Shown piece after piece: positions 1-64,000 of a stretch of DNA of 64,000 nt; the first letter of the stretch is position 1, and every line of letters begins with the position of its first letter. Under the pieces are notes generated by a model. It was not told the origin of the DNA, did no database searches, and worked only from the letters and a program-made list of their open reading frames with translations. The position numbers and the translations under genes were made by a program. Source of the DNA: Nitrospirota bacterium (GTDB lineage: Bacteria > Nitrospirota > Nitrospiria > Nitrospirales > Nitrospiraceae); contig CAVPBK010000006.1 in assembly GCA_963701855.1 (NCBI GenBank), positions 1,568,502-1,632,501 on the forward strand, read 5' to 3'.

Positions 1-103
1 CCTTCATCTCATCCTTCATTTTTCCCATGTCTTCGGCAAATGAAAGAGAGCTGAAACCTACCAGACCCATTACTGCTATGAGTGACAGCATGATCTTTTT
101 CAT
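1..103 (-). CDS. Exported Met/Lys/Asp-rich small protein, N-terminus only (pentapeptide MXKDX-repeat-like); runs off the window
   Basis: Manual translation from ATG at 103: MKKIMLSLIAVMGLVGFSSLSFA|EDMGKMKDEMK. Signal peptide followed by M/K/D-rich repeats. Not in the ORF track. Confidence 0.6.
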   Translation of the reverse strand, partial: MKKIMLSLIAVMGLVGFSSLSFAEDMGKMKDEMK

Positions 104-647
104 CGAAAACCTTCTATGTGTTAGTAAGTGACAAATGACCTGACCCAGCCTGCGCTCTTCGAATATCTAAATCAACACATCACCCGAAGAACCAACCGGA
201 ATCGACCGGTCCCAGTCATCGCAGTTGGTCGTAGCGACACTCACAAAGACAAAATGATCCACATTGATCGAGCGTGCGAGCCGAAATGATTTGTTTTTGA
301 CCCTCAGGCGAGGGTACGCTGATGCCCGCACAAAATCGAGAAGGCCCCCCCACGTTCTGCGCTAGGGTTTTTGACAACCATGCCTACCTGACTTGCGCCT
401 TGAGAAAACAGAGCATCTACAGGCTTCAGTATCAGTTTACAACTCGACCGGCTCCACACGTTTGATATGTGGATGCCACAGTCTATTTCGTAGGTTCTGA
501 GCGCATGTAGGTGCGATTCGAAGAACTGGATTAGAAACTGGATTGTTGAGGGGTTTTAGGAGATACGACTGAGAGGAATAACCTTGACCCTCCCCTGATT
601 TCACAGCCACCTCCATACGGGGGAGAATGATGAAATTGGAGGTCAGT

Positions 648-944
648 ATGCCCAAAACAACCCGGCGTCAGTTTACCGACGCATTCAAGTCCGAGGCCGT
701 ACGGCTCACGCGGGAATCGGGTCGGCCGGTGGCCCAGGTGGCGCGGGAGCTCGGAATTTCGGACAATGTGCTATATCGCTGGAGGAGTGAGCAGCAACAG
801 GTCGAATCCCAGGGCCGCACGCGCCAGGCGGTGCGCACTGAGCAGGATGAACTGACACGACTGAAACGGGAAAATGAGACGCTGCGGAAGGAACGGGATT
901 TTTTACAACGTGCGGCGGCGTTCTTCGCGAGGGAATGCGAATGA
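648..944 (+). CDS. IS3 transposase OrfA (HTH + leucine zipper)
   Basis: RRQFTDAFKSEAVRL...VARELGIS...LKRENETLRKERDFL. GGAGG RBS before ATG 648. Confidence 0.93.
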   Translation: MPKTTRRQFTDAFKSEAVRLTRESGRPVAQVARELGISDNVLYRWRSEQQQVESQGRTRQAVRTEQDELTRLKRENETLRKERDFLQRAAAFFARECE

Positions 945-1804
945 AATACCTCGCGATCCAGGAGCACGACCGTCGCTATCCGATCCGGCCGATGTGCCGC
1001 GCCCTTGCCGTCTCGGCTGCGGGCTATTACGCGTGGCGCTCACGGCCTGAAAGTACCCGATCAGTGTCTGCCCGGACCGTGCTCTCAGCCATCCGGGTGA
1101 TCCATCGAGAGTCCCGTGAGACCTACGGCAGTCCTAGCATCTGGGATGCCCTGGTCAAGCAGGGACACCGCATTGGCGAGCATCGCGTCGCCCGGCTGAT
1201 GCGCCAGGACGGCATCCGGGCCAAGACCGTGAAGAAGTGGCGTGCCACCACCCAGTCCCAGCATCGGTTCCCCGTGGCGGCGAACACCCTCAATCGCCAG
1301 TTCACGGTCGAGTCTCCGAATCGGGTGTGGGCCGGGGACCTCACCTACGTGTGGACCACAGAGGGCTGGCTCTACCTGGCCGTGATCCTCGATCTGTACT
1401 CGCGCCTCGTGATCGGCTGGGCGATGGGCCACCGGCTGACCGTGGAACTGGCCGAGCAGGCCCTCACGATGGCGCTGGTAAACCGGAACCCAAGGGCCGG
1501 GCTTCTGCACCACTCGGATCGCGGGAGTCAGTATGCGGCTACGCGCTACCAGCGTCTGCTCGGCGAGCACGGCATCACCCCCAGCATGAGCCGCACCGGC
1601 AACTGCTGGGACAACGCCTGTGTCGAACGCTTCTTCGGGACCCTTAAGCGCGAGCTCGTGTCCCATCGGCGCTATGCAACCCGTGACGACGCGACACGGG
1701 ATATCTTTGAGTACATTGAGGTGTTCTATAACCGGAGACGCCGTCACTCGACCCTCGGCGATGACTCCCCGACCGAGTACGAAGCGAGGACGGAGGTGGC
1801 TTAA
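941..1804 (+). CDS. IS3 transposase OrfB (DDE integrase core)
   Basis: WAGDLTY, HHSDRGSQY, DNACVERFFGTLKRE motifs. In -1 frame to orfA with an ATGA overlap at 941-944. Confidence 0.95.
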   Translation: MKYLAIQEHDRRYPIRPMCRALAVSAAGYYAWRSRPESTRSVSARTVLSAIRVIHRESRETYGSPSIWDALVKQGHRIGEHRVARLMRQDGIRAKTVKKWRATTQSQHRFPVAANTLNRQFTVESPNRVWAGDLTYVWTTEGWLYLAVILDLYSRLVIGWAMGHRLTVELAEQALTMALVNRNPRAGLLHHSDRGSQYAATRYQRLLGEHGITPSMSRTGNCWDNACVERFFGTLKRELVSHRRYATRDDATRDIFEYIEVFYNRRRRHSTLGDDSPTEYEARTEVA

Positions 1805-1862
1805 CCCGGTGTCCACGGAATTGGGGGAAGGTCACCTCCTTGTTAGGTTTTTCCGGTAGTGG

Positions 1863-2075
1863 TCAGTTGGAATTAATCAACGCTTTGGCCTTTGCTAGAG
1901 CGGCTGCTTCTGCGTCTTGGCGGGAATGGAAGCTACCATCTGCATAGCCACTTCGCTTTCCCATGTCAGTATTGCCGAATTTCGCAACCACATACTGACA
2001 TGTCCATATCCCGGCATCTTGGTGGCCTGACCTCAATGTAATTTTGTGACCATTATAATATTCATCCAATTTCAT
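1863..2075 (-). CDS. Small hypothetical protein
   Basis: 70-aa ORF with GGAGG RBS and protein-like composition (YNGHKI...FHSRQDAEAAALAKAKALIN). Confidence 0.6.
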   Translation of the reverse strand: MKLDEYYNGHKITLRSGHQDAGIWTCQYVVAKFGNTDMGKRSGYADGSFHSRQDAEAAALAKAKALINSN

Positions 2076-2130
2076 GCCCTCCTTTACCCAACTAATCCCG
2101 CAATCCAAACTGACCCCCTACCGCTTAATC

Positions 2131-2361
2131 TCACTTCTGTTTCGCCACAATCTTGTGCCTGATCTGCTCATCCGTGGTTCGCGGAAGAATCTTCTTCTCC
2201 ATCAACTCATCGTTCTGCTGGTATGGTCGGCCCTTGATGAGTTTCCCGGGGTAGACCTGGCCAATACCGAGGACAATGGACCAACCAAGCGGGGCGGAAA
2301 CCACAAGTCCAATGACGGCCAGTAGGAAGCTTCCTCCGACAAGCGCGCGTAGAGTGGTCAT
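2131..2361 (-). CDS. Small hypothetical membrane or exported protein
   Basis: AGGAGG RBS and hydrophobic N-terminus. Confidence 0.45.
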   Translation of the reverse strand: MTTLRALVGGSFLLAVIGLVVSAPLGWSIVLGIGQVYPGKLIKGRPYQQNDELMEKKILPRTTDEQIRHKIVAKQK

Positions 2362-2482
2362 GATGACGCCTCCTTGCAACTCAGCTTGTGAATGTTCGCT
2401 CTATGAAAAGAATAGCGGTGCGAGGCATGGGGCGAAAGACCCGAAGGTAGTACTTCGGAGGGGGGGTCTTGTGTCGTTGGAA

Positions 2483-2860
2483 TTATCGACCGAGGTGTTG
2501 AATCGTCGTGGCTTCGACACAGATGCGGAGGGGGAGGTTCCCACTGTTTCGAAACACGTGAATTTGCGCGGTTACTTGGATCCGGTCTCCGTTTCTCAAA
2601 GGCTCAATCAGACGATTCGAGCGACGGATCGCCACGTCAATGGAGCCGGTGTCATCTTGCAGCGTGAAGGAGGAACTCCCACACCTCCCTCCTAATTCAT
2701 TCTGACGCGAACGCGACAGATGGACCACGCCTTGGAGTGTCACCAGTTCCAAATTGGAGGAGTCGGCAGACGAGCTGAGGCTCCCGATGGAAACCTGGCC
2801 CCACGCCTCGGTGGTGACCACCAGCAGGATGCCCAACAATCCAGATCGCACAGGTCCCAT
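2483..2860 (-). CDS. Exported OB-fold protein
   Basis: Signal peptide (AWG). VTLQGVV...FTLQDDTGSIDV...GDRIQVTAQI OB-fold pattern. Confidence 0.75.
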   Translation of the reverse strand: MGPVRSGLLGILLVVTTEAWGQVSIGSLSSSADSSNLELVTLQGVVHLSRSRQNELGGRCGSSSFTLQDDTGSIDVAIRRSNRLIEPLRNGDRIQVTAQIHVFRNSGNLPLRICVEATTIQHLGR

Positions 2861-3076
2861 GGAATGTTCCTTCCTCGGTTCAAGTGTAGCAGAAGCTCAT
2901 CGATTGATGTGTCTGCACTTGTCATAGCCGTGCGTCTGGATCGTGATGTCCTCCGCTCGCGGTTCCACCGCCCGCTCTCCTGGGGCAGGTCACGCGCTTG
3001 CGTCCACGACACAACCGACCAGGCAGGAGTGTCCCACTGTGTATTGATCCATACAAGGTTAACCGGTCCATTAGGA

Positions 3077-3105
3077 TTGACAGGTTGCCAGAAGAGCCGT
3101 AGGCT
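3077..3105 (+). promoter_or_regulatory. Putative sigma70 promoter
   Basis: TTGACA-N17-TAGGCT just upstream of the lipoprotein gene. Confidence 0.5.
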
Positions 3106-3128
3106 GATCGGACTTGGGAGTGAGCGGA

Positions 3129-3749
3129 ATGATCAAAAGGACTGACTGCATGGGACTAGTCTTGGGCAGCCTCCTCATGACACTGGGCTGCTCGACGGCG
3201 CCAACGCCCGCAACGAGCCCCGATGCCGTGCGGCAACATGCCGACAAGGCCTTTCAACAGCTGAACGCGCAGGAGCATGCGCAGCAACAAAGCGACCCCC
3301 AATCCTCACCCCAAGCCTCGGCTCCTGGAGACACCACAGCCATGCCCGCACCGTCTATTGAGAAGGAGGCGCAGGTTCCATTGGCCGAGATTGGCTCATC
3401 CGATGGCGAATACATCCGAGCCACGGGGTATGGCAATCTCACGAGGGGGCTCTACCTTTGCCAGCATTCGGCTGATCTGGCTGCGCGTGTCGAACTCTCC
3501 AAGCTGGCTCATGTAAAGGTGACGGAACGATCGACCGACCGCATCCGCGAACGGACAGGAAAAGAGGCGGAGCAGGATATCGAAGTCGTCCGTGAAGGGC
3601 TGGTCAACGAGGTGCTGAGCGACGTGCGGATCGTGGACCGCAACGTGAACAAGGAGGCCGGCACCTGTTCAAGCACCGCCGCGATTCCCAAACGGAATCT
3701 CTTCCCCACGCCGGCCGGTTCTGATGCCAGGACCTCCGCGCCCCGGTAA
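3129..3749 (+). CDS. Lipoprotein, LPP20-like
   Basis: Lipobox TLGC. IRATGYG...ADLAARVELSK pattern. Confidence 0.7.
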   Translation: MIKRTDCMGLVLGSLLMTLGCSTAPTPATSPDAVRQHADKAFQQLNAQEHAQQQSDPQSSPQASAPGDTTAMPAPSIEKEAQVPLAEIGSSDGEYIRATGYGNLTRGLYLCQHSADLAARVELSKLAHVKVTERSTDRIRERTGKEAEQDIEVVREGLVNEVLSDVRIVDRNVNKEAGTCSSTAAIPKRNLFPTPAGSDARTSAPR

Positions 3750-3773
3750 GCGAACAGGATTGTTTACGCACCG

Positions 3774-4994
3774 CTAACGACCGCGATGTCCGCCGCCGAC
3801 GTGACCACCCCCGCTGGAACGCCCACCCATTCCGCCAAAGTGCTGAGGATTTATTTGCTGGTTTGAGTAGGGTGCGGAATAAGGCGCGCGAAGCACCGGA
3901 GGGTTAGGTTGCGCGAAATGGGGCGGATGAACCTGCTGCAGCGTCGGGGGCAGAGGGGTGGAGAAGTGCTGCGGCGTCGGCGTGGTCGAAGGATCCGACC
4001 CCAATGACTGATTCAGATGCGTTGGGGGGGTGAGATGCTGCGGGGCAGACGGCGGCACAAGCAGGGAGGCACGCGGCGGTATTGGCGACGAGAGTCCGGG
4101 CGCGGCCCCTGAGGGAACGGCTCCGCGCTGCACCGTCACGACCTGTTGCAACGTTCGAAGATGACGATTTTGCGGATTGATCTGTCCCGCTTGGAGCAGC
4201 AGTCCGTGAACTTGCTGCACACCGATCCATGGATAGGGGTAGACGATCGGCCTCACATAGACCCAATCGGTCCAGGCTTGGGACACGAGGGCATTGGTTT
4301 GCAGCTGGTTTAACAGGTCCTGGCGTTGCTGATTGAGCGTCTGAACCTCACTGGGCGAGACGGCGGTGGTTAATGCCTGATTGGCGGCATCGAGCTGTTG
4401 ATGCAATTGATCCGTTTCGGCTCGGAGCGCTACAAGCTCCTGTTTCGCGCTCTCATTGTCTCGAAGTGCGGCGATTGCCTGAGCGACTTCATTGGGATCC
4501 ACTTGCGCCGTGAGATCGGCCTGGATCACCACGGTCTCTCCCTCAAGTCGTGTGCTGATCTCCTGATTCAACACCATGACGATGCCGGCGGTATAGGTCC
4601 GAATGTCATCCCGTGTGACGTCCAAATTTTTGACTTCAGTTACGCTCTCGAGGTAGGTCGCAACCTGCTCAAGCGCCTGTCTCTTTGCCGCTTCAATGGC
4701 TAATCGGACGGCGTCCGCTCGGGTGTCGTGATCGCCCATGCGATACTCACCGCTCGCGGTGACGACCCGGATGGCCGCCGGAAGAGAGTTTGGTGCTTCG
4801 GCCCCAACAGGTGAGGAGGTATCGGAATCGAGAGGGACGACTCGACTGCGATATTTCTCCGGGACCGAGTACAGCTCGGTGGTGAAATTCGGGGTGCCTG
4901 AGTCGTCTTTATATGTGTAGATTTGACTGGCGGCAAAACTGTGAGACACAGCAAACACGAACGAAAGCATGAGCATCTGGCCGAATACCAGCAT
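3774..4994 (-). CDS. Exported DUF4124-domain protein with coiled coil and Pro/Gly-rich tail
   Basis: Signal peptide. IYTYKDDSGTPNFT..VPEKYR (DUF4124). Low-complexity C-terminus. Confidence 0.8.
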   Translation of the reverse strand: MLVFGQMLMLSFVFAVSHSFAASQIYTYKDDSGTPNFTTELYSVPEKYRSRVVPLDSDTSSPVGAEAPNSLPAAIRVVTASGEYRMGDHDTRADAVRLAIEAAKRQALEQVATYLESVTEVKNLDVTRDDIRTYTAGIVMVLNQEISTRLEGETVVIQADLTAQVDPNEVAQAIAALRDNESAKQELVALRAETDQLHQQLDAANQALTTAVSPSEVQTLNQQRQDLLNQLQTNALVSQAWTDWVYVRPIVYPYPWIGVQQVHGLLLQAGQINPQNRHLRTLQQVVTVQRGAVPSGAAPGLSSPIPPRASLLVPPSAPQHLTPPTHLNQSLGSDPSTTPTPQHFSTPLPPTLQQVHPPHFAQPNPPVLRAPYSAPYSNQQINPQHFGGMGGRSSGGGHVGGGHRGR

Positions 4995-5742
4995 GAATGT
5001 GCCTCACAATAATACACTCTCAATTGTACCATAGACTTGGTCAGCTCTCTGATGCCGCCGATGTGGCCGCGAAGTTGAGAGGAAAACCCTGGGAGTAGTG
5101 CTCTGAAACTATGTCACACTTTCCGCTATAGGTGCTCTGCTCCGCTGAACGTCGTTCCCGCTATTCTCCCTTCCCCTACGTCAGAAGTGTCCAGCACTCA
5201 CTCTGAATATTGATCCACAGAGGTGGCGAGGTACTGGAGGAGCCAAGTTGCTCAACATAGATATGTGCACACCGATACTGCGCCTGCGTCACCAGAGCCA
5301 GATGCACAGACAGAGCCCCACTCCGATCGCGCAACACCTGCCAGTCTTCTTCTTACAAAATAAGAAAAATGGGGCCCTGACCCGGACCAGCCCCTCAAAT
5401 CGGGGAGAGGAGCTCCGTCTACAACGGGTATCGAATTCTCGGGCGCGAAGTGAGCGTCAAATCAGCGAATGAGAAGAGACACCAGAATAGACAGCTCAGT
5501 CCCGCCTGAAAAATGCTAATAAGATTTTTGGACAAACTGATGGTGTGGGAATGATTGAGAGTGACAATCCCGTTATCAATCATAGGGTTCTGATAGATTA
5601 CTTCGTGCGTCTTCGCGTCCCGGCTTCATTTGGCCAGTCCGTGTAACCTTTTTACTAGTCGGAGCAACTTGATGAATAAGGGGTGAAGTAGCAACACGGA
5701 CGAGTTGGTTCAACAGGCGCTCTATTTCATCAAAAAAATCCT

Positions 5743-5925
5743 ATGAAGCGTGGAACGATAATACTTCTCGGGGTTGCGGCGGGCACGATGCTATTGGGAA
5801 TGGCGACCCCATTTGCCTGGGCGGACGTGGGGGCAGCTTGCAGGGACGGTGGCCAGGCGTTCGGCGAGGATAACCCTCTGAACCTCTTCAAAACCCAGCG
5901 GGAACAACATGGTCTTGAGCCGTGA
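5743..5925 (+). pseudogene. Signal-peptide-bearing N-terminal gene fragment abutting the kinase fragment
   Basis: MKRGTIILLGVAAGTMLLGMATPFAWA signal peptide. The ORF ends after 60 aa, overlapping unrelated HATPase sequence. Confidence 0.45.
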
Positions 5926-6224
5926 GCAATCGATTACGCTGTTCCACATCCTCCAAGAGGGCTTGACCAACGTGGCGCGGCATGCTCAAGCCACCAACGT
6001 CCACATCAGGTTGGAACAATCTGGTGAGCCTGTGTCGTTGCAAGTCGAAGACAACGGTAGAGGTATCACCGGTGTGGAGCAGTCCGGACCGAAAGCATTC
6101 GGTCTGCTGGGCATACGCCTCCGGGCCCAACAGCAAGGCGGTGCCTTCGACATCCAGGGCATGTCGGGAACTGGCACAACGGTCACCCGTCCAGATCCCA
6201 CTATATCGGACCACCGATGATTAA
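5909..6224 (+). pseudogene. Truncated NarX/HisKA_3-type histidine kinase (HATPase domain only, +1 frameshift near 6187)
   Basis: ILQEGLTNVARHA, VEDNGRG, FGLLGIRLRA motifs. No H-box or sensor upstream. The C-terminal VQIPL lies in another frame. Confidence 0.8.
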
Positions 6225-6855
6225 CATTCTCCTAACAGACGATCACCCGTACCTGCGCCGCGGCCTGGTCCAGATTTTCATCGATGAATTCCCTGGGGCC
6301 GTAATAGGCGAAGCCTCGAATGTCTCCGAACTGCTCGAGCAGGCTCAGAAACAGCGGTGGGACGTGGTCGTGCTGGATCTGAATATGCCCGGGCGTGGCG
6401 GGCTGGAGGCCTTACACGAACTGAGAGTGCTCTGCCCGAGCCTTCCCGTGTTGGTGTTGAGCATGCATCCCGAAGACCAGTTTGCCATACGGGTGCTGCG
6501 GGCCGGGGGGGCCGGGTACCTGACGAAGGAAAGCGCCCCGCAGGAATTAGTTCATGCCATCAAGGCCATCTGGAGGGGAGGAAAATACATCACGCCCAAA
6601 GCGGCCGAACTTCTCGCGGCACACATGTATCAACACGGCGACAGCGAACAGCCGCTTCACCATTCCTTGTCTGATCGTGAGTACCAGGTGTTCAGCTTGA
6701 TCGCAGCCGGACGCACGATTACTGACATCTCCGATCAACTCGCCCTCAGCGTCAAAACCATCAGCACCTATCGTTCCCGCATTCTCACAAAGCTCAATTT
6801 CAAAACGAATGCGGACTTGGCGCGCTACGCGGTTCAGCATCACATCGTGGAATGA
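6217..6855 (+). CDS. NarL/LuxR-family response regulator
   Basis: REC domain (DDH, LDLNMPG, GYLTK) plus LuxR HTH (LSDREYQV...LSVKTISTYRSRILTKL). Confidence 0.95.
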   Translation: MINILLTDDHPYLRRGLVQIFIDEFPGAVIGEASNVSELLEQAQKQRWDVVVLDLNMPGRGGLEALHELRVLCPSLPVLVLSMHPEDQFAIRVLRAGGAGYLTKESAPQELVHAIKAIWRGGKYITPKAAELLAAHMYQHGDSEQPLHHSLSDREYQVFSLIAAGRTITDISDQLALSVKTISTYRSRILTKLNFKTNADLARYAVQHHIVE

Positions 6856-7153
6856 CCACATCTGTTGTTCTACCATGTAACGTCCTAGGGTAATTCACTG
6901 TCTTTCGGCATATACATCCTGCTTTCCTTCGCTGGCCGATCCTTCTTTCACCAGACAGGTCCCACAGACAACAACGGCCAATTCCCACACACACGAGCGA
7001 CGTAATCTGATCCTTCTCGATGAGAGGATGGTGTGTACTTCGGCTCACGGGCCATTGGTGACAATGGCCGCTGGCGCGTTGTGACGGGCCACACAGGGTA
7101 AGCATGTTCAGTGCGTGCGATCGGAGCCTACTGGAGAAAACGGAGGACTCGAG

Positions 7154-7366
7154 ATGAGTTGTCCACGCTGCGGAGGAGTGTTGGCTGCCGAGCTGACGGA
7201 GGCGATGGTCGAATTGGTCTGTGAACGGTTTGTCATCGAGGGCCGACACTGCCATTGCGACGACATCGAAGATCCTGTGCACACGCATCTGCTCCGGGAG
7301 ATTATTGTAGAGGTGATTGTTGAAGAGGGGCGTGAACCCACTCAACTGGAATGGAGGCTGCCATGA
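7154..7366 (+). CDS. Small degenerate zinc-ribbon-like protein
   Basis: GGAGG RBS. MSCPRCGG...RHCHC. Confidence 0.5.
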   Translation: MSCPRCGGVLAAELTEAMVELVCERFVIEGRHCHCDDIEDPVHTHLLREIIVEVIVEEGREPTQLEWRLP

Positions 7367-7776
7367 TTGGCTATGGGAAACGCGTGCTGGTCGTTGATGA
7401 CAATGAGCGAGAGCGGCAGGAGACGGCCTTTGTGTTGGAGCAAGCTGGCTTCGCGGTGGTGCTGGCTTGTGACGGTCTGCTCGCGTTGAGCGAAATGCGA
7501 CAGCGACGATTTGATGCTGTGGTGACCGATTTCCACATGCCCCGCCTGAACGGGCTCGAGTTCTTAGCGCAGAGTCGGCTCCTCTGGTCCGCTACTCCGG
7601 TCATTATTCTCTCGAGGGGCGAGTGGGATATGAGTGAAATGGCGACGGCACAAGGAGCGTTTGCCTGGATTTGCAAGTCATCTGATCCCGGTATTCTGTT
7701 GAGTATGCTCACCCTGGCTGTGAAGCAGAGCGTGGAATGGGAAGCCCAGCCCCCAATGGAGTGGGTGGGTGCATAG
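7363..7776 (+). CDS. Stand-alone response regulator receiver protein
   Basis: VLVVDD, VVTDFHMPRLNGLEFL, IILS, WICK motifs. Confidence 0.9.
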   Translation: MIGYGKRVLVVDDNERERQETAFVLEQAGFAVVLACDGLLALSEMRQRRFDAVVTDFHMPRLNGLEFLAQSRLLWSATPVIILSRGEWDMSEMATAQGAFAWICKSSDPGILLSMLTLAVKQSVEWEAQPPMEWVGA

Positions 7777-7811
7777 GAACGTCGGTGCGGAAAAAACGGG
7801 AGGAGCACATC

Positions 7812-8072
7812 ATGGCCACAGGACATGCGGATGCAGACGAGACTGTGCTGAACATGCTGCACCGATGTGAGGTGCTCATGCTGGAAGACCTCATCACCGG
7901 GCGACCGGATTTCAGTTGGGCACAATTGTTTCTCGCTATCGACCGGCTGAGCCGAACAAACGTGATCGCGCTCCGTCGAATCGGCCTGAGCTACGAAATT
8001 TGCCCGACGAACCCCGCGTGGCCCCTCGGTCACACGCCTCAGCGTCAAGAACCGGTTGTGCAGCAACGGTGA
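7812..8072 (+). CDS. Small hypothetical protein (wHTH-like)
   Basis: GGAGGAG RBS. FSWAQLFLAIDRLSR helix pattern. Confidence 0.6.
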   Translation: MATGHADADETVLNMLHRCEVLMLEDLITGRPDFSWAQLFLAIDRLSRTNVIALRRIGLSYEICPTNPAWPLGHTPQRQEPVVQQR

Positions 8073-8554
8073 CGAGCCAGAAGTATGCGAAATGGTGTTT
8101 GGACTCAAGGGGGTATGGAGCGCGAGCCTCAACGAGTCTGGGCAGAACTGAGAGGAACTGCCATGAGATTCGGCGTCATCGTGTCCGCCGTCATGGTCAG
8201 TGTGAGGCACGGCTCCCTGATGATCCCACTTCGTATCTGGAATGGACTCCCTCGGCAGTGCGACACGCCTGATTGCTGAAATCCGGTCGGCGCGACAGTT
8301 TTCAGAATCTATGCTCCCCGTTATCGCGAGCCGCCCCGGATGGTCAGTTGGTCGAGTGAGTCCGTACCCGTCATGTACCCGCCCATCAGGGCAGCTGAGG
8401 GCGCAGGACCACACTCCCCGGGGTTCGCACACTCTACTAGCGCTGAGCTGAAATGGCCGGGATCGATTGGGGTATCTGGGTGCCCGGCGCCGCACGCGGC
8501 TCTCCGATCGACCGGCTATGGCCTGACCAATATTTTCTGAAAGGATACGTCTCT

Positions 8555-9616
8555 ATGTCCTCGTGGATCATTGCTCTTCAGAGAGGTGCCCACTCATTGA
8601 ACGAGACTCTATTCGGTACGCTGAGAGAATCGACCAGTAGTTCGCTCCGTAGTCTGTATCACATCGCGCTGGTCAGCGTGAGCGCCTGGATTGCCATCTC
8701 TCTGCCTTGGATGGCCGAAACGTTTCTCGCCCATTGGTCTGGTCTGCAAGATCAAATGGAGTTCCTCGTCATCTCAGAAATAGCCATCGCCTTCTTGCTC
8801 ATCGTGTGGCTGGATTATTTGTGGAGGAGTGTCAGCAATAGGAAGCTTGCCAATATGTCAAAGGGTGCGGGGTTGGCACTGTTTTTCCCTAAAAAGGATC
8901 ATCTGATGCACCGAACCATTGCCCGCTTGAAGTACAAGCACGGCGTGGGACGGAATGTCATGATGATTGGGTCCACAGGCTGGACGACCTTTGTCAATCC
9001 ACAGGGAGATTTGCATGACGTCCTGGAGAATTGTCTTGAAGCGAAGATCTTGCTCTTGAACCCACACAGTGAAGAGGCGCGAATGCGCGCCACAATTCTT
9101 CAGCCTTCAGAAGCGATGATCGGCGACTGGAGCGAGCAGCTCAGAAGTTCGGTGCAATTTCTCAAAACACTGAAGCTCACACAGAAGAATATCAAGCTCA
9201 AGCTCTACCCTGACTATCCTCATGTCAAATTGGTGATTCTGGGCGATCACATTTGGGTACAGCATTATCATGCGACTCAGGATATCCAGACGATGCCGGA
9301 GTATGTATTCAGGCACACGCAACAAGACCATGGTCTGTATGCCTTGTTTTACCAGTATTTCGTGAAGCGGTGGGAAAGCCAGGAGATTCCAGAGTATGAC
9401 TTGGAGACAGACGAACTTGTCTACAAGAGTGCGAAGGGGATTGAAGAACGGAGAGAGCCGTTCAACTGGGATGATAGGAGCAACTCCGGTACGGGCGAAC
9501 TGCTGCTTCCAGACCAGATGCAGTTCGATGCGGCAGGTCGTCCCTACCAGGTATCCTCATTTCAAGCAAGTTCTCACCGAAGCCGTGAGACCCCCTCGCG
9601 GCTGGAAACCTTGTAA
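8555..9616 (+). CDS. Membrane protein: two TM helices plus a DUF5919/TrmB-sensor-like (PLD-fold-like) soluble domain
   Basis: Two hydrophobic segments, then MIGSTG...KILLLNPHSEEARMRA...LKLYPDYPHVKLVILGDHIWVQHY...YFVKRW. Confidence 0.7.
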   Translation: MSSWIIALQRGAHSLNETLFGTLRESTSSSLRSLYHIALVSVSAWIAISLPWMAETFLAHWSGLQDQMEFLVISEIAIAFLLIVWLDYLWRSVSNRKLANMSKGAGLALFFPKKDHLMHRTIARLKYKHGVGRNVMMIGSTGWTTFVNPQGDLHDVLENCLEAKILLLNPHSEEARMRATILQPSEAMIGDWSEQLRSSVQFLKTLKLTQKNIKLKLYPDYPHVKLVILGDHIWVQHYHATQDIQTMPEYVFRHTQQDHGLYALFYQYFVKRWESQEIPEYDLETDELVYKSAKGIEERREPFNWDDRSNSGTGELLLPDQMQFDAAGRPYQVSSFQASSHRSRETPSRLETL

Positions 9617-10080
9617 CAGTCCACATTGGCCTCAATCATGGGTATGTGGCGGAACTTTCGCACGTGAAGGAGAATTGTGGCAGGCGGAACGTACATTCGC
9701 CCCGCTGTCGCAACCCCCTTGCTACGCAGCCGCTTCAGGCCAGGCTATCAGATCGTCAGATCCAGATCCTAGGCATGTTGCCCATGGCAATACCATCACC
9801 CACAGGGTTGAAGCGCGCGCTGTTGAACAGGGCACATGTCAGGACCTCACGCGCAGGCATGGGGGAGTTAGCCTGCTCGCCTCGACCACGGAAGCCCACG
9901 ATTCTCCCCCCTTCCTTCTCAATCGGCCTTACCCGAGCCCTCCGCAGACTCATGTAAGAAATCCCTCACACCGAGACTGCTGAAGATCTGGCCTCGGAAC
10001 GAGGCGCTGTCTGATCGTGTGTCATGCTGATGTCGGCTGTAATGCCGGTAGACGATCAGAAGAAAAAGGAGGGCTCCTCT

Positions 10081-10857
10081 ATGACACCGCAATTCTCTCA
10101 GAAAGCAAGGAAGGCAGAACACAGGTGGCTGTCGCTTCTGCTCATGTCTCTCTTAGCCGCCGTGATCCTCATCGGGACAATTGCCTCTGTAAAGCTGGCC
10201 ACAGCCGCAGAATGTCAGCTCACCGACGCTGATGGCACGAGCCAAGGTTTGACAACTTCGGAGGGTACCACGTCATGGACGCTGCCACTCACCATCACCG
10301 TGGATCGGGATCTCTACAGAGGACTTGGACCGTCTCCGGTACGCAAGAGTGCACCCTACATGAAACGCAGCAGAATGAGCCTGGGCGAGACGGAAGATCA
10401 GGAAATTACCGCTATCCAGGCTTGTTTGAGCCAGGATATTCGAGAGAGTGCACTCTTCAAGCACGCCATGATGACCTCCCAGGGGAAAGCCCAGGCCAAA
10501 GTGCACACGCAGATCAAGAAATTTTCCACGCTCCCGTACAACGAAAAGAGACACATCTTCATCATCCGAACGACTCCGCCAGAGATCGGAATTTCTGTGC
10601 GCAAAAAGGCCCGCACAATCATCGGACCGGTTCCGGAACTCCAGCAATCCGTTCTGCCTGAAGCGCAGAGCGTGAGTCGACCCGTGGCCACGCTGCCCTC
10701 CACAGTGGAATTCCCTTCCCTGTTCGGAGGTCAGCTCTTGGTTGCCGTGCACCCATTCCAGAATGCACTGGAACTGCCTGGTAAGGAGTCCCTCCGTATG
10801 AACCTGACGACGGCACAGGCGGTGCCTGACGGAAACTGTGCAGGTGGCTGCCCATAA
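10081..10857 (+). CDS. Hypothetical exported protein ending in CAGGCP
   Basis: AGGAGG RBS, N-terminal hydrophobic segment, 258-aa ORF. Confidence 0.65.
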   Translation: MTPQFSQKARKAEHRWLSLLLMSLLAAVILIGTIASVKLATAAECQLTDADGTSQGLTTSEGTTSWTLPLTITVDRDLYRGLGPSPVRKSAPYMKRSRMSLGETEDQEITAIQACLSQDIRESALFKHAMMTSQGKAQAKVHTQIKKFSTLPYNEKRHIFIIRTTPPEIGISVRKKARTIIGPVPELQQSVLPEAQSVSRPVATLPSTVEFPSLFGGQLLVAVHPFQNALELPGKESLRMNLTTAQAVPDGNCAGGCP

Positions 10858-10882
10858 GTATGCGTGAGGAGGCTCCAGAAAC

Positions 10883-11113
10883 ATGATGCTGGCACGCTGG
10901 AATGTGTTGTGGGTGGTTGAACAGATGCGTGAACAGAGCCAGATGCTCGACGTCCTTGTTCGGAAGGGACGGATCGCGATGGTGGGAGCCATGTACGATG
11001 TCGTGACGGGAGAGATCGAGTTTCTGCAGAGGACGGGCGAATCGCGTGTCGCCTCCGGAGCTGGGTCGACCATCGTTATGACGAAGATGGACTTGTGCCA
11101 GGGGGAGGTGTGA
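10883..11113 (+). pseudogene. C-terminal fragment of a beta-class carbonic anhydrase
   Basis: NVLWVVEQMREQSQML...GRIAMVGAMYDVVTGEIEFL matches the beta-CA C-terminus. The CxD and HxxC zinc motifs are absent. Confidence 0.7.
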
Positions 11114-11684
11114 ACAGGATCATGGATGAGAGTCTCTGATGGGTAGGTGCCATGTGGAGGCGCACAGAAGGAGACATCTGAGCAGACTGTCAATATTTTC
11201 CTGTAAAGGACGATCCGAGAGAAAAGCCGATTAGCGAGACGATCGCGAAGAGTGGAGTGCTCCGATTGATAGTCCCACTCTAACCCACCAGGCACTGTTT
11301 TGATTGTTACGGTGAACCGAAAGCAACGCGTGACCGGACCGGCTCATGCAGGGATGGGTTGAAGTTGGGGCAAAGTGCCGGAGCCATCTGCGTGATCATC
11401 CCGATGACCAAGTAAAAATCCTGGCACTGTTCATAGCGGAGCTGATGATCGGGCTGAGAAGCCGAGTTGGAAAAGAAACACGATACAATTGTCTGAGAAG
11501 TCGAGGCCGCCACCGCGGAGAACACGGTGATGAAGGTCCATATCGATGCGGCAGTTAAGGTCAGCACACAGTCTCCGGTAGCCCCGACACCCAATGGAGC
11601 ACAGCGTCACCCACGCAATCTGGGGCCTACAAGGGGCGCAACACACACCATGTCCCCTGTGAGAGTAGAGGCTGTTGCTGTAGA

Positions 11685-12206
11685 ATGCTTCTCATGGATC
11701 TCGCCCACATTTCGAGTGCAGCGGAACTGCTAACGATCGAGCACCCTCATTTCGGTAGGATTCACCCCCCTGGATTCTTCAAGACCACTATCGGTACCGT
11801 TACTGGTACGAGCCAGAAAGCCGTTGCCATAGCGGACTACAGTTCCGGCATACGCCAGACTGTTGCGTTCCAAATAGATCCACGAAATTTTATGGTAACC
11901 ATTGCCAGTTCATATGTACTGGTGACCCTAAAGGAGGGCGCGAGCAGGCACTCGGTTATCCACAAGACATGGAAGATGGTGGAGCGGCGTAAAGGGGAAG
12001 GAGTGACGGAGTTCTTCGGCACAGTTAGCACGTATATTGATTCAGATGGCTTGAAGTGGGAGCATCGATTTGAACGATCACCTCACGAAGATGAGTTAAT
12101 TGGCTTTGGGAGCAAGGGAGAGGAAGTCCTGATCATTACGCTGGAAAGCTTCTACCCCACGCCGGTTCCTGGCGTCAGTGGCGTGTTAATATCCCCGTCT
12201 CCCTAG
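11685..12206 (+). CDS. Hypothetical protein
   Basis: 173-aa ORF of lower GC. No motif recognised. Confidence 0.5.
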   Translation: MLLMDLAHISSAAELLTIEHPHFGRIHPPGFFKTTIGTVTGTSQKAVAIADYSSGIRQTVAFQIDPRNFMVTIASSYVLVTLKEGASRHSVIHKTWKMVERRKGEGVTEFFGTVSTYIDSDGLKWEHRFERSPHEDELIGFGSKGEEVLIITLESFYPTPVPGVSGVLISPSP

Positions 12207-12292
12207 GCCCACCAAATTCTTCAACTACTTACATGTTACATGCCGCAGCACTGCCGGTGATCCAGCCGACGGTGCTAAATTGTACTAACACC
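12202..12292 (+). mobile_element. Putative att-site remnant (tRNA 3'-end-like core plus arm-like sequence)
   Basis: CCTAGGCCCACCA resembles a tRNA acceptor 3' end with CCA. It is followed by AT-rich TTCAACTACTTAC and GTGCTAAATTGTACTAAC, immediately 3' of the integrase remnant. Confidence 0.45.
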
Positions 12293-12315
12293 TGCCCGTC
12301 AATCCAAAATCTCCA

Positions 12316-12520
12316 CCCATTCCGCAAACTTTCTGGATAAATGGTACGCATAGGGCTGACCTATCATCGGCGATGGATGCGCAAGAATGTGTGGTATCTC
12401 GTCCAGCTCTCTTTCTGTCTGGCCCAATCGTGTGGCGAAGGTGTGCCGTCGATCGTGGAAATTAGAGAGATGATATGGATAACTCCTCGACGTGGCCTCT
12501 TGTAGAAATCCTCAACGGGT
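12316..12520 (-). pseudogene. Fossil tyrosine-integrase 3' end, copy 1 (~205-bp direct repeat with 15503-15708)
   Basis: Minus-strand translation FHDRRHTFATRLGQTERELDEIPHILAHPSPMIGQPYAYH/YPESLRNG/VEILD* corresponds to the HxxR...H...Y box II. Confidence 0.75.
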
Positions 12521-12559
12521 TACCAAAACATTTAAGGTTGAAGCAATTCGGCTCTGGAA

Positions 12560-12735
12560 TTCCTCTGGTCGGCCAGCGGCAGCAGTGGAACTTCAGCCCT
12601 CAAGACCCGACGGGTGAAGCAGAAGATCATCAGGCCGAGCTGTCAGCGGTCACCGTCCTCGAATTAAGTATCATTCCTGACATCAGCGGAGGGAATGCGT
12701 TCGCTTCGTTGGCGCAAATGCGGCTTGCTTACCCT
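12560..12735 (+). pseudogene. 3' fragment of a conserved hypothetical gene (RQQWNFSP family)
   Basis: RQQWNFSPQ...VTVLELSIIPDISGG...ASLAQMRLA. The 5' part is missing and replaced by the repeat. Confidence 0.55.
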
Positions 12736-13082
12736 CGCACTCAACCAAACTACCCAGCAACATTGTTTCAGAAAGACCGAGGGTCGAGTCTCGCACCCAA
12801 CATTTTATGACGCATGGCGGGGATCTGGTTCGTCAGTTTCTTTGGTCTGTCTCGTTTGTGTGGGTGGACGAACGAGAGAGACCTGGCAGACCCGCACACG
12901 CGATAAACTGCGCTGGAGCCGACGGCCTCTGATTTGTCACGGGCGATTCTGCCGCGCCGGGCGCAGTTCGGTTGCTTCACTGGTGATTTCCGGACTCGAC
13001 CGGCAGCCAGATTCCGGCCCGATTCTGCATGAGCAGAGGTGGTGCGCAGCTCGTTCTTCCGTGAGTGACATGGGCGATCCGC

Positions 13083-13646
13083 TTACTTCTTTTTGGCCGG
13101 AGGGTAGTTTTCAAATGCCGTGGCGACTCCCTGGTCGGCCATTTCAACATTCTTCTCCGGGCTCTCCTTCAGCGTTCCCACGATCGTGGCTCGCCACACC
13201 AACTCCTTTTTCGACGACTCAGCCAGATCCACAATTAAGGTGCCTTCTTGATACTCGTAGGTAGTCACGCCACCGCCATAATAGCCGGTGCGCCACCCGT
13301 ACTGGCCACCATAGGCGCCCCCTCTGACACCAGTGCTCTCGACACGTTGCTTGTCCTTTACACCAACCCAAAAGTGTACCAGCAGATCGGGATGGTCTTC
13401 CAAGCCGACTTGCCGTAGGCCCTTGGCGGTCAGCTGCTGGCCAACCATCTCTTCGATCCGTTTTCGCAAGAGTGAATTATCCAATACCCCGTTCTGATCT
13501 CTGTCCGTCAGTCCCGTGAAGGCAAACGTGCGAAATGCAGAGAACTCAGCGGACGGATCGAAATCTGTCTGCACCCTCGGCCCCACACAGCCTCCGGTGG
13601 CGAGTAGCCCCAGTGCCAACCATGCGATCAAGAATTTGATGGTCAT
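13083..13646 (-). CDS. DUF4136 lipoprotein
   Basis: Lipobox GGC. TDFDPSAEFSAFRTFAF...YQEGTLIVDL...LVWRA...FENYPP. Confidence 0.9.
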   Translation of the reverse strand: MTIKFLIAWLALGLLATGGCVGPRVQTDFDPSAEFSAFRTFAFTGLTDRDQNGVLDNSLLRKRIEEMVGQQLTAKGLRQVGLEDHPDLLVHFWVGVKDKQRVESTGVRGGAYGGQYGWRTGYYGGGVTTYEYQEGTLIVDLAESSKKELVWRATIVGTLKESPEKNVEMADQGVATAFENYPPAKKK

Positions 13647-13970
13647 ATTGCGTCACCTTCCCACCATGAGAGCCCTTGCAGAAACAATACGCTCAAAACA
13701 TATACCGAATCCCAACTTGTGTAAACCTGTCATAGACCTCGCTAACGCCCAGAGAACCCTCGTGGGGCCTTAGATTGACCCTGCACATTACCTCAGACCG
13801 GAAGAAATGAACAATTACCAGGCCTCTTTCCCGACGCTTGGCGGGCTGTCTCCCAAGATTGCTTGTGAAATTCTTCTGCAACGAGCCGTTGATACATTCA
13901 TCCATTTCCCACGCCTCGCCTTGCGATTTTCTTAGCCTCCTCCTACAATACGCCTCCCTGCGAGGCCCCC

Positions 13971-14303
13971 ATGCCCTTCATGCTTCGTCTCTACCAACGC
14001 TTCCCCGTGTACTGCGCCGCCTCGTACCAAGCCGGCCTGTACCAAGGACAAGGCACTGTCTGGAACTTTTCGCTGAGCGGGTGGAAACTCTCGGGCGATG
14101 TTCCCTTGCAAGTTGGACAGATGTGCTCCTTGACCGTCAATTTGCCGATCGAAGAAAGCATCGTTGTGGATGCTGCGATCGTGCGCTGGGTTCGGGGCCA
14201 GGAGTTCGGCCTGGAAACCTTGGCGATTGAGAAGCAGACGCATAGTCGGATGGAGCACGTAATCAAACGACTCGTAGAGGAATCCGGTGAGAACATCGAA
14301 TGA
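13971..14303 (+). CDS. PilZ-domain protein
   Basis: RLYQRF (RxxxR), NFSLSG (D/NxSxxG), AIVRWVRGQEFGL. Confidence 0.85.
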   Translation: MPFMLRLYQRFPVYCAASYQAGLYQGQGTVWNFSLSGWKLSGDVPLQVGQMCSLTVNLPIEESIVVDAAIVRWVRGQEFGLETLAIEKQTHSRMEHVIKRLVEESGENIE

Positions 14304-14652
14304 GCAACGACCGCCCCACCCGTGACAACATGAGCATCGAGGAAGCGACCATCTCCAATATGTGGGAGATGGCAGCGGTTGTGGAAGTGCTGGAGCGAAG
14401 GGCCTCTGCACGAAACACAACCTCTACGACCTCATCACCGAGTTCCGCCGCAAGAGTCCCCGTGTCAGCATCCCTGAGACCGCGTTCCCCGAGTCCTACT
14501 AGCTCCCCGAACCCGAGGATAAGATTATCGACAACATCTTAGAACTACTGAACAATCACGGGCCGACCTCGCACCAGTCGATGAACCTGCTCGAACGGTT
14601 GGGGCGGATCATTGAGATGGGCCAGAAGTTGTCGAAGGGGACGACGCACTAT
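14300..14652 (+). pseudogene. Degraded conserved hypothetical gene (frameshift ~14397, in-frame TAG ~14500)
   Basis: MSIEEATISNMWEMAAVVEVLER/KGLCTKHNLYDLITEFRRK...ESY*LPEPEDKIIDNILELL...GTTH is continuous across frames. Confidence 0.65.
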
Positions 14653-14710
14653 GAAAGAGGCTGCTTACGAGCAAACCAGTCGCAAGATTGTGACGAAGCA
14701 GACGTAATCC

Positions 14711-15406
14711 ATGAGCGCACGCAGCCTCATTCTTCTTTTACTTCTTGTACCACTCCCAGGCTGCGTCGTGACGTATGGAAACTTTCCCGACGCAAGCTTT
14801 GAGTCCCTTCCGAAGGACTATGAGCCCAAGGCTCTTGCATATCACGTCAACCCTATTCCGTATGCCCTGTTTGACGCATCAAGCGGGGGTCCAACCAATC
14901 AGGCGGACTCCAGTGTCGTCGTCGTGATTGTCCCCAACTGGTATCCCTTGGCCATGAAAGATTTTCGGGAAGCAGGGGTTCGCGAAGTGTCGCGGACGCT
15001 AACGGCCAGTGGCATGTTTTCTGAACTGATACTCGGAGAAGCAAGTCCTTCGGGCGAAGGAACGTATGTCAATATCGAGTTTCACAATCACGATCCCTCT
15101 CCAGGAGCGGTATCAACGGCGCTCCACCAACTCAACGGATGCGGTGTCATTCTCCTTTGTCTCCTGGGGGTGTGGGGAGCGATTCCGCACTATTCGGATG
15201 AGGGGGGTCTGACCGTGGATTACCACCTATATAAGAATAGGACGCCACAGCACACCTACCAGTATCGGATTTACAAAAAAGGAGCAGGGGGATTATTGTT
15301 GCTTCCATTTGCCTGGCTGAACTTCTTCACCGACGATTTAAAGGATGCTCTGCGCGCAACCACGCTCCAATTCCTTATCGACGCACAACGCGATGGCAAT
15401 TTGTAG
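14711..15406 (+). CDS. Hypothetical lipoprotein or membrane protein
   Basis: Lipobox LPGC, internal hydrophobic segments, 231 aa. Confidence 0.75.
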   Translation: MSARSLILLLLLVPLPGCVVTYGNFPDASFESLPKDYEPKALAYHVNPIPYALFDASSGGPTNQADSSVVVVIVPNWYPLAMKDFREAGVREVSRTLTASGMFSELILGEASPSGEGTYVNIEFHNHDPSPGAVSTALHQLNGCGVILLCLLGVWGAIPHYSDEGGLTVDYHLYKNRTPQHTYQYRIYKKGAGGLLLLPFAWLNFFTDDLKDALRATTLQFLIDAQRDGNL

Positions 15407-15502
15407 CCCCCGTATCCTTCAACTCACCGCGTCAACTCCCTTGCTACCTGAGCCGACAGTGATAAAGTGTGATATCGGCGTGATCCGGTCCAGGCCGTCG
15501 AC

Positions 15503-15708
15503 CCCATTCCGCAAACTTTCCGGATAGATACTGGTACGCATAGGGCCGAGCTATCATCGGCGATGGATGCGCAAGGAGGTGTGGTAGCTCGTCCAGCTCT
15601 CTTTCTGTCTGACCAATCGTGTGACGAAGGTGTGCCGTCGATCGTGGAAATTAGAAGATGATATGGATAACCCCTCGACGTGGCCTCTTGTAGAAATCCT
15701 CAACGGGT
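15503..15708 (-). pseudogene. Fossil tyrosine-integrase 3' end, copy 2
   Basis: Near-identical to 12316-12520. Minus strand reads FHDRRHTFVTRLV.../ELDELPHLLAHPSPMIARPYAYQ/YPESLRNGVDGLD. Confidence 0.75.
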
Positions 15709-15802
15709 CACCGCACCGCTACGGCAATCTCAGCCCTCAATAAAGAGTATAATGAGGGCGCATCAGTCAGTCATTGTCAGCATACCGGGTAGGAGGTGCG
15801 CG

Positions 15803-16882
15803 ATGCGCAGGGTCCTGCTGCTCTTGACGCTAGTTGTTACGGTTGTGGCACTGCCGCCTCCTCCCGCATGGGCCTACCGGGACCATTTCACGCCGGAGCA
15901 GAAAGCGTTGCTGGAGAAGATTCAGGCGGTGCGCATCGAGGCGATGGCACTGACCGACAAGGGAGCCAGTGACGCGGCGCCGATTGCCGAACTTGTCGCC
16001 CGCCGGATGGGCGAATTGGGATACAGGGTCGTGGGCGAAGCGGCTGCACCGAACGACGTGGTGATCAAAGTCAAATGTGAACAGCGAAAAACATGGGAAG
16101 GCACCACGGCTGCCGGCGGCGATGCGGATTTACCCGATGCCCCGTCTCGGCTGTGGAAAGGCCCAGCCTGTCAGATGACCTATCTCCTCGGGAACATGAA
16201 GGTCAAATGGCAGAAAGAGGTCCGAACCGAGGTTGAAGATGCGGGACAAGCCGCACAATCAGCGAACGCGGGAGATCCTGGCGTCTATGCCCTGAGCAAA
16301 CTGCGGGAGGCGCTCGAGACGTATGAATTTCCCTTGTTGCTGGCTGCGGAGTGGGGTCAGCCTGAGCGTCTGTTGAGGCTGCTCGATCGATCCGACACGC
16401 CGCAGGCTAGAAAGCTGAAAATCATTTCTCTCTTAGGCGAGATGCAGGCCGACGAGGCCTTGCCGAAGCTGAAAGAGGCGCTCAAGGATCGCGACCTGGC
16501 GAAACAAGCGATTGGGGCGATAGGCAGTCTTGGCAAAGAAGGCATTCCGCTCTTGGTGGAGATCCTGAATACGTCACTGGATATTGAGGTGCAAGCCGCA
16601 GCAGCCAAGGGTTTGGGCCAGCTCGGCGGACTGCATGGGGATGCCTCGGTCGTGCCGCCGCTGCTGGCCAAGTTGAAGGATCCGAAGACCGACTGGTCGG
16701 TGCTCACGGAAGTGGCGTGGGCGCTGGGCAAGATTCCGGATAAACGATCGATCGAGCCGCTTACCGATCTCGACAAGAAACTGCAAGCTCTGCGTGATCC
16801 GGAGAATGTGTCGTTGAAGAAACTCAAAGAAGCGGTGTTCTGGGCGATTAAACAGTGCGATACGTGGGATCAGTTCAGCTAA
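15803..16882 (+). CDS. Exported HEAT-repeat protein
   Basis: AGGAGG RBS, signal peptide AWA, repeated AxxALGxxxxxxxxxxL motifs. Confidence 0.9.
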   Translation: MRRVLLLLTLVVTVVALPPPPAWAYRDHFTPEQKALLEKIQAVRIEAMALTDKGASDAAPIAELVARRMGELGYRVVGEAAAPNDVVIKVKCEQRKTWEGTTAAGGDADLPDAPSRLWKGPACQMTYLLGNMKVKWQKEVRTEVEDAGQAAQSANAGDPGVYALSKLREALETYEFPLLLAAEWGQPERLLRLLDRSDTPQARKLKIISLLGEMQADEALPKLKEALKDRDLAKQAIGAIGSLGKEGIPLLVEILNTSLDIEVQAAAAKGLGQLGGLHGDASVVPPLLAKLKDPKTDWSVLTEVAWALGKIPDKRSIEPLTDLDKKLQALRDPENVSLKKLKEAVFWAIKQCDTWDQFS

Positions 16883-16986
16883 GACCCGCTACCGGCCGCA
16901 GGCTCCAGTCTGCGGCCGGGCTTTTCAGGCCGTACCCCCATTCAAGCGTCTGCCCGGCGTGTCGATATTCTCCCCATTGCTACAGT

Positions 16987-17024
16987 AAAACGGGCGGGGG
17001 AGTGGTCAGCCACTTCCCCCGCCC
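16987..17024 (-). terminator. Intrinsic terminator downstream of the OmpA-family gene
   Basis: GGGCGGGGGA...TCCCCCGCCC stem with AAAA on its left (U-tract on the minus strand). Confidence 0.7.
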
Positions 17025-17050
17025 CAACTAATTTAGACAAACCGCATTTC

Positions 17051-18025
17051 CTACTTCGTGACGCGAACCTCGACGCGGCGGTTCTTGGCTCGGCCCGCAT
17101 CAGTCGTGTTTGGTTCAACCGGCTTGGTATCTGCATAACCATGCGTCGTTGCAGATCCAAGACCGCCTTCGGTCAGCGCCTTCGCCGCATTGGCCGCACG
17201 GGATTCAGAGAGTTCCTTGTTCGTAGGGAACTTTTTCTTCAGTGAGCCACGGATTGCCACATTGTCGGTATGACCGTCTACCGCCACCTTGTATTCAGGG
17301 AAATCCTTCAAGACCGCTCCGACTTGCTTCAGTGCATCGGCGCCCGCCGGTTTCAGTTCATCTTGGCCGGACCCGAACAGATAGCCGGAAGCCAGGTTAA
17401 TCAACAACCGCTCATTGTTAAGGTCGACGGTGATGTCACCCTTCTCGATCTGAGGACGAAGCGCCCGGATCAATCCACGTTGCGCTTCTTTCAGTTTCGT
17501 CATCTCGGCAGAGAGTTCGCCGCGCAGACCAGCTAGTTCCTTGTCTCGATCGGCCAGCTGCTGCTCGAGTTCAGCCACCCGCTGCTTGCACGCGGCCAGT
17601 TCGGCTGCGAGCTTATCTTTGTCGCCGGTGGTGATGCCCATCGCCGCGAGCTGGGCCGCGAGCTGGGCCTCGAGATCAGCGTTGCGTTTATTCGCGGTCG
17701 CGAGCTGCTGACTCGCGAGCTTGGCGGAATCGCCTGCACCGGAACGCAGAGAGGCAACTTCTCGATCACGGTCGGCGAGCTGTCGTTCCAGATCGCTTGC
17801 GCGGCTGCTCAGGGCGCGAATCTGCTTCTGTGCTGCACCCAGCTCATCGGGGGCCACAGGGGCTGGTTCGACACAACGAGTGTCATTCCAAGCCGTCCAT
17901 CCGTGAGTCTTCTCGCAAACGGGGCTTAAGTCCGATTTCTGACTCGCGAAGTCCTCTTTCTGACTCGCACAGGCTGTCAGAGCGGCCAAGCCTGCTATCA
18001 GGATGGTGGTTTTCAACGCCTGCAT
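17051..18025 (-). CDS. OmpA/MotB-family peptidoglycan-binding lipoprotein with long coiled coil
   Basis: Lipobox LTAC. DGHTDN...NKELSESRA...NRRVEV. Confidence 0.92.
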   Translation of the reverse strand: MQALKTTILIAGLAALTACASQKEDFASQKSDLSPVCEKTHGWTAWNDTRCVEPAPVAPDELGAAQKQIRALSSRASDLERQLADRDREVASLRSGAGDSAKLASQQLATANKRNADLEAQLAAQLAAMGITTGDKDKLAAELAACKQRVAELEQQLADRDKELAGLRGELSAEMTKLKEAQRGLIRALRPQIEKGDITVDLNNERLLINLASGYLFGSGQDELKPAGADALKQVGAVLKDFPEYKVAVDGHTDNVAIRGSLKKKFPTNKELSESRAANAAKALTEGGLGSATTHGYADTKPVEPNTTDAGRAKNRRVEVRVTK

Positions 18026-18107
18026 GATGATCTCCTCCTCTTGATTGTGCGGGTCGTCAATCGTGTGAGTCTTTTCCCTCCCGCCTTAGGGGAAATCTCA
18101 TTGCATC

Positions 18108-18536
18108 TTAGACAGTGGACGTACAATGTGCACACTTCGTGGCCTTGATCGGGATCACCGACAAACAATGCGGACAGTCTTTGGTCGTCGGAGCCGCGGT
18201 CGGCTCAGGTTTCTTCAGTCGGTTGACCTGTTTTACGAGCAGGAAGATTACAAATGCAATGATAATAAAGTCAAATGTGGCTTGAAGAAAGATCCCGTAA
18301 TTGATGGTGGGAGCTCCCGCCACCTTGGCTGCGGCGAGAGACGGTTGTGGCGTTCCGGACAGATTGATGAATAGGCTAGAGAAATCCACCTTCCCCATCA
18401 GCAATCCAATGGGAGGCATCAGCACGTCGCTGACGAGCGACGAGACGATTTTTCCGAACGCGCCGCCGATGATCACACCGATCGCCATGTCGAGCACGTT
18501 GCCCTTCATGGCGAAGTCTTTGAATTCTTTCAGCAT
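18108..18536 (-). CDS. mscL: Large-conductance mechanosensitive channel with C-terminal zinc ribbon
   Basis: [35 protein letters not shown]. Tail CPHC...CAHC. Confidence 0.97.
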
Positions 18537-18588
18537 GGTTCCTCCTTATGAGGATGATTAGGGTGTACTGCATTGGATATTAATGGGA

Positions 18589-19698
18589 CTACCGCGTCTT
18601 GGTCGTGTCGAAGCTGTACCCGAGGGTCATGAGGTACAGGTTGTCCGTATCTCCGGTTCCCTGCGCCGGAGTACTGTTATATCGGGTCGTCACTTGGATG
18701 CCACTCACAAAGCCCTTGAATAGTTTGAACCGGACGCCGTTGTCCATCGTCATATAATAACTGTTGGTATTTTGTAATGACGGGTAAAATTCCTGGTAGT
18801 GGTAGAACGTCATGCGCTCATCCAAGATCGGCCAGTTGAGCCTGACTGCCCATCGGGCGCGGAAGGACGTTTGATCAGCAGCAGTCGTAAAGTCTTCATT
18901 GAAGTAGGAAAGTCCGGCCTCGGCATAGAGCGAGAGGTCTTTGAGCCAAGGACTAGCGTAATCGCCTTTTTCGATGAAATTATAGCCGGGACCGGAGGAA
19001 AGGGCGGTTCGCAGTTTGAGGTCCTGAAAGGTGTCTTTCTCAAAGTAGGAAGAGGCGAACCAGAAAAAGCGTTTGGTGATAAAAAAGTCCATCTTGATCA
19101 GCGCGCGCGCGTTTCGAGCAGAAAGTTCGTTGTCCTTGTCACCATAGACATAGCGACCGTTCAACGTCAGGCGGAGTTGCTCGCTCCGGGCCACGAAGTC
19201 TCCGAGCAAGCTGGCATTTCTCAAATGGCTGTTCCCGGTTGCTTGCGTGTAACCGCCGGTCAGGGTGCCTTTATAGATGACCGGGTCCTGGACGATTGGA
19301 TTCAGCGCGGTGATTGATTCGATGGGAACCTCGATTGCTCCCTTCATCGGCTCAGCTTTCACTGTGATGGTTCCGTTGGGGCCCTCAGTGGCCGTGCCCA
19401 TCAGAACTGTCCCTTCTTTGAGATGAAAGGGGATGGGGTGGTTGATAGTCAGCTTCGACACGCTGGCCCATTTTATCTTGATGATATTATCCGCCGCAGC
19501 CGCAGTCTTGATATGGAGCACCCCGTCAGACATTTCGACAACTTCGCCATAGAGCACCCCGCCGTCCTTCAATGTGACCACGTCGGGCGGCGCAGGAGTG
19601 GGGGAAGCCTCTACGACTACTGGGGTATCAGTGGCTGCGACAAGTTGTGGCGGAATCAAACAAGTCAGGAGAACAAAAAGCCAGAACCCCTTCTTCAT
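18589..19698 (-). CDS. DUF481 outer-membrane beta-barrel protein
   Basis: Signal peptide. GGYTQATGNS, EKDTFQDLKLR...GPGY, terminal LGYSF. Confidence 0.85.
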   Translation of the reverse strand: MKKGFWLFVLLTCLIPPQLVAATDTPVVVEASPTPAPPDVVTLKDGGVLYGEVVEMSDGVLHIKTAAAADNIIKIKWASVSKLTINHPIPFHLKEGTVLMGTATEGPNGTITVKAEPMKGAIEVPIESITALNPIVQDPVIYKGTLTGGYTQATGNSHLRNASLLGDFVARSEQLRLTLNGRYVYGDKDNELSARNARALIKMDFFITKRFFWFASSYFEKDTFQDLKLRTALSSGPGYNFIEKGDYASPWLKDLSLYAEAGLSYFNEDFTTAADQTSFRARWAVRLNWPILDERMTFYHYQEFYPSLQNTNSYYMTMDNGVRFKLFKGFVSGIQVTTRYNSTPAQGTGDTDNLYLMTLGYSFDTTKTR

Positions 19699-20147
19699 TG
19701 AGTCCTCCTTGCAAGATGAGTGAGTGCCATGAGTCCATTTCCACATGCTAGATATGTTGAGAGCCGTAGGATCATTCAGCCCTAGTGGAAAGGTTGCAAG
19801 TCTATAGCTCAGGTAATTGTGGAGTGGCAAGTATAAAATCCTCGATAGATGCTGATGTGAGCGATGCGAGCATCACATGCGGAGCAATGGTTGCCGGAGG
19901 CAGGCAAGGCTAATGCCGTTGACATCGACGGACTCATTTCATCACACATCTTTGCAGATGCATGATTGGTAAACAGGTGAGATGAGGACATGGTTCTTCA
20001 TTTCTGTGGCTGATATGGTGTGGAGAGAGCTATTTCGCCACAGAGAGGCGACGAAAGAATCGCGACGGGTTTGAATACGGAGCGCTGGCGCTCACCTTGC
20101 CGGTCATCAGACCGCGTGTTAAGATGCCGCCTCGCGAAAATCGGCGC

Positions 20148-20237
<90 letters not shown>

Positions 20238-20302
20238 ACTGAAGACGTGAAACGTGAGGCGCAAAGCGTAGGGGTAAGAGTGTGGGAGAGCATGAAAGTA
20301 CC

Positions 20303-20437
20303 GAGGGTGGGATTCGAACAAGGGGGATCGCGGGGGATGTGTCCCCTGCGTGGGAAGCATACGAGGGGGCTGGCCCCCTCTGTAGGAGCGCGAGCAGTTT
20401 CAGTGCGCGCGACTTCGAATGCCCACCCTCTCCGCCA
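20303..20437. repeat. tRNA-Ser-derived inverted plus direct 3'-end duplication enclosing GC hairpins
   Basis: 20303-20319 is the exact reverse complement of tRNA 20214-20230. 20414-20437 repeats the tRNA 3' end with a 1-nt insertion. Confidence 0.8.
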
Positions 20438-20538
20438 TACCGAAGTGCTGAGCGATGAGTGCTTAGATCTGGAAAATAGCATACGATCTATCCTTTGCAC
20501 ATTCAGCACTCAGTTCTCAGCGTTTTGAACTTGAAGAA

Positions 20539-20639
20539 GGGGCTGGGCCCTGTGCAACAGAACCCTGTGAACCCCGCCAGGTCCGGAAGGAAGCAACGGT
20601 AAGCGGTCAGTTCTATGTGCCGCAGGATCACCTGGCCCC
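20539..20639 (+). ncRNA. ffs: Signal recognition particle RNA (4.5S)
   Basis: CAGGTCCGGAAGGAAGCAAC domain IV, terminal GGGGCTGGG/CCTGGCCCC stem, canonical position upstream of dnaX. Confidence 0.95.
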
Positions 20640-20741
20640 GCTCTTCTCTTAGATACAGTGCTGAATGATGAGTGCTGAGATTCAGAAAACAGAGTACGGT
20701 TGGCCTTCGCGTACTCAGCACTCTACTGGAGTGTAGCGACG

Positions 20742-22580
20742 TTGGATTACCAAGTCTCCGCCAGAAAATACCGTCCGGGCACGTTCGATGATGTGATCGG
20801 ACAGTCACACGTCGTTCAGACGCTGGTTAATTCCATTGCCACGAAACGAATTGCCCAAGCCTATCTCTTTTCCGGAACCCGCGGCGTGGGGAAAACCACG
20901 GTCGCAAGAATTCTTGCCAAGGCGCTCAATTGCGAGCGCGGGCCGACTGGCACGCCTTGCGGCACCTGTTCCAATTGTCTTGAGATCGCGCAGGGGACCT
21001 CTGTCGATGTCATGGAGATCGATGGAGCGTCCAATACGAGCGTGGACGATGTGCGCGAGATCCGCGAGAACGTCAAGTTTGCCGCCTTTCGCGGGAAATA
21101 CCGGGTCTACATCATCGACGAAGTTCACATGTTGTCGAACTCCGCTTTTAATGCGCTCTTAAAAACGTTAGAAGAGCCGCCGCCGCATGTGGTGTTTATC
21201 TTTGCCACTACCGAGATTCACAAGATTCCAGCGACGATTCTCTCCCGCTGCCAGCATTACAACTTCCGCCGAATTGCGCGAACCGAGATCGTCGAGCGGC
21301 TGCGCCATGTGGTCGAACAGGACCAGATTGTAATCGAAGAACGGAGCTTGATGGCGCTCGCCAGGGCCAGCGAAGGCAGCATGCGCGATGGGTTGAGCCT
21401 GCTCGACCAGGCCGTGGCGTTCGGCGGCAAAACGATCGTGCATGCAGACCTGGAAGCCTTGCTGGGGGCGGTCCCACAAGAACTTGTTCGCGCCATAATT
21501 CAGGCGATCACTGCTCAAGAAAGCGCTGCAGGTCTTCGCGTGCTGGCCCAGCTGTTGGACCAGGGGCACGATCTGCGGGCCTATTGTGCAGAGGTTGTCG
21601 AGTATCTGCGCAACATGTTGGTGGTGTCGGTGGTGCCCTCACCCCAAGAATGGCAGGGGTTGATCGAAGCCTCCGCGGAAGATCTCATGCAGATGGCGGC
21701 TGATGCCCGCTCGTTCTCGCCTGAGCAACTCCAGGAATTGCTCGTGGTCTTTACTCAAGCGGAGGACTCGCTCAGGCTCAGCGCCCATCCCCGGTTCGTG
21801 CTCGAAACAGCGGCCGTGCGCGCGACGCGGTTGCTGCGTCGCGCGGATGAAAAGCCAGGACAAACAGCGCAACACACTCAGCCGGTACGTCCATCTCAGC
21901 CGGCCCCAGTGCGCACGGGCCAGCCGGTTTCACCGGCTCGTTCCACAGATCCAGCGCCCTCCTCGCCCCCACGGTCTCCTCAATCGACAGTTCCTATGGC
22001 AGCCGCTTCGATACCGTCGAGGTCTCCTGTTGTCGGAAACATGGCGCCTCTACGAAGCCTGTCAACGAGCCCTACGAATGTCACATCTCCTGGCATGGTC
22101 GGTGAGGTGAAGGGTCAAATGTCCATGGCATCGCGCCCGACTGATGATGGTCGGGTCGCGGTGACACTCAATTGGGAACAAGTTCAAGAAGAAGTGGGCA
22201 ATACCTCTTCCAGGATTGCCGCCTTTCTAGAGAGAGGGCGGTTTGTGGGTGTGGATGGTCATGTGGTGACAGTTGGATTTGCCAAGCAGGAGATGGCGGC
22301 TCGAGGGATGATCGAGAACCCTGACAATATGGCGGTGCTCACATCGATCTGTGAACGATTGAGCGGTCAGACCGTTCGATTGCGGATTACTGAATTGTCG
22401 GAGTTGGACCCCTCTGGGCCGACAATGGCACAACTCAGGGTGGCGAAGGAAAAAGAACAACGGCTGGCACTCTTTGAGCAAGCACGGGCACATCCTGTCG
22501 TCAAGCAGGCGCTTGAGATATTCGGTGCAGAACTCGCAGAGGTCAGATCGGTGTCGAATCAGAAGGAGGTTGAGGAATGA
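20742..22580 (+). CDS. dnaX: DNA polymerase III subunit gamma/tau
   Basis: YQVSARKYRP, GTRGVGKTT, Cys cluster, IIDEVHML, SRC. Probable TTG start. Confidence 0.97.
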   Translation: MDYQVSARKYRPGTFDDVIGQSHVVQTLVNSIATKRIAQAYLFSGTRGVGKTTVARILAKALNCERGPTGTPCGTCSNCLEIAQGTSVDVMEIDGASNTSVDDVREIRENVKFAAFRGKYRVYIIDEVHMLSNSAFNALLKTLEEPPPHVVFIFATTEIHKIPATILSRCQHYNFRRIARTEIVERLRHVVEQDQIVIEERSLMALARASEGSMRDGLSLLDQAVAFGGKTIVHADLEALLGAVPQELVRAIIQAITAQESAAGLRVLAQLLDQGHDLRAYCAEVVEYLRNMLVVSVVPSPQEWQGLIEASAEDLMQMAADARSFSPEQLQELLVVFTQAEDSLRLSAHPRFVLETAAVRATRLLRRADEKPGQTAQHTQPVRPSQPAPVRTGQPVSPARSTDPAPSSPPRSPQSTVPMAAASIPSRSPVVGNMAPLRSLSTSPTNVTSPGMVGEVKGQMSMASRPTDDGRVAVTLNWEQVQEEVGNTSSRIAAFLERGRFVGVDGHVVTVGFAKQEMAARGMIENPDNMAVLTSICERLSGQTVRLRITELSELDPSGPTMAQLRVAKEKEQRLALFEQARAHPVVKQALEIFGAELAEVRSVSNQKEVEE

Positions 22581-22900
22581 AGAACCCGATGGGCAATATG
22601 GGAAATCTTTTGAAGCAAGCGCAGGCGATGCAGGCGCAAATGGCGAAGGTGCAGGAACAGGCATCGTCGAAGACGGTGACTGGAACGGCTGGTGGTGGCA
22701 GTGTGGCGGTGACCGCTAATGGGGCCATGCAGCTAGTCGGCATCGTTATCGACCCCGAAGTGGTGAAAAGCGGCGATGTGGAGATGGTGCAAGATTTGGT
22801 CATGGCCGCATCGAACGATGCCCTCAGGAAGGCTCGCGAGATGATGGCGGATGCAATGAAATCAGTTACCGGCGGGATGAACGTCCCAGGACTGCTCTAG
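22577..22900 (+). CDS. ybaB: YbaB/EbfC nucleoid-associated protein
   Basis: LLKQAQAMQ...AGGGSV...DLVMAASNDA. dnaX-ybaB-recR synteny. Confidence 0.95.
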   Translation: MKNPMGNMGNLLKQAQAMQAQMAKVQEQASSKTVTGTAGGGSVAVTANGAMQLVGIVIDPEVVKSGDVEMVQDLVMAASNDALRKAREMMADAMKSVTGGMNVPGLL

Positions 22901-22988
22901 CAGGCGGCGGAGGAACTATGTTGGCATGTGAGAGCTTCGACGGCCTGCACTACTTGGACAACAGGAGAACAGTTCAGCATCCTGCTAG
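22897..22988. mobile_element. Short MITE-like element at the ybaB stop codon
   Basis: CTAGCAGG...CATCCTGCTAG ends with CTAG on both sides. Interior resembles 24293+ and 45708+. Confidence 0.7.
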
Positions 22989-23002
22989 TAAGCGATGTGG
23001 TC

Positions 23003-23605
23003 ATGGCGGTTGATCAACAAGGATTACTCGCACGATTGGCGCGCGAGTTAGCCCGTCTTCCAGGCATCGGCCAAAAAACGGCGCAGCGATTGGCGTTCCA
23101 TGTCTTGAAGGCTGAACGCGAAGACGCGCTTCGCCTCGCGGAGGCGATTCGTGCCGTCAAAGATGGGCTCTCATTCTGCCGACAATGCCGGAACATTGCC
23201 GAGGGAGAACTCTGCGAATTCTGTCTCGACCCAAAGCGGGATCGGGCGAGAATTCTGGTAGTAGAAGAACCGAGTACGACCTATGCCATTGAGCGGGCGG
23301 GAGCCTACCGTGGCTTGTATCACGTGTTACTCGGCGCCTTGTCTCCATTGGACGGCGTCGGACCGTCCGATATCAGGGCCGAGGAGTTGGTCGATCGGGT
23401 GAAGCTTGGAGGAATTGAAGAAGTAATCCTCGCGACGAGTCCAACGATCGAGGGCGAGGCAACCGCCATCTATCTAACGAATCAACTCAAGCCTCTCGGG
23501 GCTCGGGTTTCGCGTATCGCCTATGGCATTCCAGTCGGGATGGATATCGAGTATGCTGATGAGGTGACGTTGCTGAAGTCCATCGAAGGCCGTCGGGATC
23601 TCTAG
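23003..23605 (+). CDS. recR: Recombination mediator RecR
   Basis: LPGIGQKTAQRLA, C4 zinc finger, TOPRIM (EGEATA), EYADEVTL. Confidence 0.97.
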   Translation: MAVDQQGLLARLARELARLPGIGQKTAQRLAFHVLKAEREDALRLAEAIRAVKDGLSFCRQCRNIAEGELCEFCLDPKRDRARILVVEEPSTTYAIERAGAYRGLYHVLLGALSPLDGVGPSDIRAEELVDRVKLGGIEEVILATSPTIEGEATAIYLTNQLKPLGARVSRIAYGIPVGMDIEYADEVTLLKSIEGRRDL

Positions 23606-23614
23606 CAAGACTAT

Positions 23615-23699
23615 TATTTGGTTTATTTAGTTTGTCTTGTTTGTTTGGTTAAACAAGACCAACCAGATGAACAAAATAAATTAGATGAACCAGATAGAC
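23615..23699. repeat. 9-mer-periodic palindromic intergenic repeat
   Basis: T/G-rich left arm, GGTTAAAC centre, (AACCAGAT)n right arm. Relatives at 12823, 43493, 47790, 48589, 55966. Confidence 0.75.
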
Positions 23700-23716
23700 T
23701 GGGCTCATGCTGCCCA

Positions 23717-23745
23717 TTGACCCTCCTCCAAGCCCCTGCTATAGT
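23717..23745 (+). promoter_or_regulatory. sigma70 promoter of dksA
   Basis: TTGACC-N17-TATAGT with extended TG. Confidence 0.7.
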
Positions 23746-23787
23746 TTTGCGATTTCAGACGGTTTTACCCCTCAAGCAGGTTGCAGC

Positions 23788-24231
23788 ATGAAGACAGGTC
23801 CTTCCGCCAAGCGCATTTCACCCACTCCACCGGCAGCCAAGTCTGTCACGGTCAAGCGCAAAGCTAAGACATCGTCCCAGGGGAAAAAGTACGCGGCTAT
23901 TCGTCGTGACCTTGAACGGCAGCGCAGGGCTATGTTGGAGGAGGCGGTTGAGGGTCTCGCCAATCCCAACGGCCAGGAGGCGTTCCCTGATGTCAGCGAT
24001 CAAGCGTCTGCGGAAGCTGAGCAGAATTTTTTGATGCGTATCCGTGAGCGCGAGCAACGGTTGATCAAGAAGATCGATGAGGCGCTTGCCAGAATGGACC
24101 AAGATATCTTTGGTATTTGTGAGCGCTGCGAAGAAGAGATTCCCTATCCCCGACTGAAAGCCCGCCCAGTCACCACACTCTGCATCAACTGCAAGACGCT
24201 CGAAGAACAGGAAGAGAAGGTTCGGCGCTGA
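23788..24231 (+). CDS. dksA: RNA polymerase-binding protein DksA
   Basis: PDVSDQASAE coiled-coil tip. CERC...RLKARP...CINC. Confidence 0.93.
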   Translation: MKTGPSAKRISPTPPAAKSVTVKRKAKTSSQGKKYAAIRRDLERQRRAMLEEAVEGLANPNGQEAFPDVSDQASAEAEQNFLMRIREREQRLIKKIDEALARMDQDIFGICERCEEEIPYPRLKARPVTTLCINCKTLEEQEEKVRR

Positions 24232-24292
24232 ACGTGCTGTGCTTTTCCGCTTCGAACCAGTTCGAAATGTCGCACAATGTTTTTGTAAATGA

Positions 24293-24808
24293 CTAGCAGG
24301 CTGCGGAAGAGTTATGTGGGTGCAGTAAAACACCACTGGCCCGCACGTCTGAAACAACAGGATAGCCTCATGCAGGAGGCTCAAAAATTCCAGCATTCTC
24401 ACCCACCCAACCCTGGCGACTACTTCACCCTCCTGCCCTGAGTCTGCCAAGACAGCCTCTTCGCCCAAAGACGCGTCTTGGGCCTAGCAAGGCCGTAGCG
24501 ATCTGTCACTTTATAAGGGGTGGATGGGATGATCCCGACTGCGCGCAACATTCTCACCCGCCCACCCACTGGCACGCCGAGACGTGCCATTTGCCCGGGC
24601 GAGGGCCTTTCTGATTTCCCAACTTCCCTAGAGGGAGCAGGCAGATTGTTCTTTACTGCGCGCATCGAGCGACCACCGTTTTATCGTGGGGGCTCTGCGA
24701 GCAAAAAGAACGGTCTGTCTGTTCCCTCACATCCTTCTGAGGCCGCGCGTTGCGCGAGCAAGGGGATCGTCCCAGCTACCCCATCCCCCGTTTTCAGCAT
24801 CCTGCTAG
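24293..24808. mobile_element. ~516-bp composite non-autonomous (MITE-like) element
   Basis: CTAGCAGGCTGCGGAA...TTCAGCATCCTGCTAG ends. Internal duplicated ATTCTCACCCRCCC and the CAAGGCCG core. No transposase. Confidence 0.75.
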
Positions 24809-25941
24809 TGTTTTAATGCCTTAACGCGATGTTGGACAAGTGCAATGCGATTAGCTTCATCGGGGATACCTTCGGCCAGCGCGAGATAGGTTTCGTACTC
24901 CGAGATGGCCCGTTTAGGATTCGTAGGCTCGTAGGCCTCAGCCAAGTTGTAGCGGGCAATAGCATAGTTAGGGCGGAGTATGACGGTTTTTTCGAATGAG
25001 GCAAGCGCGTTCGCCTTGTCTCCCAGCTCCGTGTACACCGTGCCGAGGTTGTTCAGAACCTCAGGATTATTGGGCCTGATGGCCAATGACTGAAGCATCT
25101 CTGTCTTGGCTTTTTCGTGCTGCCCCTTCCCTTTCCATGCCTGGCCCAGTTTATGGTGGACTTCTGCCAGCCAGACTTTATTCGTAAAGCCGCTTGCAAT
25201 CGCTTTTTGATAGGCAATGGCGGCGGTATCGTAGTTCTGGGTTCCGCAGTAGGAGAGCTGCGCGGTTTGGCCACGCGCGAATTGTTGGAGCGAGAGGAAG
25301 GGTTCCTTGTCTTCTGCGCCTTGACTGTCGAGCTGTTGTCCGGGCTTCTGGCCCGTTGGATGGCGCAATCGTTCCAAGAACTCGTGTCGATAGGGTGAGA
25401 ACAGCCGTACATAGGGGTCGATCGTTACAGAAGCCTGGAGCAATGTCGGATGCTCACGCGTACCTAGGACCAAGTATTGTGTTGTTGTTTTCTCGTCGCC
25501 GGTTTCGTACAGGGCACTGGAATCCATGCTCGTCTTTGAGGACAGGTTCGCCACGTTGAGATAGAACTCCAATACCGGCTTCAGCCGGGTTAAGGTGTGG
25601 CGGAGGACTGGATAGGGATTCAAGTCGAGCCCGGACGGAAAGGTAAAGACGGTTCCAACCAGTGTGCCATCCTCATCAAAAAAGTAGGACTCGTCGCTGT
25701 GCGATGCACTTCGGTCGGCAGGGAGAACCACTTCTTGTCCGGCGCCCCAGTCTTGTGTTTTGAGGGTAGAGGCAGGATGTGTCTTGAGGAAACTGGACTT
25801 CGAAGTACAGAGGGTTGAGGGCTTCAGGAGGACCAGATCGCTTTCAGATGGCGGGAGGTTCGGTCTTGGAGCTGGAGTTTCGCATGCATTCAGCAAGAGG
25901 CTCAGCCCTAGCCCACAGATTACCCATGGTCGAAATGACAT
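24805..25941 (-). CDS. TPR-repeat lipoprotein
   Basis: Lipobox LNAC. C-terminal TPRs (VLNNLG, ARYNLA). Confidence 0.9.
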   Translation of the reverse strand: MSFRPWVICGLGLSLLLNACETPAPRPNLPPSESDLVLLKPSTLCTSKSSFLKTHPASTLKTQDWGAGQEVVLPADRSASHSDESYFFDEDGTLVGTVFTFPSGLDLNPYPVLRHTLTRLKPVLEFYLNVANLSSKTSMDSSALYETGDEKTTTQYLVLGTREHPTLLQASVTIDPYVRLFSPYRHEFLERLRHPTGQKPGQQLDSQGAEDKEPFLSLQQFARGQTAQLSYCGTQNYDTAAIAYQKAIASGFTNKVWLAEVHHKLGQAWKGKGQHEKAKTEMLQSLAIRPNNPEVLNNLGTVYTELGDKANALASFEKTVILRPNYAIARYNLAEAYEPTNPKRAISEYETYLALAEGIPDEANRIALVQHRVKALKH

Positions 25942-26095
25942 AGCGCGAGGCGTATGCGTGTCATGTGGATTCCGACTCACGAAGAGAGCATACATGAAAC
26001 GTGAAAGGGTTTGCCAATGAGATGACAAGGCAACGCCCGCTCTCGTGAGGAGAGCGGGCGTTAAAATGAATCTGAGGGAGACCTGTCTGCGGAGA

Positions 26096-26437
26096 TTATC
26101 GCCGCTGATTATCCAGCATGGAATCTTCAGTCGTGTACCCGAAAAGGTACGGGCTCTTGCTGGGGAGCTTGTACATTGGTCGGTTCAAGCCATAATCCAA
26201 GGCGACTCCGGCTGGGTGCAAGAGAAAACCAGCCCAGCGCCAAGGATTATCGCTAGGAGCTGCTCCGGCCGCAACATCGGTATAGACCAGAGACGTGGGG
26301 TCCATGACACTGTAAATACTGGCCGGGGGGACATAGCTTCCATCTATACCAGTCGATGCCTGCTGCTGGTTGTTTCCGGCACAACCGACTGCGGTGGCCA
26401 GAAGGAGAACTCCCACGGCAAGAGCTGTAGTCCTCAT
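26096..26437 (-). CDS. Small hypothetical lipoprotein
   Basis: Lipobox VGC and GAGG RBS. Hairpin at 26032-26062 downstream. Confidence 0.75.
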   Translation of the reverse strand: MRTTALAVGVLLLATAVGCAGNNQQQASTGIDGSYVPPASIYSVMDPTSLVYTDVAAGAAPSDNPWRWAGFLLHPAGVALDYGLNRPMYKLPSKSPYLFGYTTEDSMLDNQRR

Positions 26438-26562
26438 AAGATGACCTCACTTGTCTAGTACGGTTCAGAGTCAATGGTCTCTCGATAGACTGAAGTGTAG
26501 CCGACCTTCAGGATTCTGTCCAGGATTGGAGCAGTTCAGGCAATACATGAAAACCGTCAGTT

Positions 26563-26723
26563 TAGCCCGCAAGATTCATGGCTGTTTGGCGCGAACTGGC
26601 GGAATAGCGCGCGACTCGCATGAGGTGTGAGCCCTGTTCCTGCTTGTGGTGCTTTTCCCGCTAGTCTTGCTTGAGCCAGGCATCGACGACTGCAGCCGAA
26701 ACGCCCATGAATAATGTGGGGTA
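26563..26723. mobile_element. ~160-bp MITE-like element (second family)
   Basis: TAGCCCGCAAGATTCATGG versus reverse complement of the right end TACCCCACATTATTCATGG. The imperfect IR extends ~30 bp. Confidence 0.65.
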
Positions 26724-26760
26724 GTCCAAGGGTATGAACCGGGAAGGGAGGTGGAGAATA

Positions 26761-26835
26761 TGGTAGGCGATACTGGTATCGAACCAGTGGCCTCTTCCGT
26801 GTGAAGGAAGCGCTCTACCCCTGAGCTAATCGCCT
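26761..26835 (-). tRNA. tRNA-Val(CAC)
   Basis: Reverse complement AGGCGATTAGCTCAG...CTTCC-TTCACAC-GGAAG...GTTCGATA...ATCGCCTACCA. Confidence 0.96.
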
Positions 26836-26910
26836 ACAGGACGCGAAGTCTAGCACGGGGTCGTAAATTGGATCAACCGTGACACCGGTGTCACGCGCAC
26901 CGAAGTTGCC

Positions 26911-26940
26911 TTGACATCCCCAAAATGCGGTTCCTACAAT
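26911..26940 (+). promoter_or_regulatory. sigma70 promoter of the trmFO operon
   Basis: TTGACA-N18-TACAAT. Confidence 0.65.
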
Positions 26941-26979
26941 GCCACCGCTCGCAATCCTTCTTCGCGGAGTGTTACTCGC

Positions 26980-28296
26980 ATGCGCGACGACATTGTCATT
27001 ATCGGGGGCGGTTTGGCCGGATCTGAGGCGGCGTGGCAGGCGGCCAATCGTGGAGCAAAAGTGACGCTCTATGAAATGCGCCCAAAAGAGATGACGCAAG
27101 CGCACAAGACCGGCGGTCTGGCAGAGCTGGTCTGTTCGAACTCGCTCGGCTCCACGGATCTACTGAATGCCCCCGGCATCTTGAAAGAGGAAATGCGCCG
27201 CCTCAACTCGCTCATTATTCGGGTGGCGGATGAGGTACGGGTGCCAGCCGGATCGGCTCTGGCCGTCGATCGTGAGCAGTTTTCACTCAAGATCACCCAG
27301 GCGCTGGAAGGGCATCCGAACATTCGCATTCTGCATGAGGAGATCGCAGAGATTCCAATGGACTGTCTCTGTATTCTGGCAACCGGCCCGCTGACATCCG
27401 ACAAACTGTCTCAGGCGATTGCGCAATTAACGCATACGAAACATTTGTATTTTTACGATGCGATCTCTCCGATTGTGGATGCCGATTCCATCAATATGGA
27501 TGTCGTATTTCTCGCGTCCCGTTACGGCAAGGGTGGGAATGACTATCTCAACTGTCCCATGGACGAGCCGGCCTACAACGCCTTCTATAACGCGTTGCTC
27601 GCGGCGGAGAAAGTCCAACCCAAAGAATTTGAAAAGACGCCCTATTTTGAAGGCTGTATCCCCATCGAAGTGATGGCCGAACGGGGCCGCCAGACCATGC
27701 AGTTCGGTCCGTTAAAGCCAGTGGGCCTTGAGAATCCCAAAACGGGAGCGCAAGCCTATGCCGTGGTACAGCTCAGGACGGAAAACGCCCATCGCTCCTG
27801 TTACAATCTTGTGGGATTCCAGACTAAATTGACCTACGGGGAACAGAAGCGGGTGTTTCGCATGATTCCCGGTCTGGAACAGGCAGAGTTTCTGCGCTAC
27901 GGCAGCCTGCACCGCAACACCTTTATCAATTCTCCAGAACTACTGCGCAACACCCTCCAGTTCAAGGCACGCGGCACACTCTTCTTTGCAGGACAGCTGG
28001 TCGGTGTCGAGGGCTATACGGATTCCGCTGCGATGGGAGGGTTGGCAGGAATCAATGCTGCGCGTGGTCTCGCAGGGTTGCCGTTGGTCACGCCCCCTCC
28101 CACCACCGCGCATGGCTGTCTTCTGTCGTACATCACGGCGACAGACCCTCGTCATTTTCAACCGATGAATACGAATTTCGGGCTCTTTCCTCCTCTTGCC
28201 ACCCCGACGAGAGACAAGGAACGCAAACGACGACTCACAGGACAACGGGCGCTTGAGGATCTGACAGCATGGATGACGCAATTCGAGCTTTCATGA
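26980..28296 (+). CDS. trmFO: Folate/FAD-dependent tRNA (uracil-54) methyltransferase
   Basis: IIGGGLAGSEAAWQ, ELVCSNS, FEGCIPIE, LVGFQT, GVEGY. Confidence 0.97.
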   Translation: MRDDIVIIGGGLAGSEAAWQAANRGAKVTLYEMRPKEMTQAHKTGGLAELVCSNSLGSTDLLNAPGILKEEMRRLNSLIIRVADEVRVPAGSALAVDREQFSLKITQALEGHPNIRILHEEIAEIPMDCLCILATGPLTSDKLSQAIAQLTHTKHLYFYDAISPIVDADSINMDVVFLASRYGKGGNDYLNCPMDEPAYNAFYNALLAAEKVQPKEFEKTPYFEGCIPIEVMAERGRQTMQFGPLKPVGLENPKTGAQAYAVVQLRTENAHRSCYNLVGFQTKLTYGEQKRVFRMIPGLEQAEFLRYGSLHRNTFINSPELLRNTLQFKARGTLFFAGQLVGVEGYTDSAAMGGLAGINAARGLAGLPLVTPPPTTAHGCLLSYITATDPRHFQPMNTNFGLFPPLATPTRDKERKRRLTGQRALEDLTAWMTQFELS

Positions 28297-29231
28297 CGTT
28301 TCTTGAGCTGGAACGTCACGCGTCGCACGAGACCGTGCGCAACTATGGTTCGGACCTCCGACAGTTTCAGACGTTCATGAGGGCGGAACATCCCGACGTG
28401 CCTACGTTCGATCCTGCTACAGTGCAAACGGAGTCCATTCTGGCCTATCTTCACTGGTTGGATCGCAAGCGTGAAAAAAGCACGTCGATGGCTCGGAAAC
28501 TCGCCTCCCTTCGCAGTTTCTATCGCTATCTGCAGCGAGAGAGCAGAGTGGGCCTCAATCCTGCCGAGGCTATCAGGACGCCGAAACAGCCGAAACATCT
28601 TCCGCGTGTCTTGACCAAAGACGACGCGGCAGCGCTGATGGGGTTTCCTTCCGATCAGGCAGGAGGGTCGCACCGAGACCGCGCCTTGCTGGAGACGCTC
28701 TATTCGACCGGGGCTCGTGTGAGTGAACTCGTGGGGATCAATCTCGACGATATCCATGCGTCCGAGGGGGTACTCCATCTGCGAGGAAAAGGCCGGAAGG
28801 AGCGCATCGTGCCGATCGGAGAGGTAGCTCTATGGGCCATTCAGGCATATCTGGATCAACGGCCTCTGCCTCCGATGGACTCTCGAGATCTGGTGACGAA
28901 GACGAAGCGTGTCTCGTCACCGGTCTTTCGAAATAGCCGAGGGGGACGGTTAACGACCCGGAGCGTCGCTCGCATCGTGGCCCGCTATTCTAGCCGGCTT
29001 GCCGGTGGTTCCGTGAGTCCCCATACGTTGCGGCACTCCTTTGCCACCCATCTCCTTGATGAAGGGGCCGACCTGCGGTCGATTCAAGAGATGCTTGGTC
29101 ATGTTTCATTGAGTACGACCCAAAAGTATACACATCTAGCCACGGACCAGCTCCTGGCCGTCTATGATAAGGCGCATCCGCGGGCTGGTCGCCCGACCGG
29201 CTTGCATGCCACGAAGGACGATAAGCCATGA
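28269..29231 (+). CDS. xerC: Tyrosine recombinase XerC
   Basis: YSTGARVSEL, GKGRKER, PHTLRHSFATHLL, LGH...TQKY. Follows trmFO. Confidence 0.92.
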   Translation: MDDAIRAFMTFLELERHASHETVRNYGSDLRQFQTFMRAEHPDVPTFDPATVQTESILAYLHWLDRKREKSTSMARKLASLRSFYRYLQRESRVGLNPAEAIRTPKQPKHLPRVLTKDDAAALMGFPSDQAGGSHRDRALLETLYSTGARVSELVGINLDDIHASEGVLHLRGKGRKERIVPIGEVALWAIQAYLDQRPLPPMDSRDLVTKTKRVSSPVFRNSRGGRLTTRSVARIVARYSSRLAGGSVSPHTLRHSFATHLLDEGADLRSIQEMLGHVSLSTTQKYTHLATDQLLAVYDKAHPRAGRPTGLHATKDDKP

Positions 29232-29327
29232 TGAGGATGGTCACAGCGGCAAAAACAGACTCTGAGCATCAATCGCCGTATGGGGCGAGCATCGCGTGTC
29301 GCGCTTTTCTCGCAACGGGAGCTACTC

Positions 29328-30224
29328 ATGAACAGACTCATTAAAAAGGCCAATGTCCTGATCGAAGCCTTGCCCTACATCCGCACATTCAAGGGCAAGA
29401 CGATAGTCATTAAATATGGCGGTCATGCGATGACCGATGCGCCGTTGAAAGAGAAGTTTGCCCAGGATGTCGTGCTCCTGAAGTATGTGGGTCTCAACCC
29501 GGTCATCGTGCACGGCGGGGGGCCTCAGATCGATAAAATGCTCCAGCGCTTGGGCATCGAAGCCAAGTTTCGCCATGGCGTACGGGTCACAGATGAAGCC
29601 ACGATGGAAATCGTGGAGATGGTATTGGCCGGCAAGATCAACATGGAAATCGTCGATCTCTTGAATCGCCATGGTGGCCTTGCGGTCGGCTTGAGTGGAA
29701 AGGACGGCGGGCTCATGCTTTCTCGTCCGCTCACGGCCAAAGCCTGGGCAGCCAGTCTGGAAAAGGATCTCGATGATGGCGAGGGAGACGAAGATTTTGG
29801 TTTGGTCGGAGAAGTTCAGTCTATCGATCCCACGTTGGTGCGGAAACTTCAGCAGGATCATTATATTCCCGTCATTGCACCGATCGGCACTAACCGGGAA
29901 GGGAACACATACAATATCAACGCTGATCTGGTGGCCGGATCGATGGCCGCTGCGCTGGGCGCGGAAAAACTGGTGATGATGACCGATGTGAAAGGTATTC
30001 GCGATGCGAACGGGCGTCATCTCTCGACGGTCTCACGCAAAGATGTGCAGCGTATGGTGAAGAAGGGCACGATCGGCGAAGGGATGTTGCCCAAGGTCCA
30101 TGCCTGTTTGGATGCGCTCGGAGGCGGTGTGGGTAAAGCCCATATCATCGACGGTCGAATCCCCCATGCCATTCTTCTCGAAGTGTTCACGCGCAAAGGT
30201 ATCGGGACTGAAATCACCGCATAG
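29328..30224 (+). CDS. argB: Acetylglutamate kinase
   Basis: VIKYGG, VHGGGPQI, RVTD, NINAD, GMLPK. Confidence 0.97.
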   Translation: MNRLIKKANVLIEALPYIRTFKGKTIVIKYGGHAMTDAPLKEKFAQDVVLLKYVGLNPVIVHGGGPQIDKMLQRLGIEAKFRHGVRVTDEATMEIVEMVLAGKINMEIVDLLNRHGGLAVGLSGKDGGLMLSRPLTAKAWAASLEKDLDDGEGDEDFGLVGEVQSIDPTLVRKLQQDHYIPVIAPIGTNREGNTYNINADLVAGSMAAALGAEKLVMMTDVKGIRDANGRHLSTVSRKDVQRMVKKGTIGEGMLPKVHACLDALGGGVGKAHIIDGRIPHAILLEVFTRKGIGTEITA

Positions 30225-30250
30225 TCAGTTCATCCGGTCAATTTTTTGTT

Positions 30251-31126
30251 GTGATAACCCACCGCTTGCGAATCACCCGTCAGCTTGAGGCCCTCGTCGG
30301 CGAACGCCATCCTGAGACAAGTCCTCGCGCCCTTCGGAAGACGGCGCATTATCTGGCGACGCAGTTTGCCAAGTTAGGATGGACCACCAGTGGTCAGCTT
30401 GTGAGTGCGTGGGGCAAGATCTATCGCAATATGGTGGCGATCAAGTATCCGGACAAGCCGGGCCGAGGAGGGGATTTGCCGCCGCTCCTGATCGGAGCCC
30501 ACTACGACACCGTATCCGGTTCGCCGGGCGCGGACGATAACGCGAGCGGGCTGGTGGTTCTTCTCGAAGTAGCGTCACGTCTCCGCGCGCGACCTCTCGC
30601 GCGACCCATCTGGCTCGTGGCATTCTGTCTTGAAGAGCAGGATCGACTAGGAAGTCAGGCGTTCGCGTCCCGCTTGAAAGCCGAGCGTCGCGAGCTGGTC
30701 GGTGCGATTATTTTGGAATGTGTCGGGTTTGCCAGGAGCGAGGCAGGCACGCAGCAGAGCCCACCAGGTGTGCCCATCGCAGTGCCGACCCAGGGGGACT
30801 TTCTTGCCATTGTGGGCAATGAGACATCCCGGTCTTTGGTGCGTCAGCTTGAACAGGAGGCCCGGCAACATGCGGCCAAGCTCAAGACTCTGTCATTGGT
30901 GGTGCCGGGCCGAGGGGAGGCCATGCCTCATACCCGTCGTAGCGATCATGCCTCGTTCTGGGATGCAGGCTATCCAGCCGTAGTGTTGACCGATACAGCG
31001 AACTTCCGAAATCCGCATTACCATCGTGAGACCGATACCGTGGCCACGCTGAATCTGGAATTTCTCTTGAACGTAGCAGCGACAGTGACCGCAACGGCGA
31101 TACAGATTGCAGGAGTACGACTATGA
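30251..31126 (+). CDS. M28-family peptidase
   Basis: GAHYD, GADDNASG, EE, SDH, YHRETD. Confidence 0.9.
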   Translation: MITHRLRITRQLEALVGERHPETSPRALRKTAHYLATQFAKLGWTTSGQLVSAWGKIYRNMVAIKYPDKPGRGGDLPPLLIGAHYDTVSGSPGADDNASGLVVLLEVASRLRARPLARPIWLVAFCLEEQDRLGSQAFASRLKAERRELVGAIILECVGFARSEAGTQQSPPGVPIAVPTQGDFLAIVGNETSRSLVRQLEQEARQHAAKLKTLSLVVPGRGEAMPHTRRSDHASFWDAGYPAVVLTDTANFRNPHYHRETDTVATLNLEFLLNVAATVTATAIQIAGVRL

Positions 31127-31875
31127 AGGTGAGTCGAATGAAACTGTCTTCCGCAACCCGCCGTCTCATAAATGAGGTCTATGACCGTCTCGACTATGGC
31201 GCACTGGGACCGGTCTACTGTTATGAAGGCGGCGATGAGTTCTGGCGAGTGAAGCGGGGGTTCTGCAACCGTCTCGGGAGTCTGGTCGCCGTGGCGTTGA
31301 GGAAAAAACTAGGACGGAGAGGCCGCAGCCTCTACGTCGGTGCCGGGGTGGCGGAACTGCCTCCTTTGATGATGGAAACGGTGGAACTGGGTCGAATGGT
31401 AGAACCCTATAATCTCAGGAGAGCCGAAGTCGCAACCCTCAACCGTGCCTGCCATCCGATTCCCGTCACGTTCCACGCAATTAATGCGGCCAGGGCGAAG
31501 GGCCGATTTGACCATCTCTGGATGGTCAGTGTGTTGAATGACCCTGAGCGATTCCCGCATCTGTCGCCTCTGTCGTATGGGCGAGGCAATCTGCTCATCC
31601 TTGACCCTCTGAAGTTTGCTCAAGAGCGCCGCATCGTGCGTGCGTTGGTTGCAAGTTGTATGGGAAAGCTCATGAGGCCTGGCCTCGTCACGACTACCAC
31701 AGAAGAAGTCATTTGGATTGCAGAGTGGTGCCACCGGCATCGGGTGCCATACTTGGTTGGGAAACGCAACTATCCGACGGCACTGGTGGGAGATCCGATC
31801 TGTTTCATTCAAATCGGAGAAAACTCTCAGCAGGTTGCTCAAAAATTCCGCCAGCACCGTTCTCGCATCGCTTAG
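31123..31875 (+). CDS. Hypothetical protein, possible class I SAM-methyltransferase fold
   Basis: LYVGAG motif-I-like and FDHLWMVSVL. The C-terminus is supplied by a MITE. Confidence 0.7.
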   Translation: MKVSRMKLSSATRRLINEVYDRLDYGALGPVYCYEGGDEFWRVKRGFCNRLGSLVAVALRKKLGRRGRSLYVGAGVAELPPLMMETVELGRMVEPYNLRRAEVATLNRACHPIPVTFHAINAARAKGRFDHLWMVSVLNDPERFPHLSPLSYGRGNLLILDPLKFAQERRIVRALVASCMGKLMRPGLVTTTTEEVIWIAEWCHRHRVPYLVGKRNYPTALVGDPICFIQIGENSQQVAQKFRQHRSRIA

Positions 31876-31960
31876 ACCCTCAACGTACCCCAGAGGGTAC
31901 GCCTCGGGCCTTCGCTCGCTGCGGCCTTGCTGGACGGCCTTTTTGAGAGCAGCCTGCTAA
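31828..31960 (-). mobile_element. ~130-bp MITE-like element
   Basis: AGCAGGTTGCTCAAAAA...TTTTTGAGAGCAGCCTGCTA. Its core is the reverse complement of the copies at 33811, 37191 and 45780. Confidence 0.85.
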
Positions 31961-32496
31961 ATTCTAAAACCTGGCTTAGCTTTTGAGGTACTATCCAAGT
32001 ATTGGCCCGCGTATTTCACGTAGTTCTCTGCCGACTCTTTAATCCACGCGAGTTCTTCATTCGTGACCGGTCGCTTTACCTTCGCAGGTGAGCCAAGGAT
32101 CAGGCTGTTAGGTGGGACAATGGTCTCTTCCGTGACCAGGGCCCCGGCTCCCACGATTGAGTCTTCCCCGATTACGGCTCCATCCATCACAATGGCTCCC
32201 ATCCCGATCAGTACACGATCCTTAACCGTGCAGCCGTGGAGTATCACCCCGTGGCCGATGGTTACCTCGTTGCCGATGATCAGCGGATGGGTATCGTGGG
32301 TGACATGGAGCATACAGAGGTCCTGCACGTTCGTCCGGTCTCCGATCCTGATAAAGTGCACGTCCCCGCGAACGACAGCATGGAACCAGACGCTGCAATG
32401 TTCGCCGAGCACGACATCGCCGATGACGATGCCGGTCTCTTCGAGAAAACAGGAGGTGGGAATAGTAGGTTTGACACCTTGGAACGTGCGAATCAT
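31957..32496 (-). CDS. Gamma carbonic anhydrase family (YrdA-like) hexapeptide protein
   Basis: VIGDV, RGD, TNVQD...LH, IGH...LHGC, GSPAK. Confidence 0.93.
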   Translation of the reverse strand: MIRTFQGVKPTIPTSCFLEETGIVIGDVVLGEHCSVWFHAVVRGDVHFIRIGDRTNVQDLCMLHVTHDTHPLIIGNEVTIGHGVILHGCTVKDRVLIGMGAIVMDGAVIGEDSIVGAGALVTEETIVPPNSLILGSPAKVKRPVTNEELAWIKESAENYVKYAGQYLDSTSKAKPGFRI

Positions 32497-32657
32497 GCAG
32501 CGCACTGTAGGGGAATCGGCCAGCAACCTGCAAGGGGGGCGGTTCGTCGGTAGAGAGAAGAGCGTATTGCACGAACAAGAAAAGCCTTATATTTTCCACG
32601 CATGCTATCGACTATAAGCCATACGCCATATGCTCTTGTTTTCGGAGGAGCGACGCT

Positions 32658-33746
32658 TCAGGACGATCGTGCCTGAACCTGTTCGATTGTGTGCAACAAC
32701 GATTGATGGGTTTGGCAGCCTGCGATGAGCTTCGCATCGGAGACCGTGACTGGCTTGTAGGGCTTTATGAACCGGTCTTTGAGGCGAGCGATTCGAGCAA
32801 CCGACAGGTCTAACCGTTCGAGAGAAATTGTGCCGGACGCCACCGCCTGCTCAATAGCTTCAAAGGCGGCGACTTCCCGATCCCGATCTTTGCAAATCAG
32901 AAGGACATCACATCCCGCCAGCACTGCACGAACTGCAGCGTCTTCCATGCCGTAATGGTCGATGATCGCATGCATTTCTAAATCATCCGTCAACACCACT
33001 CCGTCGTATCGCAACTCCTGGCGCAAGAACTTTGTGATGGCGGCTGGCGAGAGCGTGGCAGGCAACTCGGGATCGAGCGCTCGGTAGAGTACATGCGCGG
33101 TCATTATCGACGCGACACCCTGTTCAACCGCACGGCGGAACGGGGGAAACTCGATGGTCTCTAATCGCTCCCGTGATGCCTCGACCACCGGCAGTTCCTT
33201 GTGGGAGTCGGCATTCGTATCCCCGTGACCGGGAAAATGTTTTCCGCAGGCCACGACCTTGTTGCCTTGCAGTCCCGCCACCGTCGCCATACCCAGTTCA
33301 CAGACCACCTCCGGCGTCGTGCCGAATGCCCGATCGCCGATGACTGGATTGTCCGGATTACTATTAACGTCGAGTACCGGCGCCATATTCATGTTCACGC
33401 CAACAGCCCTCAGCTCTTTGGCAATAGTCGCCGCAGCCGCGTAGGCCAATTCAGTTGACCCGCATCGGCCCAGCAGGTCGCAGGGAGGGAAAATCGTAAA
33501 GCCATTTGGAAGACGGGAGACCCGACCGCCTTCCTGGTCGATCGAGATTAACAGTGGCGAATGGGGGCTGCAGGCTTGCAGTCCATTGGTCAGATTAACC
33601 ATCTGTTCGACGGATTCTAGATTCCGCGAGAACAGAATGACACCGCCCGGCTTGTACTCTTTGATGAACGAGGCCAGATCGGGCGTTACTGAGGTACCCA
33701 GAAACCCGACCATGAAGAGTTGCCCGATCTTTTCACGCGAGGTCAT
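32658..33746 (-). CDS. nagZ: Beta-N-acetylhexosaminidase (GH3)
   Basis: IDQEGGRV, KHFPGHGDTNADSH, TDDLEM. Confidence 0.95.
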   Translation of the reverse strand: MTSREKIGQLFMVGFLGTSVTPDLASFIKEYKPGGVILFSRNLESVEQMVNLTNGLQACSPHSPLLISIDQEGGRVSRLPNGFTIFPPCDLLGRCGSTELAYAAAATIAKELRAVGVNMNMAPVLDVNSNPDNPVIGDRAFGTTPEVVCELGMATVAGLQGNKVVACGKHFPGHGDTNADSHKELPVVEASRERLETIEFPPFRRAVEQGVASIMTAHVLYRALDPELPATLSPAAITKFLRQELRYDGVVLTDDLEMHAIIDHYGMEDAAVRAVLAGCDVLLICKDRDREVAAFEAIEQAVASGTISLERLDLSVARIARLKDRFIKPYKPVTVSDAKLIAGCQTHQSLLHTIEQVQARSS

Positions 33747-33810
33747 TTGATATCGCTCCAATACTCTCACTCAATGGTTTGCAAGCGTAACACCGCAGGG
33801 GTAAACTCCC

Positions 33811-33940
33811 AGCAGGGTGCTTAAAGAGTCCGCCCAGTAAGGCCGCAGCGAGTGAAGGCCCGAGGCGTACCCTCCGTGGTACGTTGAGGGTCTGAACGAT
33901 ACGAGAACGATGCTGGTGGACTATTTCAGCACCCTGCTAG
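33811..33940 (+). mobile_element. ~130-bp MITE-like element at the pepA stop codon
   Basis: AGCAGGGTGCT...TTCAGCACCCTGCTAG. Core AAGGCCGCAGCGAGTGAAGG..GAGGCGTACC..GGTACGTTGAGG. Confidence 0.85.
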
Positions 33941-35454
33941 ATGCTTCGATCGATCAGGTACTGCACTAATAGTCTGGTTCCAATCGCGGTGGGGCCTTTC
34001 GGAATGTAGGCTCGTTCCCGCTCGCTCCAATCCGTACTGGCAATATCGAGGTGCACCCATGGACAGTCCCCCACGAACTTGCTCAGAAAGAGCGCCGCGG
34101 TGATCATGCCGGCGCCACGGCCACCGATGTTGCGCATGTCGGCGACATCGCTCTTGAGCTGTTCGAAATATTCCTCCCACAAGGGCATCTCCCACACCCG
34201 CTCACCGGCCTTCTGACCCGACTTCCGAACCTGCTCTTTGAGCGCCTGGTCGGTGCCGAACATCCCGATCGCAAATTGACCGAGCGCCACCACGCAAGCC
34301 CCTGTGAGCGTTGCAATGTCGATCAAGGCCGCCGGTTTATAACGCATCGCATAGGCGAGGCCGTCGGCCAGGATGAGCCGGCCCTCCGCATCCGTGTTCT
34401 GCACTTCGACAGTCTTCCCCGACAGCGTCGTCACAATATCGCCCGGCTTCATCGCCCGGCCACCCGGCATGTTTTCCGCCACAGGCAGGATACTAATGAG
34501 ACGCAGCGGAAGCTTGAGTCTGGCCGCCGCTCTAATCGAAGCCAGCACTTCGGCACCTCCGGTCATATCGGCCTTCATGTGTTCCATATTTTCGGCGGGC
34601 TTCAGCGAGATCCCGCCTGTATCGAAGGTGATCGTTTTTCCAACCAGCACAACCGGCCGTGAGTCTTTGTTCTTGGCTCCATTGTATTCAAGGATGATGA
34701 ATTTGGGCGGCTCCTGGCTCCCGCGCGCTACGCCGAGCAGCGCCCCCATCCCCAAGCGCTCCATCTCTTTCTGTTCGAGAATCTTGATCGAGATCTTTTC
34801 AGCCCTGGCGATGGCGTTCGCTTCGCTGGCAACCCTGGCGGGAGTCAAGACGTTGGAAGGATGATTACAGAGGTCTCGGACAAAGACAGTGGCCTCTGCC
34901 GTGGCGACGCCGCGCCGAATCCCTTCGGTCACCTGCCGCAACTGGCCCTTCCTCGGGATGAGAATATTCATGCCTGCGATGTTGTGCCCTGAGGCAGCCT
35001 CGCTTCGATAGACGGTGAACTGATAACTGCCCAGGATCGCCCCCTCAACCATCGCTTGCGCTACATCGAGCGATGACATTCCATTGGGTGTCACAGTCGG
35101 CAGCACCACCGAAAAAGACTCGACCTTCGTCTGGCGAACACGCTTCGCGGCTGAGCCTAGCGCTTGCCGGATCGTCTCTAGCGTCACCTCGCTTTTTTTG
35201 CCTAGACCGACTAGCAGCAGCCGCTTCGCAGACACCGTACCCTGCGTGTGATACAGCAAGACTTCGTTGGCCTTGCCTTCGAATTCCTTGGACTGCACCA
35301 GATTGCTCAATGAACCCCCGAGGGTCCGATCGAGCAGGGCCGCATCTTGTTTGGCCAATGCCTCTCCCTCACAGTGCGTCAGCACCAACACCTCTACGGA
35401 TGCCATCTCCGCTCGCCCAACCTGTACCGTGACCTGCATGATCTTCATTTGCAT
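33937..35454 (-). CDS. pepA: Leucyl aminopeptidase (M17)
   Basis: VGKTITFDTGG, MKADM, NTDAEGRL, ATLTGA. Confidence 0.96.
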   Translation of the reverse strand: MQMKIMQVTVQVGRAEMASVEVLVLTHCEGEALAKQDAALLDRTLGGSLSNLVQSKEFEGKANEVLLYHTQGTVSAKRLLLVGLGKKSEVTLETIRQALGSAAKRVRQTKVESFSVVLPTVTPNGMSSLDVAQAMVEGAILGSYQFTVYRSEAASGHNIAGMNILIPRKGQLRQVTEGIRRGVATAEATVFVRDLCNHPSNVLTPARVASEANAIARAEKISIKILEQKEMERLGMGALLGVARGSQEPPKFIILEYNGAKNKDSRPVVLVGKTITFDTGGISLKPAENMEHMKADMTGGAEVLASIRAAARLKLPLRLISILPVAENMPGGRAMKPGDIVTTLSGKTVEVQNTDAEGRLILADGLAYAMRYKPAALIDIATLTGACVVALGQFAIGMFGTDQALKEQVRKSGQKAGERVWEMPLWEEYFEQLKSDVADMRNIGGRGAGMITAALFLSKFVGDCPWVHLDIASTDWSERERAYIPKGPTAIGTRLLVQYLIDRSI

Positions 35455-35573
35455 CTCCTTGGTTCTCGTCGCTCGTTATTCGCGCGGGACTCGCGAGACA
35501 AGCGGGGCGGGTCGGAAGTTTCAGCTTGGCGAGTCGCGCCTGTCACGCACGTCTTACTTGTCTCGCTTACACT

Positions 35574-36209
35574 TCATACTCCGCGCATATCCGGCGCCCA
35601 GATGTACTTGTGCATCTGCAATTGAAAACGGACCGGCAGGCGATCGGCCAAAATCCATTCGGCCAGCTCACGCATATCGAGCGAGCCGAAGACCGGACTG
35701 AAATGCATCGTACAACGGTCGGCTATGTCATACCGGGCAATAATCTCACGAGCCCAGTCGTAATCGGCTCGATCAGCCAGGACAAACTTTGCCTCGTCCT
35801 TGGCCGCCAACTGAGAAAGATTCGGCCAGTGCATCCGATCCGTCATGCCGCTTCCTGGACACTTCACATCCAGGATGACGTGGACACGCGGATCGACCGG
35901 CGCAATATCGATCGCGCCGCTGGTCTCAAGGAGGACCGTGTACCCGGCGTTGCACAGTCTGGTCAGGAATGGGAGGCTTTCGGGTTGGGCAAGCGGTTCC
36001 CCTCCCGTGACTTCCACGAGATGGCAGCCATAGGTGAGTACCTTCTCCAAGATCTCTTCGAGCGAGCATTCTTGTCCTCCATAAAAGGCATAGTCGGTAT
36101 CGCACCAGGTGCAGCGGAGCGGGCATCCGGTCAGCCGGACAAACACACAGGGCTGTCCGGCGTAGCTCGACTCACCTTGAATGCTATGGAAGATCTCGGT
36201 AACGCGCAT
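35574..36209 (-). CDS. queE: 7-carboxy-7-deazaguanine synthase (radical SAM)
   Basis: IFHSIQGE, CPLRCTWCDT, TGGEP, ETSG, LQMHK. Confidence 0.92.
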   Translation of the reverse strand: MRVTEIFHSIQGESSYAGQPCVFVRLTGCPLRCTWCDTDYAFYGGQECSLEEILEKVLTYGCHLVEVTGGEPLAQPESLPFLTRLCNAGYTVLLETSGAIDIAPVDPRVHVILDVKCPGSGMTDRMHWPNLSQLAAKDEAKFVLADRADYDWAREIIARYDIADRCTMHFSPVFGSLDMRELAEWILADRLPVRFQLQMHKYIWAPDMRGV

Positions 36210-36312
36210 GGCTCAAGACGTGAAACGTAAAACGTTGATCGTGAAACGCGAGATGGAGGCCTGTGAAAACTGTACGACTGTAGAAACGGTTAACGTTGAA
36301 CGATTCACGGCA

Positions 36313-37047
36313 TTATTTCCATGTCGCGACCGGCCAGCCAAGGCGTTGGGCCGTTCGAGCCATGCCCCGGATTGGGTTGACCACCAGGGGGTGCCCGACA
36401 AGTTCAAGAAGGTCGTGATCGCCGGGGCTGTCGCCATAGGCGTAGGAACCGGCCAGATCGAGACCCATTTCTTGAGCGTGGGCGATGATCAGCTCACGCT
36501 TGCCATGGCCATAGGGCAGCGGGGGAATCAACGCGCCGGTATAGACGGAATCCCGTTGCTCCGGCTTAGCGGCGAAGATTGTAGGTACGCCCAAGAACTC
36601 CGCGAGGGGTTCGATCAAGAAATCGGGCGCACCGGTTACAAGAATCAGCTGGTGCCCGGCTTGTCGATGCGCGTCCAACTTTGCGCGACCTTGTGAAGAC
36701 ACCTTGCCGATCATCTCCTCCCGACAGAACTCCTGCGCATACGATTCGATATCTGCAGAGAACTTGCCAGCCAGATACACTTTTCGTTCGCGGAGCGCGT
36801 GCAGCGAGAATGGAGGCATGTGTCTCGCGAGCCAGGCAGCGCTTCGGGCCAATTCGCTCCATCCCACTAGGCCGCGCTGCCACAGAAACCGGAAGAATCG
36901 TACCTCGCTAGCTTCTCCAGGCACGAGCGTGTTGTCGACGTCGAACAACGCAGCGATCGACTCCCGTGCCCGTCGTTCAACGATATCATCGAGCGTGGAA
37001 GTGAGGCTGTGGAGACTTTGCACAACGTTGGAGGATCCGATGAGCAT
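36313..37047 (-). CDS. HAD-IB family hydrolase (SerB-like)
   Basis: FDVDNT, VTG, GK, YGDSPGD, VNP. Confidence 0.9.
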   Translation of the reverse strand: MLIGSSNVVQSLHSLTSTLDDIVERRARESIAALFDVDNTLVPGEASEVRFFRFLWQRGLVGWSELARSAAWLARHMPPFSLHALRERKVYLAGKFSADIESYAQEFCREEMIGKVSSQGRAKLDAHRQAGHQLILVTGAPDFLIEPLAEFLGVPTIFAAKPEQRDSVYTGALIPPLPYGHGKRELIIAHAQEMGLDLAGSYAYGDSPGDHDLLELVGHPLVVNPIRGMARTAQRLGWPVATWK

Positions 37048-37079
37048 GAGCCGCCCGATTCTACCGGAGCCTCTATTGA

Positions 37080-37109
37080 TTGACAAGGATTTTGGCCCAC
37101 TTCTATAAT
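37080..37109 (+). promoter_or_regulatory. Consensus sigma70 promoter for tRNA-Leu
   Basis: TTGACA-N18-TATAAT followed by a GC-rich discriminator. Confidence 0.8.
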
Positions 37110-37190
37110 GCGGCTCCCTCAGACTGTCACGCGTCGTTCATGAATTGCAAGCACGTGACAACGTGACAGTCTATTTGGAGCATCCTGGCT

Positions 37191-37310
37191 GCAGGAGCTT
37201 CAAAAAGTCCTGCAACAAGGCCGCAGCGAGTGACAGCACGAGGCGTACTGCTGAGTACGTTGAGGGTTTGAGCGATGCGAGAACGTAGTTACGGGGCAAG
37301 CTCCTGCTAA
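37191..37310 (+). mobile_element. ~120-bp MITE-like element in the tRNA-Leu leader
   Basis: GCAGGAGCTT...AAGCTCCTGC IR and shared core CAAGGCCGCAGCGAGTGA...GTACGTTGAGG...GATGCGAGAACG. Confidence 0.8.
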
Positions 37311-37312
37311 GT

Positions 37313-37396
37313 GCCGAAGTGGTGAAATGGCAGACACGCACGTTTGAGGGGCGTGTGGCGCAAGCCGTGCGGGTTCAAGTCCCGCCTTCGGCACCA
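37313..37396 (+). tRNA. tRNA-Leu(GAG)
   Basis: GCCGAAG/CTTCGGC acceptor stem, CACGT-TTGAGGG-GCGTG anticodon arm, variable arm, CCA. Confidence 0.96.
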
Positions 37397-37800
37397 AATT
37401 AAACTCGTGCATGCTGGCGCCGGAGAAATCCGATTTCCGGCGAAGTTATTCCCTCGTCGTACATCAATCCTGCCCTCCATTCCGTCCTAGACACCCGGAG
37501 GCTATCTGTAAGATACTACAGCCCTCCCGACACCCCTGTTCAGGACCACCGGCGAGGGCCTGCGTACATGCGGTTCTCTCTACCCCATCAGCACCAACAC
37601 AATAGGGCTGGGATTCGTCGCTGGAACGCTGGCGGCGTCTCTTCTGTTTTTCCTTTCTTCCTCTTCACTCATCATCTAAATCTTTCCGCACAAGGCAGTG
37701 GTATTAGTGCGATCGTACCGGCTGCATATCGATGCTTCGATGCTGATGATCCGTGCCTATCCGCAATACAGCGCCATCTTGCATGGGAAGGAGTAGCACC

Positions 37801-40800
37801 ATGAGTAGTATCGGCCATCTGCCGGAAATGGAATTGTTGCGCGGCCAAGTCGCCGATCTGTCGCGCGAGCTGGCGGAACGGGACCGCGTAGCACAAGATT
37901 TGCGGGAGCAATCAGACCTGCTTCGCGCTATCGCCGCAGGCACAGCGGCGGAGACTGGCGAGGAGTTCTTCTCGGCCTTGGTGACACACCTGACGTCAGT
38001 GCTGAAGGTACAGTACGCAATCATCGGGGAGGTGCAGGGAGATTGCATCAAGAAGATCCACACCCTGGCTGTCTCAGATGGAGGCGCCCTCGTCGACAAC
38101 TTCGAATATGAACTTGCCCATACACCTTGTGCCACCGCACTGACACAGACCTTCACCTGTTTCGACCGGGATGTCCAGGCTACGTTTCCTCAGTTCCAGC
38201 GTTTGGCAGATCTTGGAGCCGAGAGCTATTGCGCGGTGCCGCTTCGGACGAAAAACGGAGCAGTCATTGGATTGCTAGTCGTGATGGATATGAAGCCTCT
38301 GGAACGCAGCGACGATCTGCAATCCCTGCTGGGAGTCTTTGCCCCGCGCATTGCGGCGGAGTTCGAACGGAGGCGAGCTGAGCAGGAAAACGCCCAGGCT
38401 CTGGCCGATTTACTCAATGTCATCGAAACGATCCCTGACATTGTATTCGCTCTGAACACCCAAGGTAACATGGTGAAATGGAATCGGCGTGTTGGGGAGG
38501 TCACGGGATACAGTCCGGAGGAATTGTTGCACAAGCCTGCCTTGGCCTTCGTGCCTCCGGAAGAACAGGCCCGCACCGCTGCTGCCATTCAACGGGCCTT
38601 CACGGAAGGGTATGCCGAACTTGACGGTCAGCTGCTCACCAAAGACCTCCATGTCATTCCCTATCACTGGACCGGCGCCCTGCTCAAGAATTCTCACGGC
38701 GAGCCTGTCGGCATCACCGGAATCGGACGAGACGTGTCTGGCAAGAAGCGGGTGGAGGAGGCGTTACGCGAAAGCGAACAGCGTTTCGCGCTGGCCGTAG
38801 ATGGGTCGAACGATATCCTCTGGGATGCCCATCTGCTTCCAGGTGAGCCTTGGCATGCGCCGCAGACATCGATCTGGTGGTCGCCACGAGTTCAGGAATT
38901 GCTGGACTTAGAGGAGTCAGAATCGTTCGAGACGATCGAGCAATGGGTTGCCCGGATCCACCCCGATGATAAGGATCGCGTGTTCGGCCACCTGGCTGCG
39001 CATATCGGCCACCGAGTCCCGTACGATGTCGAATACCGGCTGCGCACCAATCGAGGCGACTATCGATGGATTCGCGGGCGCGGGCAGGCATTGTGGGATG
39101 AGCAGGGAAAGCCTCGCCGTATGTCCGGCTCATGTCAAGACATCACAGATCGCAAGTGGATGGAAGAGGAGAGGCGGAAGCAGGAAGTACTCATCACACT
39201 TATGTTGAATACTGGCCCCGCTTGTATCAAGCGCGTCGCGGCCGATGGTTTGCTCCTACATATGAATCCAACTGGACTGAAAATGGTCGAAGCATGCGGA
39301 GAGCCTGAGGTGGTCGGGCGTTCGGTGTTCGACCTCATTACCCCCACGCATCGTGAGGCCTTTATCGGTATGCATCGGAGTGTGATTGAGGGGCACGAGC
39401 GCACGCTCCAGTTCGAAATTCAGGGTCTCAAGGGAACTCGCCGGTGGGTGGAGAGCTATGCTGTGCCATTTTGGAATCCCGTCACGGGGCAAACGGAACA
39501 ACTGGCGGTCACTCATGACATCACCGAGCGCAAGCAAGTCGAAGAGGCCCTGCGGAAGAGCAAAGAGCGGTACGCCCAAGCCACGGCGGCTGGAAGGGTC
39601 GGCGTTTGGGAACTGGACGTAGCCACAGGCACATACCATGGCGACCTCAATCTCAAGGGCTTGTTCGGCTACCTGGATGACGAGCTTTCGACAGATCCCT
39701 ATGTGTGGCTTAACCTTGTGCATCGGGATGATCAATCCATCGCCATGGACAACTGGCAACGAATCGTCAACGGTGAAAGGGACGATTGCAACTATGAGCT
39801 GCGTATGTTCAAGAAGGATGGCACAATCATCTGGACGGACATACGAGGCCATGCCGTTCGCGATCACGAGGGGCAGGTTACCCAAGTCTTCGGTACGACG
39901 GTGGATATCACTGAGCGGAAACAGGCGCAAGATGCACTTGCCCTGAGCGAGCACCAGCTCCGCACCGTCCTCGGTGCGCTTCCTGTGGGCGTGTGGTTTA
40001 CCGATCGATCGGGCAAACCGCTCCTGGTAAACCCGATGGCGAAGCAGATTTGGTCGAACATTAAACATATTGGGCTGCAGAACCCGGATAACTCGGCGGG
40101 CTGGTGGGAGACCGTCGAACGAGCCACAGGGCCACATCGCTGGGCGTTGAGCCCTGTGCTGACGACAGGTGTCTCTTCTCTGAACGAAACCCTCGAGATC
40201 GAATGTCTTGATGGGACGAAGAAGACCATTCACAATTCGACGGTTCCAGTCCGGGATGAGACCGGGATTCTCATAGGCGCCATCGTGCTGAATGAAGACA
40301 TCACCACGTTGAGGCAGGCGCAGAAAGCTCTCAAACTGACTCAATTCTCTGTTGACCATGCCGTCGAAGGTTTCTTCTGGATCAGCCCGGACGCGAAGGT
40401 TCTGCAGGTGAATGAGGCAGCTTGCCGCATGCTGGAATATACGCGGGACGAATTGACCGCGATGACTGTCCACGACATCGATCCGGATTTTTCTTTGGAA
40501 GCCTGGCCCACCTATTGGGACAAGTTGAAGGAGAAAGGATCCTTGACGTTCGAAACGAAATATTGGTCGAAGACCGGCCGTGTCTTGGACACGGAGGTCA
40601 CCGTCAATTATCTGCAGTACGAGGGAAACGAATACAGCTGCGCCATCATGCGGGATATCGGAGAGCGCAAACGGGTGGAGGCGGCGCTGCGCCTTTCCGA
40701 GCAGCGCTATGCCTCCCTGCTCAACTCCGTTACCGGGATTGTTTGGGAGGCGGACCCAGCCACCTTTCGTTTCACCTTTGTGAGCATCCAAGCTGAGCAT

Positions 40801-42114
40801 ATTCTCGGCTATCCTGTTCAGCAATGGCTCAACGATCCGTCATTCTGGCCTGAACATATCCTTCCCGAGGACCGCGAACGATGCGTAGCGTATTGCGTGG
40901 AGCAGACGAAGTTGGGTTTGCCCCATGATTTCGAATACCGGATGCTCGCCGCCGACGGCCGGACTGTCTGGATCAGAGACATAGTCAGCGTGTTTGTCGA
41001 AGAAGGATGCCCAGTCAAGGTCCGCGGCATCATGTTAGACATCACCGAGCAGAAACGGGCAGAAGAGGAGTTACGGCTATCCCATGCCTTTCTCCGGCAG
41101 GTGATCGACAGCGACCCGAATTTCATCTTCGCAAAAGATCGTGAGGGGCGATTCACCTTAGTCAACAAGGCGGTCGCCGATGCCTATGGAACGACGGTGG
41201 ATAACCTGATTGGCAAGACCGATGCCGACTTCAATCCCAACCAGGAGGAGGTGGCGTTCTTTCGTCAGAGAGATCTGGAGGTGATGGATACCCTTCACGA
41301 ACGCTTCCTTCCTGAAGAAGTCATCACGGATTCCGACGGGAGAACCCGCTGGCTTCAGACTGTCAAAAGGCCGATTCTGGACGAAGAGGGGCGCGCGACA
41401 ATGGTGCTGGGCGCGTCCACCGACATCACCGAGCGCAAGCACATGGAAGAGACGTTACATCAGCGGGAACGCGCCTTGCGGGCAGCCATTGAGGAACGCG
41501 AACGGATCAGCCAAGACCTACACGATGGCATCCTACAGTCGCTTTTTGCCGTGGGTCTCACCCTAGAAGCCAGCAAGTCGACGATGTCTCCAACGGCTCG
41601 CAAGACATCCGGTCTACCGCTCAATCAGGCCATCGATCAATTGAACCGGGTCATGCGCGAGATCCGGCTCTTCATCGCGGGGTTGGGATCCGATCTGCTC
41701 CAGGGGAAGGACTTGTCGATGGCGCTGCAGCGCATGCTGGCATTGCTGGCGCAGAATCAGGCCACGCGTGTGCGACTTGCGGTCGAAAACCGTGCCGCAA
41801 AGTCCGTCTCGGCTGAACAGTCCTTGCACCTATTCCTCGTCATCCAAGAAGCGGTGAGTAATTGTATCAGGCACGGCCGCGCGCAAGAGGCCAGGGTGTC
41901 GCTCAAGATGTTGAAGCAGGGTGTCCGGTTGAGCATTCGCGACAACGGTCGTGGATTCAACCAGAATGCCGCCAAGAAAACTGGGCATGGATTGGCCAAT
42001 ATGGCCGCCCGTGCGCAGAAGATCGGGGGACGGTTCACCGTCTTATCCAAGGTGAATGAAGGCACTCGCATCGTACTCGACTTGCCGAACGAGGTCGCCG
42101 ATGTCCGCAGCTAA
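37801..42114 (+). CDS. Cytoplasmic sensor histidine kinase: GAF + ~8 PAS/PAC + HisKA_3 + HATPase
   Basis: Repeated DITERK PAC ends, ERERISQDLHDG H-box, QEAVSN, DNGRG, GLANM. Confidence 0.95.
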   Translation: MSSIGHLPEMELLRGQVADLSRELAERDRVAQDLREQSDLLRAIAAGTAAETGEEFFSALVTHLTSVLKVQYAIIGEVQGDCIKKIHTLAVSDGGALVDNFEYELAHTPCATALTQTFTCFDRDVQATFPQFQRLADLGAESYCAVPLRTKNGAVIGLLVVMDMKPLERSDDLQSLLGVFAPRIAAEFERRRAEQENAQALADLLNVIETIPDIVFALNTQGNMVKWNRRVGEVTGYSPEELLHKPALAFVPPEEQARTAAAIQRAFTEGYAELDGQLLTKDLHVIPYHWTGALLKNSHGEPVGITGIGRDVSGKKRVEEALRESEQRFALAVDGSNDILWDAHLLPGEPWHAPQTSIWWSPRVQELLDLEESESFETIEQWVARIHPDDKDRVFGHLAAHIGHRVPYDVEYRLRTNRGDYRWIRGRGQALWDEQGKPRRMSGSCQDITDRKWMEEERRKQEVLITLMLNTGPACIKRVAADGLLLHMNPTGLKMVEACGEPEVVGRSVFDLITPTHREAFIGMHRSVIEGHERTLQFEIQGLKGTRRWVESYAVPFWNPVTGQTEQLAVTHDITERKQVEEALRKSKERYAQATAAGRVGVWELDVATGTYHGDLNLKGLFGYLDDELSTDPYVWLNLVHRDDQSIAMDNWQRIVNGERDDCNYELRMFKKDGTIIWTDIRGHAVRDHEGQVTQVFGTTVDITERKQAQDALALSEHQLRTVLGALPVGVWFTDRSGKPLLVNPMAKQIWSNIKHIGLQNPDNSAGWWETVERATGPHRWALSPVLTTGVSSLNETLEIECLDGTKKTIHNSTVPVRDETGILIGAIVLNEDITTLRQAQKALKLTQFSVDHAVEGFFWISPDAKVLQVNEAACRMLEYTRDELTAMTVHDIDPDFSLEAWPTYWDKLKEKGSLTFETKYWSKTGRVLDTEVTVNYLQYEGNEYSCAIMRDIGERKRVEAALRLSEQRYASLLNSVTGIVWEADPATFRFTFVSIQAEHILGYPVQQWLNDPSFWPEHILPEDRERCVAYCVEQTKLGLPHDFEYRMLAADGRTVWIRDIVSVFVEEGCPVKVRGIMLDITEQKRAEEELRLSHAFLRQVIDSDPNFIFAKDREGRFTLVNKAVADAYGTTVDNLIGKTDADFNPNQEEVAFFRQRDLEVMDTLHERFLPEEVITDSDGRTRWLQTVKRPILDEEGRATMVLGASTDITERKHMEETLHQRERALRAAIEERERISQDLHDGILQSLFAVGLTLEASKSTMSPTARKTSGLPLNQAIDQLNRVMREIRLFIAGLGSDLLQGKDLSMALQRMLALLAQNQATRVRLAVENRAAKSVSAEQSLHLFLVIQEAVSNCIRHGRAQEARVSLKMLKQGVRLSIRDNGRGFNQNAAKKTGHGLANMAARAQKIGGRFTVLSKVNEGTRIVLDLPNEVADVRS

Positions 42115-42754
42115 ACCGATTCGCCTGCTTTTGGTCGACGATCACCAATTGGTGCGCGTCGGCCTGCGAACCGTCTTACACAATCACCATCACGGTATCA
42201 CCATTGTCGGCGAGGCAGGATCCAAAGCCGACGCGGTGCGGTTGGTCGAGCAGCTCAAACCGGACGTCGTACTGATGGATGTCCGACTCCCGGATGGCTC
42301 AGGGATTGAGGCCTGTCGTGATGTTTTCGCCAGTCATCCCGAGACGCGAGTGATCTTTCTCACATCGTTTGCCGATGATGAGCTTGCCCTGGCAGCCGTG
42401 CTGGCCGGCGCACAGGGGTACGTCCTCAAGACTATCGACTCCGACCTGCTCGTTCGATCGATTCAGGCTGTCGCGAACGGACAATCTCTTCTCAGTCCGG
42501 GCCTCATCCAACGGGCGTTGGATCGGATACAATCCGAGCCAGCTCAGGCCGGCCCGGTGCGAACACAATCCCTTGCCCCCCAGGAAGAGCGCGTCCTGGC
42601 GTTGGTGGCGAAAGGATTGACCAACAAGGAAATTGCGTCCGAGCTGCAACTCAGTGATAAGACGGTCAAGAACTATCTCTCCAACGTGTTCCATAAACTG
42701 CAGATTTCACGACGAACACAGGCAGCCTCCTTCTTCATCAAGCGTCAGACTTGA
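42101..42754 (+). CDS. NarL/LuxR-family response regulator
   Basis: VDDH, MDVRLP, GYVLK, TNKEIA...LSDKTVKNYLS. Overlaps the kinase stop. Confidence 0.95.
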   Translation: MSAAKPIRLLLVDDHQLVRVGLRTVLHNHHHGITIVGEAGSKADAVRLVEQLKPDVVLMDVRLPDGSGIEACRDVFASHPETRVIFLTSFADDELALAAVLAGAQGYVLKTIDSDLLVRSIQAVANGQSLLSPGLIQRALDRIQSEPAQAGPVRTQSLAPQEERVLALVAKGLTNKEIASELQLSDKTVKNYLSNVFHKLQISRRTQAASFFIKRQT

Positions 42755-43076
42755 AGATCCTGAAGCGCGAGACTCGCGCGACGATCCTGGCAGAGCCAAA
42801 CGCTTCCATCCATACCTTCGCGTCGCCGTCGATATGGCATCGGCACAGAAGATGACGCATTGTTTGTTTGCCCACTTACCAGGGAGATGATACAGTTCGG
42901 AAAAATTTTTTAGCAGGATGCTGAAAAATTCCGCAGTCGGCGTGCTCGAAACCCGTGAAGCGTATGCCGTTCAAGCGTTTCAAGTTTTCGAAGGTTGCTT
43001 CCAGACAACATGAAATCTGAAACTAGGAACAGGAAACTCGACGATCCAGAGTTATTTACCGAAGCTGAGGTATTGG

Positions 43077-43448
43077 GTGCCATCCATTCTTGTCGTCGAT
43101 GATGAAGACCAAATTCGTCGATTGATTCGCGAAATATTGGGGCAGGCCGATTATCACGTCACGGAAGCGCGCGATGGAAAGGAGGCGCTCCAGCAGTATC
43201 GACCGGCGCTGGCGGACTTGGTCATTATGGACATTCTAATGCCCGATCAGGATGGTCTGGAGACCACTGTCACGTTGTAGCGGGAATTCCCGAATGTAAA
43301 AATCATCGCGATCACCGGCGGCAGTGACATGATCGGCATTCTCAATTTTCTCGATGTCGCCAAAATGTTGGGTGCCCACAGCACGCTTCAGAAACCCTTT
43401 GAAATGAAGACCCTCCTCGAGACGGTCCAAACTGAACTGCAAGGATAG
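43077..43448 (+). pseudogene. Single-domain response regulator interrupted by TAG at 43278-43280
   Basis: ILVVDD...MDILMPDQDGLE..L*REFPNVKIIAITGG...LQKPF continues in the same frame to TAG 43446. Confidence 0.85.
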
Positions 43449-43492
43449 TCTGCCAGCGGCGCGTGAGATACACGCGTGAAGCGTGGGAGCCG

Positions 43493-43570
43493 GCTGGTTG
43501 CTCTGGTTTGTCTCGTTTATTTGCTTAAACTACACTAACCGGAAATCCCAGATGAACCAGACAAGCCAAA
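43493..43570. repeat. 9-mer-periodic palindromic intergenic repeat
   Basis: CTGGTTTGTCTCGTTTATTTG...CCAGATGAACCAGACAAGCC. Confidence 0.7.
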
Positions 43571-43590
43571 AAAAACAAAGAGGGCTGCGC

Positions 43591-43619
43591 TTGACCATCA
43601 GTCGGAGAATCGCTAAGGT
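43591..43619 (+). promoter_or_regulatory. Putative sigma70 promoter of purEK
   Basis: TTGACC-N17-TAAGGT. Confidence 0.5.
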
Positions 43620-43660
43620 GGAACTCCCTTGAGAGCCGTGAGAGAAGGGTCTGCGCGAAT

Positions 43661-44245
43661 ATGTCTCGTCTCAGCAAAGGGTCACAATCACAATCTCGGC
43701 GGCGAGGAACGGATCGTCCGCAGCCCTTGGTCGGGGTGTTGGGCGGGAGCAAGTCCGATTTCCCGATCTTAGAAAAAGCCGTTGCGATTCTTTCGGATCT
43801 CGGGATTCCACACGAATTGATGGTCGTTTCTGCGCACCGGACTCCGGATCGGTTGTTCGCCTATGCAGAACAGGCGCCCGCTAGGGGGATCGAAGTCATT
43901 ATTGCCGGTGCCGGCGGGGCGGCCCATCTTCCCGGGATGCTGGCTGCGAAGACGCATCTACCGGTTATCGGTATTCCGATTCCGACGGAGAATCTTCGCG
44001 GACTCGATTCGCTCCTCTCTATCGTGCAAATGCCGAGAGGGATTCCTGTCGCCACTGTGGCGATCGGAGGGGCGGAGAATGCCGGTTTGCTTGCGGCGCA
44101 AATCCTGGCCGGCCGGTATCCAGCGATTGCCGCTCGCGTGAAACTATTCCGTCAGACGCAGACGGACGGTGTGCTCCAGTCTCCTGAAGCGAAGGGCCTG
44201 GTGACCAGAACGAAAGGTCCCGGTCGTCCGAGTCGCCGATCGTGA
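43661..44245 (+). CDS. purE: N5-CAIR mutase
   Basis: [38 protein letters not shown]. Confidence 0.97.
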
Positions 44246-45423
44246 AGGCCGTCGCCATTGAGCCAGGATCTGTCCTGGGTGTTCTGGGCGGCGGACAATT
44301 GGGCGCCATGTTCACCATGGCGGCATGTCGTCTCGGGTATCATGTCGCCGTCTGGGATCCAGATCCAGAGGCGCCGGCTCACCGTATTGCCACGCACAGT
44401 TTTCCCGCTCCGTTCACCGACCGACACATTCTTGCGCGCTTTGCCGATCTGGCCAGCGTCGTAACCTATGAATGGGAAAATATCCCGGCGGAGCTCTGTC
44501 GAGCATTGGAGCAGCAGAAACCGGTTCGTCCGTCGAGAACTGTTCTGAGTGTGATTCAGGATCGCCTTGAACAGAAGGGGTTCTTGGCTTCCAACGGATT
44601 TCCCGTTCCCTCCTTCGCCAAACTGACCGCTCCAGAGCAATTGGCGAACACCGTTCGGCAGGTCGGCTATCCAGCCCTCTGTAAGACGGCAACGGCAGGT
44701 TATGACGGCAAGGGGCAGTGGAGAATCATCCGAGAGTCCGATGTTCGAGAGGTGGAACAAGCATTGTCGGAATCCGCTGGTCCCGGCATGCGATGGATCG
44801 TGGAGTCTTTAGTGCCGTTTGAGCGGGAGCTCTCGATTCTAGTGGCCCGTGGGGCTGAGGGACAGAGTTGCACTTACCCCTTGGCTGAGAATGAACATGA
44901 AGAGGGGATTCTTCGAACCACCAAGGTGCCGGCCCCAGGATCGTCAGCTGTGGTCGAGCAAGCGGCCGCTCTTGCGTGTCAGGTCGTCAATCGGCTGGAA
45001 GGGGTCGGGGTATTTTGTCTCGAATTGTTTCAGCTGCCTAGCGGGGAACTGCTTATTAATGAGATTGCCCCGCGGCCTCATAACTCAGGCCATTACACGC
45101 TTGATGCCTGCAGCGTGTCCCAGTTTGAGCAACAGGTTCGCGCCATCTGCGGGATGCCACTTGGTGAAGTGAGACTGCTAAGCCCAGCCGTCATGGTGAA
45201 TCTCATTGGGAACGATGCCGAAATTTTTATGAAGGACGCAGGTTGTCGGACCCTGCTGGAAGTTCCTGGCGCCGTACTCCATCTCTACGGCAAGCGTGCG
45301 ATTCGTCCCCGTCGCAAAATGGGACATGTCACGTTCCTCGGGGAGACGCTTAGTCAAGCCCTTGATCATGCCAAGCAAGTTCGGCGAATGATGTACGACC
45401 AGTTGCATCGTTCTCGGCCCTGA
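44242..45423 (+). CDS. purK: N5-CAIR synthetase
   Basis: [29 protein letters not shown]...RKMGH. Confidence 0.97.
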
Positions 45424-45707
45424 AAAAACGTCAACCTATTCCAGCCAATACGCCTCCGGTTTTTCCAGGCCTGCGGCCTCGCATCCGGCCGCACCTCCTT
45501 CGTCTCGTCACGAACAGCAATGTTAGACAGGTTCCTAGGAAAACCCAAATGTGAGACGTTTTTTGGCCATTCCACATCGTTCTATTTTGTGATGTGCTGT
45601 AGGGAGATTGATCACACGGCTCAGATCCTCATGGCGTAGCCTACTGAGAAAACATAGTTCCGCCCTATCGGGGTATCGGTACAGGACTTGCTCATCTCCC
45701 GTTGGGC

Positions 45708-45905
45708 TTCGGAAAAGCTATTTTGGCATGTGAGAACTTCGTTTGGTCCGCACGTCTGGCACAACAGGAATTCCCTCGCGCAGGATGCTCAAAAAAGCTG
45801 TCCAGCAAGGCCGCGGCGAGTGAAGGGCTGAGGCGTACCCTCCGGGGTACGTTGAGAATCTGAATGATGCGAGAACGCTGCTGGCAGGAGTTCTCAACAT
45901 CCTGC
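45708..45905 (+). mobile_element. Compound MITE-like element (22897-type module plus 130-bp module)
   Basis: TTGGCATGTGAGA..CCGCACGTCTG..ACAACAGGA followed by GCAGGATGCTCAAAAAA...CAACATCCTGC. Confidence 0.8.
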
Positions 45906-45938
45906 AGTATTCGGTTGCCCAAACAGGAGAACCTACAG

Positions 45939-47789
45939 ATGAGCAGTCTTGCTTTACCCTCTGAAAGTCATGTCGAGCCGTCTTCGGCAGATTCGTCTCA
46001 CGATAGTTCGATTTCGCGTCCACGATATGTTGTGCTTCAGTCGCTGGTCGGCGTTATGTTGGCCTACCAGTTATTGTCGGGAGCGGAACTGATAGCAAGC
46101 CGCTCAACGATCGGGGTGATCGTCGTTGGGTTGGCGGCAATGGTACTGTGTCTGTGGTATGCGCCGACCTCGATCCTACAGGCTGCGTGGTTCAGCGGGA
46201 CCGTGATTGGGATCGACACGGCTCTCGTGACAGGGACGATCTATCTTTCGGGCAATGCCCGGTCGGAACTCTATCTGTCGTACTTCGTCCTCATGCTCAT
46301 TGCCGCCTCGGTGCGCCGGCTCTCACATGTCATTGGGTTATCTCTGTTGCTCTGTGCCGGGTATGGCGTCATCCTCTATCAAGGGGTTGTACAAACTGGC
46401 GCTCTGTCGCCCGGGCATTTGCTGGGAATACCGGTTTTGTTGGTGATGGCGATGTTCTATGGGCTCGCGTTGCAAACGATTGGCGTCGAACGGCAACAAA
46501 AAACACTATTGCTGGGGAATATCGAGGCTCTGAAAGAGACTGAACGGACCTTGCAAGCGTCGCGCGATCAGTTGGAGGTCCGGATCAAGGGGCTCAAGGG
46601 TGATCTCTCACGGTCGAATGAGCATGTCCGGCAGGAGAAGAAGGAGCGAGAAGGCATTGAGCAGCAATTGAGTGAGGCGCTGAAGATGGAAGCGATCGGT
46701 CGGCTTGCCGGGGGAATGGCCAACGAACTCAGCCATCTCGTTTCGATGATCGGGAGGCAGACGGGTGTAGTCCTCTCTCGCCTCAAGCCGGATGACCCAC
46801 TCTATGGGCCGGTTGATGACATATTTCGAAGCGGAGGGCAGGCTGCAGCCGTGACCGCTCAATTGGCTGGATTGGGTCTCCACGACGGTCACGTCCGGCA
46901 GGTACTTTCGATCAAGGCCGTGCTGACGGAGATCCGTGGAGTGCTGAGAGGACTGCTGCCCGCCTCCATCGATCTCAGCATGGTCATTGAAGATGCGCCG
47001 ATGGATGTGGAGGTCGATCGTGAAGGACTGGAACAAGTCCTGCTTCATCTTGCGGTGAATGCGCGGGATGCCATGCCACATGGTGGTCGGCTGCTGATTG
47101 AGGCGAAGCAGGCATTCCCTGGGCATGAGAATGGGCTGGTGAATGGAAGGGGGGGGCATCTACCCAAGGTGCTGGTTCAAGTGACCGATACCGGAAGTGG
47201 GATGAGCCGAGAGACCCAGTCGCACATGTTCGAACCCTTCTTTTCCACAAAGGAAATGAATGTGGGACTCGGACTTACCGCGGTCTATGGCATTGTGAAA
47301 CACAGTGCAGGCCAGGTCGATGTTGTCAGCCGGCCCGGCGAAGGCACTGTAGTGCGCGTTGTGCTTCCCCTTGTACGACAGGGTCGGCCGCCTGCCCCAT
47401 CGATTCTGGCACATGTCGCAGCCAAAGATGTGGAAACGGTTCTGCTGGTGGAGCCGAATGAAATCGATCGCAAGCTCGCGCTCTCCACATTGTTGCGGCA
47501 TCGCTATCACGTCTTGGAGGCGAGCTCGTCCGTTGAAGCGTTACTGCTCGCGCAGCAACATTCTGGCGCCGTTCATGTTGCCGTGAGCGATCTCATGATG
47601 CCGGAGATCGGAGGCCGCGACTTAGCCAGACGGTTGTTGGAGCAACACCCTATGATGAAGCCGCTCTTTATCTCTGGGTATGACGACGAGGCGATGCTGT
47701 CTCATCGCCTCAACCCCCGGTATCTCTTGAGGCGTCCCTATCGACAAGCCGGGCTGGTGGAAAAAGTTCGTGAGTTGCTGGATGCGTGA
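45939..47789 (+). CDS. Membrane hybrid histidine-kinase-like protein with degenerate H-box
   Basis: Multiple TM helices and a coiled coil. GRLAGGMANELSH in place of AHDFNN. Intact N/G1/F/G2 boxes and a C-terminal REC domain. Confidence 0.9.
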   Translation: MSSLALPSESHVEPSSADSSHDSSISRPRYVVLQSLVGVMLAYQLLSGAELIASRSTIGVIVVGLAAMVLCLWYAPTSILQAAWFSGTVIGIDTALVTGTIYLSGNARSELYLSYFVLMLIAASVRRLSHVIGLSLLLCAGYGVILYQGVVQTGALSPGHLLGIPVLLVMAMFYGLALQTIGVERQQKTLLLGNIEALKETERTLQASRDQLEVRIKGLKGDLSRSNEHVRQEKKEREGIEQQLSEALKMEAIGRLAGGMANELSHLVSMIGRQTGVVLSRLKPDDPLYGPVDDIFRSGGQAAAVTAQLAGLGLHDGHVRQVLSIKAVLTEIRGVLRGLLPASIDLSMVIEDAPMDVEVDREGLEQVLLHLAVNARDAMPHGGRLLIEAKQAFPGHENGLVNGRGGHLPKVLVQVTDTGSGMSRETQSHMFEPFFSTKEMNVGLGLTAVYGIVKHSAGQVDVVSRPGEGTVVRVVLPLVRQGRPPAPSILAHVAAKDVETVLLVEPNEIDRKLALSTLLRHRYHVLEASSSVEALLLAQQHSGAVHVAVSDLMMPEIGGRDLARRLLEQHPMMKPLFISGYDDEAMLSHRLNPRYLLRRPYRQAGLVEKVRELLDA

Positions 47790-47855
47790 AAACCAGACGG
47801 TTTGTCTCGTTTATTTGGTTGAACCAGACTAAATAGACTAACCAGGTAAACCAGC
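47790..47855. repeat. 9-mer-periodic palindromic repeat between convergent genes
   Basis: GGTTTGTCTCGTTTATTTGGTTGAACCAGACTAAATAGACTAACCAG. Confidence 0.7.
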
Positions 47856-48560
47856 CTAGTCATCCCATCCGCCCCTGCGGCCTGGTGCAAAGAAGGGCAC
47901 GTCCGGGCGTTTGAATAGACCAATCAGTGCCATCCCAGCGATAAACCCGCCGATATGGGCAAAGAATGCGACGCCTCCACCCTCACTGCCGGCGCTCATG
48001 CCCCCACTCAACAGTTGCATGACGAACCACATACCCAGGACGACACCCGCTGCTACCCTTGTTGCGCCAAGGCCTGGCATCATTACCAGCACACGGGCTC
48101 GTGGAAACAACAACACATAGGCGCCTAAGACACCGGAAATGGCGCCGCTTGCTCCGACCATGGGAATAGACGAAGACGGATCGGTCAGGGCGTGGCTCAA
48201 GGCGGCCAGAATTCCGCATGTGAGGTAGAACGTGATGTACTTCGCATGCCCCATGGCGTCTTCGATGTTGTTCCCGAAAACCCAGAGGTACAGCATATTC
48301 CCGATGAGATGCATCCACCCGCCGTGCAGGAACATGCTCGTGAGCAGTGTGGCGTAGGCGGGAATTGTTACGCCCATCTCAGGGGGGTCGACCTCTCCGA
48401 ACACGAGGGCCGGGATTGCCCCGTACTGAAAGACGAATGTCTCTCCTGCGCCGGCGGGAAGGCTTACCTGGTAGAAAAAGACGAGGACGCAGGCTGCGAT
48501 CCAGCCGATCGTAACCACCGGCGTCCGTTCGGTTGGGTTGTCGTCATGCAGAGGGATCAT
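47856..48560 (-). CDS. Rhomboid intramembrane serine protease
   Basis: SMFLHGGWMHLIGNM, GASG, AHIGG. Confidence 0.96.
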   Translation of the reverse strand: MIPLHDDNPTERTPVVTIGWIAACVLVFFYQVSLPAGAGETFVFQYGAIPALVFGEVDPPEMGVTIPAYATLLTSMFLHGGWMHLIGNMLYLWVFGNNIEDAMGHAKYITFYLTCGILAALSHALTDPSSSIPMVGASGAISGVLGAYVLLFPRARVLVMMPGLGATRVAAGVVLGMWFVMQLLSGGMSAGSEGGGVAFFAHIGGFIAGMALIGLFKRPDVPFFAPGRRGGWDD

Positions 48561-48588
48561 GGTGCCCTTAGTTAGGGGAAGAAGACGT

Positions 48589-48676
48589 TATTTGGCCTGT
48601 CTCATTTGTATGGTTAAACAAGACCAACCAGATAACAAAACAAACCAGATCAACCAGACAGACCAGATGAACCAGC
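48589..48676. repeat. 9-mer-periodic palindromic repeat
   Basis: Shares TGGTTAAACAAGACCAACCAGAT with the copy at 23615. Confidence 0.75.
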
Positions 48677-49552
48677 TCAGCCAGGAGGCCTGCGACGGTC
48701 GATGACTGATCGAGGGAGCGCTGGGTCATCCGGCAAGGAGCCATCAGGCCCAAGGGAGACTGAAAACCCCGCGGCATGCGTATGGCCTCCACCGCCGAAA
48801 GACGCGGCGATGGCACCCACGTCGGTCCCATCCTCTCGCGAGCGCATGCTGTAATAGCGGCGTCCGTCACGATCGTGCCATATGACGCAAAATGGATGCT
48901 CAGTGGAGAGGCGCTCGCCGATCTGACTCGTCAGAACCGCACTGTGAACCGACGGAACGACGGCTCCGTGAAAGTCGATCAACATCGCTTGCGCTGCAAG
49001 TTTGCTCACGAGTTCGCTTTCATAACGCAAAATGGCCTGACCTTCCTGCTCCAACTCCTTCTGTTTGAAGTGACTCCAGAGGTGATACTCGAATGGGTAG
49101 GAGGCCACGGCCGCATTGATTTCCCGACTGGAGGGGAGCGCCCAAGTCCAGAGGTCTTTGTCTTGGATATAGTCGAGGAGCCACGGCGCAGGCCGATCAT
49201 GTGCCCATTCCCAGGCCAAGACCGCTCCGGACTTCTTCATGTCGAAATACGCATAGGGAAGGCCGGCGAGGGCTTTCTCTGCCGTGATGTGATGATCAAG
49301 CACGAGGAGCGCCTGTGTCTGAGCAGCCATGATTTCCAGCGTCTCGCGGGCATAGCTGAAATCCACGATAACGACTCGTTGGTCCTGCAGCCCTGTGGGG
49401 GGCGGATTCCCATGTTTGACGGGAATGAACCGAGCCGCTGGAAATTGATTCCAGATCGCCCAAGCGGCGCCGAACCCATCGGCACATTCGGCGTGATAGA
49501 GCACGACGGTGGGAGGCTCAGAGAATGGGTGCTGTGTGCGGGAACCAGCCAT
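48677..49552 (-). CDS. DHH/DHHA1 phosphoesterase
   Basis: YHAECADG, VDFS, LDHH, DKDLW, SMRS, GGGGH. Confidence 0.9.
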   Translation of the reverse strand: MAGSRTQHPFSEPPTVVLYHAECADGFGAAWAIWNQFPAARFIPVKHGNPPPTGLQDQRVVIVDFSYARETLEIMAAQTQALLVLDHHITAEKALAGLPYAYFDMKKSGAVLAWEWAHDRPAPWLLDYIQDKDLWTWALPSSREINAAVASYPFEYHLWSHFKQKELEQEGQAILRYESELVSKLAAQAMLIDFHGAVVPSVHSAVLTSQIGERLSTEHPFCVIWHDRDGRRYYSMRSREDGTDVGAIAASFGGGGHTHAAGFSVSLGPDGSLPDDPALPRSVIDRRRPPG

Positions 49553-49608
49553 TGTGGCGAGCATACCACGATGCTGCTCCGAGACTAAAGCGTCTTCGCG
49601 AGAAGCAA

Positions 49609-50664
49609 TCAGAGGGCGTTGAGATGGTCAATCATTTGACGCAACCGGCTCGCGCTCCGGCGATTGGAGATAAAGGCCAACCGAGGCAAGTCCATCAGAT
49701 CCGGCTCGTCGAGTTCTTCGGGGAGAGGTCCGCGCAATTCGAAGGTGCCTTCGGATAACAGATCGCCAAACGTGTCATGAAGGCCGGACACCTGCTCTTC
49801 AGATATGCGGGTTTTCAGCCGCATGGCCAAGAGCCGGCCCACATAGCGAATGGAATGGAATCGGTGGTAAAAGCTCCTGATCTCATCGATTGCATCGTCC
49901 ACGGACGTGGTGATTTTGAAAAGGCTGAGATCTTCAGGGTTGATCAGATGACGGGCCAAGAGTTGGCGAGTGACGAAGGCATACCAGTCGTTCCAATAGT
50001 CGCAGCCGGGAGCCTGGAGACACACGATCGGCTGGGGATCGCTCTTGCCGGTCTGGGCGAGGGTCAAGATTTCAAAACCTTCATCATGCGTCCCGAAACC
50101 GCCTGGAAACAAGGCAATGGCGTTGGCCTCTTTCTGAAAGATTAATTTGCGAGTGAAAAAGTATTTGAATGTGACGAGCTTAGGGTCATCGGCGATCGTA
50201 GCATTCGGGCCTTGTTCGAAGGGCAGCATGATATTGACCCCGAAGCTGTTCTCGCGGCCCGCGCCCTCCTGACAGGCGCGCATGATCCCGTCGGCGCCCC
50301 CGGTAATGACCATGAACCCTTCCTCGACGATCCGACGGGAAAACTGGAAGGCCATCTGGTAGTTCGGATCATCCGAGGCGGTGCGGGCCGAACCGAAGAT
50401 GCTGATCTTGCGCCGATCGCGATAGTTGTGAAATACGCGGAAGGCGTGACGCAGTTCTTTTACGGCGCGATTGACGATCTTGAGATCCAGGATGTCTAGA
50501 TGAGAATCGTGGAGTCGGAGCGTTCCGGCCAGGAGTTCCTTCATGATCGCGGCTTGCAGGTCGTCTTCCGGACATTCAAGCAGCAGGCGGATTTGGCTGA
50601 GCAACTGCTCGTTCGAGGGGAGGGGATGGGAACGGGTCTGAGAAGTCTTCATTGGGTCATCCAT
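49609..50664 (-). CDS. LOG-family nucleotide phosphoribohydrolase with N- and C-terminal extensions
   Basis: IFGSART, ITGGADGIM, YFFTRK, PGGFGTHDE. Confidence 0.92.
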   Translation of the reverse strand: MDDPMKTSQTRSHPLPSNEQLLSQIRLLLECPEDDLQAAIMKELLAGTLRLHDSHLDILDLKIVNRAVKELRHAFRVFHNYRDRRKISIFGSARTASDDPNYQMAFQFSRRIVEEGFMVITGGADGIMRACQEGAGRENSFGVNIMLPFEQGPNATIADDPKLVTFKYFFTRKLIFQKEANAIALFPGGFGTHDEGFEILTLAQTGKSDPQPIVCLQAPGCDYWNDWYAFVTRQLLARHLINPEDLSLFKITTSVDDAIDEIRSFYHRFHSIRYVGRLLAMRLKTRISEEQVSGLHDTFGDLLSEGTFELRGPLPEELDEPDLMDLPRLAFISNRRSASRLRQMIDHLNAL

Positions 50665-50753
50665 ATGTGGTTATGATTTATCATTCTAAGGAGAAAAAAT
50701 TCTATCAGCTGACCGCCTGTTGGTCAAAAAACGGAACATATTTGTGCAGCTTC

Positions 50754-51530
50754 TTAGGAAGGATTAGAGGAGGGAGGCATTGTTTGAAGTGCCCAGGCCC
50801 TGATACGAGCGAGATCGGTCGATGAGAGATCGGTGAACTGAATATCGACATGCCAGATGGGGTTCCCGCTCGATGGGCCATTTGGCCCTGCTCCCGGAAC
50901 TCCGATGGTCAGGACCGTTCCATGAATGGTTAAGGGAGTGTTTTGACCAGAAATGGAAAATGCCAGTATGACATTCGTTCCTGTCAGGATCTTCGCGGTC
51001 GATTCGACCAATGCTCCGACATGGCTCAGTTGGGTAATCATGGCATTATAGTTGAGTCCCTGTGTCGATACTTGTCCGACCACACTCACCACGACGGGGA
51101 TTCTTGTGCCACGTCTGGGAGGGCTGAGCATCAGGTCTTGTGCACTGAGCACTCCAACCGGTTGGTTTTGTTTGGTGACGATTAAGAGAGAGGCGCCTGT
51201 CGCCATCATGAGCGTCGAAGCCTCTGTCAGGGCCTCATCGTACTCGATGAACTCCACCGGGCGTGTCATGATTGTCCGGACTTCGATGTCGTGCGGTTCG
51301 AGCCCCTGAGCGACGACTTTCTTCACAATGTCGGTCGGTGTCATAAGGCCGAACTGCGTGTCGGTATCCTTGATGAGCAGGCAGGGCGCGCGCTCTCGCT
51401 CAAGCAGCATTGCCGCCTCGCTGACAGATACGTCTCCCGGAACTTGCACGACCCCTGGTGTCATCATATGGGCAACCATAGTGGGTATCAGATGCGTCGT
51501 TTTGAAGGGCTTGTCATCGTCGTTCGTCAT
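50754..51530 (-). CDS. CBS-pair + PilZ domain protein
   Basis: Two CBS motifs, then PRRGTR (RxxxR) and QLSHVG in a PilZ-like barrel. Confidence 0.85.
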   Translation of the reverse strand: MTNDDDKPFKTTHLIPTMVAHMMTPGVVQVPGDVSVSEAAMLLERERAPCLLIKDTDTQFGLMTPTDIVKKVVAQGLEPHDIEVRTIMTRPVEFIEYDEALTEASTLMMATGASLLIVTKQNQPVGVLSAQDLMLSPPRRGTRIPVVVSVVGQVSTQGLNYNAMITQLSHVGALVESTAKILTGTNVILAFSISGQNTPLTIHGTVLTIGVPGAGPNGPSSGNPIWHVDIQFTDLSSTDLARIRAWALQTMPPSSNPS

Positions 51531-51706
51531 GGGCTCGAGACTTCCTCCGATTCGCGCCTGCACGATTCGTGAGGGTCCGCCCCTGGCGACGTATGCCAAG
51601 TATAGCAGACGGGGCTCCCTCGCCCGTGATCGAGGCTTCCCTTGTCAAACAAGGGGTTCGGCGAATAGACTAGGCCAATTGCCAGAACAGCACAAGGGTT
51701 AATCCT

Positions 51707-53194
51707 ATGCCTGATTCCAATTTCGTTCAACAGGACTTTCAGCGCCGCCTCAGGAATATTCCCCCACTGGGTATGGGGCTCTCAGTCGACGTCTATTCCC
51801 CCAATCTGTTCGAACTGGTGAACGAGCTCAGAGTGCGAGGACTCCAGGCAGGCTATCTCGAAGTCTTTAAGGCAACGACGACCGCACTGACAGCGGTTCG
51901 ACAGGCTGTGCCGGATATGCCGCTGGCGTACCACGGAGAAGGCCTGTGGATCACTCAGCCAGACGTGCAAGCATCTCCGTTCTTTCAGCAGGACGTCGGC
52001 GAGACGGTGGCGCAACTCAACAGCATACAAAGTCTCTGGCTGAATCATGAATGTGCGATGAAACAGATGGCAGGCTACTCGTTCGGCACCTATGTTCCTC
52101 CATTGTATACGCGGTTGAGCGCCGAGGTGGTGGCGGAAAATATCGCGATGGTTCAGCAGGCGGTGGATCGGCAGGGTCGTCGAGCGGATGGAACCTCACC
52201 GCTCTTTCTCTTGGAGATGCCGCCGCTCACATATTTTTCCGCCGGCACGATTCCGATTCCCCATTTTTTTCGCATCATCACCGCGCTGGTACCCTGCGGT
52301 CTCGTCCTGGACATCGGACACCTCTGGACGGCCTATCGCTATACCGCCACTTCCCGACGGATATCGCTTGGGCGATTCGTTGGGGCATTCCTCGACGAAT
52401 TTCCTCTGGAGCGGGTCGTCGAACTCCACGTAGCGGGATTGGCCTGCCATGAGTCGGCTGGTGAGCCAAAGGGAGGAGAGGGGCTTCCTGAATGGATCGA
52501 CGCCCATGCTGCGCCTATTCCATCGGTTCTCTTCACCATGCTCGAACAGGTTCTCGCCCATTCGAATCTCGTAAGTCTCCGGGCGGTGGCTCTTGAAGTG
52601 GACACCAAACCGATTGAGATAATTGTGGAGGAGTATGCAGAGGCTGTTCGGTGTTTCTCCCTCTTCGTTCAGCAGACGATGGCCAGAGGAACGGTTGTAG
52701 AGCCAATGGGACTACAGCCTTGTTCGGCCTCAGTCCAGAAGCCGGTGTGCCAGCCGGATCGACAGCAATTACGGGACGACTATGCGCGCTACGCGAAAAT
52801 TATCTCAGGACAAGCCCCGATGACAGGACTGGAGTGGGAGGAAGCGGCCTCGGAGGCGACTGGTGTAACACGGTACCGCGAGTCCTATTTGCCGCACGAG
52901 ATTTTGCATTGGGGAGGAGACCTCGAAGAAATGTTTCCGCAGACCTGCCGGGCGTTAGCAGAGCGGGGCATTGTTCTGACTGAGTTTGTGACCTTCTGGT
53001 TTCGGTCGCCACGACCCCTCACGCATTCGTATGATTTCTTCCTCCTCAAGATCGAACGGTTTCTCGAGTTTGTGACGGAGTGTGCGCCGGATGCGCGTGT
53101 CTGTGTGCAACAGGAATGCGACATGTTGCGCCTGGCTTATGCTCAGGCGAATGAAGTGGGGGAACCTGTGATGGAGATGGAGCCATCCCAATGA
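51707..53194 (+). CDS. DUF692/MNIO (multinuclear non-heme iron enzyme) fused to a C-terminal DUF2063-like domain
   Basis: GMG, YHG, NHE, LEMP, LDIGH, ELHVAG, DAH, LEVD ligand series. C-terminal YRESY...FPQTCRAL...F...P...FLEF. Confidence 0.85.
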   Translation: MPDSNFVQQDFQRRLRNIPPLGMGLSVDVYSPNLFELVNELRVRGLQAGYLEVFKATTTALTAVRQAVPDMPLAYHGEGLWITQPDVQASPFFQQDVGETVAQLNSIQSLWLNHECAMKQMAGYSFGTYVPPLYTRLSAEVVAENIAMVQQAVDRQGRRADGTSPLFLLEMPPLTYFSAGTIPIPHFFRIITALVPCGLVLDIGHLWTAYRYTATSRRISLGRFVGAFLDEFPLERVVELHVAGLACHESAGEPKGGEGLPEWIDAHAAPIPSVLFTMLEQVLAHSNLVSLRAVALEVDTKPIEIIVEEYAEAVRCFSLFVQQTMARGTVVEPMGLQPCSASVQKPVCQPDRQQLRDDYARYAKIISGQAPMTGLEWEEAASEATGVTRYRESYLPHEILHWGGDLEEMFPQTCRALAERGIVLTEFVTFWFRSPRPLTHSYDFFLLKIERFLEFVTECAPDARVCVQQECDMLRLAYAQANEVGEPVMEMEPSQ

Positions 53195-54354
53195 GTTTCT
53201 GGCAGTCACTCACCAGACCGGTCATCGGAATGGCTCCGATGGATGGGGTCACCGATGCGACGTTTCGCTATACCGTGGCGATGCACGGGAAGCCGGACGT
53301 CTCCTTCACGGAGTTCACGCATGTGCATGATGTCTGCCGGGGACCGGAGTTTCTGTTGGACTCCCTCATCTATCATGAGGCGGAACGACCGATCGTCGCG
53401 CAGCTCTATGGGAAAGAGCCGGACCTTTTCTACCAGGCCGCTCATGCCGTGTGTGAGTTGGGATTTGATGGATTGGATATCAACATGGGCTGTCCCTCCC
53501 GGAGTGTGGCCTCATCCGGGTCGGGAGCGGGACTAATCCGAACGCCGGATGTGGCCCAGGCCATTATGCAGGCCGCTCGGCAGGGAATCGCCGATTGGAC
53601 AGCTGGTCAGACCCTTGAAGGAGCCGGTCTCAAGCCTGGCAGAGTGGCGGCGATCTGGCGGATGAACGAGCTACGACAGGATGCCCGTCCGCTCGTCCGA
53701 CACACGATCCCACTGACTGTCAAGACACGGCTCGGCTACGACGTGGTAGTTATCGACCAATGGATCGAACATCTTCTCAGGGAGCAGCCGGCAGTCATCT
53801 CCCTTCATGGACGCACCTTGCAGCAAATGTATCGGGGGGAGGCGGATTGGAACGCCATTGCCCGGGCCGCGGAGATCGTGCGGGGGAGCGGAACTTTGCT
53901 GTTCGGCAACGGAGACGTGCATAGTTATCACGACGTCGTCCGTCGTGTGCGGGAGACCGGAGTCGATGGCGTGTTGGTTGGACGAGCCGCGCTCGGAGCC
54001 CCGTGGTTCTTTCGGCAGAAGGAAGAGGCGCGACTCATTCTACAGCAGCATCGTCCTGAGGAGGGGCTGGACCCGTGGCTGCCGACACTCAACGATCGTT
54101 TCGAGGTGTTACTCGATCATGCCCGCCGGTTCGAAGAGGCCTGTGGGCAGCGCCAGTTTCGGCGGATGCGCAAACATCTGGGGTGGTATTGCAAAGGGTT
54201 TCCACATGCAGCCTCGTTGCGAGCTGGTATGTTTCGAGTCTCGTCGGTCGCTGACTTGGAGCAGGTGCTCGCCGATTATCGCATGCACTGCACGAGTTTC
54301 AACGAGGTCTCCGACCAGATGCCGCTTGCTGCCGAGCCTTCTCCGGCGTTGTAG
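53191..54354 (+). CDS. dus: tRNA-dihydrouridine synthase family flavoprotein
   Basis: APMDGVTD, QL, DINMGCP, KTRLG, HGRT, NGD, GR, RKH. About 35-aa insertion before KTRLG. Confidence 0.93.
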   Translation: MSFWQSLTRPVIGMAPMDGVTDATFRYTVAMHGKPDVSFTEFTHVHDVCRGPEFLLDSLIYHEAERPIVAQLYGKEPDLFYQAAHAVCELGFDGLDINMGCPSRSVASSGSGAGLIRTPDVAQAIMQAARQGIADWTAGQTLEGAGLKPGRVAAIWRMNELRQDARPLVRHTIPLTVKTRLGYDVVVIDQWIEHLLREQPAVISLHGRTLQQMYRGEADWNAIARAAEIVRGSGTLLFGNGDVHSYHDVVRRVRETGVDGVLVGRAALGAPWFFRQKEEARLILQQHRPEEGLDPWLPTLNDRFEVLLDHARRFEEACGQRQFRRMRKHLGWYCKGFPHAASLRAGMFRVSSVADLEQVLADYRMHCTSFNEVSDQMPLAAEPSPAL

Positions 54355-54988
54355 ATGCCACTTATTCTGGCTTCAACCTCTCCGCGCCGACGTGAGTTGC
54401 TTGCTTTGCTGGGCATCCCATTCAACGTCAAAATACCACCCTTCGAGGAGCGGCTGGAGGTTGATTGTCCGGCGACCCAACAGGTAATGTCCTTCGCGCA
54501 GGGCAAGGCCCAGTCGGTCGCGAGGCAAGAGCCGGAAGCGATTGTGCTGGGGAGCGACACAGTGATTGAGTTGAATCATCACATGCTCGGGAAACCGGGC
54601 GATCTGGCGGAGGCCCGTGCGATGCTCCGGCGCCTGGCCGGCCGCGGTCATTTCGTACGCACGGCGGTTGCGCTCGTCTGTTCATCTCGTGCGATAGACG
54701 TTCGTTGCATTATCTACGGCCGTCGTTCGGATGAAGCCCTTCGACGAACAAATGCATGAGCAGTATCTCGGGACAAGAGAAAGTCTCGACAAGGCCGGCG
54801 CCTACTCGATCCAAGGAGAGGGCGGCGACCTGGTCGATTCCATTGACGGAGATTTTCCGACGGTAGTCGGCCTGCCGCTTCGCCTAGTCGCCCAGCTGCT
54901 TACACAAGCCGGTGTAAGCATGCCGGTCGATCTTGACGAACTCTATGCCATCAAGCCCTATGCCAACTGGGCCCGCTTCTCAGCCTAA
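54355..54988 (+). pseudogene. maf: Maf (YhdE-type) nucleoside triphosphate pyrophosphatase with a +1 frameshift at ~54703 (possibly sequencing error)
   Basis: LILASTSPRR, GSDTVI, LGKP in the first frame. DKAGAYSIQG and VVGLP in the second. Removing one base at GACGTTCGTT joins them. Confidence 0.88.
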
Positions 54989-55056
54989 TTGCAAAGGGGT
55001 AGGGGCTTCCGTACAATGCCGCCCCATCAATCTTTGCCTTATATACGGAGGGAGTC

Positions 55057-55728
55057 ATGAGCGTGCGATGCCTAACATCGGCGACGCGAATCGGTGGCGT
55101 TGCTATTTGTGCGGTCGCGGGCCTGTTGACGGTCGTCTGTCTCCATCCGGTCTTCGCGATCGATGCGAAGCTCTCAGCGGAAGAAGCACAAAAAGCCTTG
55201 GAAGCCGGGCGGGTGCCGATGGAGAAGGCCAATACCCCAGAGGACGTCAAGAAGATCCTCCAGCACGCTTCTATGGTTACGCGTGTAGGCGCCGATCCAG
55301 AGAAAGATTCCTGTGGTGCCAGTGCCGTCCTCCGGACCAAACGCTATCGACTTGAAGCCTTTGGCCGACAGGAAGCGGCGGAGTCCAAGAAGAGGAAAAC
55401 TGATGTGCGCATGCCAGAAGAGTTTATTAAGAAAGTCGTGGACATGCCCAATATGGAGATTGAAGTTCAGCTGTGTGGCGATGACGAATACTTTGCAGAA
55501 GGTGCCTTGATTGAGTTGCAACAGGGCTCCAAGAGGATCAAGCCCATCGATATTGGAAAAGCTGAACGTGGCCGAAAGAATGAGGGAAGCGGGCCGACCT
55601 ACCGGTCACGCTTTACCGCACTCTTTGCTTATGAAACATTCGATCCCACCGCGGCGTCCGTTTTCGTTGTGAATCTTCAGGATGGACATGAGGCGAGAAT
55701 CGCTGCCGATTTCTCTAAGGTGAAGTAG
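55057..55728 (+). CDS. Exported hypothetical protein with two mature-region Cys
   Basis: GGAG RBS, signal peptide VFA, 223 aa. Confidence 0.8.
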   Translation: MSVRCLTSATRIGGVAICAVAGLLTVVCLHPVFAIDAKLSAEEAQKALEAGRVPMEKANTPEDVKKILQHASMVTRVGADPEKDSCGASAVLRTKRYRLEAFGRQEAAESKKRKTDVRMPEEFIKKVVDMPNMEIEVQLCGDDEYFAEGALIELQQGSKRIKPIDIGKAERGRKNEGSGPTYRSRFTALFAYETFDPTAASVFVVNLQDGHEARIAADFSKVK

Positions 55729-55965
55729 CCACACCTCTTTGATCTTGTTTCGTGCCAATCTGCGCAACCGCTCCTGCTGTCCGGCGAGCGCCTGTTCCCC
55801 GTCAGATACTTGGTCTTACCTTTGCTAATCATGATAATAGTTGGCAGAAACATCAATAAATAGAGCGAATAGTGGGGCATTCCTCACCAAGAGGGGGTTT
55901 GTATGTGGCTTTTCGCGCCAAAACAACCTTGACCCCTTCCAGGGCAAAGGGCTAGCTTCATGATT

Positions 55966-56070
55966 ATGGTCTGTCTGGTTCATCTGGTTTGTTTGGTTTA
56001 TCTGGTTGGTCTGGTCAGTCAGGTTTAACCAAACAAACGAGACGAACAAGATAGGCCAGATAAACCAGAT
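55966..56070. repeat. 9-mer-periodic palindromic repeat (clearest copy)
   Basis: (TCTGGTTYR)n left arm, GGTTTAACC centre, right arm ending CCAGATAAACCAGAT. Confidence 0.8.
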
Positions 56071-56087
56071 TGGAGAAGGAGTGCAGC

Positions 56088-57461
56088 ATGACCGAAGAAT
56101 GGGGAGCAATTCTTGTCGTCGACGACGATGCGGAAATGCGGGAGCTTCTCCACGATGTGCTCAAGGATCGCGGGCATCAGATCTCAACGGCAGGGAGTGG
56201 GCAAGAGGCGTTGAAGCTGTTGGGCGAGCAAGACTATGCCGTGGTGTTGACGGATTTACGGATGAAAGGGATGCAGGGGACGGAGTTGCTGGCGGAAATC
56301 AGGCGGCTCTATCCCGATATCGGCGTCATTCTCATGACAGGCTTCGGGTCGGTGGACACCGCGGTCGAGGCTATGAAACGGGGCGCCAGCGACTACTTGA
56401 CCAAGCCGGTAAAAAACGACGAGTTGGTTCGCGTCGTCGAGCGTGTGATCCGCGAAGCATCGTTACGGCGTGAGGTGAACAGGCTCCGGCGCGAAGTCCA
56501 CAAGGAGTACAGCTTCCATCAGATCATCGGCAAGAGCAAACCGATGCAGGAGATATTCGACCTGATCCGGCGTGTGGCCGACAGTCCGACGAATCTGTTG
56601 ATCACCGGCGAGAGCGGAACCGGTAAGGAGTTGGTGGCCAAGGCGATCCATTACAATAGCGATCGCCGGGATGCTCCGTTTATCCCCGTCAACTGTGCCG
56701 CCATTCCGGAACAGCTGCTCGAAAGCGAGCTGTTCGGCCATATGCGAGGCGCATTCACGGATGCGAAGGCGGACAAGCGGGGCCTCTTTGAAGAGGCGCA
56801 GAAGGGCACGCTGTTTCTCGACGAGATCAGCGAACTGCCGTTGATGCTGCAGGCCAAAATCTTGCGCGCGATCCAAGAGAAAGAGATTCGCCGCGTGGGG
56901 GCCAACAAACCGATCGCCGTCGATGTACGCATCATTGCGGCAACGAATCTCACCCTGACGGAAGAGGTCAAGGCCAAGCGCTTCCGAGAAGACTTGTACT
57001 ACCGGCTCAATGTGATCGAACTGCGCTTGCCCCCCTTGCGCGAGCGCCGCGAAGATATTCTGCTGCTCGTAAACGCGTTTATGAAGAAGTGTGGGGAGTC
57101 TCGCGGAAAACAGATACAGGGCGTGAGTGAGTCTGCGCTGGCGATGTTGGTGGATTATTCCTGGCCCGGCAATGTTCGGGAACTGGAGAATGTGATCGAG
57201 CGGGCCGTCACGCTCAGCCGAAGCGAGCAGATTGTTCCTGACGATCTCCCGGTCACAATTCAAGGAGCCCGTGGCGATCGGCGCGTGCTGGACGATGCGG
57301 CTGAACGGACCCTGCCGCTGGACGAAGTGGAGAAAGAATACATCCTCAAGATTCTTGAGAAGACCGGTGGTAACAAATATCAGGCAGCCCACATGCTCGG
57401 AATCGATCGCAAGACGCTCTATCGGAAGCTGGGCGAGATCGAGGGGAAGACGCCGGGGTGA
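56088..57461 (+). CDS. sigma54-dependent response regulator (NtrC/AtoC family)
   Basis: REC domain plus GESGTGKE, ESELFGH, GAFTDA, FLDEI, WPGNVREL and a Fis HTH. Confidence 0.96.
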   Translation: MTEEWGAILVVDDDAEMRELLHDVLKDRGHQISTAGSGQEALKLLGEQDYAVVLTDLRMKGMQGTELLAEIRRLYPDIGVILMTGFGSVDTAVEAMKRGASDYLTKPVKNDELVRVVERVIREASLRREVNRLRREVHKEYSFHQIIGKSKPMQEIFDLIRRVADSPTNLLITGESGTGKELVAKAIHYNSDRRDAPFIPVNCAAIPEQLLESELFGHMRGAFTDAKADKRGLFEEAQKGTLFLDEISELPLMLQAKILRAIQEKEIRRVGANKPIAVDVRIIAATNLTLTEEVKAKRFREDLYYRLNVIELRLPPLRERREDILLLVNAFMKKCGESRGKQIQGVSESALAMLVDYSWPGNVRELENVIERAVTLSRSEQIVPDDLPVTIQGARGDRRVLDDAAERTLPLDEVEKEYILKILEKTGGNKYQAAHMLGIDRKTLYRKLGEIEGKTPG

Positions 57462-58543
57462 GCCAGGAATTATCCGATAGCGAACAGCAGTTTCGTCTCA
57501 TTGTGGAGGCCGCTCCCAATGGCATGCTGCTTGTGGACGAGCGTGGCACGATTATGATGGTGAATACCTCTGCACTCTACCAATTCGGCTACGAGAGGGA
57601 CGAGTTGCTCGGCAAGTCGGTCGAGATGCTCATTCCAGGGCCGTCTCGATTCGGTCACCGGCAGCACCGAGCCGGGTTCCAAAAAGCTCCCGAGAAACGA
57701 TTGATGGGAGGCGGACGCGAGCTATTTGGCTTGCGGAAGGACGGGAGTGAATTTCCTGTTGAAATCGGACTCACGCCTTTTCAGACATCCAAGGGAATGG
57801 GGGTGGTGGCGTCGATCTTGGATATTACCGAGCGCAAACGCATGGAGATGCAACTCCGACGGACTGAACGGTTGGCGGAGCTGGGCACATTGGCTTCCGG
57901 TATGGCGCATGAAATCGGCACGCCGATGAACGTGATCCTCGGGCGTGCGGAATATCTGCTCCAACGCACAGACGATGAAGGAATGAAGAAGGGTCTTGCC
58001 ACCATCGTTACGCAGGTCGAGCGAATCACCAAGGTGATGAATCAACTCCTTGCCTTTGCCAGACGGCGGACGCCGGAACGGCGGGCTGTCGATCTCGGTG
58101 AGATCGTGGACGACAGTCTGGAGATGTTCGAGGAACGGATCGCCCACAGCCGCATCACGGTTGAGAAAACGATCGAATCGTCCTTGCCTCTCGTCTGTGC
58201 CGATCGGGACCAGCTCATCCAAGTATTGATCAATCTTGTGATGAATAGTCTCCATGCCATGCCGGAGGGGGGGCGGCTTGGGCTGAGCCTTGACCGAGAG
58301 AACAGACACGTGCGGCTCAGTGTGTCCGATACCGGCCACGGGATGCCGGAGGAGATCCGCTCGAAGGTATTCGATCCATTTTTCACGACAAAAGATTTCG
58401 GGAAGGGGACCGGTTTGGGTCTCACGGTCGTGAAAGGTATCATTGAAGAACATGGCGGGACCATCGCTGTGGAGAGTGTAGTCGACAAGGGCACGACGTT
58501 TTGGATACGATTCCCCATTGACGAAGCTCCGCTGAAAACGTGA
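57458..58543 (+). CDS. PAS histidine kinase
   Basis: FixL-like PAS (H..HR, RLMG..RELFGLRKDG), AHEIGTP, N/G/F boxes. Confidence 0.95.
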   Translation: MSQELSDSEQQFRLIVEAAPNGMLLVDERGTIMMVNTSALYQFGYERDELLGKSVEMLIPGPSRFGHRQHRAGFQKAPEKRLMGGGRELFGLRKDGSEFPVEIGLTPFQTSKGMGVVASILDITERKRMEMQLRRTERLAELGTLASGMAHEIGTPMNVILGRAEYLLQRTDDEGMKKGLATIVTQVERITKVMNQLLAFARRRTPERRAVDLGEIVDDSLEMFEERIAHSRITVEKTIESSLPLVCADRDQLIQVLINLVMNSLHAMPEGGRLGLSLDRENRHVRLSVSDTGHGMPEEIRSKVFDPFFTTKDFGKGTGLGLTVVKGIIEEHGGTIAVESVVDKGTTFWIRFPIDEAPLKT

Positions 58544-58865
58544 AACTTTCCGGAAACCTCGAAGGTTCATCCGTCTTGCCTGTTCTCTAACGCCTTAGCC
58601 GTAACTTCAGACTCGACCTTCCGATAATGCAGTCTGGCGCTCTGATGTCGCAATCTGCGACAGAAGCGAGTTGCCCTCTGTTGCGATTTTCATCAGACTT
58701 TGGCGCATTTCCTTCCCCGGCCCTGCTCATTCCGAGGAAATCTCAAGCAAGTTGGCCCAGATCTGGAATCCATCATGTCTCGCAGGCGAGATGGTCCGGC
58801 TTGCACGGGTTGTGCATCCTATCCTGCTAGAAAGTGAAGAAGGCCTGACCCAAGGGGGGCAACGG

Positions 58866-59273
58866 ATGGCACAGGGGATGACAGAGGAAAGGAAGTCTGC
58901 CGTGATACTCATCGCCGAAGATGATCGGGAGATGCGGAGTCTCCTCTGCGATGAGCTGTATGATCTGGGGTTGTCCATCCGAGAAGCGGTTGATGGGGAC
59001 GAGGCTCTTCGATCGGTGCTCGATACCCGCCCTACGCTGATTATCTCGGATCTTCGTATGCCGGCAGGTGGATTAGATTATATTTCCAGGCTCCGGACGT
59101 TTGCTCCCGGGGTGCCGATTGTTCTGCTGACGTCATTTGGAGACTCTCAGACCAAAGCCAATGCCTTGGCTCTCGGCGTCGAGGCCTACTTCGATAAGCC
59201 GGTTCGCCTCAGCGAGCTCAAAGGGGCTGTGCGGAGGCTCTTAGGCCAGGCATTGGATGGAGAAATCAATTGA
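58866..59273 (+). CDS. Single-domain response regulator
   Basis: IAEDD, ISDLRMP, LLTSFG, FDKP. Confidence 0.9.
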   Translation: MAQGMTEERKSAVILIAEDDREMRSLLCDELYDLGLSIREAVDGDEALRSVLDTRPTLIISDLRMPAGGLDYISRLRTFAPGVPIVLLTSFGDSQTKANALALGVEAYFDKPVRLSELKGAVRRLLGQALDGEIN

Positions 59274-59315
59274 GATTTTGACAGTATTGATTCGTCAGCC
59301 TATGAGAGATGTGAG

Positions 59316-60695
59316 ATGGCCGGATCTCAAAAGCAATCTACTACTGTTTCCTCCTGTGCTGATCCCATCCTTGCAGCTCGACTGGAAGCCATCAAGCAGT
59401 TAGCCTGCGGGTCTTCCGATCGAGTGGCGGTCTTGGGTCGCGATTTCAACGTGATCTATGCGAATGAATCCGCATGGTCTGAGGAAACATCCCCATTGTC
59501 CGACCATCAGGCGAAGTGCTATGAGGCCTTTGCTCATCGGAACGATCCCTGTGGTACCTGTCCGGCGACAAAGCTATACGAATCGCCGGAGGTCCAGTCC
59601 GTGGCCTGTTCTATCGGAGGGGACGGTACGGCCTGTGGGATGCATCAGGCGTTTCCGCTTGTCGCGAGCAACGGCGAGGTCGGGTCTGTGCTGGTGTTGT
59701 TCAAGGTGCCACCGAAGCCTGCGAAACAGACAAGCGGTGAGCGCGTGGAGGTAAAACACGATTCGAAGTTAGGTGAGCTGATCGGCTCGAGCGCGCCGAT
59801 GCGAGAAATCCTCGATATGATCCGGCTCGTGGCGGACAGTTCCGCGACCGTGCTGATTCAAGGGGAGAGCGGCACCGGCAAGGAACTGGTGGCCAAAACG
59901 ATTCACCGCGCCAGCTATCGGCGGGATAAACCCTTCGTCGTGGTCGATTGCGGTTCGCTGCCGGAAACGCTGTTGGAGAGTGAGTTGTTCGGTCATGTGA
60001 AAGGAGCCTTCACCGGCGCGCATGCCTCCAAGCGTGGACTCTTCGAGGAGGCAGACGGCGGGACCATCTTCCTCGACGAGATCGCCGACACGACGGCGGT
60101 CTTTCAAGCCAAGCTGTTGCGAGTGCTTCAGGAGGGAGAGATCAAGCGGGTTGGGGGAAACCAACCGATCAAGATCGATGCGCGGGTCATTTCGGCAACG
60201 AATAAGGATCTGACCGAACTCGTGAAGGCCAAGGCGTTTCGGCAAGACTTGTACTACCGCCTTGCGGTGTTACCGTTGTCTCTTCCTCCACTCCGAGACC
60301 GACAGGAAGACATCCCGCTCTTGGTGCAGCACTTCGTCGCGGCGTCCTGTAAGCGCCACCGGCAGCCGATCCGGCAGGTATTGCCGGATGGGATGCAGGC
60401 GCTCACTCAGGCCTCATGGCCCGGCAATGTCCGGGAGTTGCAACACTACATTGAACGGGCGGTCGTCACCACCACCGGTCCCGAGCTTAGCTGCAACGAC
60501 ATCGTGGCGATGGGATCGGAACCGGCAGGGCACGGGCTCCGTACTGTTGCGCGCGGGGCCACCCGCCAGGCGGAACGTGCGCGGATTTTTCAGGCGCTCC
60601 AGCAGACCGGAGGCAATCGTGCGAAGGCCGCCAAGCTCCTCAAGATCAGCAGGGCGAGTCTGTACAACAAAATCCGTGACTATCAGATTGAATAG
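59316..60695 (+). CDS. sigma54 activator with Cys-rich PAS-like N-terminal domain
   Basis: KCYE...PCGTCP...C...C sensor region. GESGTGKE, GAFTGA, WPGNVREL, HTH. Confidence 0.95.
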   Translation: MAGSQKQSTTVSSCADPILAARLEAIKQLACGSSDRVAVLGRDFNVIYANESAWSEETSPLSDHQAKCYEAFAHRNDPCGTCPATKLYESPEVQSVACSIGGDGTACGMHQAFPLVASNGEVGSVLVLFKVPPKPAKQTSGERVEVKHDSKLGELIGSSAPMREILDMIRLVADSSATVLIQGESGTGKELVAKTIHRASYRRDKPFVVVDCGSLPETLLESELFGHVKGAFTGAHASKRGLFEEADGGTIFLDEIADTTAVFQAKLLRVLQEGEIKRVGGNQPIKIDARVISATNKDLTELVKAKAFRQDLYYRLAVLPLSLPPLRDRQEDIPLLVQHFVAASCKRHRQPIRQVLPDGMQALTQASWPGNVRELQHYIERAVVTTTGPELSCNDIVAMGSEPAGHGLRTVARGATRQAERARIFQALQQTGGNRAKAAKLLKISRASLYNKIRDYQIE

Positions 60696-60735
60696 CCCTC
60701 CAGTGCCCCTCTCTTCCCCACTTCTCTCCTCCGAC

Positions 60736-60820
60736 TGTCCAAGAAGTTAGACAAGCTAAGACATTGATAACTCTGGCATCGGATTATTGCGCCAGCTTCA
60801 GCTGTCTAACACAGTGGAAA
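60736..60820. promoter_or_regulatory. Candidate enhancer (UAS) sites for a sigma54 activator
   Basis: TGTCCAAGAAGTTAGACA (TGT-N12-ACA palindrome) and the related TGTCTAACACAGTGGAAA, 100-180 bp upstream of the -24/-12 site. Confidence 0.55.
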
Positions 60821-60916
60821 GAAGCGCCACGAACGGTTTCGATCATCTTGCCGCATTCATCACGTAACTCACGTTGCCACTGAGAAAATTTCTTCGATCG
60901 CCAATCGATCTGATGT

Positions 60917-60932
60917 TCGGCACAGCTGTTGC
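60917..60932 (+). promoter_or_regulatory. sigma54 -24/-12 promoter
   Basis: TCGGCACAGCTGTTGC, i.e. GG-N10-GC with GGCAC and TTGC. Confidence 0.75.
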
Positions 60933-61161
60933 GCTAGCTGAACATTGCTGGTGGAGGTCTGGGTGATTAGGACCGGCCTCCGAATGACCCTCTCCTCCGC
61001 AAGGAGGAAACCTTCACCGGCTCTTAATTATTTTTCGAACCAAGCATGACTGCTGGAAGCGGTGAAGGCCGGCCGGAGCAGTGGATGATCACAGAGGGGC
61101 AGAATCAATCTCAGCCCGTCCGTCCGGAAGAAGGATGGCGGTGGAAGAAGGAGGCCGAGGT

Positions 61162-64000
61162 ATGAAAAGGGTATTAAGTTCGCGCAGCTGCCGCGCCTAT
61201 CGCATGGCAGCAAGTCTGCCGACAGCGCTATTTGTCAGCAGCCTGCTGACAACTCCGATCGGGCTGGCTGCAGACCAGCACACCCACCATGGCGACGTGG
61301 GGGAGTCATCGGCGGAGAAGGTGATTTATCGCGAAGGCGGAGCGATCCTGCACGACCGCATGATGGAGGAGGTGAAGCGACAACAGGAAGTCATCGGGAA
61401 GAAAGGTGCGTATAGCACCGGCGCGAACAGTCACATGTTGCAGCAGGGGGTTCTGCTGGTGGCGGAGGATCCGACCAAAGTCTCCGTTAGCAGCGGGCAG
61501 CGTTGCCCGGCGAATGCGCCGGTGAAGGACTATCACGTTTCGGCGATCAACGTCGAGATCACACTGAGCCGGTTTCTCGACTATTTCCCCGGCTACATGT
61601 ATGTGCTGAAGGAGAACGTCGAAAAGGTCCGCGGCGAAGAAACCGCGAACAGGGAAGCGCGGGAGAAGGAAAATGATCCCGGCGCCGTGTCGAACGGCTT
61701 GCAGGGCGATGTCATCCAGCCTCTCGTGATTCGAGCCAATCAAGGCGATTGCCTCAAGCTCACCTTGCATAATGAGATCACAGAGGAGCCGACGAGCTTG
61801 GTCATCACGGTTCATCCATGGTGGTGGCGGCTACCGGCAAGCCGGCGACTCCCTCGAATCCAGAAGGCACGATTGCACCGGGCGGGCAGCAGAGTTTTGA
61901 GTGGTATATCAAGCCGGATACTCAGGAGGGGGCACGATTTTTCCGGTCGCATGCATCGCGCGAGCAGTTCAACCAGGGCTTGATCGGCATGCTCGTCGTG
62001 GAGCCGCGCGGCTCACGCTATCTCAGCCCCTTCGACGGCAAGCCGATGGCGAGCGGCTGGGAGGCCATGATCGAAGATCCGAAGGAGCGGACTTTCGAGA
62101 ATTCGCGATTTTCTATCATGAGGCCGGCGATGAAGCGTTTCGCCTCTTGAATAAGAAGGGCGAAATGCTGCCCCAGCGCGATCCGCATACCGATTCCTAT
62201 CGGCCGGGCGCGCGGTTGCTGAATTACCGGAGTGAACCGCATGGCACACGCATCGAGCTTCAGGCCCACATGGGCTTTTACGGCGACGAGTCTATGGCGT
62301 ACGGATCCTATACCTTCGGCGACCCGGCCACGACCGTTCCTCGATCCTATCTCGGCGATCCAGCCAAGTTTCGGATGGCAGGCGGCTCGGAAATCGTGCA
62401 CTCGCATCACCTCCACGGCGGCTCCATCCGCTGGGCACGCCAGCCAGGGAACAGCAATCTGGACTTTGCCTTGTCGAAGAATGGGCCAGTGAAATTTCCT
62501 GCGATCAGCGACCCCTCGACCGTTTGGACGTGCAGTCCATCGGGCCGACAGAGGTCTACGATCAGGTGATTGAGGGTGGATCGGGGGGCCTGCAAGCCTT
62601 GGCCGGCGAGTTCGTGTTCCACTGCCACATCCCGCAACATTATGTGACGGGCATGTGGGGTTTCTGGCGTGTGTATAACACGCTGCAAGCGCCTGGCTCC
62701 CAGACCGATGTGATGAAGCCGTTGGTCGAACTGCCGGATAGCATCGGCAAGATCAAGACGGGCACTCCGTCGGATAAGCTTGTCGGCACCACAGTGGATT
62801 GGTACGGCGGCAAGAAGTATGAGATCACCAAAGACAAGACCGATTGGAAAGCCAACCCGGTCAAGGTCTCCATCAAGGATTGGGTGGAGATGATGCTCAC
62901 GCCGCAAGGCAAGCCGGGCAAGAAGAACACCGAAAAAGAGCAGACGTTGGCCTATGATTCGACCGTCAACAACTGGGCTTGGGACGGGCAGAAGGCCATG
63001 AGCGAGCTTGAGACGACGTATGAATGGGTGAACTACAAGTCGGCGACGCCGGGCAAGCGGCAGGAGATCTCTTCGATCCACAATCCGGCAAGATCGCCTG
63101 GCCATGGCTTCGGCCGCACCTGGGTCGGCGCGTGCCGTTCTCTCCGAGCCACAGCGGGGCGCCTTGGCTGGAGCCGATCCATCGCCGCGATGACGGCAGC
63201 AACTCCACTGAACCGCCGAAACCGGGTGAACAAGGGCCTTGGAGCCTGTGTCCTGAAGGGGCGCCGAAGAAGTACTTCAATATCCACGCGATCACGTTGC
63301 CGATCACTCTCAAGAAGGCGACGGCCAAGACGCCGGCGATTGTGGATCCGGGAGGACTGCTCTACGTGCTGCATGAAGAAGAGCAGGAAGTCAGGAAGAA
63401 TCCAGCCAAACAGATGCCGCTGGTGATTCGCGGCAACGTGCAGGATTGCATCAACGTCGTGTACAAGAGCGAGTTGAAAGATGATGTGCGGCAAGGGTTC
63501 TCCAGCAAGACGAACCTGCATCCGCACATGTTCCAGTTCGATACGCAGGCGTCGGACGGCCCGATTATCGGCTTCTCGTATGAGATGTGGTTCCGGCCGT
63601 TCACGATTCTGAAGGACGAGCATCCCGGCAAGGGCATGCCTGTGCCGATGAACACGACGGTGGAGGCCGATGCGGCCAAGGGAGCGAGCAGCATCAAGGT
63701 GAAGGATGCCTCACGCTATCACGTCAAGACCGAGTTGGGCGTGGGCATGGACGAAGTGGGTGGCTTTGAGTCGGCCCGGATCAGCAAGATCGAAGGCAAT
63801 ACGATCACGTTCGAGCGGCCGCTGAAGTATAGCCATAAGAAGGGCGAGATCGTGTCGGTGGAATGGATCCGCGAGCGATGGTATGTGGACGCTGATTTCG
63901 GCACCACCTTCTGGCACGACCATGTGTTTGGATTGGACGGGTGGGGCCATGGTTTCTACTCCACGTTCATCGCCGAACCGCCTCGGTCCACCTATCATGA
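61162..64000 (+). CDS. Very large exported multicopper oxidase (MnxG-like), split by four -1 frameshifts; runs off the window
   Basis: HSHHLH, FHCHIPQHYVTGM, NLHPH, WHDH motifs in successive frames. Breaks near 61807, 62084, 62514 and 63069. The last frame is open to 64000. Confidence 0.88.

Follow-up and report, generated by a model that had tools for sequence, protein, structure and literature searches.

Among peptide-oxidising enzymes, the MNIOs form an unusual and rapidly expanding family, and their substrates are normally sought in the adjoining genes. In the 64,000-nt window analysed here, an MNIO gene is followed by dus and maf, which raises the question of what such an enzyme acts on in this setting. 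The sequence-only reading had proposed a self-contained MNIO, lacking a precursor gene and linked with Dus and Maf in a system directed at RNA or nucleotides.

The MNIO gene (51707..53194, + strand) encodes a 495-aa protein made up of three parts, namely: a TIM-barrel domain (residues 1-330; 51707..52696, +), supported by Foldseek, profile alignment and conservation; a variable, low-confidence linker (residues 331-344; 52697..52738, +; pLDDT below 50 at 335-340), whose columns are unconserved in the 28-row alignment A1; and an all-helical, partner-like domain with no beta or RRE part (residues about 345-485; 52739..53161, +). The co-oriented dus gene (53191..54354, +; 387 aa) begins within an ATGA overlap at 53191-53194, and the junction between dus and maf (54355..54988, +) is a TAG/ATG at 54352-54357, both as first described and as found again in the ORF check. 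Next in line is p223 (55057..55728, +), which encodes a 223-aa signal-peptide protein with no family match in Pfam or NCBIfam-type profile scans. On the other side lies a divergent gene (50754..51599, -) for a protein in which the Pfam scan finds a CBS pair and a PilZ-like domain. A weak sigma-70-like promoter match, obtained by consensus scan, stands upstream of the MNIO gene (51642..51671, +; TTGTCA, 18 nt, TAGACT); it agrees with 9/12 consensus positions, and the region holds six such sites against 2.0 expected.

The 107-nt gap upstream of the MNIO gene contains only a 34-codon GTG ORF, which overlaps the 5′ end of the divergent gene. A Pfam scan of all larger ORFs between 45.8 and 60.7 kb reveals neither a DoxX nor an ECF sigma gene, and the earlier observation that precursor, DoxX and ECF sigma genes are all missing alongside the enzyme is thus upheld. 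In the genome as a whole, at 97% completeness, searches gave no DUF2282 precursor and no separate DUF2063. Rfam and tRNA scans returned no RNA family and no tRNA gene within 47-60 kb.

Profile and fold both assign the first gene to the MNIOs: PF05114 matches residues 54-314 with 51.3 bits against a cut-off of 25, and in a family search of the genome this gene is the sole match (52.7 bits). The AlphaFold model has a mean pLDDT of 90.6 and a pTM of 0.90 for both domains together. The best Foldseek match of the barrel is TglH (8hci_B, E 4.9e-11, TMt 0.72), with MbnB (7dz9, TMt 0.76-0.81) and the DUF692 protein 3bww (TMt 0.77) among the other top matches; MbnB chains lie within ranks 2-11, and endonuclease IV appears at rank 8 and from rank 16 onward. 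The list also shows a fold kinship to sugar isomerases and epimerases, although TglH and MbnB are closer. BufB is the best NCBIfam match of the protein, yet no equivalog cut-off is reached (BufB, 42.6 against 310; HvfB, 19.4 against 360; ApyH, 39.6 against 400). The barrel is thus of MNIO/DUF692 type but divergent, and at E<=1e-3 the clade of the 495-aa protein numbers 223 out of 1.84 billion representatives. The fused architecture and the length are kept across the phylum.

Ten candidate metal-site positions, namely E52, H76, E115, E170, D202, H205, H241, D265, H267 and E297, show no variation across 21 sequences with mutual identities of 30-50%. Nine ligands had originally been read from the sequence. 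Eight of these (H76, E170, D202, H205, H241, D265, H267 and E297) are invariant in 24 rows of the fused clade, but the ninth, H114, varies (H 17, Q 6, L 1), and it is the adjoining E115 that is invariant (21/21 rows). In the profile alignment, H76, E170, D202, H241, D265, H267 and E297 fall on motifs conserved in 3bww, TglH and MbnB, which we take to be the iron-binding residues of the solved MNIOs. E115 aligns to a His of 3bww and TglH, and H205 to an Asn in all three proteins. Judged from these alignments, the predicted metal site carries two clade-specific swaps, His to Glu and Asn to His. We infer iron binding and oxidative chemistry.

The C-terminal extension, already noted as a domain of about 140 aa, appears to be partner-like. 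The last ~170 residues have no Pfam match, PF09836 (DUF2063) matches neither the whole protein at E<=0.01 nor any of 25 C-domain sequences at E<=1, and a sequence-profile search of the PDB with the C-domain gave nothing relevant. The domain is all helical in both structure models, and the protein ends about 10 residues past the last helix, with no RRE-type C-terminal part. When VIA-align was run with the C-domain against 48,161 chains, the N-terminal helical domain of NGO1945/DUF2063 ranked first (3dee_A, Z 6.6, rmsd 2.8 over 83 residues), TglI second (8hci_C, Z 5.9, 123 residues aligned) and MbnC seventh (7dz9_C, Z 4.9), each of these Z values being, taken alone, within the range common for helical proteins. 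Foldseek found nothing for the C-domain at E<=1e-3; TglI stood third in its list (TMq 0.44). Furthermore, in two metagenome contigs, L132 and L133, the C-domain has an ORF of its own (147 and 155 aa, respectively) that overlaps the MNIO stop; these two short contigs are the only split forms confirmed in the metagenome scan. Because three solved partner families rank first, second and seventh, and because split ORFs exist, we lean slightly towards reading the C-domain as the core helices of an MNIO partner, corresponding to the N-terminal domains in NGO1945/DUF2063, TglI and MbnC.

Comparison with the known systems shows how far the fused protein departs from them. Like TglH-TglI of the 3-thiaglutamate pathway (PDB 8HCI/8HI7), it combines an MNIO with a helical partner, and that pair supplies the best barrel match and the second-best C-domain match. 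Here, however, both parts form one polypeptide with a partner portion of no more than about 140 aa, and neither a precursor gene nor any other gene of such a pathway adjoins it. The sequences are 14-16% identical, and Glu and His stand where TglH has His and Asn. The BufB/HvfB systems use DUF2063-RRE partners (BufC/HvfC; NGO1945, PDB 3DEE), whose helical domain tops the C-domain fold list; in contrast to these, the present protein has no PF09836 match and no RRE-type C-terminal half, and the locus and genome lack the accessory genes sought above. Barrel and partner folds both match MbnB-MbnC of methanobactin synthesis (PDB 7DZ9, 7FC0, 7TCR), but that complex is heteromeric rather than fused, the similarity is weak (profile 24.7 bits), and no MbnA-like precursor is found here.

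Precedents exist for partner-independence and for whole-protein substrates. In a table note of PMC12452194, MovX, with an extra wHTH domain, is described as an MNIO that needs no separate partner, and the abstract of PMC13056109 has ChrH-like MNIOs modifying whole proteins over 30 kDa. Both differ from the present case in that their substrates are encoded beside the enzyme, and the extra domain here is helical and partner-like rather than a wHTH. Fusion as such is not unique either, since the ESM Atlas holds MNIO-DUF2063 fusion clusters, mostly from Myxococcota; in one 557-aa cluster, PF05114 is present in 100% of members, PF09836 in 29% and NGO1945_C in 10%. Those fusions retain the DUF2063/NGO1945_C signatures that the Nitrospira clade lacks, and the feature similarity of 0.80 between them is a lead only. 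The main text of PMC12452194 does not mention 'Nitrospir' or 'dihydrouridine', and the supplements searched as text contain none of 'Nitrospira', 'Nitrospirae', 'dihydrouridine' and 'Dus'. A literature search for multinuclear iron-dependent enzymes in Nitrospira found nothing, and among the matches listed for DUF692 with Nitrospir none was related.

The downstream genes largely correspond to their first description. Dus matches PF01207 with 189.7 bits and the DusB equivalog TIGR00737 with 214.1, below the cut-off of 293.3, and by these profiles the second gene is a member of the Dus family, tentatively DusB-like. The ortholog from an MNIO-less genome matches it over residues 1-365, spanning the stretch that splits the Pfam match. 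A maf gene does follow dus, but not as one ORF: the Maf profile is divided between 54355-54759 (profile positions 1-109) and 54731-54988 (127-186), in different frames. The window has an extra base near 54701 in comparison with three relatives; both halves are in a single frame in 73/73 other Nitrospiraceae loci, and the base is missing in contigs from 4/4 soil metagenome runs (4 studies). Since relatives and metagenome contigs lack it, the frameshift probably reflects a mistake in the assembly or a lesion private to this strain.

In order to see how the enzyme is distributed, we surveyed the phylum and the order Nitrospirales. In the phylum sample the MNIO is present in 114/401 genomes, including all 75 of Nitrospiraceae, all 28 of a distant family (f23), 7/40 of family f2 and 2/2 of a sister family (f3). 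The order sample contains 75/131 MNIO-plus and 56 MNIO-minus genomes (Nitrospiraceae, 52/52; f2, 12/52; f3, 10/21; f45, 0/5). Several genera are mixed, with the gene in 7/12 genomes of g15, 5/7 of g17, 3/4 of g167 and 3/4 of g19. Among the 40 f2 genomes of the phylum sample, genus g14 lacks it throughout (0/26). The MNIO appears to be inherited vertically in Nitrospirota.

Gene order was followed in 80 Nitrospiraceae loci from the 21-row alignment A4, all close relatives of the window and nearly all titled Nitrospira, Nitrospiraceae or Nitrospirota. MNIO and dus lie 0-39 nt apart in all but two of the 76 loci in which both genes were matched (74/76), and the neighbours are very constant (Dus, 73/74; p223, 67/67; CBS-PilZ, 79/79). 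The succession MNIO-dus-maf is confined to this family, where it forms part of a larger syntenic block. Outside Nitrospiraceae, all 12 loci are free of dus, maf and p223 to a distance of about 9 kb from the MNIO, and the Dus/Maf linkage on which the sequence-only reading was built fails there. In 4/4 genomes of f2 and f3, dus and maf are adjacent to each other, two of these genomes being MNIO-less and two carrying the MNIO elsewhere. By a narrow preference, we regard the overlap as an arrangement peculiar to Nitrospiraceae, superimposed on a dus-maf pair that is older and found throughout the order.

In the other families the MNIO lies behind gltBD, before an RluF-like gene or before cheZ-like genes. 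Across four families no neighbour is conserved and the context differs in each, which agrees with the initial report that no precursor adjoins the enzyme. In genus g15, the MNIO comes after gltD in one genome (G333); in two others (G225 and G159) the gap between gltD and its next neighbour measures only about 140 nt. In f3, the order small ORF, MNIO, RluF-like is found in 9/9 loci, with the MNIO overlapping or abutting the start of the RluF-like pseudouridine synthase gene in all nine; in the MNIO-less genus g166, the small ORF and the RluF-like gene follow each other directly in 4/4 loci that reach far enough (5 fetched). In the g15 and the f3/g166 comparisons, the MNIO behaves as a self-standing module of one gene that comes and goes without disturbing its flanks.

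Four proteins were considered as co-varying partners and rejected. p223 is present in 40/40 f2 genomes, including 26/26 of the MNIO-less g14, and in 0/28 of f23; the ~110-aa small protein of f3 occurs in 39/40 f2 and 0/28 f23 genomes; and the full-length form of CBS-PilZ is essentially limited to Nitrospiraceae. A third BFN-domain paralog is missing jointly with the MNIO in three g15 genomes, but across the order many MNIO-plus genomes lack it and many MNIO-minus g14 genomes have it. No protein tested for co-variation matched the MNIO, and no substrate candidate emerged.

Taken together, we judge it marginally probable that this is a self-contained, fused MNIO that oxidises a peptide or protein encoded elsewhere, a peptide or protein being the presumed substrate class. 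In this view the substrate cleft would be walled on one side by the fused helical domain, and the multi-iron site with O2 would generate an oxidised residue on a peptide or protein encoded away from the MNIO gene. Recognition may proceed without a classical leader/RRE interaction. All 24 clade sequences examined are acidic in both domains (pI 4.85-5.65, net charge -14 to -32), and because of this strongly acidic composition the substrate would probably be cationic. Separation of enzyme and substrate genes has a parallel in bufferin precursors, which are often encoded apart from their MNIO gene according to an excerpt of PMC12452194.

It should be noted that a RiPP enzyme is not usually retained in every genome of a family, here 75/75 Nitrospiraceae, with no precursor-like gene, and that this pattern would be equally compatible with a metabolic or nucleic-acid substrate. 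The main competitor, which we consider distinctly less probable, is a metabolic enzyme, such as an oxidase or isomerase, that acts on a small molecule and uses the helical domain as a lid. Such reuse of the TIM barrel is seen in xylose-isomerase-like relatives, in line with the kinship to sugar isomerases and epimerases; the gene is single-copy, universal in two families, devoid of a nearby precursor or partner gene and mobile as a single gene, and its metal site has changed twice. However, the barrel is closer to TglH and MbnB than to isomerases, and the protein has kept a domain of the partner type, known for its part in peptide handling. The repeated losses also argue against a core metabolic step, and the characterised MNIOs in the excerpted text of PMC12452194, PMC13174530 and PMC13056109 all target a peptide or protein.

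A uridine-centred pathway shared with Dus and Maf, in which the enzyme would act on tRNA or rRNA uridine, dihydrouridine or a uridine nucleotide, is improbable. It draws on the 4-nt overlap and tight spacing with dus, on the placement before the RluF-like gene in f3 and on the relation of the MNIO fold to endonuclease IV; two independent sites directly upstream of uridine-modifying genes would be more than expected by chance. Nevertheless, the dus-maf pair is kept whether or not the MNIO is present, the RluF-like gene holds its position in the absence of the MNIO, and no locus outside Nitrospiraceae places the enzyme near dus or maf. Dus and Maf are moreover the sole copies in the genome, the strong acidity of both domains is unfavourable to RNA binding, the scans of the surroundings show neither an RNA family nor a tRNA gene, and the literature matches listed include no RNA modification by an MNIO.

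Similarly doubtful is a broader proposal in which the fused MNIO acts on the translation apparatus, either on uridine-containing RNA or nucleotides or on a basic housekeeping protein, e.g. a ribosomal protein. The overlapping placements just upstream of dus and of the RluF-like gene, the acidity, the missing RRE and the remodelled metal site hint at it; if true, no earlier MNIO would have a substrate of this kind, drawn from the translation apparatus instead of from a RiPP precursor encoded next door.

The product of an adjacent gene, be it Dus, the 223-aa secreted protein, CBS-PilZ or the ~110-aa small protein of f3, is very unlikely to be the substrate. The very stable adjacency in Nitrospiraceae speaks for it, and the excerpts of PMC12452194 and PMC13056109 report signal peptides on bufferin precursors and the modification of proteins over 30 kDa, respectively. 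Against it, the phyletic patterns of p223, the small protein and CBS-PilZ disagree with that of the MNIO, and Dus orthologs of similar length are present in MNIO-less genomes. A non-catalytic relic or scaffold, which the Glu and His at the canonical His and Asn positions and the lack of a known function might suggest, can practically be dismissed given ten invariant metal-site positions at 30-50% identity and an architecture and length conserved phylum-wide.

With an enzyme that would oxidise a peptide or protein encoded elsewhere as the favoured reading, the clade stands apart by its peculiarities taken together: a fused partner, no RRE, an altered metal site and no adjacent substrate in the sampled lineages. 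Neighbour-based substrate finding fails completely for what is a core gene of Nitrospiraceae, and tight translational coupling within one family is, as a caution, no evidence for a common pathway. The sister genera with and without the MNIO provide a ready natural comparison. Nitrospiraceae comprise the main nitrite oxidisers and the comammox bacteria, and the target of the fused MNIO would either bring a modified housekeeping protein into the biology of nitrifiers or take MNIO chemistry beyond RiPPs.

The MNIO gene (51707-53194) encodes a 495-aa protein that matches PF05114 (MbnB_TglH_ChrH; 51.3 bits) over residues 54-314, and its last ~170 residues match nothing in Pfam or NCBIfam. It is followed by a dus gene (53191-54354), whose 387-aa product scores 189.7 bits with the Dus profile and 214 with the NCBIfam DusB equivalog, below the cut-off of 293. 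The translational coupling described in the sequence-only reading is present: the MNIO and Dus ORFs overlap in an ATGA, and the TAG of dus runs directly into an ATG at 54355. Further downstream are the Maf profile, found by Pfam/NCBIfam in two pieces on different frames (54355-54759 and 54731-54988), and p223, a 223-aa signal-peptide protein without a Pfam or NCBIfam family (55057-55728). The product of the divergent gene on the minus strand (50754-51599) joins a CBS pair to a PilZ-like domain at its C-terminus (21.7 bits, narrowly below the cut-off of 22.5) and may be a c-di-GMP-binding regulator. The 107-nt gap upstream of the MNIO gene contains only a 34-codon GTG ORF, which overlaps the start of the CBS gene. 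The remaining ORFs between 45.8 and 60.7 kb encode a rhomboid protease, a DHH/DHHA1 protein, a LOG-type protein, histidine kinases, response regulators and two sigma-54 activators; as the earlier reading had reported, neither a DoxX or ECF sigma gene nor a small Cys-rich ORF was found in this region. No Rfam family or tRNA gene was found within 47-60 kb. Two intergenic stretches (55960-56075 and 48600-48680) carry short CTGGTT/AACCAG-type repeats every 7-8 nt, which have no match in the same Rfam scan and give rise to spurious N-Q-T-rich ORFs; the halves of the 55960-56075 repeat resemble an imperfect inverted repeat. The best-matching proteins and loci carry the labels Nitrospira, Nitrospiraceae or Nitrospirota.

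It should be noted that maf, previously taken as a gene, does not form one continuous ORF in the given sequence: one extra base near 54701 (54695-54705), relative to three relatives, splits it into two frames. The two halves share one frame in all 73 other Nitrospiraceae loci, and the base is missing from near-identical contigs in four of four soil metagenome runs (four studies). The frameshift is probably an assembly indel error or a private lesion, and since the former is a probable cause of the split, the window may contain further frameshifts.

An AlphaFold model of the 495-aa protein, built from a 28-row alignment (mean pLDDT 90.6, pTM 0.90), shows a TIM barrel (~20-330) joined through a short disordered linker to an all-helical domain with helices between 349 and 481. 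In Foldseek searches, the folds nearest to the barrel are TglH (8hci_B, E 4.9e-11), MbnB (7dz9, 7fc0, 7tcr) and the DUF692 structure 3bww, followed by endonuclease IV and sugar epimerases. To assess the metal site, we compared 21 relatives that carry barrel and helical domain in one polypeptide (the fused clade; 30-51% identity to the window protein) with 3bww, TglH and MbnB by profile alignment; the aligned positions are ones we take to be iron ligands in MbnB and TglH. Column counts show E52, H76, E115, E170, D202, H205, H241, D265, H267 and E297 to be invariant in these sequences. The nine-ligand series proposed earlier thus stands except at its second His, H114, which is variable (H in 17, Q in 6 and L in 1 of 24 sequences), the adjacent E115 being invariant instead. 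E115 aligns to a His of 3bww and TglH, and the residue aligned with H205 is Asn in 3bww, TglH and MbnB alike; by these alignments, the metal site is retained but remodelled at two positions. Furthermore, the NCBIfam equivalogs BufB, ApyH and HvfB score only 20-43 bits against cut-offs of 310-400, which indicates a separate MNIO subfamily.

The C-terminal domain has no sequence relatives among solved structures that we could find, and neither PF09836/DUF2063 nor any other Pfam family matches it in 25 members at E<=1. Folded alone it reaches a pLDDT of 86, and Foldseek returns no match at E<=1e-3. Among 48,161 chains compared with VIA-align, NGO1945/DUF2063 (3dee_A) ranks first (Z 6.6, 83 residues, rmsd 2.8), TglI (8hci_C) second (Z 5.9, 123 residues) and MbnC (7dz9_C) seventh (Z 4.9, 110 residues), each a modest score of a kind that helical models reach easily. 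Nonetheless, the placing of all three solved MNIO partner families within the top seven of this model-based ranking seems hard to ascribe to chance. The domain corresponds to the N-terminal parts of NGO1945 (3dee 31-117) and TglI (2-154), and has neither beta structure nor room for an RRE. In addition, two short metagenome contigs (L132:1-1308 and L133:1-1001) carry split versions of the enzyme, in which the barrel ORF ends in overlap (ATGA in L132, 31 nt in L133) with the start of a separate partner-domain ORF of 147 aa or 155 aa. Contigs of 7-18 kb also carry stand-alone forms of the partner domain; a related stand-alone one has been annotated in a MAG named 'Nitrospiria bacterium'. The fold ranking and the split ORFs together support the proposed MNIO-partner fusion, although no DUF2063 match by HMM backs it. 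Fusion as such is not new, since the ESM Atlas holds other MNIO clusters, part of whose members carry DUF2063.

Among 1.84 billion representatives, 223 reach E<=1e-3 and 61 reach 1e-30. In a phylum-wide sample, the MNIO is present in 114 of 401 genomes, namely: all 75 of Nitrospiraceae, 28/28 of family f23, 2/2 of f3, 7/40 of f2 and 1/2 of f8 (a single partial match, located at the end of a contig), with none in all others. A sample of 131 genomes of the order gives 52/52 for Nitrospiraceae, 12/52 for f2 (genus g14, 0/30; genus g15, 7/12), 10/21 for f3 (genus g166, 0/7) and 0/5 for f45. In the window's genome (4.30 Mb, 15 contigs, 97% complete), this is the only PF05114 gene, the Dus and Maf genes of the locus are the only copies, and no DUF2282 or DUF2063 genes were found.

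Within Nitrospiraceae the surroundings are constant: of the 74 loci long enough to show it, 73 have Dus immediately downstream of MNIO, and Maf (72/72), p223 (67/67) and the divergent CBS-PilZ gene (79/79) are neighbours. The entire rhomboid-DHH-LOG-CBSPilZ / MNIO-Dus-Maf-p223 block is syntenic in 8/8 loci of 20 kb, so the MNIO-Dus-Maf order reflects general synteny. Outside the family, contexts were read from 88 neighbour proteins using Pfam, and NCBIfam; Dus, Maf, p223, CBS-PilZ and the other block genes are absent within ~9 kb of MNIO in all 12 loci. Family f2 has gltB-gltD-MNIO, and g15 genomes lacking MNIO have gltD, ~140 nt and then the same next gene. In f3 the order is a ~110-aa ORF, MNIO, an RluF-like pseudouridine synthase (overlapped by MNIO by 4 nt in locus L044) and a B12-binding radical SAM gene; it holds in 9/9 loci of four genera, the last gene being seen in 7. 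In g166, the RluF-like and radical SAM genes come immediately after the small ORF in 4/4 loci reaching that far (5 fetched). The 729-aa radical SAM protein (L044:11150-13336) has a stop/start overlap with the preceding RluF-like gene, resembles P-/C-methyltransferase and RiPP rSAM models weakly, and persists without MNIO. In f23, a TetR, GGDEF or TPR gene lies upstream and a CheZ-like (4/5 loci) or MCP gene downstream. Conversely, dus and maf are adjacent in 4/4 genomes of f2 and f3, two without MNIO and two with MNIO at another place; in both f2 genomes the pair has a divergent LOG or DHH gene upstream, and a genome lacking MNIO has a Dus that matches over residues 1-365 at 56% identity. The survey thus confines the MNIO-dus-maf order to Nitrospiraceae and does not bear out a system coupling MNIO to Dus and Maf. 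Neighbours that are unchanged with or without MNIO point to a single-gene cassette inserted into, or lost from, housekeeping neighbourhoods.

The anatomical part of the claim holds, i.e. the MNIO is self-contained, has its partner fused to it and has no adjacent precursor. We favour, with moderate confidence, an oxidase whose substrate would be a peptide or protein with its gene elsewhere, recognised without an RRE. PMC12452194 reports numerous small MNIO clusters in which no precursor has been identified, as well as partners without full RREs; Nitrospira is not mentioned in its main text or readable supplements (one supplement file being unreadable). PMC13056109 shows MNIOs modifying proteins > 30 kDa. 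Literature searches joining MNIO or DUF692 with Nitrospira gave nothing relevant.

A small-molecule substrate is the foremost alternative, albeit an unlikely one. An RNA or nucleotide substrate appears less likely still: the f3 locus provides an independent second case of coupling to the gene of a uridine-modifying enzyme, but both domains are acidic in each of the 24 fused-clade proteins (pI 4.85-5.65, net charge -14 to -32), which speaks against direct binding of RNA and favours a cationic substrate. That an adjacent protein is modified is very improbable, since no candidate tested by distribution fits. All sampled genomes of the order have p223 (Nitrospiraceae 75/75, f2 40/40, f3 2/2), including 26/26 of g14, where MNIO was not found, and a weaker second match is usual in the same genome; f23 has it in 0/28, and no match came from outside the order. 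The f3 small protein (~110 aa, L044:8569-8925), encoded directly upstream of MNIO, or of the RluF-like gene where MNIO is absent, has the same order-wide pattern (71/75, 39/40 and 2/2; f23 0/28). It belongs to no Pfam or NCBIfam family and is highly conserved, with 70% identity between families; its ortholog in the window's genome lies ~720 kb away, outside the window (G000:C6:896298-896630). A third, divergent BFN (bifunctional nuclease) gene of g15, adjoining an MBL-fold gene (L043:12331-12906, G186:C1:3695058-3695477), is absent together with MNIO in three genomes that keep the two genes in between, but is uncorrelated order-wide. Finally, full-length CBS-PilZ is essentially confined to Nitrospiraceae. 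A non-catalytic relic is scarcely credible.

Taken together, the enzyme is a genuine MNIO variant, distinct and uncharacterised, and on present evidence its gene is only incidentally linked to RNA and nucleotide housekeeping genes.
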